A stretch of DNA of 44,365 nucleotides from a virus, in the UHGV virus genome UHGV-1373966, one strand, 5' to 3'. The position numbers and the translations under genes were made by a program. The number at the start of each line of letters is the position of its first letter. Positions within the stretch are counted from its first letter, which is position 1. This document shows positions 1-44,365 of the stretch, piece by piece. Under the pieces are notes generated by a model. The model did no database searches, was not told the origin of the DNA, and was given only the letters and a program-made list of their open reading frames with translations.

Positions 1-403
1 ATACGAAGTCATACTGATTATTCATATAGGCATAAAACCCGCCACGATAATCTTCATCGTTTACTGAACCACTATCCCATACCCCTTCCCAAAAAAAACA
101 ATCATCCGATGCATCAAAGGTAATGGTATCGTCCAACAAATCATTTACCTGCCGCCTCCATTTCTTCGGAGGGAGCCACGGCAATTCTTTACCGTCTGCA
201 TCGCGGATTATCTGTTTGCCATCCTGTAATTCGTAAACTATGTGTAATTCGGCGTTGTCCGTGCTGTCTGACCCATATTTTTTTAGTATCGCGCCCTTGT
301 CGGTATTAAGGTCAACGCCAGATAATACATGGGGATACCAAAGTCCAACGCCAGTTGTGGATGATTCATAATAGTTAAAAACAGTCACCGTGGCATTGTA
401 CAT
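1..403 (-). CDS. hypothetical structural-module protein; ATG at 403, 3' end runs off the window edge (continues in-frame at 44301..44365 if the genome is circular)
   Basis: ATG at 403..401 preceded by GGAGGGGAT RBS; ORF open to position 1; lies in the neck/tail-joining region. Confidence 0.45.
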   Translation of the reverse strand, partial: MYNATVTVFNYYESSTTGVGLWYPHVLSGVDLNTDKGAILKKYGSDSTDNAELHIVYELQDGKQIIRDADGKELPWLPPKKWRRQVNDLLDDTITFDASDDCFFWEGVWDSGSVNDEDYRGGFYAYMNNQYDFV

Positions 404-418
404 AAGGTATCCCCTCCA

Positions 419-682
419 TTATTTATTCATCTGCTTATACATCTGGTTAACCCCTGTAGCTGCCAGACCAGACACAGCACCGACCGCCACAGCCGTGATA
501 TAGTCCGATGCCGGGAAGTCTGGGATTGTCCCCATACCAAGCGCGCCTAGAATGCCACCGACAACAGCCATGATGACCGGAATCCATTCGTCCGGTATCT
601 TCTTTGCCGCCTTGCATCCAAGGCCAACCACATAGCTCAGGGCCACAATAGCCACACATGTTCCTAATGTTGTAATGTCCAT
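419..682 (-). CDS. small membrane protein with about 3 TM helices, holin-like
   Basis: 87 aa, three hydrophobic segments (LGTCVAIVALSYVVGLG / IPVIMAVVGGILGALGMG / ITAVAVGAVSGLAATGV), charged C-terminus. Confidence 0.4.
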   Translation of the reverse strand: MDITTLGTCVAIVALSYVVGLGCKAAKKIPDEWIPVIMAVVGGILGALGMGTIPDFPASDYITAVAVGAVSGLAATGVNQMYKQMNK

Positions 683-700
683 TTTTTAGCCTTTCTGAAA

Positions 701-1072
701 TCAGAGTAAATCCAATTCCCTGAATACTTTAAAAATCTTCGGAGATTGAATGGCAAGCCAGTCAACCATTTCTTCGTTAGTTGCCCAAGCTTCGCATGTA
801 TTTGAACTTGAAGAATCCAGACCACTTTCATACAAAAACGCATGAATGAGTTCATGTCGTAATATGGAATTTTTATATCCTTCATAGTCCTTTAATTCGC
901 AATCGTCCCTTTTATTGCAAATCACAATCGTATGTGTAGAAAAATCGGTATATCCATCCCTAAATTTCCCATCCAGGTTTTCATCCTTTTTTTCATCACG
1001 CTGCACAATTTTCCATTCCGTTGCCAGAATATTTACCTTACAGTCCTGCATATAAAAGTGGAATCCCTTCAT
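701..1072 (-). CDS. HExxH-motif putative zinc metallopeptidase
   Basis: 123 aa containing RHELIHAF (HExxH); overlaps the connector gene by 35 nt. Confidence 0.4.
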   Translation of the reverse strand: MKGFHFYMQDCKVNILATEWKIVQRDEKKDENLDGKFRDGYTDFSTHTIVICNKRDDCELKDYEGYKNSILRHELIHAFLYESGLDSSSSNTCEAWATNEEMVDWLAIQSPKIFKVFRELDLL

Positions 1073-1532
1073 TGTCCTTTACCCCAATCAGATACACCTT
1101 TGCTGTATCATACAGGAGTTTATTAGTTGCCTGTTCATCCCCTGCCGCAGAGTATACAGCACTCCAGGCTTTAGCTCCGTTAGCTATTTCAGACGGAGAT
1201 GCATAACTGATTGATTCGGAACCGGATGACTTTGACGTGATAACGCCCGTGGTTGCGCCGCCGGTCCCGCTGGTTATGCTTCCAGCGGCGGCAGATAGCG
1301 CCTGTTTTTCTGCCAGTTCCAAACCATACAGTTTATCAGCTAAGGCACATACGGCTTTCTTGATTTTGGTCTGCTCTCGTTCATTTTCTGGGAGGCCGTC
1401 AACCAATCGGTTAAATGTTATACGGTCAAGATAGTCGCTTGCCCGTTCTGCCTGCTTATCAAATGATTGGGAATTCGGTATGGCACTGCCGTAGTATTTT
1501 GTTGTGTAAAACTCATAATCTGCATATGCCAT
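1038..1532 (-). CDS. head-tail connector / gp6-like DNA-packaging protein
   Basis: N-terminus MAYADYEFYTTKYYG...ASDYLDRIT typical of gp6-like connector proteins; located just after the capsid gene. Confidence 0.5.
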   Translation of the reverse strand: MAYADYEFYTTKYYGSAIPNSQSFDKQAERASDYLDRITFNRLVDGLPENEREQTKIKKAVCALADKLYGLELAEKQALSAAAGSITSGTGGATTGVITSKSSGSESISYASPSEIANGAKAWSAVYSAAGDEQATNKLLYDTAKVYLIGVKDNEGIPLLYAGL

Positions 1533-1615
1533 GCCGGTTCCTCCTTATCTGCTTCTTGCTTTCTTGCTCCCTGTCAAATCTTCGCCGTCAGCGTCCAGGG
1601 ATAGATTACTGGCGG

Positions 1616-2512
1616 CTACGCTCCCCCCGCGCTGATGGTGATAACTGCAATACCATCAAGGTATTCCGCAAACAGAGTTAATCCCATAATTGCAAATGCC
1701 TCGGAAACAGCGGTGTTGTAATTACCCTGTGTATGGAATCCGATAAGGTTTGTTTCTCCGGCCCCTGTGGTATATACCAGTCCAGCCCGTGCAAAATCGC
1801 TTTCATTTGGGTCAACATAGTACATTACAATGTTTTCCACTGGTGTAGCTATTACTTTTCCTCTTGCAATTTCCGAGTCGGACAGCAGAAAGATTGTATT
1901 GAATCCCATGAAATCTTTGAGATACTGGAAACCAAACTGATTCTGCACAGTGATTTCAGCAGCCCCCAAGTACTGGTATACATCCAGAATATTCGCAAAC
2001 CCAACCACACCTGTAACATTCCGGTGCATCTGTTTGAATTTGTTTTCTACCATTCCTTTTGCCATAGCAAGGGCCATCTGGAAAGTGGTTTCTGTTCCGG
2101 TAAGTGTACCGGTATTCAGATATGTATAGAATCGTTCTGTTACATCCGATTGAAGCTGGAACAAAAATTCGTCGTCTGTCATCTGGACGGCATTTTCATA
2201 GCCGTGGTCCTTAATTGCTTCAATGGAAACGGCCTTTGCATACTTCTCTATGGTCATTTCCGCATATGTCTTTTCCTTTACTGTAAATTTGCTGTAAGGG
2301 ATTTCCTCTCCTTCGCCTACAGCACCGCTCTGTAAAGTTCCTTCTGCATATTTGCTTTTCAGCACCGCGCCCGGTGTTTTCTTAATAGGACGCATAATCC
2401 CCAGGATATCCCGGAGGTGCTGCCAGTTCCTTTCAAAGCGTGTTACAAAATCAATTTCGCGAGCCGTAACCTGTATGTCTGCACTTGTAATTAAATTGGC
2501 TTTTGCTGCCAT
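1616..2512 (-). CDS. major capsid protein (HK97-like fold)
   Basis: 298 aa, position after the scaffold gene, composition typical of siphovirus MCPs. Confidence 0.6.
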   Translation of the reverse strand: MAAKANLITSADIQVTAREIDFVTRFERNWQHLRDILGIMRPIKKTPGAVLKSKYAEGTLQSGAVGEGEEIPYSKFTVKEKTYAEMTIEKYAKAVSIEAIKDHGYENAVQMTDDEFLFQLQSDVTERFYTYLNTGTLTGTETTFQMALAMAKGMVENKFKQMHRNVTGVVGFANILDVYQYLGAAEITVQNQFGFQYLKDFMGFNTIFLLSDSEIARGKVIATPVENIVMYYVDPNESDFARAGLVYTTGAGETNLIGFHTQGNYNTAVSEAFAIMGLTLFAEYLDGIAVITISAGGA

Positions 2513-3135
2513 TACTGTTCTCCTTTACCGAATAAATGTAGGTTACTGGCGATTGCAGACTGGCGCTCAGACGGGTCTTTAATCGCTTCAATATCCTTTC
2601 GTGTCATAGTTCCTGGCGTATTCTGCTTACCTACTGGTGCGGTAAACCTCGCCATGTTCTGCTGTACCTGCTGCTGTGCATCATCAACAAAAGCCGAAGC
2701 ATCTTTTTCTTTCATTTGAGACAAAAGGTCATTCAGCCCCAGAATTTTACCATCTTTCAGTTTTAAACCGGCCTCTTTTACTTCTGCCATAATTGCACGT
2801 TTAGCCGCTTCACTGGAAAACTTAATACCCTCAAATTCCGTTTTCAGAGCGTCCGAAAAGTCACGCTCGTAAAGCTGCTCCTGGGCTTTTTTCTCGGCTT
2901 CTGTAGCTTTCTGTTTCCAGTCAGATATTTCCCTCTGCATCGTCTCCAGGTCAACCCCTTCAAAGCCTTTCAGCGTTGCTTCTGCTGCTTCTGCTTTTTC
3001 TTTCCAGGTATCCCGGTCCGCGCTCAGATTGTCGTTTTCTTTCTGCAACTTTTTGAGGTCTTTCCCATTTTCAGCCATGACAAAAGATATCTGTTCCTCT
3101 GTCAATCCCTGTGCTTTTAATTCTTCGGTTTTCAT
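2512..3135 (-). CDS. capsid scaffolding protein
   Basis: 207 aa, highly charged coiled-coil (E/K/A-rich), stop/start abutting the capsid gene. Confidence 0.6.
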   Translation of the reverse strand: MKTEELKAQGLTEEQISFVMAENGKDLKKLQKENDNLSADRDTWKEKAEAAEATLKGFEGVDLETMQREISDWKQKATEAEKKAQEQLYERDFSDALKTEFEGIKFSSEAAKRAIMAEVKEAGLKLKDGKILGLNDLLSQMKEKDASAFVDDAQQQVQQNMARFTAPVGKQNTPGTMTRKDIEAIKDPSERQSAIASNLHLFGKGEQ

Positions 3136-3229
3136 TGATGATTCTCCTTTTTTCCGTTATTAGGTTATTTGTAGGTGTGTAACCGTCCACCAACGGTTTG
3201 CCATTTTGTAGGACTTGGCGTGTCCAAAA

Positions 3230-3318
3230 CTGAGGATGCTGGATTTGAACCAGCGTAAAGAGTGTTCCTTCTTTGCCGGGGTCAAAACCCGGTGCCTTAA
3301 CCGCTTGGCGAATCCTCA
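3230..3318 (-). tRNA. type-II-shaped tRNA (21-nt variable arm, 3-bp D stem) with anticodon loop UUUUGAC, apparent anticodon UUG (Gln)
   Basis: RC reads TGAGGAT-TC-GCC..GGC-A-CCGGG-TTTTGAC-CCCGG-(21-nt arm)-GCTGG-TTCAAAT-CCAGC-ATCCTCA-G; all stems pair; U1-A72. Confidence 0.5.
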
Positions 3319-3466
3319 TGATGCAGTTCCTGCTTAGATTGTCACACTGCGAATTTCAGTCCCGTGTCCTAGTCCCTGGAACTATCGCAGTAGTTTTCAG
3401 CAGGCATTGTCATTCTCTGTGAGGCATTCTGCGTGCTCTCACATCATCCGGGAGCGACCCGACTAG

Positions 3467-3539
3467 ACGGGAAAAGAGGAATCGAACCTCTGACACACAG
3501 CTTATAAGGCTGCTGCTCTACCAACTGAGCTATTTCCCG
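3467..3539 (-). tRNA. tRNA with anticodon UAU (Ile, AUA-decoding)
   Basis: RC reads CGGGAAA-TA-GCTC-AGTTGGTA-GAGC-A-GCAGC-CTTATAA-GCTGT-GTGTC-AGAGG-TTCGATT-CCTCT-TTTCCCG-T; canonical cloverleaf, no encoded CCA. Confidence 0.7.
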
Positions 3540-3888
3540 ATTGCATTTCTTGAAAACTCCTCGTCACGCCTTTTTGCGCCGCATATGTACTCTGAAATGC
3601 TGTCAGCCCGCCGATATCCCACCAAAACAATGCCGTATCATTTTTCAGTTTCGTCCAGGTCATAACTGACAAGTTTTTTCTATCTCCATTACGGGAGGAG
3701 GATAGCCTTTAGAAGGAATGCACATGCCGGAAATTGCATCCGCTTTTCAACCTACAGGCCGTTTACTCTATGAGCTAGGACCTGTTTCTGTTAAGGACAT
3801 GTGCTATAGGAGGGAGGTTCAAATATAGTAAAAAGCCATGCAAACTACATTGCTGTAATCTGTATGGCTCTGCGACTGGCGACTGGCT

Positions 3889-4125
3889 CTATTTAATGCT
3901 TTGCATTCTTTTTATTTCACTTCCATATATATCCATAACAGTTGTATTCCTGCACTTTGGGCAAAACACAGGTAAATTCTTGGCTTCTGTATCTTTTCTT
4001 ATTTTTGTTCTTGTCTTATTATTACATATAGGGCAGTAAACCCAACCATCTTTTACCATGTTTTCACCCTTTCTGTTTATTCTTACTCCCATTTTACTAT
4101 ATTCATAAGGAATAATCGTCCCCAC
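3889..4125 (-). CDS. cysteine-rich KTR-domain small protein
   Basis: 78 aa with CPICNNKTRTKI...CPKC, characteristic of the Firmicutes Cys-rich KTR family. Confidence 0.5.
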   Translation of the reverse strand: MGTIIPYEYSKMGVRINRKGENMVKDGWVYCPICNNKTRTKIRKDTEAKNLPVFCPKCRNTTVMDIYGSEIKRMQSIK

Positions 4126-4259
4126 ATTTTGTAAGGTTAGATATCCCCTCTCATTATACCAGATTATTTTACTTTTCTTATCCCCACTTTCTAACTATAT
4201 ACCAATTGATTGTTTCTCGTTCTTATGGTATAATATCGAATATAGGAAGGGGTTACTTA

Positions 4260-5237
4260 ATGACAAAAAGAATTGATTTAACAGGTCAAAAGTTTGGAAT
4301 GTGGACAGTCCTAGAATACCTTGGTAATCAGTATTATTTATGTCGCTGCCAATGTGGAACAGAGCGAAAAATCTATTCTGGGAATCTGCGTGACGGAAAA
4401 ACAAAATCATGCGGCTGCATAAACAAGGAAAATCTATCAGGAAGAAAAATAGGGAAATTGACTATATTAAAAAAACTTCCTATGAAAAAATCATACGTTC
4501 AATACGAATGTGCATGCGACTGCGGAACGCGATTTATAACAAGTGCGTTCGCATTAAAATCTCCTTACGAGAAATGCTGTAAAAATTGCAGAACTCCCAA
4601 AGTGGATGATATTTCAGGGAAGCGTTTTGGGCGTTTAGTAGCCATACGGTATGCCGGAAAAAGCAACGGAAAACAAACCTTATGGGAATGTAAATGCAAC
4701 TGTGGAAACTCGGTAATTGTTCATCAACAAAACTTAATTAGTGGGCATACAAAATCATGTGGCTGTTATAACAGGGAGGTTGCCATAGAAAGAAATACTA
4801 CTCACGGAGATACAAATACTCGGATTTATCGTATATGGCATGATATGATGTTACGTTGCTATAGCCCAAAACACAAGTCGTACTATTTGTATGGAGAAAA
4901 AGGAATAGCTGTTTGCCAAGAATGGAAAGAGTATAAGAAATTTAAAAAATGGGCTTTAAATAATGGGTATGAAGAAAATTTATCTATTGACAGAATTGAT
5001 AATGCCAAGGGATATGAGCCATCAAATTGTAGATTGGCTACAGATGTTCAACAAGGAAATAATACAAATAGGAATTTAATGTTCACAATAAACGGCGTTA
5101 CAAACTCTCTAGCAAATTGGTGCAGAAAATACGGAGTTCCTTATACAAGGGTACATAGCCGCATATACAGAGGATGGGATATTCTAGACGCTTTGACGCG
5201 TCCGGTACAAATTCATCATAAAAAGGCAGGAAGTTAA
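4260..5237 (+). CDS. Cys-rich zinc-ribbon-repeat protein with C-terminal AP2/HNH-like DNA-binding domain (homing-endonuclease-like)
   Basis: three repeats of G.RFG.L.V....W.C.C.CGN...V....L.SGHTKSCGC, then YxxExG..VC..W......W....GY...LSIDRIDN.KGYEPSNCR; RBS AGGAAGGGG before ATG at 4260; AT-rich. Confidence 0.5.
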   Translation: MTKRIDLTGQKFGMWTVLEYLGNQYYLCRCQCGTERKIYSGNLRDGKTKSCGCINKENLSGRKIGKLTILKKLPMKKSYVQYECACDCGTRFITSAFALKSPYEKCCKNCRTPKVDDISGKRFGRLVAIRYAGKSNGKQTLWECKCNCGNSVIVHQQNLISGHTKSCGCYNREVAIERNTTHGDTNTRIYRIWHDMMLRCYSPKHKSYYLYGEKGIAVCQEWKEYKKFKKWALNNGYEENLSIDRIDNAKGYEPSNCRLATDVQQGNNTNRNLMFTINGVTNSLANWCRKYGVPYTRVHSRIYRGWDILDALTRPVQIHHKKAGS

Positions 5238-5251
5238 TCCTGCCTTTTAGA

Positions 5252-5791
5252 TTACATCATGTTACGCAGTTTTTCTATATAGCGTTTCATGACCTCCCTT
5301 TCCTCTCTGCACTCAGCGTCACGGCTCATCTCGCCCAGTTCCTCGGTCAATTCATCCATGTGATGTTCAAGTGCCGCAAGCATACGCCGCTTGCAATCTT
5401 CATCTTTCCCGCCGCTTCTGTAGCTCTGCTTCTGATTCATGTAGTCGTCATAGGCCGGACCGGTCGCACGGCTGTAGTGTCCTCTGACGTAATGTTTCCC
5501 GCGTGTGCCGCGATAAGAACTGTCACTATCATAGTCCTGCGACATTCCATCAGCACGGCTATAACGTCCCATGCTGTCGCGCTTGCGACGCGCTTCGCTG
5601 TATTCTCCGCCGTCCATTTCGTCCATTACCTGATTGTAGTACTCTTCTTTGCACTTCCAGTACTCTACATTCTCCATGTCTTTCCACATGTCTATCAGTT
5701 TGTATGCGGTTTCAAGGTTGCTAGTGTTCAGGCCCTTTTCCGCAATCTTATCCAGCTCTTCATGGATATTCTGCATCATCTTATAACTCAT
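5252..5791 (-). CDS. hypothetical acidic/Arg-rich helical protein
   Basis: 179 aa, low complexity (D/E/R/Y/S-rich centre), helical termini; no recognisable motif. Confidence 0.4.
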   Translation of the reverse strand: MSYKMMQNIHEELDKIAEKGLNTSNLETAYKLIDMWKDMENVEYWKCKEEYYNQVMDEMDGGEYSEARRKRDSMGRYSRADGMSQDYDSDSSYRGTRGKHYVRGHYSRATGPAYDDYMNQKQSYRSGGKDEDCKRRMLAALEHHMDELTEELGEMSRDAECREEREVMKRYIEKLRNMM

Positions 5792-5803
5792 AGCCTTACC
5801 CCC

Positions 5804-6202
5804 TTAACCTATTCTGCTAACAACAAGGTTAGCGTCTGATACTGTCGCCGCTGTGGCTCCAACGTTTTTTACCGATAAGGTAGCGCAACATGGTTTGCAC
5901 ACCCTTACTTCTACAGTTGCTGCTCCATTGATTGTTGCGCCGGTGGCAACTGTGTTCTGTATTCTTGCACCGGGAATGCCTTCGCCGTCCTGCTGCACTT
6001 CAAAGATAACGTCACCTGCTGCGGCTGCGGAAAAGTTTCCGTTAAAGCCTACACGGTACAGGCCAGGAAGTAAAACCACTCTCCCAGAAAGTGGCTCGTG
6101 CCTTATATTTGGGCAATTACAGGAATATACCCGGTTTGCTGCAAACAGTACACTTCCATTGACTTCAACAGTCTGTGTGCCAGCAGTTACAAAATCTGCC
6201 AT
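5804..6202 (-). CDS. hypothetical beta-rich Cys-containing protein, exosporium/BclA-C-terminal-like by eye
   Basis: AAGGAGG RBS then ATG (MADFVTAGTQTVEVNG...); Ala/Gly/Val/Thr-rich with CNC and CKPCC motifs. Confidence 0.35.
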   Translation of the reverse strand: MADFVTAGTQTVEVNGSVLFAANRVYSCNCPNIRHEPLSGRVVLLPGLYRVGFNGNFSAAAAGDVIFEVQQDGEGIPGARIQNTVATGATINGAATVEVRVCKPCCATLSVKNVGATAATVSDANLVVSRIG

Positions 6203-6268
6203 AATAAAATCCTCCTTATATGCACAGAAGGGCAAGCCTGTGCCTACCCCTCTATGTGTGTAATACTA

Positions 6269-6505
6269 CTATTCAGTAGACATGTCCTTTTCGGACAAGA
6301 TACGCAATATACGGTTGTTTTGGTTGATAATCTTCTCCATGTATTCCTTATTTTGCTGTCGCAACGCTTCTAATATATCACTATTAGAAACGTCACCAAC
6401 GAGTAAAAGCAAATCTATCATTTGCAATGCAGTTGCATATAGAGCAAGATTATCGTAAAACTGTTCGTTTCTCATTAGCACCCGCATCCAGTATTGCATC
6501 CACAA
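6269..6505 (-). CDS. hypothetical small helical protein
   Basis: 78 aa ORF, overlaps the next ORF by 31 nt. Confidence 0.3.
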   Translation of the reverse strand: MWMQYWMRVLMRNEQFYDNLALYATALQMIDLLLLVGDVSNSDILEALRQQNKEYMEKIINQNNRILRILSEKDMSTE

Positions 6506-7185
6506 CCACAGTTAGATGCATATGGATATGGCGCTGGAACCGTATAAGCCGGTACAGGCTGCGGCTGACGAAGCTGTGCAACGATGGTGTTACCAACTGC
6601 ATCAATAAAGCCGTTCTGGGCAGTCTGGCTTGCCTGGAACCTAAGAGTCTGATTTTCTGCTTGGAGGCTGGAAATTTTGTCCTGGGTCAAGAAGTCAAGG
6701 ATAGCCCTGGTGTTGCTGTTGTTGTTATCCAGTAAATCCCTTGTTGCGTTCTGGATTGTATTTCTGGTATCACATGACTGTGTAGCCAGATTGTAGTTTA
6801 CGCCGTCAATTGCGCGCTGTGTCTGGCAGCAGCAATCCTGGAGCTGATATCCCATCTGGCATAAGCTGCGGTCAACACCGTTGAATCCGCTGGTGATAGT
6901 GTTGTTCAGCGCGTATGTGCTGTCACAGATACCCTGCTGGATACCCCTAATTCCGTTTTCTATACCGTTCAAAGCAAAGCCCTCATTGATATCTGCTCTG
7001 GTAGCAAGACCCTGGAGTCCCGCGCCATTTGCACCGTTTCCGCCGAAGCCATTGCCCCAGTTTCCCCCGGCGAACAGGAAGAGAACGATAATCCAAATCC
7101 AATCTCCCCACATACCGTCACCATTTCTGTTATTTCCGTTTCCTGTAGCGGCTGCAATGTCCGCTAAAGAGTAACCACTTTCCAT
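6475..7185 (-). CDS. YjcZ-like TM/Gly-rich protein with Cys-rich C-terminus
   Basis: WGDWIWIIVLFLFAGGNWGNGFGGNG resembles the sporulation-protein YjcZ family; C-terminus ...NCGCGCNTGCGC; N/Q/T-rich middle. Confidence 0.4.
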   Translation of the reverse strand: MESGYSLADIAAATGNGNNRNGDGMWGDWIWIIVLFLFAGGNWGNGFGGNGANGAGLQGLATRADINEGFALNGIENGIRGIQQGICDSTYALNNTITSGFNGVDRSLCQMGYQLQDCCCQTQRAIDGVNYNLATQSCDTRNTIQNATRDLLDNNNSNTRAILDFLTQDKISSLQAENQTLRFQASQTAQNGFIDAVGNTIVAQLRQPQPVPAYTVPAPYPYASNCGCGCNTGCGC

Positions 7186-7238
7186 AAATATTTACTCCTT
7201 TAAATTTATTTACAAAATCATGCGCATTGATTTATGTA

Positions 7239-7487
7239 CTATTTTTTCATGCCTCCAAGCATCTGCTGAAACTGCTGGGCCATCTGCTGGGCTTGGTCTA
7301 ACTGCTGCTGGGTAATCTGCCCGGACTGTAGCATCTTCTGCACTTCTTCCTGGGGATTCCCCTTGAAGTTGTTCTTAAATTCCATAAACTTCTGAATCAT
7401 CTGCATTGGGTTGTTTCCCCCACCCATTCCAGGCATCATGCCACCCATTGGTGAACCGCCGCCCAACATGCTAAATAATGGATTCAT
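7239..7487 (-). CDS. small Gly/Met/Gln-rich low-complexity protein
   Basis: 82 aa MNPLFSMLGGGSPMGGMMPGMGGGNNPMQM...QQFQQMLGGMKK. Confidence 0.35.
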   Translation of the reverse strand: MNPLFSMLGGGSPMGGMMPGMGGGNNPMQMIQKFMEFKNNFKGNPQEEVQKMLQSGQITQQQLDQAQQMAQQFQQMLGGMKK

Positions 7488-7490
7488 ATA

Positions 7491-7961
7491 TTATTTCCCC
7501 TTTCCGCTTGGCGCTGTGCTGGATTCTAAAAGGCCATATAATTCATCATATTTTGCCTTTAAATCCTGATACTCGTTTCTTGTAACATATTTTTCATCCA
7601 GATTTTCAGCCGGTGCAGATTCCTTTTTCTGACCATTTACAATCTCTTTATATTCAAAAGTGCGGAGTGTTGGCATTCCTGCCGCATCGGTTGTCTTAAT
7701 ATAAAAATACTCATTTTCGCTATCCATCAGCAATATAGATGTGCTGGGCGCTACTAAATATGACTTTGCCCCGGCCTCTCCCTGTACCCATAAGATACCC
7801 TGATTCGTCTGAGGAACCTGCGGAACTTGCGTCTGCTGTTGCATCTGATATGGTGCCTGTAGCTGCTGCAATCGGTCCATAGGTGGTTGCATCTGCGGCT
7901 GATATGGGTATGCGTTTGGATATGTATTCAGATAGTTTGGATTGATAAATGGTTGCGGCAT
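7491..7961 (-). CDS. hypothetical protein with Q/P-rich N-terminus and globular C-terminal domain
   Basis: 156 aa; N-terminal PQPF..YPYQPQMQPP low complexity; abuts the previous ORF. Confidence 0.4.
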   Translation of the reverse strand: MPQPFINPNYLNTYPNAYPYQPQMQPPMDRLQQLQAPYQMQQQTQVPQVPQTNQGILWVQGEAGAKSYLVAPSTSILLMDSENEYFYIKTTDAAGMPTLRTFEYKEIVNGQKKESAPAENLDEKYVTRNEYQDLKAKYDELYGLLESSTAPSGKGK

Positions 7962-8053
7962 TATATCCCCTCCGTTCTTTTATAATCCAATTATCCCATA
8001 AAAAATAAGCCCTTGACAGGTCGTCAAAGACTTATAAAAGTATCACGCAAGTA

Positions 8054-8254
8054 TCAGCATACTCTAATTATTTTATTATTGACTTTTCGGCTTAATCTTT
8101 TCGCCGTGGACACACTGACATTCATTTGTTCTGCACATTGTTCCAGTGGCATGTTCTGTGCACGTAATTCAAATAGCTGCCGCTCATCATTTGTGAAATT
8201 GCAGTATGTACGGAAATAGTTTAACTCTGGCACCGTAAAGTCATATACTTTCAA
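8054..8254 (-). CDS. sigma-70 region-4-like HTH small regulator (candidate late-gene activator)
   Basis: 66 aa; LEQCAEQMNVSVSTAKRLSRK helix-turn-helix. Confidence 0.45.
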   Translation of the reverse strand: MKVYDFTVPELNYFRTYCNFTNDERQLFELRAQNMPLEQCAEQMNVSVSTAKRLSRKVNNKIIRVC

Positions 8255-8265
8255 AGCAACGCTCC

Positions 8266-8559
8266 TTAAATACCTTCTGACAAATGCTTTATCATAGCTT
8301 CTTTGGTTTTTTTTAAACCCTCTATGTTGTTACCGGTTATACGATTATCAATTAATGCTATCATTCCCTGACATAAAAGAGATTGCATATCTCTTATCTC
8401 TTGGATAGATTTATAATCCTTTTCCACATTTATTTCTAATTTATCCACTCTGTTTTTTAGCTTAAATGCCGGGTGAAACAATTTATATATTACGGTTCCT
8501 GCGCCTCCAAGAGTAATAAGCCAACCGCATACAACCATAATAGAGTTTAATGTTTCCAT
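8266..8559 (-). CDS. N-terminal TM + coiled-coil protein (possible holin/lysis accessory)
   Basis: 97 aa, hydrophobic N-terminus IMVVCGWLITLGGAGTVIY then charged coiled coil. Confidence 0.3.
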   Translation of the reverse strand: METLNSIMVVCGWLITLGGAGTVIYKLFHPAFKLKNRVDKLEINVEKDYKSIQEIRDMQSLLCQGMIALIDNRITGNNIEGLKKTKEAMIKHLSEGI

Positions 8560-8562
8560 AAG

Positions 8563-8952
8563 TTATCGCCTTTCCCAGTAGTATATTGGTATTTCTTGAC
8601 CGCTGTCCCATGTGTCCCAGTAAAATCCGTCCGCAACCGTTACCACATGACCATCAAGGCCAAGAACAAACACTCCGTGCTGGTGGTCTGCCGCAAATTC
8701 TTCCACAGTATAATCTTCTGGATATTCGTTTGGTATAATGTTTCGCCGGAATCCATTGCGCCTGAGATATGTCCCCCAAACGCTGTTAGCTGACGGCATA
8801 TCTGACTTCTCGCATGCCACCACCATAACACCAGCAAATGAGGTTTCCCAATCCTGTCCAGTTGCTTTGCAGATTGCACGTATGGCGCAGTCACCTACAC
8901 GTTGATTACGGACTGGGTTAGGGTTATATGGTTTCCATCTATTCAAATTCAT
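8563..8952 (-). CDS. hypothetical protein with papain/C39-like Cys...His motifs
   Basis: GDCAIRAICKATG (Cys) and DGHVVTVADGFYWD (His) resemble the Peptidase_C39-like arrangement. Confidence 0.3.
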   Translation of the reverse strand: MNLNRWKPYNPNPVRNQRVGDCAIRAICKATGQDWETSFAGVMVVACEKSDMPSANSVWGTYLRRNGFRRNIIPNEYPEDYTVEEFAADHQHGVFVLGLDGHVVTVADGFYWDTWDSGQEIPIYYWERR

Positions 8953-9275
8953 TCCCCTTTCGCATTTTGATACCGCCTTGCAGCCCCTCTGGCCTTTGCG
9001 GCCTGCTCACGGCTCCACTTGGCAATCTGTAATCTCTCATTCAGCGGGCGCAGGTCATTTTCCTTGCAAAAATCGCTGTACGCCTTATTCTGCCGCGACA
9101 GCAGATAAGACTTTCTATCAAGCGCCTGCTGAAGCTCAAACTTCGCCGCTTCATCCTGGCACTTTTCAACAGCCTCTTGCAGCCCCATGACCTCACGTTT
9201 GGTCTTGCGCACCCGGCGCTCTAATGCCCGCTGGCGCTGCTCTAGCTTCTCCATGCGGACATTATCGGCAGTCAT
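8949..9275 (-). CDS. hypothetical coiled-coil protein
   Basis: 108 aa R/E/Q/K-rich helical; 4-nt overlap with the upstream gene. Confidence 0.35.
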   Translation of the reverse strand: MTADNVRMEKLEQRQRALERRVRKTKREVMGLQEAVEKCQDEAAKFELQQALDRKSYLLSRQNKAYSDFCKENDLRPLNERLQIAKWSREQAAKARGAARRYQNAKGE

Positions 9276-9422
9276 TATATCTTTATAGGGATTCTCTTGC
9301 CCCTCATAGTACGGGCCGAAGCTATGTCTGCAATTAGCCTTGTAGGGCTCCGCAGATACCGTCCACCTTGCCCCAACCGCATGTTTCTACGAAATCAGGA
9401 TAATGTGTATGTACTGCGTCAC

Positions 9423-10247
9423 TCATTCGACCACCTTCTTTCTATGTGAAAACTCTTTATGGATAGGCTCGTTTAATGCTCTATGAATATCCCATCCAAG
9501 TCTATGTATTCTTGTGAAAAGTGTCTTGTTTCCAATTCCATATAATTCTGCCCATTCTGATAAAGTATGTACTTCTCCATTATATTCAATAAAGTCATTT
9601 CTTCTTGTGTTATTCATCTGAACCTTTCTATTCACCCAGCGGCAGTTAGAAGGCTCATAATTTCCATTGACATCTATCCTGTCTATTGTAAGTTGTTCAG
9701 AATATCCATTTTTCTTAGACCAATTATAGAAATTCAAAAACCCCTTTTCTTCATCAAGCCATTCATCACATATTTTTATTCCTCGTCCTCCATAATTGGA
9801 GTATTCTGGACATTCTTTGTGGTAACATCTTGTTTTCATCCCTTTATATATTTTGTTAATCCTACTCCTCGAAAGTCCATGAATGTATTTTAATTCTTTG
9901 TTAATACATCCGCACGATTTCGTGTGTCCTGACGAAAGATGGTATTGGTCTACAACCGTCTCATTTCCGCAATCACATTTACATAACCATTTTCTACTTC
10001 CACTCTTGGATTTTCCGACAATTTTTTCGGCTACAAGTTTTCCGAACCTCATCCCTGTCAAATCTTTTATTTGTGCGCAGCCACAACTTTTTGTACTGCC
10101 ATTATTCAAACATCCAGCGCTAACGAAGGTATAATTTCCGCAATCGCACAAGCATTTCCACTTAAGAACTTTTTGGGAAACCCTCATGCACTCTATAGCA
10201 ACCAACTTTCCAAATCGCTTTCCTGTCAAGTCTTTGTATTTTCCCAT
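9423..10247 (-). CDS. Cys-rich zinc-ribbon-repeat protein with AP2/HNH-like C-terminus (paralog of 4260..5237)
   Basis: two repeats of LTG.RFGKLV.....W.C.CDCGN....L.SGHTKSCGC, then CDEWL..F..F..W....GY...LTIDRIDVNGNYEPSNCRWV; AT-rich. Confidence 0.5.
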   Translation of the reverse strand: MGKYKDLTGKRFGKLVAIECMRVSQKVLKWKCLCDCGNYTFVSAGCLNNGSTKSCGCAQIKDLTGMRFGKLVAEKIVGKSKSGSRKWLCKCDCGNETVVDQYHLSSGHTKSCGCINKELKYIHGLSRSRINKIYKGMKTRCYHKECPEYSNYGGRGIKICDEWLDEEKGFLNFYNWSKKNGYSEQLTIDRIDVNGNYEPSNCRWVNRKVQMNNTRRNDFIEYNGEVHTLSEWAELYGIGNKTLFTRIHRLGWDIHRALNEPIHKEFSHRKKVVE

Positions 10248-10263
10248 GCTTTTACCTCATTTG

Positions 10264-10340
10264 TTTATTTCAACTTATTTCAATTTATTTTACCACAAAA
10301 TGAAAGTAATTGCAATAAACAAAAATATATGGTATCCTAT
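10264..10340 (+). promoter_or_regulatory. candidate promoter/operator of the RHH gene: TTGCAA -17- TATCCT plus upstream tandem TTATTTCAA repeats
   Basis: tttatttcaacttatttcaatttatttt direct repeats at 10264..10295; -35/-10-like hexamers at 10310..10338. Confidence 0.3.
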
Positions 10341-10359
10341 TCTCAAAGGAGGATATTAT

Positions 10360-10524
10360 ATGGTATCTAACAGAGGATTAAAAAACCGCACTGCCATTTC
10401 TACATCTATTGACAAGGAATTATATGCTAAGCTAAAAGCGTATTCAGAAGAAACCGGAATACCATTAAGCAAATTGTTTGATAAGGCAATAACCGCATAC
10501 TTGGAGGCTATCAAGAGGGAGTAG
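10360..10524 (+). CDS. ribbon-helix-helix (Arc/CopG-like) DNA-binding protein
   Basis: AAAGGAGG RBS + ATG; 54 aa MVSNRGLKNRTAISTSIDKELYAKLKAYSEETGIPLSKLF... Confidence 0.5.
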   Translation: MVSNRGLKNRTAISTSIDKELYAKLKAYSEETGIPLSKLFDKAITAYLEAIKRE

Positions 10525-11329
10525 AATCCCTCTTTCTTGTTCCGTATATGTCCACTTTATTCCAGTCAACCGAATAAACAGCGGATTGCCAGTATAAGTG
10601 ATTTGTATGGTCTGGCCCTCCGCTTCCCGTTCTGGCTCCTATGTGACCTGATACCAAACAAAGCCCTACTTCCATTTCCTTCATTCTCGCTAAGGTTATT
10701 TGCCCACACGCTTGTGAAATTCCGGTTCTTACTACCATAGCTGTTGCCGCTTCTATTGTCATTTCTCGCCCGGATGGGTACTTTATTTTCACGCCATTCT
10801 CGCATACTTCATTCACACATTCTCTTACTGCTTGTGAGTACGAAATAGCACCAGAGGAAACTAAATTATACGCCCTGTCACACTGATTTATGAAAGTCTT
10901 TTGCGCTTCATTGGCCGTCGTCCTTGTCATATTCTTCCAGCTATTTAAAGTAACATTGTAATTCCGTTCCATCAGCCGGATAAGCGCCGGGGATTGCGTC
11001 AGCGGCATAGGGGACAGTCCGGCAGCTTGGTATATCTTATCGTCATATTTCAAAGCCTTGATTCCCGCCTCCTCCATAGCCGCTTTGATTTCTTTTTCCT
11101 GTCGCTTAGTGATTTTGGATAACTCTGCCGTTATGTCCTCCAGCAGATATCCTGCATCCTGCAATATCTGTATTCGCCATCGGTCAGAGGAGGTGAGCAG
11201 GTAATCATCGCCGCGGCCTATGCGTATCATCATGCGGTCTATTATCTGACGGATAATGTATGTATGAAGCTGTGAGGCTATTTCTTCGCTTCCTTCTGCG
11301 ATTCTTGCAAGGTAATCAGGGCTTAACAT
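10511..11329 (-). CDS. head morphogenesis protein (SPP1 gp7 / Mu F-like minor capsid)
   Basis: 272 aa directly downstream of the portal gene; composition and position typical. Confidence 0.55.
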   Translation of the reverse strand: MLSPDYLARIAEGSEEIASQLHTYIIRQIIDRMMIRIGRGDDYLLTSSDRWRIQILQDAGYLLEDITAELSKITKRQEKEIKAAMEEAGIKALKYDDKIYQAAGLSPMPLTQSPALIRLMERNYNVTLNSWKNMTRTTANEAQKTFINQCDRAYNLVSSGAISYSQAVRECVNEVCENGVKIKYPSGREMTIEAATAMVVRTGISQACGQITLARMKEMEVGLCLVSGHIGARTGSGGPDHTNHLYWQSAVYSVDWNKVDIYGTRKRDSTPS

Positions 11330-11435
11330 TTACTCTTCCTTCTTTCCCTTATGTCTAATCGACCATTCAAATACTTTCGGGGCAAATGGACCAAGTGGTA
11401 TATTGAATACTATCCAAATTAATAAGCTTCTCAAT

Positions 11436-12869
11436 TTATTCCTCCTCAAACATCCTAGGTCCATCCTTCGGCTGTGCTTCCTTTACCATAGCTTTTGCAT
11501 CTTCTTCAGATAATCCTTCAAACTTCCGAAAATACATCCAGGCCGGCACCTTTCCCTGCACAACATACTGCCACCATCTTGCCCGGTCCTCTTCACGGTT
11601 GTATGTAATGTCCCCAAAATCATATGTTATTTCGTAGTTTCCGGCTGGTGCCAGTCCGTACAGGTCAGCATATACATTGAGCGCATATATTGCCCCGTCA
11701 AGACAACTTTCCAGTTTGTCGCGCACATCCTTGATTAGCTGTATGGTTCTCCTGTCGTCAGCCTCTACCTGTGTGGCTGTGACCATTCCTGTTTTTTCAT
11801 CAAGCACAAAATACCCATTGGAATATCCACACTTAAATCCCACAAATGAGAGTAGGTTGTTTATTCCGGTAATTCTGATATCAGTATTCAACGATGGAAC
11901 AATCTCCTGATAGAAAGACTCTGTTCCATTTCCAAATACATTTTTAACATAATGAGGAAGCTTTTCATTGCTCATGCCAGCATAACGACCTTTAATGTTT
12001 GTACCGCTTCCAAACATCAGCTGGTCGTCTGCCAATATAATCTTCTCACTGTCAAATATTTCACCCACGTTTCGGCTGTATGCTATATCAAGGTCCTTTA
12101 ATTCTTCTATGGCCTCGGCATATATTGGTAATCCCAAAGGTGATGAAATATCTAAATTATTAGCCTGTGGAGTGCGGAGTATGCCAAACATGGGACCATC
12201 TATTTTCTCATTGTTTGCTTTAAGTATGGGTGGAGTCTCTGGAAGTAAGTCGGACCACTTAGTCCTACTTAATGCTATCGGGTCCCCCACACTTTTTGCA
12301 GAGCGAGACACATAGGCTCTATTGGATATGTAATATGGGTAATAGGTGTTTTCCCCATCCTTGACCTCGACAAACCGATGATACTCAAACCGGGTATAAT
12401 ACTTATCATTTTCGCTGTAGCTATCCTTGAACACAATCCCATAGATACCTTCATTGTCGCAATCCGTAATAATAAAATCCATAGCTGTGAATATGTCCAG
12501 TCCCTTACCATTTGGCTTAAGGATGATTGTGCCGTAGGCCATACCATATTCTACCCAGTGACGAATCTGGAAATATATCTTATCAATCTGCTCCTGGAGC
12601 CATGCCGCCCGAGCGCTCCCATCAATCTGTATTCCGATTGCCAGGGTAGCAAGCCGGGCCGTCTCTGAGCAAATAGCTTTTGCGAAATTGATTGTCTTAA
12701 CGTTATCGTCAGCATTCACCCAATAGGGAGTACCCCTGTAGATATTGGCGCACTCTGCAATCTTGCTTTCCATCTCCGGGGATACTACTGACTCAACATT
12801 AAAATCTTCTTCTGCCTGTCGCTTGAATATCATTCCTATCACCTTTTTAGCCCATGTTATTAGTCCCAT
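11436..12869 (-). CDS. portal protein (SPP1 gp6-like)
   Basis: 477 aa downstream of the terminase; size and position. Confidence 0.65.
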   Translation of the reverse strand: MGLITWAKKVIGMIFKRQAEEDFNVESVVSPEMESKIAECANIYRGTPYWVNADDNVKTINFAKAICSETARLATLAIGIQIDGSARAAWLQEQIDKIYFQIRHWVEYGMAYGTIILKPNGKGLDIFTAMDFIITDCDNEGIYGIVFKDSYSENDKYYTRFEYHRFVEVKDGENTYYPYYISNRAYVSRSAKSVGDPIALSRTKWSDLLPETPPILKANNEKIDGPMFGILRTPQANNLDISSPLGLPIYAEAIEELKDLDIAYSRNVGEIFDSEKIILADDQLMFGSGTNIKGRYAGMSNEKLPHYVKNVFGNGTESFYQEIVPSLNTDIRITGINNLLSFVGFKCGYSNGYFVLDEKTGMVTATQVEADDRRTIQLIKDVRDKLESCLDGAIYALNVYADLYGLAPAGNYEITYDFGDITYNREEDRARWWQYVVQGKVPAWMYFRKFEGLSEEDAKAMVKEAQPKDGPRMFEEE

Positions 12870-12873
12870 TTAA

Positions 12874-13095
12874 TCACCTATATCTTGCGCAATTATCAAT
12901 ATAGCTCAAAGGTAACAATACCGATTGTTCCTTTAATATCTGTCTCTGCAATCCTTTAGGTGTATAGATGCAGTTTGATATCAATTCATTTATTCCTTGC
13001 CGTATAACGCATTCCTCTGTGTATGAATGACCAGGGGAAATATCAACATACTTTTTTAGAAATTGTCCTACTCGCTTTTTGCTATATTCTGTCAT
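12874..13095 (-). CDS. small hypothetical protein
   Basis: 73 aa ORF between the large terminase and portal genes. Confidence 0.3.
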   Translation of the reverse strand: MTEYSKKRVGQFLKKYVDISPGHSYTEECVIRQGINELISNCIYTPKGLQRQILKEQSVLLPLSYIDNCARYR

Positions 13096-13929
13096 GCACT
13101 GTTCCCCCTTCTCATTGACAACGGGCTTGTAGCATAACGGAGAGCGTCAATCCAGTGGTCGTTCCCATCTGGATAATCTGCTATCACTTCGCCATTGCTA
13201 TCAACCTCATGCTCATATTCTATGATTTCCTTGTATGCCCGTGGCGTACGTGCCGGGTCTATAACGATTGTACGGCACTGCAACCACTCAAAGGTATATT
13301 TCCTGCTTCCTGGCGTTACAATGGCTCTGCGGGCCGGTAAACCAGCGTCACGGAAGTCTATAATGCTTTCTTCTTCATCCACTCCGCAATAGATTGTATA
13401 ATCATCGTACCCAGCCGTCTGTATATCCTCCGCCATCTTACTGTTACGAATTTTGCAGCCTCCCATTTCATCAAGCAGCACAACCATTTCCTTGTTCGGT
13501 ATGTATGCAGCCCGGATAAATGCTTTTGGGTCCGGGAACCATCCCCAGTCCTGTCCCTGGTAAACGCTTTGGTATCCCTTGATTTCATCATCTGTAATGG
13601 TCCGTATATCCAGCATGTCAAATATATTTGTACCAAGCCCAACAGGTAATCCTAAATACTCATGGTTATATGCCCGCTCATTGGTAGTCTTAAGATGTTC
13701 TGCGCGCTCAATAAACATTTCTCCTAACCATTCTTCCGGTACAGAACGGTAATCGCTTTTATGCCTGCATGCGCTATCATCCGGCGTATTTACATACTGA
13801 TTAGCCCAGTTGCTTTGACTGATAGGAGGGTTAAATGATTTAAATACAACAAACTTGCTTCCGCCACGCAATACTGACTGTTCAACAGTTCGTATTTCCT
13901 CCGGTCCTGCAAATTCGTCCAGTTCTTCA
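13092..13929 (-). CDS. terL: terminase large subunit, exon 2 (nuclease domain)
   Basis: frame opens after a TAA at about 13938; begins ...FEELDEFAG..LRG..FNPP and ends DGNDHWIDALRYA (terminase nuclease motifs). Confidence 0.6.
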
Positions 13930-14779
13930 CAATTTTGTTACGCATATACCGTTTCCGTATACACTCACCATATTACTATGGTGTTCAGACTATATCATGT
14001 AAATGGAATCTGTTACCAATTCCACTCACCCCACTTTTTCAACCTCACTCGAGGCTTACTCTACTCGTTCTCAGTTATAGATTTCTCTATAACCTACCTT
14101 TCGATAGTCGTTGCACATTATTATTCGACATTCTTATAGCTTTTTCTTCTTACGCATTTATCAATTACAGAAGGACTTACATTATATTTTTTTGCTAGAG
14201 CGTTCATTCCAAACTCTTTATCATGTCCCTTATAAATTCTGCGAATTTCTCTCACTTCATCTTCGCTCAAAACATGATTCCCTTGTAAATATCCTCGAAC
14301 TGGCTTTTTTAAGCCATTTGCATAAGCATGCTGCATTTGCTCCTCGCGGGTAGCCCATTCTAAATTGTCTGCGTTGTTATTGGATTTATCTCCATCAATG
14401 TGATTAACTGTAGGTTTATTTTCTGGGTTATTAACAAAAGCCTCAGCCACAAGCCTATTTGCTCGCTTTGTGTACTGTTTGCCATTCATGCACAAGTTGT
14501 ACCATACATAACCATCATGCGATACTCTTTGCTTTAAAATGACTTCTCGGCCATGCTTATGGCTTTTTACCCTTCCTGTATTGCTAATCTCATAGTCCTC
14601 AAACCCTTTAATAATTCTCCAAATTTCTTTCATGGTATTTTCTCCTTAAATTCGTTTATTATATTGTACCATAAAAGATGAATTTATTAAATATTATGTC
14701 GAATAATCTTTGCTCAGGATTGTCCTATTTTGTAGGAGTTTCCCTGAATTTAATGGGTTTAACGTGGTCAGAAGTGTTT
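13930..14779 (-). mobile_element. group I intron (about 850 nt) carrying an HNH homing endonuclease, inserted in terL
   Basis: exon 1 ends ...TGGTT (U) and exon 2 starts after an intron-terminal G, giving spliced ...KYLWFEELDEF matching the terminase consensus W-F-E-E; free-standing ORF inside. Confidence 0.55.
14121..14633 (-). CDS. intron-encoded HNH homing endonuclease (NUMOD/HNH_3 type)
   Basis: VNHIDGDKSNNNADNLEWAT HNH motif; AAGGAG RBS; 170 aa. Confidence 0.7.
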   Translation of the reverse strand: MKEIWRIIKGFEDYEISNTGRVKSHKHGREVILKQRVSHDGYVWYNLCMNGKQYTKRANRLVAEAFVNNPENKPTVNHIDGDKSNNNADNLEWATREEQMQHAYANGLKKPVRGYLQGNHVLSEDEVREIRRIYKGHDKEFGMNALAKKYNVSPSVIDKCVRRKSYKNVE

Positions 14780-15201
14780 AACCACAAATATTTGAAGTAT
14801 CCCTTACTAGCTTTAATTGACTTTGTTTTCTTTGCCTTATCAAGTCCACGGAATATTATCTTTTGTCCTGTTGGCTTATAAACGAATCTGTATGGGCTTG
14901 TACGGGATTCCCATAAATCTGTTACTCCTAATGCGTCTATCGCCCACTGTATCTGTTCAAATACTGATTCTCCGATGGTTACGGCGTACTTACGAAACAC
15001 TACCGCATTGGCCTCTGGGTCATCCATCATTCCCAGTATGATTTCAACGGATATGAAAGAGGACTTTGTGGAACCGCGCCCACCGTAAAGGTCATAATAT
15101 GTATGTTTACCTTCAAGGATATCCCAATGAACATCATAGAAGGACGGAGCGATTACATCAGTCAGATTTATTGTTGTCTGGTCTTGGTATGTTGTTGACA
15201 A
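14780..15201 (-). CDS. terL: terminase large subunit, exon 1 (ATPase domain)
   Basis: Walker A YGGRGSTKSSF; its in-frame stop lies inside the intron. Confidence 0.6.
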
Positions 15202-15556
15202 TGGTAATCCCGCCGCCCTCCTGCTTCTTGTCTGTATCTATTTTACGCTTTGCCAGTTCCACCGCCGCTTTGGTCCTCTCTGCCAGCGGAGCATCAAGTC
15301 CGAATTGGTCTTTTACTTCTCCGCGCATTACAGACGTAAGGTATTGCAGTATTTCAGCGGCATCAGCTATGCGGCAATCATCAATCTGTTTCTGTCGCTC
15401 GGAGATATATGCAGAAACCGTAGGCTTCCGTAAGTTTTCACGCCCTATTGCGTCTGCTGTCCGTAAGCTGTAACCAGCCTTTCTCGCAGCTTCTGCCGCA
15501 TTCCCGCACTCTATGTAATAATCTGCAAACGCTTTCTGCTTCGGTGTAAGCTCCAC
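15158..15556 (-). CDS. terS: terminase small subunit
   Basis: LTPKQKAFADYYIECGNAAEAARKAGYS N-terminal HTH typical of TerS (P27 family); overlaps the start of terL. Confidence 0.65.
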   Translation of the reverse strand: MELTPKQKAFADYYIECGNAAEAARKAGYSLRTADAIGRENLRKPTVSAYISERQKQIDDCRIADAAEILQYLTSVMRGEVKDQFGLDAPLAERTKAAVELAKRKIDTDKKQEGGGITIVNNIPRPDNNKSD

Positions 15557-15748
15557 TTAATCGCCATCCTGTTCTATATCGCTTTCAAGCCATTCAATTA
15601 ATTGTTCTTTTGTCCATGCGACAGATGCACTTTCTCCAATATTCATAATTATATCGGCAGCTGATTCTATATCGGAACATATTTTATCAAAATTAGTTTT
15701 TATTATTTTTCCCATCCCTTCACCGCCTCCCATATCTCCTGCAAGCAC
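15557..15748 (-). CDS. small hypothetical protein
   Basis: 63 aa ORF abutting terS. Confidence 0.25.
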   Translation of the reverse strand: MLAGDMGGGEGMGKIIKTNFDKICSDIESAADIIMNIGESASVAWTKEQLIEWLESDIEQDGD

Positions 15749-16014
15749 TTTACAACCTCAATCCCCGATGCACTCCGCAGTATCTCATAATCCCTGATTT
15801 TCCACCCTCCATGCTTATCCTGCTGTAGCACAGGGGTGGTTAATATCCATATGGTTATCATGCGCCCCTGTTCCTCGCTGTAGAATTGATTGGTGGATAT
15901 CTTGATTACAAGTCTGGTCTGCAATATGGCACGCTGGAGCTTTTTCATGATTGAACTAAGATTCATCTTTGCTTTCTTCCTCACGGTATTCTTTGCATAC
16001 TTCCATGTGTGCAC
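15703..16014 (-). CDS. small hypothetical protein
   Basis: ORF upstream of terS; true start probably internal. Confidence 0.25.
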   Translation of the reverse strand: MHTWKYAKNTVRKKAKMNLSSIMKKLQRAILQTRLVIKISTNQFYSEEQGRMITIWILTTPVLQQDKHGGWKIRDYEILRSASGIEVVKCLQEIWEAVKGWEK

Positions 16015-16589
16015 ACCAGATAGTTGCAGTCGTAGACTTTACCACATTAGATTCCAGCATACTTCTGTATGATGTGACTATATTTTCTGCTTTTGCGTCA
16101 ATGTGAATACAGTTTTCACAGCATTCTTTTAATAGATTAATAATCATATTTTTACCCCATGCGGTATAATAGTCCTATACTAATTTTACCATGCGTGGTT
16201 AATGTAAATCGTCCCCACATTTAAGCGTATCCATCCATTGTTTCTACTTAATTATACCCTTTACCTTATCGTTATTGTGAATACTTGACTGTACCAAATA
16301 TCTGTGCTTTATGCGCTTCTGCCCTAAGGCAACTTTTTGTTTCGTGACAGTACAGTCTGCATTCATCTTCATAACAATCAGCAAATGTATCAAAGGTTTT
16401 TTTGTTTCAACCGTTTTGATTAAATTTGTTTCTTTACGATATGGGCATTTCATTTTTTTATTTCCTCCATTTTCTCCACAATGTTTTCAAGCATTACCAT
16501 ATCTTCATCGGTTAATTTCTTACTGGCTTCTATAACCAATCGTAAGGCATATAAAAACTCTGTTACCCGTATAGTACTATCAGTATTAA

Positions 16590-16898
16590 TCATCCTTTCC
16601 ACCTCCCAAACAATGTCATTAACCTCCTATATTCATCCAGCGTTTTTCTCTGATATCCGTAAAAATCATCCCGCTTAATTGGTATGTTCTTTCTTTTACT
16701 TAGCTTGTCATATCCAATGTTATCTACAAGGCTCTCATATATTTCTACTTCCAGGCCAGGAGCGGAGGATATGGCACACTGGAACAATGTAAGCTTATCT
16801 TCTACGCTGGCGTTCTGGCAGTATTCTTTTATGCGCTTAGCTTCATCATCAGTAATACCATAGTCGCTGTAGTTTTTATATCTGGTTCTCATGTCCAT
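16590..16898 (-). CDS. hypothetical protein
   Basis: 102 aa ORF immediately downstream of the recombinase. Confidence 0.3.
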   Translation of the reverse strand: MDMRTRYKNYSDYGITDDEAKRIKEYCQNASVEDKLTLFQCAISSAPGLEVEIYESLVDNIGYDKLSKRKNIPIKRDDFYGYQRKTLDEYRRLMTLFGRWKG

Positions 16899-16903
16899 CC
16901 TTT

Positions 16904-17950
16904 CTATACTGCCACCATTTCCCTAATGCTACGCAGTCTTCTATTATCAGTCTGAGCATAAAATTTCATTGTTACTTCCGAACTTGCATGTCCAAAAATT
17001 TCCTGTATAATTCCTATCTCTACACCGTGATTTCTAAGATTCATTCCTAATGTTTTTCTAGATTTGTGCGGATAAACCCTGCATGTAAGTCCTGCCCTTT
17101 TTCCTATGGATTTTATTATGGCTCGAAAACCGCAAGTAGTCATTTTCCCATATGGTTTCCTTGAACGCGGAAACATATATGGGCAATCATCTGTCCGATT
17201 GTCTAAGTATAGGCCATAATAATATCTTGCATCATCATCCAAATATATAGTACGGTATCTACCGCCTTTTTCCCCCTGAATTAATACATCTCCTGTTCTC
17301 ATGTCTATCTGGTCCAGGGTTATTTCTGCAATCTCCCCTATCCTGGCCCCAGTACTTCGAAGTACCTCCAGCAAGGCTCTCTCACGGATATTTTTGCACG
17401 CATCCCTTAACCTTGCAGATTCTTCTGGGCTGTAGTAATCAATTGGTTTAATGGGTACTTTTTTAGCTGGTATAGACTCTACCGGATTATCTGTAATAAG
17501 CTTTTCAAGGCGCATCCATGCGAAGAATGCTGACAGAAATCTGCGCTCGTTATTATAGGTACTAGGCTGGTTTTTCTTTCCCCCGGCAGATACATTTCTA
17601 ATTTCATACCGCGATAAATACCAATCAATATCAGTGGTATCCATCTGGTCCAGTGATTTTGTGCTTATCTCTGTCAGCAATCTTCGTATGGCATTAAGAT
17701 AGTTTTGTTTAGTTCCTTTTGCCAAATCGCGTTTTTTAATCAGGAATAATTGTATTATGTACTGATTCCGCTGGCTTATATCATCTTTTCTTTCTGCCGG
17801 AAGAGTAGTTATTTCCTCCATATTTACCCTTACCAATTCCTGCTGCATTACATTTTGCAGAATGGTAAGAGTCTGTTGCTCCATGATATATAAGGACATT
17901 GCTACCAGTACATTGTTGATTATTTCAGCTTTAATTGTCTGTGTACTCAT
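16904..17950 (-). CDS. tyrosine recombinase (second integrase/Xer-like)
   Basis: GAGGAGGAT RBS + ATG at 17950; C-terminal motifs RSTGARIGE, HKSRKTLG, GHASSEVTMKFY(A) (R..H..R..Y catalytic set). Confidence 0.6.
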   Translation of the reverse strand: MSTQTIKAEIINNVLVAMSLYIMEQQTLTILQNVMQQELVRVNMEEITTLPAERKDDISQRNQYIIQLFLIKKRDLAKGTKQNYLNAIRRLLTEISTKSLDQMDTTDIDWYLSRYEIRNVSAGGKKNQPSTYNNERRFLSAFFAWMRLEKLITDNPVESIPAKKVPIKPIDYYSPEESARLRDACKNIRERALLEVLRSTGARIGEIAEITLDQIDMRTGDVLIQGEKGGRYRTIYLDDDARYYYGLYLDNRTDDCPYMFPRSRKPYGKMTTCGFRAIIKSIGKRAGLTCRVYPHKSRKTLGMNLRNHGVEIGIIQEIFGHASSEVTMKFYAQTDNRRLRSIREMVAV

Positions 17951-18021
17951 AATTATATCCTCCTCATTCGTATTGATTTTCACGTCTGAGTGAGATATAA
18001 TATACTCAGACGTATTTACGG

Positions 18022-18070
18022 GAGCGGTGGATTCATCTTGGCGGGTGACCACCGCTCAGTTTTTATTCTG
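18022..18070 (+). terminator. terminator-like hairpin (GAGCGGTGG...CCACCGCTC + AGTTTTTATT), plus-strand orientation
   Basis: perfect 9-bp inverted repeat followed by a T tract; a second 8-bp IR (GTCTGAGT/ACTCAGAC) sits just upstream at 17984..18011. Confidence 0.3.
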
Positions 18071-18616
18071 TGCATATATGTTCCTCTATTTATTTTTCTT
18101 TAGTCGGAAAATTTTAATCTTCGTATGGTTCTATTTTCAGGTATGTTATCCCCCGGATTGTCCCGTTCCCTATTAACACATCAGATGCTGTCAACATCCC
18201 CGATATATCTGCACTTTCTTCCTGTCCTATATCTGCCAGGACAATATCGTCTGGCGGCGCTTTTTTCAGCAGTTCGATTAATTCCCATACCGTCATTGCT
18301 GTCTCCTTCCGAAAATTTTAAATTTTACACCATCCACGACTACAGAAATACTGATTAGAATTAAAATACTTAGTCCAATACTTGCACTTCCAGCATTTCT
18401 TACCTTTCATATCATCCTCCAACTTTCAATTGTCCTTAAAGATTTCCTCTATTGCGTCTTTGTCCTCCTGGTCCTGTTTAGCCTCCATGTAGCATGTATC
18501 ACATAATATAGGACCGCCGTGTATATCTGTCCTTTCGCAACAATCACCGCTGCCGCACATTTCGCAAAAAAAACATACCGCTCCTTCCCGGTTTTCCGCC
18601 GTTAAATGCTAATTTA

Positions 18617-18716
18617 GTGCGGGTGGGGATTTGAACCCCACATAACACGATTTTTTACATAGGGCCTATCAAGTCGTATCTCACCCTCTGAGCGCCTACC
18701 CATTCCGCCACCGCAC
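18617..18716 (-). tRNA. tRNA-like element: canonical acceptor/D-arm and T-arm/acceptor halves but a roughly 50-nt non-canonical central region
   Basis: GTGCGG-TG-GCG-GAATGGGTAGG-CGC...TGGGG-TTCAAAT-CCCCA-CCGCAC; no 5-bp/7-nt anticodon arm can be folded. Confidence 0.3.
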
Positions 18717-18733
18717 ATTTGCTATATCTTAAA

Positions 18734-18973
18734 TTACCATCCAATGATACAATAACCTTCTTTTAGCCCAAACTCCGGTGCATTTCTTAAAACATATTTC
18801 ACGTAACGCCTAACCACTTGGCCTGAGTATCCATAAAAATCATCCCATTCCTCCAAAACAATCAGGTCTCCAATTTGGATGTTGTCCTCGTCTTTCCTGA
18901 TTTCGAAATTTTTCTCTCTGGCTCTTACTGCTTTAAAGTATTTAGAAAGTATCTTCTTTTTGACAACCTTCAT
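18734..18973 (-). CDS. small ASCH/PUA-like protein
   Basis: 79 aa ...KNFEIRKDEDNIQIGDLIVLEEW... Confidence 0.3.
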   Translation of the reverse strand: MKVVKKKILSKYFKAVRAREKNFEIRKDEDNIQIGDLIVLEEWDDFYGYSGQVVRRYVKYVLRNAPEFGLKEGYCIIGW

Positions 18974-19075
18974 CTTTCCCTTTCCCCGGTACTCCCGGAA
19001 ATCCTTATTTTTTCACTCTTAGCCTTTGGGTTTTTATCTATTAGTTCTTATCTATTAGTTCTTATCTTTTAAACG

Positions 19076-19303
19076 TTAATTTTCCGTTCCCGTCATGAAG
19101 GGAAGAAGTATCTCTCCCCTTATATTTTCGTGCAATTCATCCAGCGTCCACCCATCAGCATATTCAAAAATCGGTTCGTCATATGGTTCTATAGGAGTTC
19201 CGTGAGCCGTCCAGAACTGATGGGAATCATCAAAACCGGTATCTTTAAAAATCGTACAATGATACAACTCCTCTAATTGCTTTTTTGTGTACCGCTCTTT
19301 CAT
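19076..19303 (-). CDS. hypothetical protein
   Basis: 75 aa ORF. Confidence 0.3.
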   Translation of the reverse strand: MKERYTKKQLEELYHCTIFKDTGFDDSHQFWTAHGTPIEPYDEPIFEYADGWTLDELHENIRGEILLPFMTGTEN

Positions 19304-19332
19304 ATAGCCTCCAAATCCTAATAGTGTCTATC

Positions 19333-19530
19333 TCAGTTTACACGAGTATTCCAAGCTGTGAGTGCTCCGTCCTGAGATGGCCACATCATCCCTGTAGATG
19401 CTGCATAGCACTCCTCATTCGTACATTGTACCGCCCAACCATCAAAGGGCGCATATGCAAGTGGTTGTCGTTCTAAGGTTGCTTCGCTCCCACAAAAGGG
19501 ACATTTTTTTATAATATCTTTTATCTGCAT
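19333..19530 (-). CDS. Lar-family restriction-alleviation protein
   Basis: KKCPFCGSEA...WAVQCTNEEC...ALTAWNTR matches the Lar family pattern. Confidence 0.55.
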   Translation of the reverse strand: MQIKDIIKKCPFCGSEATLERQPLAYAPFDGWAVQCTNEECYAASTGMMWPSQDGALTAWNTRVN

Positions 19531-19556
19531 CAGATACCTTCTTTCTTTGTCAAATG

Positions 19557-19922
19557 CTAATTCTGGTTCCAGGGTTTAAAAGCTCTAATCTTCTCGATTA
19601 GTCCTAATGCATCCCCGTTAAAGCATATAGCTCTATCGTCTATATAGCAGACTGCGGGCGGCTTGTGTGCAACTACATCATCAACCACAATATGGTTATC
19701 TCTCAGATAGCGCCTAACCGCTCCCATGCCCTCCGGCCTTGCACATCTGGTAGATACCACAATTACCGCGTACCCTTCCATGCGTAAGTAATTGATTGCT
19801 GCCTGTATCTCCGGCACAACCGGGTCCGATATAACCGATATACCCTGCCATCCGCTTGTGTAACTATGTATAACTCCATCAAAATCAAATACCACTGTTT
19901 TTTTCTTATTCATTCTCTTCAC
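19557..19922 (-). CDS. HAD-superfamily phosphatase-like protein
   Basis: VVFDFDGVI motif I; 121 aa. Confidence 0.45.
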   Translation of the reverse strand: MKRMNKKKTVVFDFDGVIHSYTSGWQGISVISDPVVPEIQAAINYLRMEGYAVIVVSTRCARPEGMGAVRRYLRDNHIVVDDVVAHKPPAVCYIDDRAICFNGDALGLIEKIRAFKPWNQN

Positions 19923-20119
19923 CTATATCCTAATACTCATAATCTCCACACACACCATCTGTTGGCATATACTCATCCTTTTTCTTGCAATGAATCTTTT
20001 CTCCCTCATTTACGTCCTCAACAAGATAACCATATCTGCAAGTAGCGCAGCATATATCATTGTCCCATTCTTCTTCCATTCTCTTTACCTCATATTTTAA
20101 ATAACGATATTACTGATTA

Positions 20120-20746
20120 TCAGTTATCAAACTTGATTCCGTACACCTTATATCTGTCCTCAAACGCTGTCATACCAATGCTATGCGCTTCTGTATGGTG
20201 CTGCCGGCATAAGCATATTTTCCGGTACTCCGAATCATCAACCTTCCTCCGGTCATTGCCCATGCCAATTGTGTCTACATGGTGTATTTCACCCTCTCGA
20301 CCGCATATAGCACATTTCCGAAGTTTTAAGCATGCATACAGATAATGTCCTATATCATCGGTACGGTTAAGGGCGAAATCCAACAATGGTATTCCCTGTT
20401 CCAGCGCATAATCCAGCATGGTATTGATAAATTCCCTGGCAGTATCCATAGAGCAATCAGACAGAGAAAAGTATCCGCATCCGGTCCGGTTGATGTGTAA
20501 ATACTTAAGCCATTCTTTCTCAACCTCCGGCACGTTCCCGGAATAGGCGGAAATGTCATTAACTGTGGCATAAATCTTTTTGCGCTGGTCTGCACTTATA
20601 TGTCTACCATCGTCAAGCCATACACTGCATCTATTCATGTGCTTATCAACGATTGGTTCCATAAGATTTTTTCCAGGAATAAATATCTTTAGATACGTTC
20701 CCTCTGGAACAAGCTTGTATGCTATTATGTCTGCTGCCTCATGCAT
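20120..20746 (-). CDS. DUF968-like HNH-motif nuclease family protein
   Basis: AGAGGTGA RBS + ATG (MHEAAD...); C-terminal CAICGREGEIHHVDTIGMGNDRRKVDDSEYRKICLCRQHHTEAH. Confidence 0.45.
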   Translation of the reverse strand: MHEAADIIAYKLVPEGTYLKIFIPGKNLMEPIVDKHMNRCSVWLDDGRHISADQRKKIYATVNDISAYSGNVPEVEKEWLKYLHINRTGCGYFSLSDCSMDTAREFINTMLDYALEQGIPLLDFALNRTDDIGHYLYACLKLRKCAICGREGEIHHVDTIGMGNDRRKVDDSEYRKICLCRQHHTEAHSIGMTAFEDRYKVYGIKFDN

Positions 20747-20750
20747 ATAA

Positions 20751-21425
20751 TCACCTCTTTGGGTCATTCCATGGTAGTTCACTATCCTGCATATCATTCG
20801 GTGGCTGCATTACTAACTCCTTATCTGGATGTTCTTTCAGCTTTTTAATTGTTTCATTTGCCTGGGAATTAGTCATATCATGGATATCAGTCAGTCCATA
20901 CTTTGATAGCACATTCTTAATCCCTATTCCTGTCCGTTTCAGCTCCAGGAATATTTCATTGATATCAGATTCAGTAATCAAATCTGGACTATTCTGCTTG
21001 TTATATTTAGTTCTATCTGAATCCCAATAAACATCAGCACCAATTCCAAGCTGCTTACACGCTACCGATATAGCATCTGTGGTTGCCATTTTATAGCATT
21101 CGTCCGAAACGTATATGCCGGATTTCTCTTTTGATGCAAACATGCTGCCGCCGTTTCCGGGAATTGGTTTAGACCACTCCCCGTCAACCTTTATGTATAA
21201 TTCGATATCCACAAAAGCTGCTATCTCATTGCCCGATGTTTCTAACCACTTTCGTGTAGGTATGTAGTACCATCCTATCCCACATGGGCCAAACTGCTCA
21301 GTAAGGACTTTTATGCGCCACATGGGGTTAATATCAGTCATACCGCTGGTACGGCCTCCCTTAATGGTTTTCTTGGCGCTATCCGGGACGGAACGGACCT
21401 TTTCGTATAAGTCAAGATTCCCCAT
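20751..21425 (-). CDS. single-strand annealing protein, Rad52/Sak-like
   Basis: FGPCGIGWYYIP...KVDGEWSKPIPGNGGS; replication-module context. Confidence 0.4.
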   Translation of the reverse strand: MGNLDLYEKVRSVPDSAKKTIKGGRTSGMTDINPMWRIKVLTEQFGPCGIGWYYIPTRKWLETSGNEIAAFVDIELYIKVDGEWSKPIPGNGGSMFASKEKSGIYVSDECYKMATTDAISVACKQLGIGADVYWDSDRTKYNKQNSPDLITESDINEIFLELKRTGIGIKNVLSKYGLTDIHDMTNSQANETIKKLKEHPDKELVMQPPNDMQDSELPWNDPKR

Positions 21426-22167
21426 CTTTTTCCTCCTTCATGAGCGTTCCAACTATATAGATGACAGCCATTTCAATCTCCTTTCTGGCAACACTCCCTA
21501 TGCTTAAGTGGCTTTGTCTATCTCGGAGATAAGATACCATTGCAGTACCATCAATCATCTTGTGTTCCAGATTCATGTTTTATAACCTCCTTGTAATGCT
21601 CTTTATTCCGCTTTGTGGCTTTCTTATTGCATTTATCGCATACTTTCCATCTATCCGGGTCAAGGAAATATCCGCAGGAATCGCATTTTGAATTATTCAT
21701 CATGCGTTTTATCCATAGGGGCTTTAACCTTTACGCCTCTCAAAATACCGACCAGTACATTACGCTGTGCATATTCATCGGTATTCAAAAAAATCAGAGC
21801 TGCATTTACCCGACCTTCAAGTTCAATAAGCTTTCTATATTCATCAACAGGAATTTCAACCATTCTTTCTTCCATCTTGAAAACCTCCATAATCTCTGAT
21901 ATAATCAGATTGAGTTGTTTTTTGTATTCGGTCGTTTAGCCCTGCTAGGCTGACGACCTTTTTTATTGGCTTACCATATCCGGTGTACCGGCTGGCATTC
22001 ACCATTGCCCCGGCCCGGTTGGTTCCATTCCGGCGGCGGCTCATAATATCACCGCCAGACATATCACCAACAATCCGCTTAAGACCATCACCACAGCGGT
22101 TAAGCCACGAATAATCATACGGTCTTTCTGCCGTGGGCTTAAGTGTGTTTTGCCAACAGGTATGTAT

Positions 22168-22395
22168 TCAAGCTGTTTCAACAAATTTCATCTCCTTCCC
22201 GGTCAATTGCAGAAGTATCTGTAATTTTTCTATTGTCAGTTTTTCAGGGTTGGCTTTACGCTCTCTAAACGAGCTTGTACAAAACCCCAAATATAAGGCC
22301 AGCTCATTATCATCAAAGTTGTTTCTTATCTTGGCTTCTTCTATCAGTATACGAATATTGTCCTTCTGCCATTCTGACGGCTTCTTAGCTTTCAC
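22168..22395 (-). CDS. small hypothetical (possible HTH) protein
   Basis: 75 aa ORF. Confidence 0.25.
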   Translation of the reverse strand: MKAKKPSEWQKDNIRILIEEAKIRNNFDDNELALYLGFCTSSFRERKANPEKLTIEKLQILLQLTGKEMKFVETA

Positions 22396-22532
22396 TCCTA
22401 CTTCCTCCTTAACTTTTTAATTAACGTTTCTTTTTGATAGAGCCAGTTAGCAGTCCCATACCATACATAAACATCCCATAAATAAGAACCCAATGTTCAC
22501 TTAAAAATTCCATATTCTCCTCCCCGGAAATC

Positions 22533-22793
22533 TCAGTTTTTGAGACTATCTGCTATTTCAGTTGCAATACGGTCACTGACAGTTTTTATCACATTATCCT
22601 TGTCTATAGTATTGATAAAGCTCTCAATGGCTACATCAGTCACCTTTTCTCTTACCACTTTATCTACAGCATCCCTCATATAACTATTCCAGTCCCATTC
22701 CCGCATCAAAGTGTTAATTCTGTCACCCATGCGCTTTCTAATCTGGTTAACTGCCCACTCTTTTAACTCCGCCTCATTAATTTCTATTTGCAT
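22533..22793 (-). CDS. hypothetical protein
   Basis: 86 aa ORF. Confidence 0.3.
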   Translation of the reverse strand: MQIEINEAELKEWAVNQIRKRMGDRINTLMREWDWNSYMRDAVDKVVREKVTDVAIESFINTIDKDNVIKTVSDRIATEIADSLKN

Positions 22794-22826
22794 CTTACAC
22801 CTCCAAATACCGATTTGGGTTACTTT

Positions 22827-23399
22827 TCAATCACGTGTATTCATTGGCAATACGATTTTCAGATTATCCGGTTCCCCTTTCCATCCAGACCTTATGACAA
22901 CCGGATGACAAGGTGGGTACACATCAATCTCAGCTATTTTCCTTGTACCATTGCAAGGACTTATGGATTCCAATGCATCCTTGAGATATTTAGCATTGAT
23001 GGCAATGGTCTCCAACTTTTTCTCGCTATCCAAGTTTTTCAATACCTTATCAACATCGTAAAATTTTCCTTCTGGTTGTACATATCCAATTATGGATTCT
23101 CCTACTTGGACATAAAGGCGGTTCTTCCTTATCTCCAATTCTGCGTAGTCATCATGTCTTGTAACTTTGGGTATCCCTGGCCTTATGTAACAGTTAAATG
23201 ATTTCTCTGCCTCTGCCAATTTGGCATATTCAATGGATACTCGGTGTCCATCAAGCGCAGTGGCTTTAATAATCATTTCCCTCGCATTAATCTCCAGATA
23301 TATCCATGACATCAGCTCATTACTTGCATCTTTATTGACAAATCTCTTTGTATTGTCAATAATGCGCTTAAATTCATTGGCATCTAATTTTGCTCTCAT
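22827..23399 (-). CDS. hypothetical protein with beta-sliding-clamp-like N-terminal pattern
   Basis: 190 aa; ...IYLEINAREMIIKATALDGHRVSIEY resembles the DnaN motif (l.ATDGHRL). Confidence 0.3.
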   Translation of the reverse strand: MRAKLDANEFKRIIDNTKRFVNKDASNELMSWIYLEINAREMIIKATALDGHRVSIEYAKLAEAEKSFNCYIRPGIPKVTRHDDYAELEIRKNRLYVQVGESIIGYVQPEGKFYDVDKVLKNLDSEKKLETIAINAKYLKDALESISPCNGTRKIAEIDVYPPCHPVVIRSGWKGEPDNLKIVLPMNTRD

Positions 23400-23591
23400 T
23401 GCTTTTCCTCCTCCTCCGCTAAATACGTGTTTGCCTTACTAGGCCGTCTACAGTAAATTGGACACGCCTCCGTCCCATCATAAGCTGGTCTTAAAAATGC
23501 TTTTGTCATAGGGGATGGATTGCGCTCCATATCCTTGATAGCCGCCATTCTCTGACGCTCTGAATTTTCCAAATATTGGCTCTTTATTTTG

Positions 23592-23852
23592 TTATCCGGC
23601 ATTTTGCTTTCCCCTTTCTGTGATGTTATCTTGCGTATCCGTATAATGCATCCCTGGAATTGTTATAGTTCTAGGGCATTCTTCTGTGTAATTAATCAAA
23701 CCAATATCCCTCATATCACGTAAATATCCCCAAATCGTAGAGCTTGACGTATATCCAACCCCCTCTCCTATTTCTCTGGTTGTGGGTGGATAATCATGCT
23801 CCAGCATATATCGCTTTGCAAACATCAGTATTTTTTTATGTATTTCCTTCAT
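23592..23852 (-). CDS. winged-helix protein, LexA-N-terminal-like DNA-binding domain
   Basis: YPPTTREIGEGVGYTSSSTIWGYLRDMRDIGLI. Confidence 0.4.
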   Translation of the reverse strand: MKEIHKKILMFAKRYMLEHDYPPTTREIGEGVGYTSSSTIWGYLRDMRDIGLINYTEECPRTITIPGMHYTDTQDNITERGKQNAG

Positions 23853-24513
23853 CCTGTTTCTCCCCTACCCAGTCCTGTACCTGTTTTAGCATCAATGCAT
23901 CATAATCGGTGTCTCGTTGGTCAAAATTGTGAAACTGGTTTTTACTGCCTTTGGCGGTCAATTCCTGCCGCTGGCTTCTAGCCCATGTTCTTACCGAGGC
24001 TTTCCAGTCCTTCATTTTGTTTTTCCCAACCATCCATCCCTTAGATGCATAAAAATCAACGAAACTCTCTGGGTCAATACCATATCCATTCAAATTGCAA
24101 TAATCAAACACATCCGACACCGAAGGTGGAGTAAATGTTTTTTTATTATTATCATTTACATTATCCTTTTCCTTTACATTATCCTTTTCCTTTACATTAT
24201 CCTTTTCCTTAGGTTTTGCTTTGGTTATGGTTTGGTTATCACTTGGTTTATTATAATTGGATTCTAGGTTATTGTTTGGTTCTGTTTTGGTTACTGGCCT
24301 ACCACCCTTGGTTCCGTTTTGGTATCTACGATTATTCGCATCAATTTGTGGTTTTGCCATTAAAAACATTGCTGATGCAACACCTGCTGATTTAGGCTCT
24401 ATTTCATCAAGTCCATATTCTAAGATTGCTGTAAGAGATTCCAATCTTTCTTTTTCCGGCAGTTGCTTAATGGCTTCCCAGAAGCTACGATAAAATACAA
24501 CACTATCTCTCAT
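23836..24513 (-). CDS. phage replisome organiser / DnaD-like replication initiation protein
   Basis: N-terminus VVFYRSFWEAIKQLPEKERLESLTAILEYGLD typical of replisome-organiser N-domains; internal low-complexity linker encoded by DNA repeats. Confidence 0.55.
   Translation of the reverse strand: MRDSVVFYRSFWEAIKQLPEKERLESLTAILEYGLDEIEPKSAGVASAMFLMAKPQIDANNRRYQNGTKGGRPVTKTEPNNNLESNYNKPSDNQTITKAKPKEKDNVKEKDNVKEKDNVNDNNKKTFTPPSVSDVFDYCNLNGYGIDPESFVDFYASKGWMVGKNKMKDWKASVRTWARSQRQELTAKGSKNQFHNFDQRDTDYDALMLKQVQDWVGEKQDEGNT
24157..24325. repeat. candidate origin iterons inside the replisome-organiser gene: 3 x 18-bp tandem (TTACATTATCCTTTTCCT) followed by about 8 TTTGGTT(A/C) motifs
   Basis: perfect tandem copies at 24157..24210 (encode KEKDNV x3), then TTGGTT-rich tract to about 24325. 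Confidence 0.5.
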
Positions 24514-24884
24514 AACCCAGCTCCAAACATACTAATCTGACCGGGAATATCTTTGTCTTTTTTCTTGTTCCGGCTTATAAACAGCTGTGCTCCACGTTCT
24601 GCTGCCTTTATGCTCTTAGTCCTATTATTCTGGCTGACAAGCCATTTCTCTGTTTCTTGCCGTCCCTGTGCATCGTCACGGGGTATATAGTAACCTTTCC
24701 CTGTTGGCAATGTAAGAATCACTTTATTATGCCTTAATATCTCAATGGCGGTTCGTATATCTCTATCCGATTCCCCTATCTTGGATACCAGTTCATCTCT
24801 GTTCAATGCATTCTCCTTCCCTACAAGGAGCGCATTATATACTCTTGCTTGAACTTCTTCACTAACAGTTCGCTTATTCTTCAA
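24510..24884 (-). CDS. winged-helix DNA-binding protein (replication/regulatory)
   Basis: 124 aa; LNRDELVSKIGESDRDIRTAIEIL HTH-like. Confidence 0.3.
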   Translation of the reverse strand: MKNKRTVSEEVQARVYNALLVGKENALNRDELVSKIGESDRDIRTAIEILRHNKVILTLPTGKGYYIPRDDAQGRQETEKWLVSQNNRTKSIKAAERGAQLFISRNKKKDKDIPGQISMFGAGL

Positions 24885-25288
24885 ATAATCCCTCCTTTCG
24901 GGCCGGGTAAAGGAGGTTTGATGGGTCCCGGCCCAGGGTCAGAAAGTATGTCGTGACATATTAGCAATCTGACCAGTAATCATTACCGTTGTATGTATCA
25001 TCCCGCAAGGGGAATAGATACCAAAATGTCAGTTTCACTTTACTCCTCCACCCATTCCAACGCTTCTCCACAGTCCTGACAATAGCACTGCTCCATCTCT
25101 ACCTCGCCACCGCATTTAGGACATTCATAGATTACATGCTCCATATCGATTTTTATTTTCGCCATGTGCTTTATCCTTTCAAAATCTTAAATATTGCTAT
25201 TGTATAATTCCCAAAAAATTGCTATAATCAAATTAAATAACAGGGAACGCAGGGCCGCAAGGCTCTTTTTTATTCCCAAAAGTTTTAA

Positions 25289-25471
25289 TTATGTGTAATC
25301 AGCTACCGCTTTAACTTCTTCAGGCAGTAAATCCACAAATGTGCCATCAGCTAGTTTTATAATAAGTGTAGTATATTGACCCACACCGTCTCTCAATTCT
25401 TCATACATCGTTCCCAGTCCAATAAATTCTCCATATTGCTTATATTTTTCCACGTATACCCTGTTTCTCAT
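25289..25471 (-). CDS. small hypothetical protein
   Basis: 60 aa ORF. Confidence 0.25.
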   Translation of the reverse strand: MRNRVYVEKYKQYGEFIGLGTMYEELRDGVGQYTTLIIKLADGTFVDLLPEEVKAVADYT

Positions 25472-25701
25472 AAAAGTTCCTACTCCAAATGTTAAATTAC
25501 TCCATCAACGCCGCTATCGCCAAGAAATAGCTTACACACTCACGGCACATGTAGTAACTGTCACCGTGCCGATGAATAAGATACATCTCTGGTCTTCGGT
25601 ATCCACATATAGAGCATTTTTCGGATTTCTTTGTGGTTTTCCTGATGGACATCTCATAATCGTTTATCTTTTCTTTCATGCTCCGGTTCCTCCCGGAAAT
25701 G

Positions 25702-25926
25702 TTAATTCTGCATAATTGGAAGAAACTGAAATGTCCATGCTTCATCCATAATGGATACAAGGTTTCCATCCTCATTAATAGCCAGAACTTCAATGATTTT
25801 TGGCTTTTCCGTTGTATTTCTGTCATTCCACTTCATTCCATCTGGCATCCTCACTTCCATTAGTGCTACAGCATTTAACGCCCTATCACCGTGTATTACC
25901 TTAAATCTGCTTAAATCAATTCCCAT
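25702..25926 (-). CDS. small hypothetical protein
   Basis: 74 aa ORF. Confidence 0.25.
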   Translation of the reverse strand: MGIDLSRFKVIHGDRALNAVALMEVRMPDGMKWNDRNTTEKPKIIEVLAINEDGNLVSIMDEAWTFQFLPIMQN

Positions 25927-26285
25927 ACACTGTTCCTTTCTCCGAATCTCTCAGAAATCCTAATTTTGCGTACTAATCTCTGCTAAACATAATCACTTCA
26001 GCCGCATCATATTCAGGTAAATCATTGTAGTGACAAGATGTTGTTTCCAGCGGCTCATTTGTTAATGTACAATAGCTTCCTAACGGTGTGTCGCATACAT
26101 ATTCGCATTTTTCGCATTGCATCATAACTACCTACTTCCTCCTTTTTAAATATTGATAAACCGCAACTGCTATAACAGCTAACATCTCTCCTAAAATAGT
26201 GCAAATGACTCCTGCTACAAACGGATTAATGTACATTGTTTATCTCCTTCTCTTTCTCTTAATCCCACGGCTCTTGCCGTTCTTC

Positions 26286-26552
26286 TTAATCCTGGCTTTC
26301 TGTCCCATTCTCTAAATCTCCTTGTGTTCCTGTGTTGATGTTGTTCAGTCCGGTGCCATCCTGAGAAACATAGTCATATGTACCCGCGGTATAAAGCCAT
26401 GCGGCATTGGTTCCTATCAGCGCTGCCAGCGTTACCAGAAACGCTATAAACCAATGTTTTGCATTCCTCTTGCTCTGCTCTATTACCTCCACCGCAAAAT
26501 ACTGCTCCAGCCCTTCCCATGTTGGCTTGTCCTTCTGGTTTTCAATGTTCAT
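26286..26552 (-). CDS. small single-TM membrane protein
   Basis: 88 aa; HWFIAFLVTLAALIGTNAAWLY TM. Confidence 0.35.
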   Translation of the reverse strand: MNIENQKDKPTWEGLEQYFAVEVIEQSKRNAKHWFIAFLVTLAALIGTNAAWLYTAGTYDYVSQDGTGLNNINTGTQGDLENGTESQD

Positions 26553-26672
26553 AAATATTTTCCTCCTGTGCTTGCGTAATACAGGAGAAAATGGTAAAAT
26601 ATTCCTGTATCCGCATTAGTCTGGTTAATGTGGTTACGGCTCCGGTTGGTGTTCGTAGCACCGCCGGGGCAT

Positions 26673-27350
26673 TTAATTTATTGATTCAACATGATATCTG
26701 CCAAATCCCTCTGCTCTGCGTGTTCCTATTCCAATAAACTCACCAGCATTGTTTATAATTTCAAGTACTGTATCTGTTGCGAATATATAATCAATGTGGG
26801 ATATTTCAATTTCACATTTCCATCCAGAAAAAACATTGTATTGAGCAATAACATTGGTTTTTGTGATTCCTGTGTTTGGAGTCAAATGCTGACTGAATGT
26901 AGCCGATGTAATATCCACTGGATTCTTCCAATTGGAAATATTGACAGAACGTTTAAAGTCTGTACCATTCCTACTTGTGGCTTCTTTATAGCCTAAAGAA
27001 ATAAACGCTTCCATAAAAGAATCCTTAAATGCTTTTGATAAAATACACGGACGGTTTGAATAAATTAATTCTTCCCACATTTCTTTTGTGTACATGGAAT
27101 AATCATCATACACCGGAATTTTATTTTCCCATGTAATAGAAGTGATTAATTTCTCAAAAAGGTTATAAGGTTGCTGCAACTCCTTAGGAATTTTTGTTCC
27201 CTTCGGATGTGATTGCTTAAATATTTCCAATTCTTCATATGACCTTGCTTTCTTGTTCAAAATCAAATCAGAATCTCCTACTAAAGCTATCTTAACTTTG
27301 CACTTTTTAATAGGGTCTAAGGTTATAATACTTTCTTTCTCTTTGTTCAT
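26673..27350 (-). CDS. RAMP/Cas6-like protein (orphan) carrying a C-terminal Gly-rich loop
   Basis: AGGAGGAG RBS + ATG at 27350; C-terminal GIGTRRAEGFG fits the GhGxxxxxGhG RAMP loop; about 225 aa; locally AT-rich. Confidence 0.3.
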   Translation of the reverse strand: MNKEKESIITLDPIKKCKVKIALVGDSDLILNKKARSYEELEIFKQSHPKGTKIPKELQQPYNLFEKLITSITWENKIPVYDDYSMYTKEMWEELIYSNRPCILSKAFKDSFMEAFISLGYKEATSRNGTDFKRSVNISNWKNPVDITSATFSQHLTPNTGITKTNVIAQYNVFSGWKCEIEISHIDYIFATDTVLEIINNAGEFIGIGTRRAEGFGRYHVESIN

Positions 27351-27372
27351 GTCTCCTCCTATATCTGACCGC

Positions 27373-27402
27373 ATAGATATTGGAATCAAATCCAATATCT
27401 AT
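27373..27402. promoter_or_regulatory. perfect 12-6-12 palindrome (ATAGATATTGGA-ATCAAA-TCCAATATCTAT) in the 5' leader of the Cas6-like gene
   Basis: read directly; 23 nt upstream of the start codon. Confidence 0.4.
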
Positions 27403-27501
27403 TATTCTGTGTTGTAATTTACTCTGCTGTATTGAACTGCACTGTTCTGCTTTTTTATTGGTTAATTCCAATATGTATACGGTCAGAAAAAGTATTGTTT
27501 G

Positions 27502-27628
27502 TTGGCCTGCTCAGTTAGCAATATTTTTTTGCTTAATTTTTTTTACTGTAGTGTCCTGTTGTTTCCTATATTGTGATATGCTGTTTTTTAATGTGGCGCA
27601 ATAAAATATTGCCAATTCAGCAGGCCAA
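27502..27628. repeat. 24-bp imperfect inverted repeat pair (TTGGCCTGCTCAGTTAGCAATATT / AATATTGCCAATTCAGCAGGCCAA) separated by 79 nt
   Basis: 21/24 complementary; sits in the 285-nt AT-rich intergenic region. Confidence 0.4.
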
Positions 27629-27637
27629 TTATTACTA

Positions 27638-28063
27638 TTAGCTAATTAAGGAAAGAATTTCTTCTAACTCAGTCAAATAGCTATATTTCTTTTTGAATGC
27701 CCTTAATTCTTCCTGTGCTTTATTTAACAAATTCTTATATTCATCTTCTTTCCTCATTACCAGTTGTACGGGCTTATATTCTCCTGTCCTATCTCCGGTA
27801 TTGTAAAATAACCTTATGGGTGTTTTTTCTTCGGTTTCTTCTTTAATGATTACAAGATTACGTATTACTTGTTGTGCCTGATGTTCTCTGTATTTTTCCC
27901 CTGCTATAGAATCATTCCATTCAAAACATTTATGTAATTCTGTTTTTGGATTCCTGGCATGTTCTACTACATTGGATGGTGTACACTTAATTGCTGATAA
28001 TTCATCCGAAACTTTTTCGGCATCTGCTTTAAAAATTCCATTAATATTCCATGCAGCTTTCAT
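27638..28063 (-). CDS. hypothetical early protein
   Basis: 141 aa ORF directly downstream of the cro-like gene. Confidence 0.35.
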   Translation of the reverse strand: MKAAWNINGIFKADAEKVSDELSAIKCTPSNVVEHARNPKTELHKCFEWNDSIAGEKYREHQAQQVIRNLVIIKEETEEKTPIRLFYNTGDRTGEYKPVQLVMRKEDEYKNLLNKAQEELRAFKKKYSYLTELEEILSLIS

Positions 28064-28079
28064 GACCTCACCTCCTACT

Positions 28080-28262
28080 CTAAGAAATAAGCTTGTCCAC
28101 TTTGACTTTTAAAACATCCGCAACCGCTTTAAGGCTTTTTACAGTTGGGCTTGAATCATTCCATTTGCTAATAGCTCCATTCTTTAATCCAGCTTCGATT
28201 TCAATTGACCTAACACTCAAACCTCTTTCTTCGCATATTTCTTTAATTTTGTCATAAATCAA
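28080..28262 (-). CDS. Cro-like XRE-family HTH regulator
   Basis: 60 aa; LSVRSIEIEAGLKNGAISKWN HTH_3 signature; divergent from the repressor. Confidence 0.55.
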   Translation of the reverse strand: MIYDKIKEICEERGLSVRSIEIEAGLKNGAISKWNDSSPTVKSLKAVADVLKVKVDKLIS

Positions 28263-28472
28263 TTTATCACCCTCTCTTCTTTTAGAAAATGTTCAGCAAA
28301 GCTCTTGACAAAACATAGAAAGTATTCTAATATAAAGTTACCACACAATTTATTAGAAAAATATCTGTACCCGTTAAGTTTTACCGAAAGTTTTCTGTAT
28401 CTATATCTCTATTATACAGAACTCTTTCTAATTGTCAAGCTTTTTTTGCAGAATTTTTTCTGTGGATTAGAA
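28263..28472. promoter_or_regulatory. lysogeny switch region with divergent promoters/operators
   Basis: TTGACA -17- TAATAT at about 28307..28340; palindrome TCTGTAT..ATACAGA at about 28390..28417. Confidence 0.35.
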
Positions 28473-28904
28473 AGGAGTTATATGACCGTATATGAGCGGA
28501 TTGAAAGCTTAAGAAAATCCACTGGGCTTTCGCAAGGAAAACTAGAAAAGGAGCTGGGTTTTTCTAATGGTTCTGTTTCTAAATGGAAAAACAGCACTCC
28601 TACACCGGAGAGATTGCAAAAACTTGCTGATTTCTTTGGAGTAACTGTTGATTACTTAATGAATGGGAAGGAGGAAACCCCAGAAGAAAAGAAGCCCACT
28701 CTTTCTAATAACGAAGAGCTTAATGTAATTAATGATGTTGACGAAATTATGAAGCGCATAAGGAACAACGAGACGGTTGTCCTAAGATTTAACGGCGAGG
28801 ATTACTCGGGGGATGAGGATGAGGATAAATTATTAAGAGACTCACTGTTATCTCTTTGTAGGGCGGCTAAGATTAAGAAAAAGCAGGAAGGCTTTGGAGA
28901 GTAG
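28473..28904 (+). CDS. CI-like XRE-family repressor
   Basis: AAAGGAG RBS + ATG; LSQGKLEKELGFSNGSVSKWKN HTH; acidic C-terminal domain. Confidence 0.6.
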   Translation, partial: RSYMTVYERIESLRKSTGLSQGKLEKELGFSNGSVSKWKNSTPTPERLQKLADFFGVTVDYLMNGKEETPEEKKPTLSNNEELNVINDVDEIMKRIRNNETVVLRFNGEDYSGDEDEDKLLRDSLLSLCRAAKIKKKQEGFGE

Positions 28905-28907
28905 CGA

Positions 28908-29333
28908 TTGGAGATTAAAGATACTGTTTTGAATCTGGTTGAAAAATACGGAACCAGAAATCCTATGGAACTTGCGGACTATTTAGGTTTTATTGTACAA
29001 AAGCATGACCTGGGGAAATACTCGGGTTACTACATAGAATACGAAGGAGTACCGTGTATATGCATCAACTCACGCATTACCGATACCAAATACAGTGATA
29101 TTGTCTTAGCCCATGAAGTAGGTCATGGGGTGCTACACAAAGGTACTGAATGTATGTTTTTTGGAGGAACTTTTTTTAGTAAAGCCAAGCCAGAGCAAGA
29201 AGCAAATATTTTTACTGCGGAGCTACTGATACCGGATACTACTATATTAGAAAACCCAGGATTAAACAAAAAGCAACTTTCCTGTTTAACAGGATACAGA
29301 GAAAAACTTTTTGAATTTAAAGAATGGAGATAG
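28908..29333 (+). CDS. ImmA/IrrE-family metallopeptidase (anti-repressor protease)
   Basis: LAHEVGHGVLH HExxH + downstream EQEANIFTAELLIP; paired with the XRE repressor. Confidence 0.65.
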   Translation: MEIKDTVLNLVEKYGTRNPMELADYLGFIVQKHDLGKYSGYYIEYEGVPCICINSRITDTKYSDIVLAHEVGHGVLHKGTECMFFGGTFFSKAKPEQEANIFTAELLIPDTTILENPGLNKKQLSCLTGYREKLFEFKEWR

Positions 29334-29336
29334 CCT

Positions 29337-30017
29337 ATGCGTCCCAGTCAATACCATTATATAAAGCGCATGTGGGTAAGAAGTTCGTATAAGCGAAAAG
29401 AAAAAAGGAAACGTATATTATTGCTACCATTTCGACTGTTTTATAATTTATATAGTTTTCCTTTTAGGTTAATGGCCTATCCATTTAAAAGTAGCAGAAA
29501 AATAAAAACATATAAAAATGATATGTCTAAAGAAATAATAAAAGGTATTTTGGGTGGGGTATCAATTTTACTTATAATATTTTTAATATTATACTGTATT
29601 CAGAATTTCTTTTATTTATTTGGTTATGGACCTATAATATTGTTTGTGATTTTATTATCTATATTTATATATTGTAAGTGGGCTAAAAAAGAAATCTATG
29701 AATTACCAGAAAAAATTTTAGAACATATAAAAACATTGGCAGAAATCGTAAACACCACCAAAGATGAAGATATATTTGAAACTTCATTGAATGAGATTAA
29801 AATAGAATTGAATAAATTGGTATCTTATGAAAAAAATGGATGTCTAGGGCCAGAATTTTGTCCATCAAAGGACCTGGAAAAAATTACTGCTAACGAACAA
29901 TTAACCAGAAAAAGATTTGAAGAAAGAAAAAAGTTTGATGTAGAACAATATGCAAAAATGTGTAATGCCTATATTGAACATCAAGAAGAGATGGAACAGT
30001 ATAAGGATTCTAATTGA
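29337..30017 (+). CDS. membrane protein (2 TM) with cytoplasmic coiled-coil C-terminal domain
   Basis: GILGGVSILLIIFLILYCI / GPIILFVILLSIFIYC TMs; very AT-rich; true start possibly internal (MSKEI...). Confidence 0.4.
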   Translation: MRPSQYHYIKRMWVRSSYKRKEKRKRILLLPFRLFYNLYSFPFRLMAYPFKSSRKIKTYKNDMSKEIIKGILGGVSILLIIFLILYCIQNFFYLFGYGPIILFVILLSIFIYCKWAKKEIYELPEKILEHIKTLAEIVNTTKDEDIFETSLNEIKIELNKLVSYEKNGCLGPEFCPSKDLEKITANEQLTRKRFEERKKFDVEQYAKMCNAYIEHQEEMEQYKDSN

Positions 30018-30058
30018 ATCACAGGGATGGTTATTGAGTCTGATGCACATTACGGAGG

Positions 30059-30760
30059 ATGTTCATGAGTATTAAGGGCGCTTCGCAAGAGTTATTTGTA
30101 GGTAAAAAGGATTCCAAAATTATAGACTTGTTTGGGAATTCTACAAAAATTTTTTACTCAGATTTAAAAAAAATTGAGTATTGCTATTTTCAAATTGGCG
30201 TAGGTGGTGGATATCTGGATTTTGTTTATGATTCAAATAATGTAAAACGTTTTGACTTTAATCATAAAGCAAATGATAAAATAAGAAGAACTATTGAACT
30301 AATACAAGAAAATAATCCAGAATTAGAAATTATTGAACATTCTACTGAAGATTATAAATTCTATCAAAAGGATTGGTTTTATCTTCTAATGCTTTTCATT
30401 TGTTGTATGCCTTTAGGATTGTTTTTAATGTGGTATTACAAAAAAGGCACAAAATCAATGCGAATTATACTTACGGTTTTATTTATAACTTTATGGGGCA
30501 TTGGGATATTCTCATCATGGCCACGCACTTACAGTTATCACATAACACTGAATGAATATAATCAATGTACTACTGGAATGACATACCAAGAATGTGTAAA
30601 TATAATTGGTGGAGAAGGAGAACCTATGGCAGAAACTAATATTTTAGACATTAATTCTACCGCATACATTTGGTACGGAGATGATTCATCAGGAGCTAAT
30701 GCAACGATGTATTTTACAAATGGAAAATTGACTTCAAAAGCGCAATTTGGTTTGAAATAA
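30059..30760 (+). CDS. membrane protein: N-terminal soluble domain, 2 TM, small extracytoplasmic C-terminal domain
   Basis: WFYLLMLFICCMPLGLFLMWYY / ILTVLFITLWGIGIFSSW TMs; C-terminus TGMTYQECVNIIGGEG...FTNGKLTSKAQFGL; AT-rich. Confidence 0.45.
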   Translation: MFMSIKGASQELFVGKKDSKIIDLFGNSTKIFYSDLKKIEYCYFQIGVGGGYLDFVYDSNNVKRFDFNHKANDKIRRTIELIQENNPELEIIEHSTEDYKFYQKDWFYLLMLFICCMPLGLFLMWYYKKGTKSMRIILTVLFITLWGIGIFSSWPRTYSYHITLNEYNQCTTGMTYQECVNIIGGEGEPMAETNILDINSTAYIWYGDDSSGANATMYFTNGKLTSKAQFGLK

Positions 30761-30926
30761 GTAAAAACCGGCCCCTGCGCCAACAGGAACCGGCCTACAT
30801 ACCCGAAGATATGCACTATAATTCGCAACTATATTGTACCATCTTCGGGGCGGCTTTGCAAGATATTTGCGGAGCTGTATTTTTTATACCTATTTTTAGG
30901 AAAATCAATTGAAGGAGGAAAGGAAA

Positions 30927-32000
30927 ATGACTACAAAGGCCCCGAAAAAGAAAAAAGGAGTACTGCCGTCTGGAAATGTCCGAGTGCAGGTGTATCTGTA
31001 TACAGATGATAAAGGTAAGCGGCATTACAAAAGCTTTGTTGCCCCATCACGCAAAATCGCACAAGAAATGGCTGCCAGATGGAAATTAGATATGAAAGAT
31101 AAGCCCATAGAACAATACAACGTACCGGAAGAGGACGAAGAAGAAGATATTACAGTCAGTGATGCTATTGAACGCTATTTAAGCGCCAAGAGCGGTGTTT
31201 TAAGCCCTTCTACGCTTAGAGGGTACACTGGTCTACAAAGACAGTATTTCGGCGGCGCATTTGGCCAAAAAAAGCTTTCAGAACTGACAAGTCCATCTGT
31301 GCAAATATGGGTAAGTAATTTAGCTGCAAAAAAACTATCTCCAAAGACGGTAAGAAATGCCTATGGTCTGTTATCTCCAACACTGGAAATGTTTGCACCC
31401 GAATTAACTTTAAACGTTAAGCTGCCTCAAAAAAAACGTCCTAACTTATATTGCCCCAATGACAATGATATTAAAAAGTTGCTGGACGCTATTAAAGGCA
31501 CTGATTTAGAAATAGCTGTATTACTAGCAGCCTTTGGACCACTTAGGCGTGGAGAAATAAGCGCCCTAACCGACAAGAACGTGGACGGAAAGATAATCCA
31601 TGTAAGAGACAATATGGTCAAGGGGCCAGATAATCAATGGTACATTAAACAGCCTAAGACGGATGATAGCACACGGGATGTAGAAATGCCAGCATTTGTA
31701 ATTGACCGGATATCTGGAAAAAAAGGAAAATTGGTTGACATGAACCCGGATTACATCACACACCGATTCGGACGAGTACTCAAAAAGATTGACATACCCC
31801 ATTTCCGCTTTCACGACCTCCGGCATTATGCTGCATCCATTATGCACGCCATAGGCATACCGGACCAATATATTTTACAACGGGGGGGATGGGCCAGCGA
31901 CAATATCATGAAAGCAGTATATAGAAATGTAATTGACCTGGAAAGCGTCCGGCAGAACAAAAAAATTAATAAGCACTTTGAAAAATTAAACAGCATGTAA
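30927..32000 (+). CDS. int: tyrosine integrase
   Basis: GAAGGAGG RBS + ATG; ...LRRGEISAL..., HDLRHYAAS, GGWAS..IMKAVY catalytic motifs. Confidence 0.7.
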   Translation: MTTKAPKKKKGVLPSGNVRVQVYLYTDDKGKRHYKSFVAPSRKIAQEMAARWKLDMKDKPIEQYNVPEEDEEEDITVSDAIERYLSAKSGVLSPSTLRGYTGLQRQYFGGAFGQKKLSELTSPSVQIWVSNLAAKKLSPKTVRNAYGLLSPTLEMFAPELTLNVKLPQKKRPNLYCPNDNDIKKLLDAIKGTDLEIAVLLAAFGPLRRGEISALTDKNVDGKIIHVRDNMVKGPDNQWYIKQPKTDDSTRDVEMPAFVIDRISGKKGKLVDMNPDYITHRFGRVLKKIDIPHFRFHDLRHYAASIMHAIGIPDQYILQRGGWASDNIMKAVYRNVIDLESVRQNKKINKHFEKLNSM

Positions 32001-32102
32001 TAAAATAACATATTTTCCGTGTTGCATCGTGTTGCATATATAATAAAAAATAGCATATTTTCCACCGTGGTAGGCATAGGAAGTGCTGTTTCAAAACATG
32101 AA

Positions 32103-32146
32103 AAAACCTTGTAAATACGTTGTTTTTCCCGTATCTACAAGGTTTT
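32103..32146. terminator. 17-bp-stem hairpin, bidirectional terminator between int and the endolysin
   Basis: AAAACCTTGTAAATACG-(10)-CGTATCTACAAGGTTTT; T-runs on both strands. Confidence 0.5.
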
Positions 32147-32288
32147 ATGGAAAAGCTGCTGACGGGAATCGGACCCGTAAAATACAACGGTTTTATGCGG
32201 TTTGTAGGCTCCGTGTTGCATTTTGTGTTGCATATTTCCGAAGATGGTACTTTATTTATATAAGCGTCAGAGTCAAGTTCTGGCGCTT

Positions 32289-33074
32289 TTATATTGAATT
32301 AGAATCCTCTATGTACCAGACATCCAGTGCCCCATTGTCCTGGCTATGCCAGCACGCCCCCTCCAATGGACCGTTTGGTGTAGGGTCAAAGTAATACCAA
32401 TCCCCCGAACCATCATCCGGGTCACATGCACTTCCATTCCAGCGGTGCCAGCTGGTGCAAGCATATCCGTCTTTGTTAAACAGATACCAATGGTGATTTA
32501 TGACACACCACTTATTAGCCGGGTAAGTTCCATCTGGTCTGCGGTACCACCAGCCGTTATTATCCTTAATCCAGCCAGTGCGTCCCTCTGTCACCCAGGT
32601 TTTCATAAATTCATCCGGGGTGCGATATAGTTTCTTGATTCCAGATGTGCTACTTCCCCAATCCGGCAATTGGAAATGTGGCTTGTCCACAGGAGACTTC
32701 CAATTTCCACCCCATTCAAGTCCCAAAGATACACCGATAGCACCTACACGGTTAAAAAATCCACCAATTTCATTATAAGCTCCAGCTCCGTCATTGCGGA
32801 AGATATCAAAGGCAGTACCCCACTGATGATATGAGCTGTAGCTACTGCCTGGAGCATTAGTTACAATGTTCCCCGGTTTAGTCCTGCCCTGAGCATATAA
32901 CGCATCCTGTTCTGCCACAGTTCGCAATGTTTCGCCTATCTTAATTTTTAATCCCTGTTTATTACATTCATCCACTAACTGACCTGCTAAAAGCTGTAAG
33001 CGTGGATGACACAATGTGATATCTCTCATAATCATCCTCCAATTATACTGTTTTTCTGCTGCTCTGTAATCCAT
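32289..33074 (-). CDS. endolysin: N-terminal peptidase M15 (VanY/L-Ala-D-Glu peptidase-like) + C-terminal cell-wall/choline-binding-like repeats
   Basis: H-x6-D (HQWGTAFD) and downstream His; C-terminal GWWYRRPDGTYPANKW..HHWYLFNKDGY repeats. Confidence 0.65.
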   Translation of the reverse strand: MDYRAAEKQYNWRMIMRDITLCHPRLQLLAGQLVDECNKQGLKIKIGETLRTVAEQDALYAQGRTKPGNIVTNAPGSSYSSYHQWGTAFDIFRNDGAGAYNEIGGFFNRVGAIGVSLGLEWGGNWKSPVDKPHFQLPDWGSSTSGIKKLYRTPDEFMKTWVTEGRTGWIKDNNGWWYRRPDGTYPANKWCVINHHWYLFNKDGYACTSWHRWNGSACDPDDGSGDWYYFDPTPNGPLEGACWHSQDNGALDVWYIEDSNSI

Positions 33075-33158
33075 CCAAGTAATACAGCCCGGTTAAGCTC
33101 ATCAACGGTTAATGGCCCTTTTCCATTGTTATATAACCTTTTTAACGTTGTATACATG

Positions 33159-33572
33159 TTACACCTCCAGCTGATTTAAAATTATTGCATCCACTGTATC
33201 TTGCAATGTCCGCACTGTATCCCGGATATCTGGCCTACGAAGTTTAACAACCATAATGCTATCCTTCACTTCATTGGTTTCATAATTCGGCTCTTCCTCG
33301 GTTCCGGTATTTACTGTTTCAGATGAAATGACATAATCCATTTTCTTGCGCATCTCAACCAGCTGAGTAAATCCGGTTTTTACTTCCATCGGCTGACCGT
33401 CCAAACCAAGTATGTAAATTTTTTCTGTATTTGTCGGATTAAATTCGGATTCTACCGTTTCAAAACTATCTAGGACGGGAAGAAACGACAGGGTTAGGTA
33501 ATCGCCTGATTCTTCCACCCCGTTTGTAATTAAGTCGTATTTTGTGTTGTTTAATAGTTTTAATTGGTTCAT
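33159..33572 (-). CDS. hypothetical protein (end of tail module)
   Basis: 137 aa acidic, no TM. Confidence 0.35.
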   Translation of the reverse strand: MNQLKLLNNTKYDLITNGVEESGDYLTLSFLPVLDSFETVESEFNPTNTEKIYILGLDGQPMEVKTGFTQLVEMRKKMDYVISSETVNTGTEEEPNYETNEVKDSIMVVKLRRPDIRDTVRTLQDTVDAIILNQLEV

Positions 33573-34134
33573 TTTACTCCTTTCATGGGTATGTTTTTAT
33601 ATAGCAAATAGCAATTTTGGAGCAAACAGATATACAGATAATATAGATAATCTGTTTAAAAATTGTATAGTTCAATTGTTTCCTTCGCTTGGCACTACTG
33701 GTACCTTTCCAGTATCAGACATTAATGGGTCATTTTTGCGCGTTGTTAATAATGGTAGTGACTTCTGCTTTCAGCAACTTGACATCATAACCAACAAACA
33801 CACAACATCATATATCCGTAGTTGGTATTATGGCAATGATACAGTATACCCTGGATGGTCTGATTGGCGAAGGGTTATCACAAACGCGGATTTAGCCTCT
33901 GGTGCCGTGTCATATACAGGGCTAACGGCTGGAGGTGTGACCCAGAAAACTATAACTTTTGGAAAATCTTTTTCGAAGGCTCCCATTGTTTTAGTACAAC
34001 CTGTGACAAGTAACACAGCCGCACAAGTCAGGGTACGATCAATAGCAGCAACATCGTTTATAATTGATATAACACTACCTTCAAGCATGACAGCGTTAAC
34101 TGTATATTGGTGTGCCATTATTAGTAACACGTAA
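33544..34134 (+). CDS. secreted/anchored H-type-lectin-domain protein (antisense within the tail module); GTG start uncertain
   Basis: hydrophobic N-terminus; C-terminus TITFGKSFSKAPIVLVQPVTSNTAAQVRVRSIAATSFIIDITL....LTVYWCAI fits the H-lectin pattern. Confidence 0.4.
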   Translation: MLFNSFNWFILLLSWVCFYIANSNFGANRYTDNIDNLFKNCIVQLFPSLGTTGTFPVSDINGSFLRVVNNGSDFCFQQLDIITNKHTTSYIRSWYYGNDTVYPGWSDWRRVITNADLASGAVSYTGLTAGGVTQKTITFGKSFSKAPIVLVQPVTSNTAAQVRVRSIAATSFIIDITLPSSMTALTVYWCAIISNT

Positions 34135-34139
34135 AATAA

Positions 34140-34739
34140 TCATTTCGTTGTCCAGCCACTCCAAACGCCCTCACGCCTATATCTGGTATATAGGTTAGGG
34201 TCGCCAACCGCCATTGCCAATTGGCATAGCCACTGATCACCAAGGCTGTACGTAAGGCAGAATCCATTGCCGTACGCAGTGTTTCCTGTGGACTTGGGGG
34301 TGCTGGCCGTATTGGAATCCCACGCAACTATGTTGACAACTCCCGCGGTATTATTGTTAATGTCTCCCACAAGGCTTGTTTTGAGTGGATTCAGGGATTC
34401 CTTTACATTGTTCAGGTCTGCGGATAATCCAGACACTGTATCAGCATTGGCCTTGGACTCTAAATTGCTATTTAAGTCATTAATCGCGCGCTGCATTGTA
34501 TTAGCTAAAGCCAATGATGGAACCTTATCTGTAGCATCAGATAATACGTTAGATATAGCAGATAACGCTAACTTCTCCCGGTCCAGTTGCTTTAATGCAT
34601 CAATTGCTTTATTGGCTGCATCAGTTACCCGTTTTATTGCCTGTTCTGTTTTGTTTAAGTTTGTCTCATCCAAATCCGGCTCAGAGTCATTAACATACAC
34701 AGTAGGTATATATTCTTGGATATTTTCTATGTTATTCAT
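34140..34739 (-). CDS. tail fibre-like protein (coiled-coil + C-terminal knob)
   Basis: 199 aa; heptad-rich middle, C-terminus ...VGDPNLYTRYRREGVWSGWTTK. Confidence 0.45.
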   Translation of the reverse strand: MNNIENIQEYIPTVYVNDSEPDLDETNLNKTEQAIKRVTDAANKAIDALKQLDREKLALSAISNVLSDATDKVPSLALANTMQRAINDLNSNLESKANADTVSGLSADLNNVKESLNPLKTSLVGDINNNTAGVVNIVAWDSNTASTPKSTGNTAYGNGFCLTYSLGDQWLCQLAMAVGDPNLYTRYRREGVWSGWTTK

Positions 34740-34748
34740 GTAACCTCC

Positions 34749-35690
34749 TTACAGATTAAATCTAGCCAAATATAAATTGTAGTCAAACGCAGCCCCAGAA
34801 GCTCCAATATACAGGTAGGCATTGCCAGTTATTCCGCTTAAGGTAAATGTTTTTTCTTGCTCCCATTCAGCGCCGGAAGAGCTACTTCTTCCAATTGACC
34901 CATCAAGTAATATGTCACCTAGATTCGGATTATATCTATATTGCACGCTTGAACCGGACTGATATGCTTCCTCAATATAGTTTTCCACCCTATTCCGGCA
35001 TACCATAACCTTGCAAACCTTTCCGGTTCCAGACATTTGGACCGTAACCGATTTTACATTTGTAAGGTTGATGGGTAGGTCAAAAACAAATGCGACTGTT
35101 TCTCCTGAACCTGCACTTGCTTCTATGTGGTCCTTTGACAGTTTTACCGTACCAGTACCTTGTCTATATGTTGTATACCGAAAATATGTAATACCCTGTG
35201 AGCCATAAAATGTCCCGAATAGATATGGGGTATATGGGTCCTCATTTACATATCCTTCCCACAGTCCAGGACCTACGCCTGCAACATATTCACCTTTCTT
35301 AATGACCGAAGGGGTTAGGTTTTTAACCGGATTAATAGTGATATCACCATTCCCGTATTTTCCAGCAGTCTTGACCGTGATTTGTTTTGCTCCAGGACCG
35401 ATTGTCTGTGCATTAAATGTTTCAATGTTCTGGGTGATTTTCCCACCTGAATAATATCCAGGTTCAAGTTTTATTTCCCCGTTTGCCGGCAATATAATTG
35501 TTGGGGATTTTTTGTCTGGAAGTGTTCCGGTCTGTTTCTCCTCGCTTCCTTTCCCAAGGAATATATTACCTTCCAATACATCCTCTGGCATTGCTGTTAA
35601 GTCATCCAGATTCGCTTGACTACCAAATTTATGTAACGCCAACTTCGCCATATACACCATCCATTTCACTAACTTACAAAACCCTGCCAT
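34749..35690 (-). CDS. tail fibre/receptor-binding-like protein (paralog of 35669..36094)
   Basis: shared segment EPGYYSGGKITQNIETFNAQTIGPGAKQITVKTAGKY with the next gene. Confidence 0.45.
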   Translation of the reverse strand: MAGFCKLVKWMVYMAKLALHKFGSQANLDDLTAMPEDVLEGNIFLGKGSEEKQTGTLPDKKSPTIILPANGEIKLEPGYYSGGKITQNIETFNAQTIGPGAKQITVKTAGKYGNGDITINPVKNLTPSVIKKGEYVAGVGPGLWEGYVNEDPYTPYLFGTFYGSQGITYFRYTTYRQGTGTVKLSKDHIEASAGSGETVAFVFDLPINLTNVKSVTVQMSGTGKVCKVMVCRNRVENYIEEAYQSGSSVQYRYNPNLGDILLDGSIGRSSSSGAEWEQEKTFTLSGITGNAYLYIGASGAAFDYNLYLARFNL

Positions 35691-36094
35691 GTACCAGTTA
35701 CCGCCCCTTCACCTTCACCAACAGTCACGCCATATTTTATCACTTCCGGTCGCAATCCGCTTACTTCCAATACAATAATATCATACATTACGTATTTTCC
35801 TTTTGTTTCAATCACCTGTTTACCAGGACCAGGGTCAACAAATCCACCTCTGTATGTTTCAAGGTTTTGGAAGAATGTATCATTTCCATCATGGTATCCA
35901 GGCGTAATATTATATGTTTCATTTACGTCCATCTTTTTATTAATCGATTCAACATCTTGCATTGTCCCAGACTGTTCATTATCAGTCCCAGCTCCATAAA
36001 ATGTTTTTCCTTTTCTGACTCTTGGTGATGTAGCGGTTAGGCCGGTCACATCAACCCCACTTCCTTTAAACGGTAATCCGATTCTCATTGTCAT
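35669..36094 (-). CDS. tail fibre/receptor-binding-like protein (short paralog)
   Basis: TPGYHDGNDTFFQNLETYRGGFVDPGPGKQVIETKGKY aligns with the previous ORF. Confidence 0.45.
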   Translation of the reverse strand: MTMRIGLPFKGSGVDVTGLTATSPRVRKGKTFYGAGTDNEQSGTMQDVESINKKMDVNETYNITPGYHDGNDTFFQNLETYRGGFVDPGPGKQVIETKGKYVMYDIIVLEVSGLRPEVIKYGVTVGEGEGAVTGTWQGFVS

Positions 36095-36558
36095 ATTCCT
36101 TTCAATACAAGTATGAAATCTGCTGTTGGTTTCCTATAATTACATGTAATGGTCACTGATCCATTATTCGTTGTTATGTCGGTGATATACCCCACGCTTC
36201 TGTCCACGTCTTTCTGTTGCTGTTCCGAATTAATGACAGGATACTCGAACATTGGCACTGGGACATCCGTATCATTTATACCCGCATTGTTTACAGTCTG
36301 TTTATATGGTGCCTGGGTGCTCCACCCAGTTTTAGGGAAATCGAGCCTGATTGCCCCAATCATATCATTAACTGTTCCTTCTATCTTGTTAATGGCCTTA
36401 TTTGTATTATTGATATCATCAGCAGAGAATATGTCCCCTACCTCCACATATTCGGTTTTATCATCCAATGTAGATAGTCCGGTTTCAGAATCAGTTTCAA
36501 TTTTGTATTTACGCATTCCAGAAAATTTATCATTTTTATAATCAGTTTTCAAACTCAT
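36091..36558 (-). CDS. hypothetical tail/baseplate protein
   Basis: 155 aa, 4-nt overlaps with neighbouring genes. Confidence 0.35.
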   Translation of the reverse strand: MSLKTDYKNDKFSGMRKYKIETDSETGLSTLDDKTEYVEVGDIFSADDINNTNKAINKIEGTVNDMIGAIRLDFPKTGWSTQAPYKQTVNNAGINDTDVPVPMFEYPVINSEQQQKDVDRSVGYITDITTNNGSVTITCNYRKPTADFILVLKGI

Positions 36559-36992
36559 AGGCTTATACTCCTGTTTCCTAATGTTTTCCTTCCAAGTGTG
36601 AATGCAAGATGGTTTGGACCTGGACAGGATTTTACAATCAGATTCCCCAAATCATAAATGATTCTTTCTATGGCGTTGGCCTGATAAACTGATGTGTATG
36701 TTATCTTATCAGGGGTTAGCGGGGTGTTGCTGTCTGTATAGTATGCATTCCTTATTGCAACTATATTTTTTTTCAGACGGTCCATTTCGTAATCCGTCCT
36801 ATGGTCCTGCGGTTTCCATGTCTTAGATACAATCGTATTTCTATATCCGTACTGATTAAGGACATAAGATACCCATTTGATTGCCTGTTCGACACGGTTT
36901 AGGTCTTTGTAATCAATGTAAGCCTTGTCGGTTAATTCTATTATGTCTGACTGCGTACGGTCAAAAATAAGGGATTCTAAATACTTACTCAT
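36555..36992 (-). CDS. hypothetical tail/baseplate protein
   Basis: 145 aa, translationally coupled. Confidence 0.35.
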   Translation of the reverse strand: MSKYLESLIFDRTQSDIIELTDKAYIDYKDLNRVEQAIKWVSYVLNQYGYRNTIVSKTWKPQDHRTDYEMDRLKKNIVAIRNAYYTDSNTPLTPDKITYTSVYQANAIERIIYDLGNLIVKSCPGPNHLAFTLGRKTLGNRSISL

Positions 36993-38859
36993 GTATTTTT
37001 ACCTCTGCCTTAATTTCGTTGGGAGAAAAGCTATAATTGTAGCTCTCAATAATGCCTGTGCGGTATCCATCGTAATCTGTATCAATCTTGACTTTCTGTC
37101 CTAATTTTTTTGTTCCAATAAGAACATCCCCCACCACATTTTCTGCTCGCTGATAATATGCATATACGCGGTCAAGCACTTGCTGCGCATTACCACTATA
37201 AACCAATGTTGCGTCTGTTACTTCACGGATGTTTTTATTAAATACAATATCTGGATTTTCTTTAAGGATTGATGTGGTGAGATGGTTGTATCTCTTACCA
37301 GTCAGTGTTACATTTCCACCAGTTCCAGTTATATAGGCATAGTTATCCCCGTGCTGACCAATGATTCCACCAGCTATGTCCAGACTGTGATAAGGCTCGC
37401 TAAAAATAATCTCTGCTGTTCCATTTAAAGTATCATTATATAATTCTTGCGCTTCATTAGATTTTTTATAAGTATGTACTGTCAGCCTGATTCCAGTAAC
37501 AATATCAGAATGCTCTAATGTAACACCGGAAAACACTTCATCCGGCAAGAATTCACCACTCAAAGCATTCTCCTGTGGATATATAACAATTCCATCATAA
37601 TTGCTTGTATCTGCAATAGCTCCAATAGCAAAGCATATGTATACTAATGCGTTTCTCTTTGTGGTATACGGTATGTATCCATAAAGCGGAATATCTGAAA
37701 ATGATTCATCCAATAAATAATTAAAATCTTCATTCTCAAATATTTTTTCTAATACTTCAGAAACCGGCTGGCCTGTATATATTCCTCCAGCGAACTCATT
37801 ACCATCCAATACACCCACTGCATCATGCGCGTCCATATGGTAATCTGTTTTGTTTTTTCTTGCGCCATTTTTTAGATAAAAATTCCCTATCAACTCTCCA
37901 TTAAAATACAGTGTAAGCTTCTGCTTTTTTTGCAAATCAAACGGTATATTAGATGTTGTTCTGACCGTAAAATTCAAAGTGTTGATACTTATGCTTTCTG
38001 ATATGGCATTGATTTCTTGCAAACAGTTTCTTTCCAATAATTCGTTGTCCAGAAAATCACGGTATATTCCATAATCTATTCTGGTAACAAATACTGGTCT
38101 TATTGGTTTTGATGTCTGTAAAAATGTGATTTCCAGCTTGTTATATCCTCTCACATAATTATTACAAAAATATCGCACTGAATCCGGGTAAAACTCCATA
38201 TCTGACAATAGATTATTATCCGAGTACCACTTAATTCTCATTCTGGTGCAATAATCGCCCGACATCATATTAAAAGTAAAAAGCAACCCTACACTAGTAA
38301 ATTTCTGATTAAATGTCACTGTTAACATGGGGGATTCAATCAACGTTTCAGTTGTTGATTTCGGGTATAAAAACATTCCTGGATGCAAACCCATTTGAGG
38401 TTTAAGCCCCTGGCTCTGCTTAACATACCCAAACAATCCCTGCTCATTTGATACTTCCGGGCTTATGTATCCGTAAGGAAGCGGATTATCTGGAAAATTA
38501 ATATACTTTCCATTTAGCAATGAAAATCTTGGAAAACATAAAGCGTATCCAGGATAAGAAATATCATCCCGCTTTAATTCCGGGAATTCTTGCTCTGTTA
38601 TCGTCCCGCGCGGATGTAAACCAGAGCCTGGATGAAGCCCTAATCTCGGTCTTAATCCAGGTCTTGTAATTGATGCTGTACTATTTTCTTTGGCATAAGG
38701 GGCCAGGTCGTCATAAACAATCTTTAATCCCTCAGTGTTCTGTTCTGCGTCAGATAATATGGATTGCTTTAAAAACACATCACGGCCTCCTCTGCGGCTC
38801 CATAGCGGTAAAGGTAATAGATAACCCGGTCCAATGGTTACGCTGCCCTTCTTTTCCAT
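36985..38859 (-). CDS. large tail protein (Tal/tail-tip, prophage-tail family-like) with GLHPG-type repeats
   Basis: 624 aa downstream of TMP/Dit; overlaps 38780..39190 in another frame. Confidence 0.45.
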   Translation of the reverse strand: MEKKGSVTIGPGYLLPLPLWSRRGGRDVFLKQSILSDAEQNTEGLKIVYDDLAPYAKENSTASITRPGLRPRLGLHPGSGLHPRGTITEQEFPELKRDDISYPGYALCFPRFSLLNGKYINFPDNPLPYGYISPEVSNEQGLFGYVKQSQGLKPQMGLHPGMFLYPKSTTETLIESPMLTVTFNQKFTSVGLLFTFNMMSGDYCTRMRIKWYSDNNLLSDMEFYPDSVRYFCNNYVRGYNKLEITFLQTSKPIRPVFVTRIDYGIYRDFLDNELLERNCLQEINAISESISINTLNFTVRTTSNIPFDLQKKQKLTLYFNGELIGNFYLKNGARKNKTDYHMDAHDAVGVLDGNEFAGGIYTGQPVSEVLEKIFENEDFNYLLDESFSDIPLYGYIPYTTKRNALVYICFAIGAIADTSNYDGIVIYPQENALSGEFLPDEVFSGVTLEHSDIVTGIRLTVHTYKKSNEAQELYNDTLNGTAEIIFSEPYHSLDIAGGIIGQHGDNYAYITGTGGNVTLTGKRYNHLTTSILKENPDIVFNKNIREVTDATLVYSGNAQQVLDRVYAYYQRAENVVGDVLIGTKKLGQKVKIDTDYDGYRTGIIESYNYSFSPNEIKAEVKIHE

Positions 38860-39190
38860 TCTTGTTGATTTTTATTTCATCATCCCCGCTTGTTATGTAT
38901 GCCTCAAACTCTTTGGTTTCCTGTCCATAAGGAAATACCATATCGTGAGACTCAACCGGAGCAGATATGATTTCATAAAACGTATCATAGTCAGCCGGAT
39001 TACTTCTTTCCGCATCAATATCAAGCGTATAATTGTAAAATGTACCAATGATATCCCGGTGCATCCGGTAAGACTGCAAACGTCCAGAATTTTCACTATC
39101 TGCGACCGAAAAATTTCGCTTTAAGGATTTTACCCATAGACGGAGGTTGACACCGTCTATGGTAAATACCCCGTTTCCATTCTGCGCCAT
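38780..39190 (-). CDS. distal tail protein (Dit) N-terminal-domain-like
   Basis: 136 aa immediately after TMP; ...FTIDGVNL... start typical of Dit. Confidence 0.4.
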   Translation of the reverse strand: MAQNGNGVFTIDGVNLRLWVKSLKRNFSVADSENSGRLQSYRMHRDIIGTFYNYTLDIDAERSNPADYDTFYEIISAPVESHDMVFPYGQETKEFEAYITSGDDEIKINKNGKEGQRNHWTGLSITFTAMEPQRRP

Positions 39191-41652
39191 TATACACTCC
39201 CCTCCGTTACCATCCTTACACCTACACGGTTCTTTTCGTTATTTCCGAATTTAACTACGAGCTGACCAAACCTTGTACCATCAAGTATTAGCTCTGCTTT
39301 GGCAATCTGATTTCCACCAGATATATTGCTTTCTGCCAGTGCTTCTTTAAGGGCTTGCTTCATAGTTGATAGCGGGGATACCACTTCCGTTTCACGGTTG
39401 TTGTCTCCCAAAATAGCCGCAAACATTCCAGCCCTGGGTGGTACTACTGTACCGGTTGCAAGCATTGGCATTTTGTATGGGACAGCAGCATAGGTAGACA
39501 TTGGATAAGCAGAACCAGAATAAGTTGAACTTCTTCTATTTGCGGATGATGCAATTCCTGCTATGGTAAATCCTGCGAACGCTGCCACACTTCCAGCTAC
39601 AGCAAGCGCTATAGGATCTTTTAATTGTGCTGCTATTACTGCAATTAACAAAGCAACCGTACCTGCTACTGCCAGTATTTTTGTTGCTAATTGTTCTCCC
39701 GGAGTCATTTTATCCCACGCTTTGGCAACTTGTGAAGATAAATATATGATGCTTCCAATAACTGCAACAATTGCCAAAAATGCAGCATTAGCAGGAGTTA
39801 ATGCACCTATTACTTTTTGTATCATTCCAACCAACCCACCTAAACTGCTTATTATTGAAGATATGCTATGAACCATGTTATACACACCAGTAACAAATTC
39901 AGCAAATTTCCATGCTGCAAAAAACGATAATACTACTAATGTAATATTTTCAACTAATTTTTGATTTCGATTAATCCAGTCAGAAAATTTATTAAGCCAT
40001 TCTACAATCATCTCTAATGCAGATATAATAACCTTACCTGTCCATTTACCCAATGGCTGCAAAAATTCTTCCCATAGCCACATTCCCAAAGGCTTAAGTG
40101 CATCAATCACACTATGTATTGCTTTTAATGCTGCCGCAATTAAATCAAATACTGCCGGCAATGCTTGTTCTATTCCCCATTTTGCAATAGGAAGCAATAC
40201 ATTGTTAAGAAACCACAATAATAAATTTCCAACATCTGATACAATGGGTTTTATAGCAATTAAAATCCTATCAAAGCTTTCCAGCAAAGGAGTAAAATCT
40301 AAATCCGCAGACCATTCTTTCAAACTTTCTGATGCCTGACGGAAAAATCCTGTTATTTCAAGAATGATATCCCCCAAGTGTCTTAAAATGTTTGTCCCGG
40401 TATCGCCAGATACCCATGCCTTATCAAAGTTGGTGACTAAATTTCCGACTGTATCAACCAGATTTGAAAATGTGATTAGTAAATCATCTGTTATTGCTTT
40501 CCCATATCCCTCTACGTTCCACACCTGCATGAATGATGCGCCCACATCACTTGCAAGTTGTTTAATAGCCGAGAAAGTATTTTGCAGTGATTTCATTACC
40601 TGTGGGCCATTTTCAAGCCATGATTCCTTGAGCGGGTCGAAAAGCTTTCCAAGCGTATTCTTTATTGCTTCTGCCTGCAACTTAATGTCATTGGATACTT
40701 CCTCTGTGGTAAACATATCCTCCGGCTTAAGTTCGTTCTTATCTTCTTTCTTTTTCTTCCCAGTTGTTATCTGTATCAGCTTATCAAATGGTGCTAATGC
40801 CTTTTCCGTTTCTTTGGCTGCATCTTTGGTTTCATCCTTCGTCTTGTCCAGGCTATCAGCATAATCTTGCTGTACCTTAACCGCTTTAACAAATGTATCC
40901 TTTCCGGTTAATGCTGCCAGCAGTTGCGCTGTCCAGGTAACGGCTTGGGATAGCAAATTAATGAACTGAGCCAGGGCTGGAGCTGCATACTCAACCAACG
41001 GGGAAAAGGCTGTGGCGAAAGAGTTTTTAAGCTGAGTCATACCGGACATCAGCATGGATAACGCCTTATTGGTATCATCCGAATACTGGGCCAGATTATC
41101 CATACCTTCTTTTAATCCGCTTGTTACTGCGGAAATGGAGCGGAATACAGTGCTAAATAAGATAGATGTTGCAAGCATTCGGCCCAACCCCATTCGTGCA
41201 CCGCGGGATGCTTTCTCAGTACCTTTTAAAGATTTATTGAGCTTACTTCCACTTTTGCTTGCTTTCTTTTGTTCATTATCAACACCGAGCAATTTTTTCT
41301 TATAATCCTGCATTGCTTTTTTCGCCCGCTGCAATCCTGCTAATGCTTTGTCGTATGGTGCATCTCCAAGTCCATAACCAGCCTTTTCGGCGTAATACAA
41401 TGCGTCCTTATACCGGTCCACTTCATCTTGCAAATTGCGTACACTCGGTGTAAGGCTTTGTATAGATTTCGAAGCAGATGAAAATGTATGTTTCATTATG
41501 CTTGGTATATCTTTAAAAGCCTGGGGCAGAAGCTTTATGTAATCCATCGTTCCAGACAGAGTTCTTTTAATATCTTCGCTTCCTGTTTTTGCACCATCCG
41601 TTTTGATTTTAGTATCTATTAATACAGTTCCATCAGGTTGCAAAAATATCAC
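39190..41652 (-). CDS. tail tape measure protein
   Basis: 820 aa; coiled-coil N-terminal half, multiple hydrophobic segments. Confidence 0.7.
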   Translation of the reverse strand: MIFLQPDGTVLIDTKIKTDGAKTGSEDIKRTLSGTMDYIKLLPQAFKDIPSIMKHTFSSASKSIQSLTPSVRNLQDEVDRYKDALYYAEKAGYGLGDAPYDKALAGLQRAKKAMQDYKKKLLGVDNEQKKASKSGSKLNKSLKGTEKASRGARMGLGRMLATSILFSTVFRSISAVTSGLKEGMDNLAQYSDDTNKALSMLMSGMTQLKNSFATAFSPLVEYAAPALAQFINLLSQAVTWTAQLLAALTGKDTFVKAVKVQQDYADSLDKTKDETKDAAKETEKALAPFDKLIQITTGKKKKEDKNELKPEDMFTTEEVSNDIKLQAEAIKNTLGKLFDPLKESWLENGPQVMKSLQNTFSAIKQLASDVGASFMQVWNVEGYGKAITDDLLITFSNLVDTVGNLVTNFDKAWVSGDTGTNILRHLGDIILEITGFFRQASESLKEWSADLDFTPLLESFDRILIAIKPIVSDVGNLLLWFLNNVLLPIAKWGIEQALPAVFDLIAAALKAIHSVIDALKPLGMWLWEEFLQPLGKWTGKVIISALEMIVEWLNKFSDWINRNQKLVENITLVVLSFFAAWKFAEFVTGVYNMVHSISSIISSLGGLVGMIQKVIGALTPANAAFLAIVAVIGSIIYLSSQVAKAWDKMTPGEQLATKILAVAGTVALLIAVIAAQLKDPIALAVAGSVAAFAGFTIAGIASSANRRSSTYSGSAYPMSTYAAVPYKMPMLATGTVVPPRAGMFAAILGDNNRETEVVSPLSTMKQALKEALAESNISGGNQIAKAELILDGTRFGQLVVKFGNNEKNRVGVRMVTEGSV

Positions 41653-41653
41653 C

Positions 41654-42211
41654 TCACTTTAGCAACTCTGCAAAATAATCAAATTCTTCTTTAGATTTGT
41701 CAGTGGATTTTTCAAGTTCACATAGCTTTTTATTATTCTGTAAAAACTCCTGCTCCCACTTTTCTAAGCGCTTCCCTTTTGACAGCTTCTGCCGGATAGA
41801 AAGGACCTGAGAAAACAATCCGTCCCCAATTTCCATGAACCATCCGTAGAAAGTCCACCAATGGATTATCTGGCATCCGCGTGTTTCAAACCCTGCAATC
41901 CTGTTAACCGCCGGGAAAATGATTCCTGCGTCCTGTTCCCAGTCAATCACACGAGGAGATGGAGTATCTTCATGCGCTACACCACAGTCAATAAACCATA
42001 ACGCCTTTTCTGCTGCTTCTGCTAAATCCTGCGGAGGCGGTATAACAGGCCAGTAAAGAATCTCAAGCATTGCCTGTGTTTTCTCTGGGTCAGATAATTC
42101 TTCATCGGCAAATGCTGACAAAATATCCAGTACCGCCCGGAAATCCTCACGGATTTCATAATTTATCCCATTAACAGGGAGATAATATGGGAGGGTCCAC
42201 GCCGCATTCAT
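41654..42211 (-). CDS. Gp15-family tail assembly protein (gpT-like position)
   Basis: 185 aa between the chaperone and TMP; ATGA overlap with the upstream gene. Confidence 0.45.
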   Translation of the reverse strand: MNAAWTLPYYLPVNGINYEIREDFRAVLDILSAFADEELSDPEKTQAMLEILYWPVIPPPQDLAEAAEKALWFIDCGVAHEDTPSPRVIDWEQDAGIIFPAVNRIAGFETRGCQIIHWWTFYGWFMEIGDGLFSQVLSIRQKLSKGKRLEKWEQEFLQNNKKLCELEKSTDKSKEEFDYFAELLK

Positions 42212-42693
42212 TTTACGGGAAATGGGTATTTTCCCGGACCGGCATTATACTCTTGTGTATATTTCCCGGCCTTACTTTCCATTTCCGTTAAATTCTTACC
42301 AGTTTCCTGCTCTATGATTTTTTTTACACTCTCAAGGATTACCAGTGCCCAAGGGTCGCCGTTTTCCATAGGGGTAAAGGGGCTGGCGATTTTGAAAAAT
42401 CCAGAAGTATCCGCATTAAACAGATAATCAAATTTATCTTGCAAAGACTTTGCATATCTGTTGATTGTATCTAATGAGAGTTCTTCTTTTTTCTTGCTAT
42501 CAAGAGTTTCTTTTAATTCCCTCCACATATCCTCAAATGCTTTATACACATTCTGCTGCCGTTCGAATATGTCAAGGTCTGACGGGACAATTTTCAGAGT
42601 TGCCAGTATATCTCCGTGCTGGTCTGTGAAATCATAATATTTAACCGGACTTTCGATTTTTATTGGTATATTAGGCACTCTTGTTTCCTCCAT
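42208..42693 (-). CDS. tail assembly chaperone (gpG-like)
   Basis: 161 aa acidic protein directly after the major tail gene. Confidence 0.45.
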   Translation of the reverse strand: MEETRVPNIPIKIESPVKYYDFTDQHGDILATLKIVPSDLDIFERQQNVYKAFEDMWRELKETLDSKKKEELSLDTINRYAKSLQDKFDYLFNADTSGFFKIASPFTPMENGDPWALVILESVKKIIEQETGKNLTEMESKAGKYTQEYNAGPGKYPFPVK

Positions 42694-43265
42694 TATTCTG
42701 ATAATGACGTAGGTTCTGCGCTGTCCGCAGTAAAGGTCATAGTTGATGGGTCCACTGCTCCAAGCGTCCTATCTCCTACGTAATGGACTGTATGGGTTGC
42801 CGAAACGCCTTTAAGTCCTCCAGCAAAATCTCCTAACTCGACCACGCCCTCTTGTACCCAGGCACGCATCTTTCCGTCGCTGTCAGTTTTGTATCGTTTG
42901 ACACAAAGATACTTCAAACGCAAATCAGACAGCGTTGCCCTTTCCTCCATTAGTGTGTCAATCTTCTGGGCATATTTACTTTCGCCGGATACATTTAACG
43001 GGTCTACCGTCATGCTCTCCGCATAACCGGTAATGTCGTAGTTGTTGTTTCCAAGCACATCCTGGCTTTCTTCTGTTTCTGGATTCATAGAAATAGGCAT
43101 ATCTTCTACACCTTTTCCGATAATCTCGATGGTGTCTTTTTTGATTGTTGATGCATTACCATCCATTACCCAAAACACCATAAAATCTTTTCTTTTTGCC
43201 TCTCCTTCGGCGTATGTCCATGTCGCCACTGCTTTTCTCCTTTCATGATAAAAAAATAGAGCCAT
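42693..43265 (-). CDS. major tail protein
   Basis: 190 aa, position before the chaperones; size typical. Confidence 0.55.
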   Translation of the reverse strand: MALFFYHERRKAVATWTYAEGEAKRKDFMVFWVMDGNASTIKKDTIEIIGKGVEDMPISMNPETEESQDVLGNNNYDITGYAESMTVDPLNVSGESKYAQKIDTLMEERATLSDLRLKYLCVKRYKTDSDGKMRAWVQEGVVELGDFAGGLKGVSATHTVHYVGDRTLGAVDPSTMTFTADSAEPTSLSE

Positions 43266-43296
43266 AGCTTAAGGCTCTGCGTCTTAGCGTCCGGCT

Positions 43297-43824
43297 CTAC
43301 CATCTTTCAAATTCATTTTTATATTCAACCGATACCGGAAGTATCCAGTCCTGCACGCCACCGTCCTGCGGTTCCAGGCTGTAAGAATTATCTCTGGTCA
43401 ATTTGGTTATTTTTCTTCCTTCCGACAATTCTGGATAAGCATTCAGCCGGTATAAAACACCATTAATCTCAACTGGTTCTTTGCACAACCATTTTCCAAA
43501 TGTGTCAAGAAATTCCTGTGTGTTAATTTTGGGCTTTTCTTTAGTTGCTGCAATGCGGTACACAATATAAAATGGATATTGGCATGTCTGATGAACAAAT
43601 CCCAATATATCTTCTGTTTCTGCAAATACCAGTGCTCCATTATCCGCAGAAAAAGCAATCCCACTGGTATCCTCCAATTGCTCAAATCGTACAATGTCAT
43701 ATGGAGACTGCTGATGGTCTAACCCAGGAAATTGATTAAGCAAAGCCTTTACTGCAATAGTTAATACATCATAACCACTTGCATCTTTCCCGATTGGTTT
43801 TCGTTCATCATCCACGTTTTCCAC
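43297..43824 (-). CDS. neck/tail-completion (minor capsid family) protein
   Basis: 175 aa upstream of the major tail protein. Confidence 0.4.
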   Translation of the reverse strand: MENVDDERKPIGKDASGYDVLTIAVKALLNQFPGLDHQQSPYDIVRFEQLEDTSGIAFSADNGALVFAETEDILGFVHQTCQYPFYIVYRIAATKEKPKINTQEFLDTFGKWLCKEPVEINGVLYRLNAYPELSEGRKITKLTRDNSYSLEPQDGGVQDWILPVSVEYKNEFERW

Positions 43825-44299
43825 CTCCAGCCGTTTTCTTGGCTTGCTTTATCCACTCTTTACCATCTGCTTTTTTGGCTGCATCAAACCATTTAGCCTG
43901 TGCCTTAGGGTGCGCTGTTTTGGTATACTGTAAATCTTCTTTTGCTTTGGTTTTTCCGCTATACTGGCTAACCAGCACTTTCTTTTCGCCTTTTTTTGCC
44001 CATGTACTGCCTGTCACTGGGCTAACCATCACCTTACCTTGATATAAAAACGGTCCAGCAGGTCCATAAGCAGCATATACTTTTCCGATTCCTTGTATCG
44101 CGGCACTTTCAGCTCTGGTAATATCAACAAAATCGCCGGATATCATAGGCATAAATGGCACCATACTATTCATTACATTTCCATCAAGCTCATACTGCGC
44201 ACGCTGGAATTGTTTATCAAATCGGGATAAATCAAGCTGTACTTTGATGTCAGCATCAATAATGGAAAAGCCTTTAAAATGTGTCGATTTACTTGTCAT
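43808..44299 (-). CDS. neck/minor capsid family protein
   Basis: ATG at 44299 (MTSKSTHFKGFSIID...); lysine-rich C-terminus; preceded by TAG at 44301..44303 of an upstream ORF. Confidence 0.4.
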   Translation of the reverse strand: MTSKSTHFKGFSIIDADIKVQLDLSRFDKQFQRAQYELDGNVMNSMVPFMPMISGDFVDITRAESAAIQGIGKVYAAYGPAGPFLYQGKVMVSPVTGSTWAKKGEKKVLVSQYSGKTKAKEDLQYTKTAHPKAQAKWFDAAKKADGKEWIKQAKKTAGGGKRG

Positions 44300-44365
44300 A
44301 CTACTTACCCAATATCTCAAAGTGAGGAATCACAGAGTATGGACCTCCAACAGAGGATACCAAAT

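Follow-up and report, generated by a model that had tools for sequence, protein, structure and literature searches.

A large terminase gene of a human-gut phage very probably interrupted by a mobile group I intron

The window, that is, the whole 44,365-nt stretch of viral DNA analyzed here (UHGV virus genome UHGV-1373966), encodes a large terminase (TerL) on its minus strand in two open reading frames with an HNH endonuclease ORF between them. The question raised by this locus is whether the terminase is made in two pieces, is broken, or is restored by splicing of the transcript. The earlier note proposed that the gene is split by a group I intron carrying an HNH homing endonuclease gene, and the interruption was confirmed, with the boundaries given there, on the minus strand, while the intron reading is supported. 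A large terminase gene carrying a mobile group I intron is the overall best explanation, and we hold it with high confidence. The locus is organized as follows.

15201..14780, minus strand: TerL exon 1, residues 1–140 and two bases of the Phe141 codon
14779..13930, minus strand: group I intron of 850 nt, preceded by exon U14780 and with omega-G 13930 at its end
14633..14121, minus strand: homing-endonuclease ORF (NUMOD4/HNH), 170 aa
13929..13092, minus strand: TerL exon 2, third base of the Phe141 codon, then residues 142–419

The ORF containing exon 1 (15201..14725) reads through ...KGYFKYLW and 18 intron codons to a TAG stop; its TerL coding part ends at 14780 (TGGTT) and includes a Walker A-type motif, GGRGSTKS. 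The probable start of TerL is the TTG at 15201, which overlaps the 3′ end of an upstream small-terminase-like ORF (15158..15556). Joining 14780 to 13929 gives an in-frame sequence of 1260 nt encoding a 419-aa TerL with the segment ...KYLW-F-EELDEF..., as had been predicted, and no other junction restores WFEE. The insertion point lies between the second and third bases of the Phe codon (KYLWF/EE), the predicted ligated junction being ...TTTGTGGTT/TGAAGAAC... and the junction-spanning stretch TATTTGTGGTTTGAAGAACTGGA. The U/omega-G rule invoked in the note is also obeyed, since U14780 precedes the intron, G13930 is its last nucleotide, and the guide sequence places a G opposite the exon U in P1. 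The GC content of the intron is 36% versus 41%–46% in the exons.

The spliced product yields a continuous match to Pfam Terminase_3 (profile positions 2–200, 2.2e-37); taken separately, the exon 1 ORF matches positions 2–111 and the exon 2 ORF positions 131–200. It also passes NCBIfam TIGR01547, the model of PBSX-family TerL (128.6 bits, cut-off 105.05), and the nuclease domain encoded by exon 2 matches PDB 2WBN (8e-20). The description of the two parts as an ATPase half and a nuclease half was imprecise, because Terminase_3 occupies residues 33–234 of the spliced TerL and the junction at residue 141 falls inside the ATPase domain; exon 2 encodes the remainder of this domain together with the RNase H-like nuclease domain. 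We read the Glu-Glu directly after the junction as the putative end of Walker B, with its acidic pair.

Alignment of the spliced product to TerL homologs, suggested as a check, was free of gaps against an uninterrupted protein. The terminase of Dulem virus 35 is 82% identical over 413 aa with 0 gaps, and GYFKYLWFEELDEFAG, which spans the junction, is identical in both. In MT835739, the terminase likewise occupies one uninterrupted frame. Among the best 80 IMG/VR relatives, with identities up to 98%, all 80 were without the insert, and the empty site of one of them is identical to the ligated exons of the window. The empty site reads TACTTCAAATATTTGTGGTTTGAAGAACTGGACGAATTTG; the variants CTCTGGTTCGAGGAA are common among intron-less relatives.

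A different reading of the locus is that the terminase is genuinely split, with a free-standing HNH gene between the halves of a two-piece enzyme and no RNA splicing. The homologous loci of CPQ4 and LBR48 are indeed represented in GenBank by three separate CDS, gene callers split the terminase locus of metagenome contigs in the same way, and genes divided by free-standing endonucleases are known from T-even-type phages (PMC2988022). However, no start codon is available to exon 2 at the junction; the first possible start is a TTG 19 codons in, which has no Shine-Dalgarno sequence and from which initiation would drop the EELDEF segment. Moreover, the break lies within a codon, directly before the putative Walker B Glu-Glu, and the 340 non-coding nt flanking the ORF constitute the covarying group I core described below. 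Finally, an ORF-less insert at the same site passes Rfam, and insertion of a free-standing endonuclease gene cannot account for it. A two-piece terminase is very improbable.

Other intervening elements could be considered, namely an intein, a group II intron, or a translational bypass. Terminase genes are known intein hosts, but here the TerL frame runs into stop codons 18 codons past the start of the insert, which rules out an intein. Among the ORFs listed for the insert there is no reverse transcriptase, and a permissive search found no significant group II match. At 850 nt, the insert is far longer than any known bypass. Given also the positive evidence for group I, we regard these elements as next to impossible.

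The group I intron reading of the interruption is supported by covariance models, a check proposed in the earlier note that came out in its favor. At the gathering score, Rfam found no Intron_gpI (RF00028) match in the whole window (best 29.5 bits versus 50) and no group I match in eight near-identical IMG/VR loci. A permissive search of 13700..15000 detected two sub-threshold Intron_gpI matches on the minus strand, corresponding to P4–P6 (14747..14664, 22.3 bits, E 0.004) and P7′/P9 (14113..13966, 29.5 bits, E 2.9e-5), in the correct order and one on either side of the ORF. The P6 loop holds a 592-nt ORF insert that splits the model and accounts for the low score in the window, which was therefore not taken as a refutation; the permissive search and ORF-less homologs settled the point. 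L223, a naturally ORF-less homolog inserted into the same codon position, scored 67.2 bits against the gathering score of 50, and all 9 ORF-less sequences sharing the P4′-J6/7-P7 motifs scored 58–93 bits. The motifs ACGACUAUCGAAA, GAGUAGAGUA, and GAUAUAGUCU are common to introns of Bacillus phage BpSp scoring 82–83 bits.

The elements of the ribozyme, all on the minus strand, are listed below in 5′ to 3′ order.

14763..14786, minus strand: P1, exon UGUGGUU (14786..14780) with internal guide GACCAC(G) (14769..14763)
14757..14752, minus strand: 5′ strand of P3, CCCAUU; double changes in 3/6 pairs of P3
14747..14742 with 14719..14714, minus strand: P4; double changes in 4/6 pairs
14737..14733 with 14727..14723, minus strand: P5; double changes in 3/5 pairs
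14713..14711 (GCA) with 14115..14113 (UGC), minus strand: P6; varies on one side only
14111..14105 (ACGACUA) with 13992..13987 (UAGUCU), minus strand: P7; invariant in all homologs
14094..14073, minus strand: P7.1; covaries
14066..14057, minus strand: GAGUAGAGUA motif
14056..14041, minus strand: P7.2; covaries
14035..14030, minus strand: 3′ strand of P3
14025..14003, minus strand: P8; covaries
13983..13966, minus strand: P9; double changes in 5/7 pairs
13964..13942, minus strand: P9.1; double changes in 6/8 pairs
within 13930..13983, minus strand: 3′ tail to omega-G 13930

The intron is 98%–100% identical in eight close IMG/VR contigs, which is too uniform for covariation, and distant homologs were obtained from a phage collection and motif scans. 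The P3–P9 core anticipated in the note is supported by covariation among seven homologs, P7 being invariant. Unguided RNAalifold on ORF-deleted homologs recovered P1, P3, P4, P5, P6, P7.1, P7.2, P9, and P9.1. Once P7 and P8 are included, pairing holds in 96.3% of cells versus 34%–46% with slid partners, and double changes occur in 37 of 70 pairs versus 5–7 in slid controls, in an alignment of seven ORF-deleted homologs of which three are close relatives and from which the tested structure was partly derived. The observed pairing and covariation values were reached by 0/500 shuffles. Being invariant, P7 and several core motifs contribute no covariation evidence. An RNAalifold helix of ACGACUAU with GUAGAGU was set aside: P3 and P7 form a pseudoknot, which a predictor restricted to nested helices cannot draw, and both strands of this helix are invariant, so that the data favor neither pairing.

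At the 5′ splice site, U14780 and G14769 form a wobble pair, and a U-G pair is kept in 7/7 homologs; other exon/guide pairs of P1 covary, with G-C to U-A in L160 and U-A to U-G in L084. As read from the sequences, P10 could form between CUUC (14774..14771) and GAAG of exon 2. P6 closes a loop of about 595 nt that contains the endonuclease gene with its expression signals, and a short hairpin occupies the position of this loop in the ORF-less L223. In P7, a bulged C14110 is followed by G14109-C13988, an arrangement identical in all homologs and in the Rfam-passing BpSp introns; by analogy with the Tetrahymena intron, we take G14109-C13988 to be the guanosine-binding pair. One pair of P8 is broken in L084 and L085 (A.G). 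The 5′ region of the intron (14714..14757) has no space for a P2. P7.1 and P7.2 between P7 and the 3′ strand of P3 define subgroup IA, and the intron, having both and lacking P2, looks like a member of this subgroup.

The 170-aa ORF matches Pfam NUMOD4 (47.5 bits, cut-off 23.4, 2e-12) and HNH_3 (38.4 bits, cut-off 24.8, 1e-9), and its C-terminus contains a helix-turn-helix. Residues 5–107 align with I-HmuI (PDB 1U3E, E 1.3e-14), including the HNH His and Asn. A Shine-Dalgarno sequence, AAGGAGA, is found at 14647..14641, and two further candidate expression signals were identified.

14663..14690, minus strand: promoter-like site for the endonuclease gene, TTAATA, 16 nt, TG-n-TACAAT
14627..14677, minus strand: predicted hairpin, CUUUUAUGGUA (14677..14667) with UACCAUGAAAG (14637..14627), z = -2.25

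A promoter scan of the region found 5 sites versus 4.5 expected, which is not above chance. The −10 element, TGGTATAAT, is conserved in L084, L085, and L089 and in the divergent homologs L098, CPQ4, and L160; judging from this conservation across lineages, the endonuclease gene seems to be served by an extended −10 promoter of its own that resembles the host sigma-70 type. The CUUUUAUGGUA strand of the hairpin overlaps the −10 element and the UACCAUGAAAG strand covers the endonuclease start codon. The hairpin is possible on read-through pre-mRNA only, transcripts from the internal promoter omitting it, and according to the folding model it would mask the start codon on the former. Similar pairings can be drawn in CPQ4 and L160, and in L098 the Shine-Dalgarno sequence is sequestered instead.

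Eight IMG/VR contigs have the same intron and endonuclease gene at this site, and both are also present in the Clostridium phages CPQ4 and PMQ04, in a Clostridiales MAG, and in a Streptococcus pseudopneumoniae genome. Comparison of these contigs reveals population signs of a recent horizontal spread of the intron. The intron and the endonuclease gene remain 98%–100% identical in contigs that have diverged in their exons to dS 0.4–1.5; against L084 and L085, exon mismatches restart 12 nt before the 5′ and 7 nt after the 3′ splice site, with an identity gradient on the upstream exon side. The exact endonuclease protein was found in 1231 blocks of a metagenome index, and in all 8 contigs shown, it lies between terminase fragments. 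A genome-collection scan with the 16-mer ATGATATAGTCTGAAC gave, among the matches listed, mostly unrelated group I introns, the only relatives of the terminase intron being L098, L160, and L180. L160 was considered as a different insertion site on the basis of tblastn (residues 1–155), which proved to be read-through into the intron; it has the W-F/E-E site.

The exons are under strong purifying selection, dN/dS being 0.03–0.13 in intron-bearing contigs (exon 1 values exclude L084 and L085, where the sequences are out of register) and 0.03–0.06 for exon 2 alone. The endonuclease gene has a dN/dS of 0.08 (versus L084). These values bear on another explanation, that the intron is decayed and no longer splices, leaving a terminase pseudogene in a defective prophage. 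The Rfam score under the threshold in the window and the frameshifted endonuclease gene of the relative L088 are in line with decay, and because of the latter, activity cannot be assumed for every copy of the endonuclease. On the contrary, all core helices are intact in the window, the exons are constrained at dS 0.4–1.5, and the element is very widespread, with the identical sequence in many samples. The same layout also occurs in the cultured lytic phages CPQ4 and PMQ04, isolated on C. perfringens, which must package DNA. Decay of the intron is very improbable.

For the intact mobile intron, we infer splicing, the activity and target of the endonuclease, and promoter use as follows. The operon transcript would contain exon 1, the intron, and exon 2, and the intron RNA would adopt the P3–P9 core. 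The guide GACCAC would pair with the exon end GUGGUU, which puts a U-G wobble at the point of cleavage. P7 would bind a free guanosine that attacks after U14780, and the 3′-OH of exon 1 would then attack after omega-G 13930. The ligated mRNA would encode the 419-aa PBSX-family TerL needed for DNA packaging by this temperate-type gut phage. The I-HmuI-like endonuclease, presumably expressed from its own extended −10 promoter and with its start codon hidden by the hairpin on read-through pre-mRNA, would be expected to nick or cleave terminase alleles that lack the intron, close to the point of insertion, in co-infected cells or in lysogens, and repair from the intron-bearing copy would transfer the intron into the cut allele.

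Expression from a resident prophage is conceivable since the host-type extended −10 element TGGTATAAT is conserved in four divergent lineages. It is a speculative and rather unlikely extension that the endonuclease, besides homing, would serve a resident prophage as a weapon by cutting the terminase of superinfecting intron-less relatives, and that the hairpin and promoter module is convergent or shared with the intron endonucleases of T4. If true, the intron would be a part of inter-phage competition in the gut.

The main value of the finding concerns annotation and surveys; biologically, it is an added example and not a principle. Gene callers and the GenBank records of CPQ4 and LBR48 represent the locus as two terminase fragments and an endonuclease, so a functional phage can look defective, and such annotation of terL can distort terminase-based phylogenies. 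Because P6 contains an ORF, the intron escapes standard Rfam scanning, and surveys at the gathering score will undercount introns with endonuclease genes. In human-gut metagenomes, the element is encountered very often, and its codon position is a recurrent target, with insertions in phages of Clostridium, Streptococcus, and uncultured Clostridiales.

Group I introns bearing homing endonuclease genes are already documented in terminase genes, and the present intron is a further example. They are found in terL of Bastillevirinae, e.g., SIOphi, for which splicing was demonstrated in vitro and in vivo (PMC11878797), and as term-IVS1 and term-IVS2 in prophages of the B. cereus group, where unrelated endonuclease genes were reported in homologous ribozymes of term-IVS1 (PMC2504315). 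Judging from the published descriptions, terL is interrupted likewise in these Bacillus phages and prophages, in some cases with HNH genes; the host lineage here is different, being a human-gut phage of about 44 kb with a PBSX-type (Terminase_3) TerL. Like the term-IVS1 ribozymes, LBR48 has another endonuclease, a GIY-YIG ORF where the present intron family has HNH; a literature search found no paper mentioning both LBR48 and an intron.

Three same-site parallels, CPQ4 (MZ401006), PMQ04 (MZ995505), and the S. pseudopneumoniae contig NZ_JVLI01000157, share the W-F/E-E site, the NUMOD4/HNH type, and a homologous ribozyme with compensatory changes. The intron is unannotated in all three, and the CPQ4 record contains separate terminase and endonuclease CDS. 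Same-site homolog introns have about 65% identity to that of the window where alignable; the CPQ4 TerL is 42% identical to the window's, and the Streptococcus TerL is more distant. I-HmuI of the SPO1 DNA-polymerase intron, which nicks one strand, has in common with the present endonuclease a NUMOD4-like N-terminal region, the HNH domain, and location inside a phage group I intron, and differs in host gene and target. In the T4 td intron, I-TevI has a dedicated promoter immediately before the ORF, and a hairpin masks the translation start on read-through transcripts only (PMC2988022). The td layout, with the ORF in a peripheral ribozyme loop and this promoter and hairpin arrangement, is matched by the signals predicted here, but I-TevI is a GIY-YIG enzyme with a T4 late promoter, whereas the gut-phage intron combines an HNH enzyme with a host sigma-70-like extended −10 element that the 5′ strand of the predicted hairpin overlaps.

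The large terminase gene on the minus strand of the window is interrupted, and the exon and ORF coordinates of the earlier note were exact when checked on the minus-strand sequence. The locus comprises the following open reading frames, with Pfam assignments.

15201..14725, minus strand: ORF 1, 158 aa, Terminase_3 profile positions 2-111
14633..14121, minus strand: ORF 2, 170 aa, NUMOD4 (2e-12) and HNH_3 (1e-9), the HNH frame that had been placed between the terminase pieces
13871..13092, minus strand: ORF 3, 259 aa, Terminase_3 positions 131-200 and the Terminase_3C nuclease domain

Exon 1 ends in ...TAT TTG TGG TT, with its last base at 14780, and exon 2 starts as T GAA GAA CTG GAC at 13929, preceded by G 13930. 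As had been proposed, joining the TGGTT end to the base after the intron-terminal G restores W-F-E-E in frame. The resulting 419-aa product contains ...GYFKYLWFEELDEFAG..., has a single unbroken Terminase_3 match (profile 2-200, 2.2e-37, Pfam) and scores 128.6 bits against TIGR01547 (PBSX-family terminase large subunit), for which the curated cut-off is 105. Since no adjacent alternative junction restores W-F-E-E, only one splice point is possible at nucleotide resolution. The proposed division into an ATPase half and a nuclease half was inexact: the junction, at residue 141, lies within the ATPase domain (Terminase_3 covers residues 33-234), and the Glu-Glu directly after it is what we take to be the end of the Walker B motif of P-loop ATPases (YLWF-EE).

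The conceptual product aligned to uninterrupted TerL homologs. The annotated 414-aa terminase of Dulem virus 35 (PP511522), retrieved by blastn against phage records, is 82% identical to it with no gaps over 413 residues, and the two are identical across the junction. The terminase of MT835739 is one open frame through the junction site, and all of the best 80 IMG/VR relatives (identity up to 98%) are uninterrupted. One IMG/VR relative has an empty site, TACTTCAAATATTTGTGGTT|TGAAGAACTGGACGAATTTG, identical to the ligated exons of the window. Therefore, the 850 nt are an insertion into an otherwise ordinary terminase gene; a frameshift or a two-gene boundary at this gap is ruled out by the uninterrupted homologs.

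The insert is very probably a group I intron that carries a homing-endonuclease gene, a reading supported by Rfam matches and covariation as well as by the uninterrupted homologs. The covariance-model check was positive in part: no Intron_gpI match at the gathering score was found in the window, but a permissive Rfam search of 13700..15000 returned two sub-threshold matches flanking the ORF.

14747..14664, minus strand: Intron_gpI model positions 60-142, P4-P6; 22.3 bits, E 0.004
14113..13966, minus strand: Intron_gpI, including the P9 hairpin and, in J8/7-P7', the GAUAUAGUCU element; 29.5 bits, E 2.9e-5

The model is split in two because the ORF lies between both matches. All nine ORF-less sequences, collected with a pattern spanning P4' to P7, exceeded the Rfam gathering score (58-93 bits). 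The ORF-less homolog L223, whose host TerL is homologous (~60% identity), is inserted at the same position as in the window (...CTG TGG TT|...G|C GAA GAG, giving W-F-E-E) and scores 67.2 bits; the passing of this same-site control explains the sub-threshold score of the window.

Manual reading of P1 pairs GUGGUU with GACCAC, and that of P7 pairs A(C)GACUA with UAGUCU. The final exon U stands opposite G in P1 and the intron terminates in G 13930, in agreement with the suggested U / omega-G rule. The endonuclease ORF is located in the loop closed by P6. Relatives from the Clostridium phage CPQ4 and the Lactobacillus phage LBR48 were obtained by blastn with the ORF-deleted intron as query, while L098 (a Clostridiales MAG) and L160 (a Streptococcus pseudopneumoniae contig) were among the matches listed in a motif scan of genomes. 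Unguided RNAalifold analysis of seven ORF-deleted introns (window, L084, L089, L098, CPQ4, L160, and LBR48) recovered P1, the long-range helix P3, P4, P5, P6, P7.1, P7.2, P9, and P9.1, with compensatory double changes at 32 of 63 pairs. P7 is absent from the drawing that has P3 because the two cross; for pair counts, P7 was entered as a pseudoknot and P8 was added. These counts refer to seven sequences, three of them closely related, and to a structure partly derived from the same alignment.

Pair counts on the full structure
Cells with standard pairs: 96.3% observed; 34-46% with partners slid 1-3 columns; 0/500 shuffles reaching the observed value
Pairs changed on both sides: 37/70 observed; 5-7 with partners slid 1-3 columns; 0/500 shuffles reaching the observed value

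The exon/guide pairs of P1 covary (exon CUUGGUU and guide GACCAAG in L160). P7 is invariant among homologs, and since it never varies, covariation speaks neither for nor against it. One P8 pair is broken in the IMG/VR contigs L084 and L085. P7 and the 3' strand of P3 are separated by two covarying hairpins, P7.1 and P7.2, a feature of subgroup IA, to which the intron probably belongs.

A terminase made in two pieces, with a free-standing endonuclease gene between them, is contradicted by the absence of a start site for exon 2 at the junction, the interruption within a codon, the covarying RNA structure around the ORF, and the ORF-less form at the same site. In-frame stop codons, the insert size, and the lack of a significant group II match to the insert exclude an intein, a group II intron, or translational bypass.

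Introns of the Bacillus phage vB_BpuM-BpSp (BpSp, KT895374) scoring 82-83 bits have the same overall layout as the intron of the window, with an identical P7 and with both the ACGACUAUCGAAA and the GAGUAGAGUA motif. At 863..2499, this phage has three group I intron matches in 1.7 kb (two at 82-83 bits, the third with an ORF between its halves), adjoining an RNA polymerase beta-subunit fragment; none is annotated as an intron in the record. In contigs of Lachnospiraceae, Bacilli, and other MAGs (L148, L145, L115, and L184), related group I 3' cores (ACGACUAUCGAAA ... GAGUAGAGUA ... GAUAUAGUCU) are clustered, two to four per locus in a few kb, an arrangement suggestive of genes with several introns.

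Over residues 5-107, the endonuclease matched the I-HmuI structure 1U3E (1.3e-14), including the His and Asn of the HNH motif, and its C-terminus gave a weak helix-turn-helix match. A promoter-like TTAATA-16-TGgTACAAT lies ~30 nt upstream of its start codon, in a scan where the number of matches was no higher than chance. The -10 element is TGGTATAAT in L084, L085, and L089, as well as in L098, CPQ4, and L160, which are divergent elsewhere. Folding predicted a hairpin between the RNA copy of the -10 region (14677..14667) and the start-codon region (14637..14627), with z = -2.25. Analogous pairings of different sequences were predicted in CPQ4 and L160, while in L098 the Shine-Dalgarno sequence is sequestered instead. 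Transcripts beginning at this putative internal promoter would not include the hairpin's 5' strand. The same promoter-plus-hairpin arrangement has been described for T4 intron endonucleases (PMC2988022), and the extended -10-like element and predicted hairpin at 14627..14690 (minus strand) resemble it; by this analogy, expression of the endonuclease gene may be controlled as in T4.

There is evidence that the intron is mobile now or has been so recently. The same intron and endonuclease gene occupy the same site in eight IMG/VR contigs. In two of them, L087 and L090, both are 100% identical to the window, while exon 1 shows a synonymous divergence of 0.40 and exon 2 one of 0.47-1.5. In L084 and L085, the non-coding intron parts are 98% identical and the exons ~72%; exon mismatches begin 12 nt before the proposed 5' splice site and 7 nt after the proposed 3' splice site, and the moving unit is therefore bounded there within a few bases. 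Upstream exon mismatches to L087/L090 number 1 at 0-100 nt, 4 at 100-200 nt, and 30 at 200-390 nt, a gradient expected of co-conversion in homing, which other recombination could also yield. The index of the metagenome collection lists the exact 170-aa endonuclease in 1231 blocks; all eight contigs shown, several visibly from the human gut, carry it between two terminase fragments near an integrase. In the metagenome contigs L213-L220, which encode the identical endonuclease, the intron-bearing TerL follows at least two types of small terminase (Terminase_2 and HTH/CENP-B_N), pointing to mosaic exchange directly beside the gene.

Exon dN/dS in intron-bearing contigs is 0.03-0.13; the terminase is therefore under purifying selection, and for this the insert has to be excised from the mRNA. 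It is unlikely that the intron is dead and the prophage defective, given this selection, the intact state of the helices, and the occurrence of the arrangement in lytic phages cultured on C. perfringens. We infer that the intron is spliced, its endonuclease active and its expression controlled. The endonuclease gene has a dN/dS of 0.08 relative to L084 and is missing from L223. In L088 (IMGVR_UViG_2834711990_000001), within an otherwise near-identical intron, it is frameshifted by a 1-base deletion (CGCAG-ATTTAT, window equivalent ~14235), reflecting either gene decay or an assembly error.

Other RNA elements of the window are as follows.

3719..3805, minus strand: RAGATH-21 (structured RNA motif, function unknown), full-length match, 79.7 bits (gathering 70.3)
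3467..3539, minus strand: tRNA gene
3230..3318, minus strand: tRNA gene with a long variable arm
3161..3225, minus strand: GP20-b cis-regulatory motif match, 39.4 bits (gathering 36.2), directly adjoining the two tRNA genes

The records of CPQ4 (MZ401006, 1248..3324) and LBR48 (GU967410, 1475..3614) annotate the exons and intron ORF as three separate CDS and have no feature for an intron. CPQ4, when spliced conceptually, yields a continuous 425-aa TerL. In LBR48, the terminase frame breaks again at ~2620..2790, ~45 codons past the FRG|LDD conceptual splice and before FFKQITLTFNP; the cause could be a further interruption, a frameshift, or an error in sequencing.

Phage terminase genes are documented hosts of group I introns, some of which carry HNH endonuclease genes. 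Lactobacillus phage LL-H also has an intron in its terminase gene. Mildly new are the recurrent use, in distant Firmicute phages, of the site just before Glu-Glu, the abundance of the element in the human gut, and the annotation of its pieces as separate genes in CPQ4 and LBR48. A review counts terminases among the usual targets in phages (PMC3984707), and splicing of TerL introns of Bastillevirinae has been demonstrated in vitro and in vivo (PMC11878797). Same-site homologs likewise encode endonucleases of the NUMOD4 + HNH_3 type, whereas the related ribozyme of LBR48, ~20 codons upstream (FRG|LDD), carries a GIY-YIG ORF. This difference has a parallel in prophages of the B. cereus group, where term-IVS1 and term-IVS2 occur and homologous introns contain unrelated endonuclease genes (PMC2504315).
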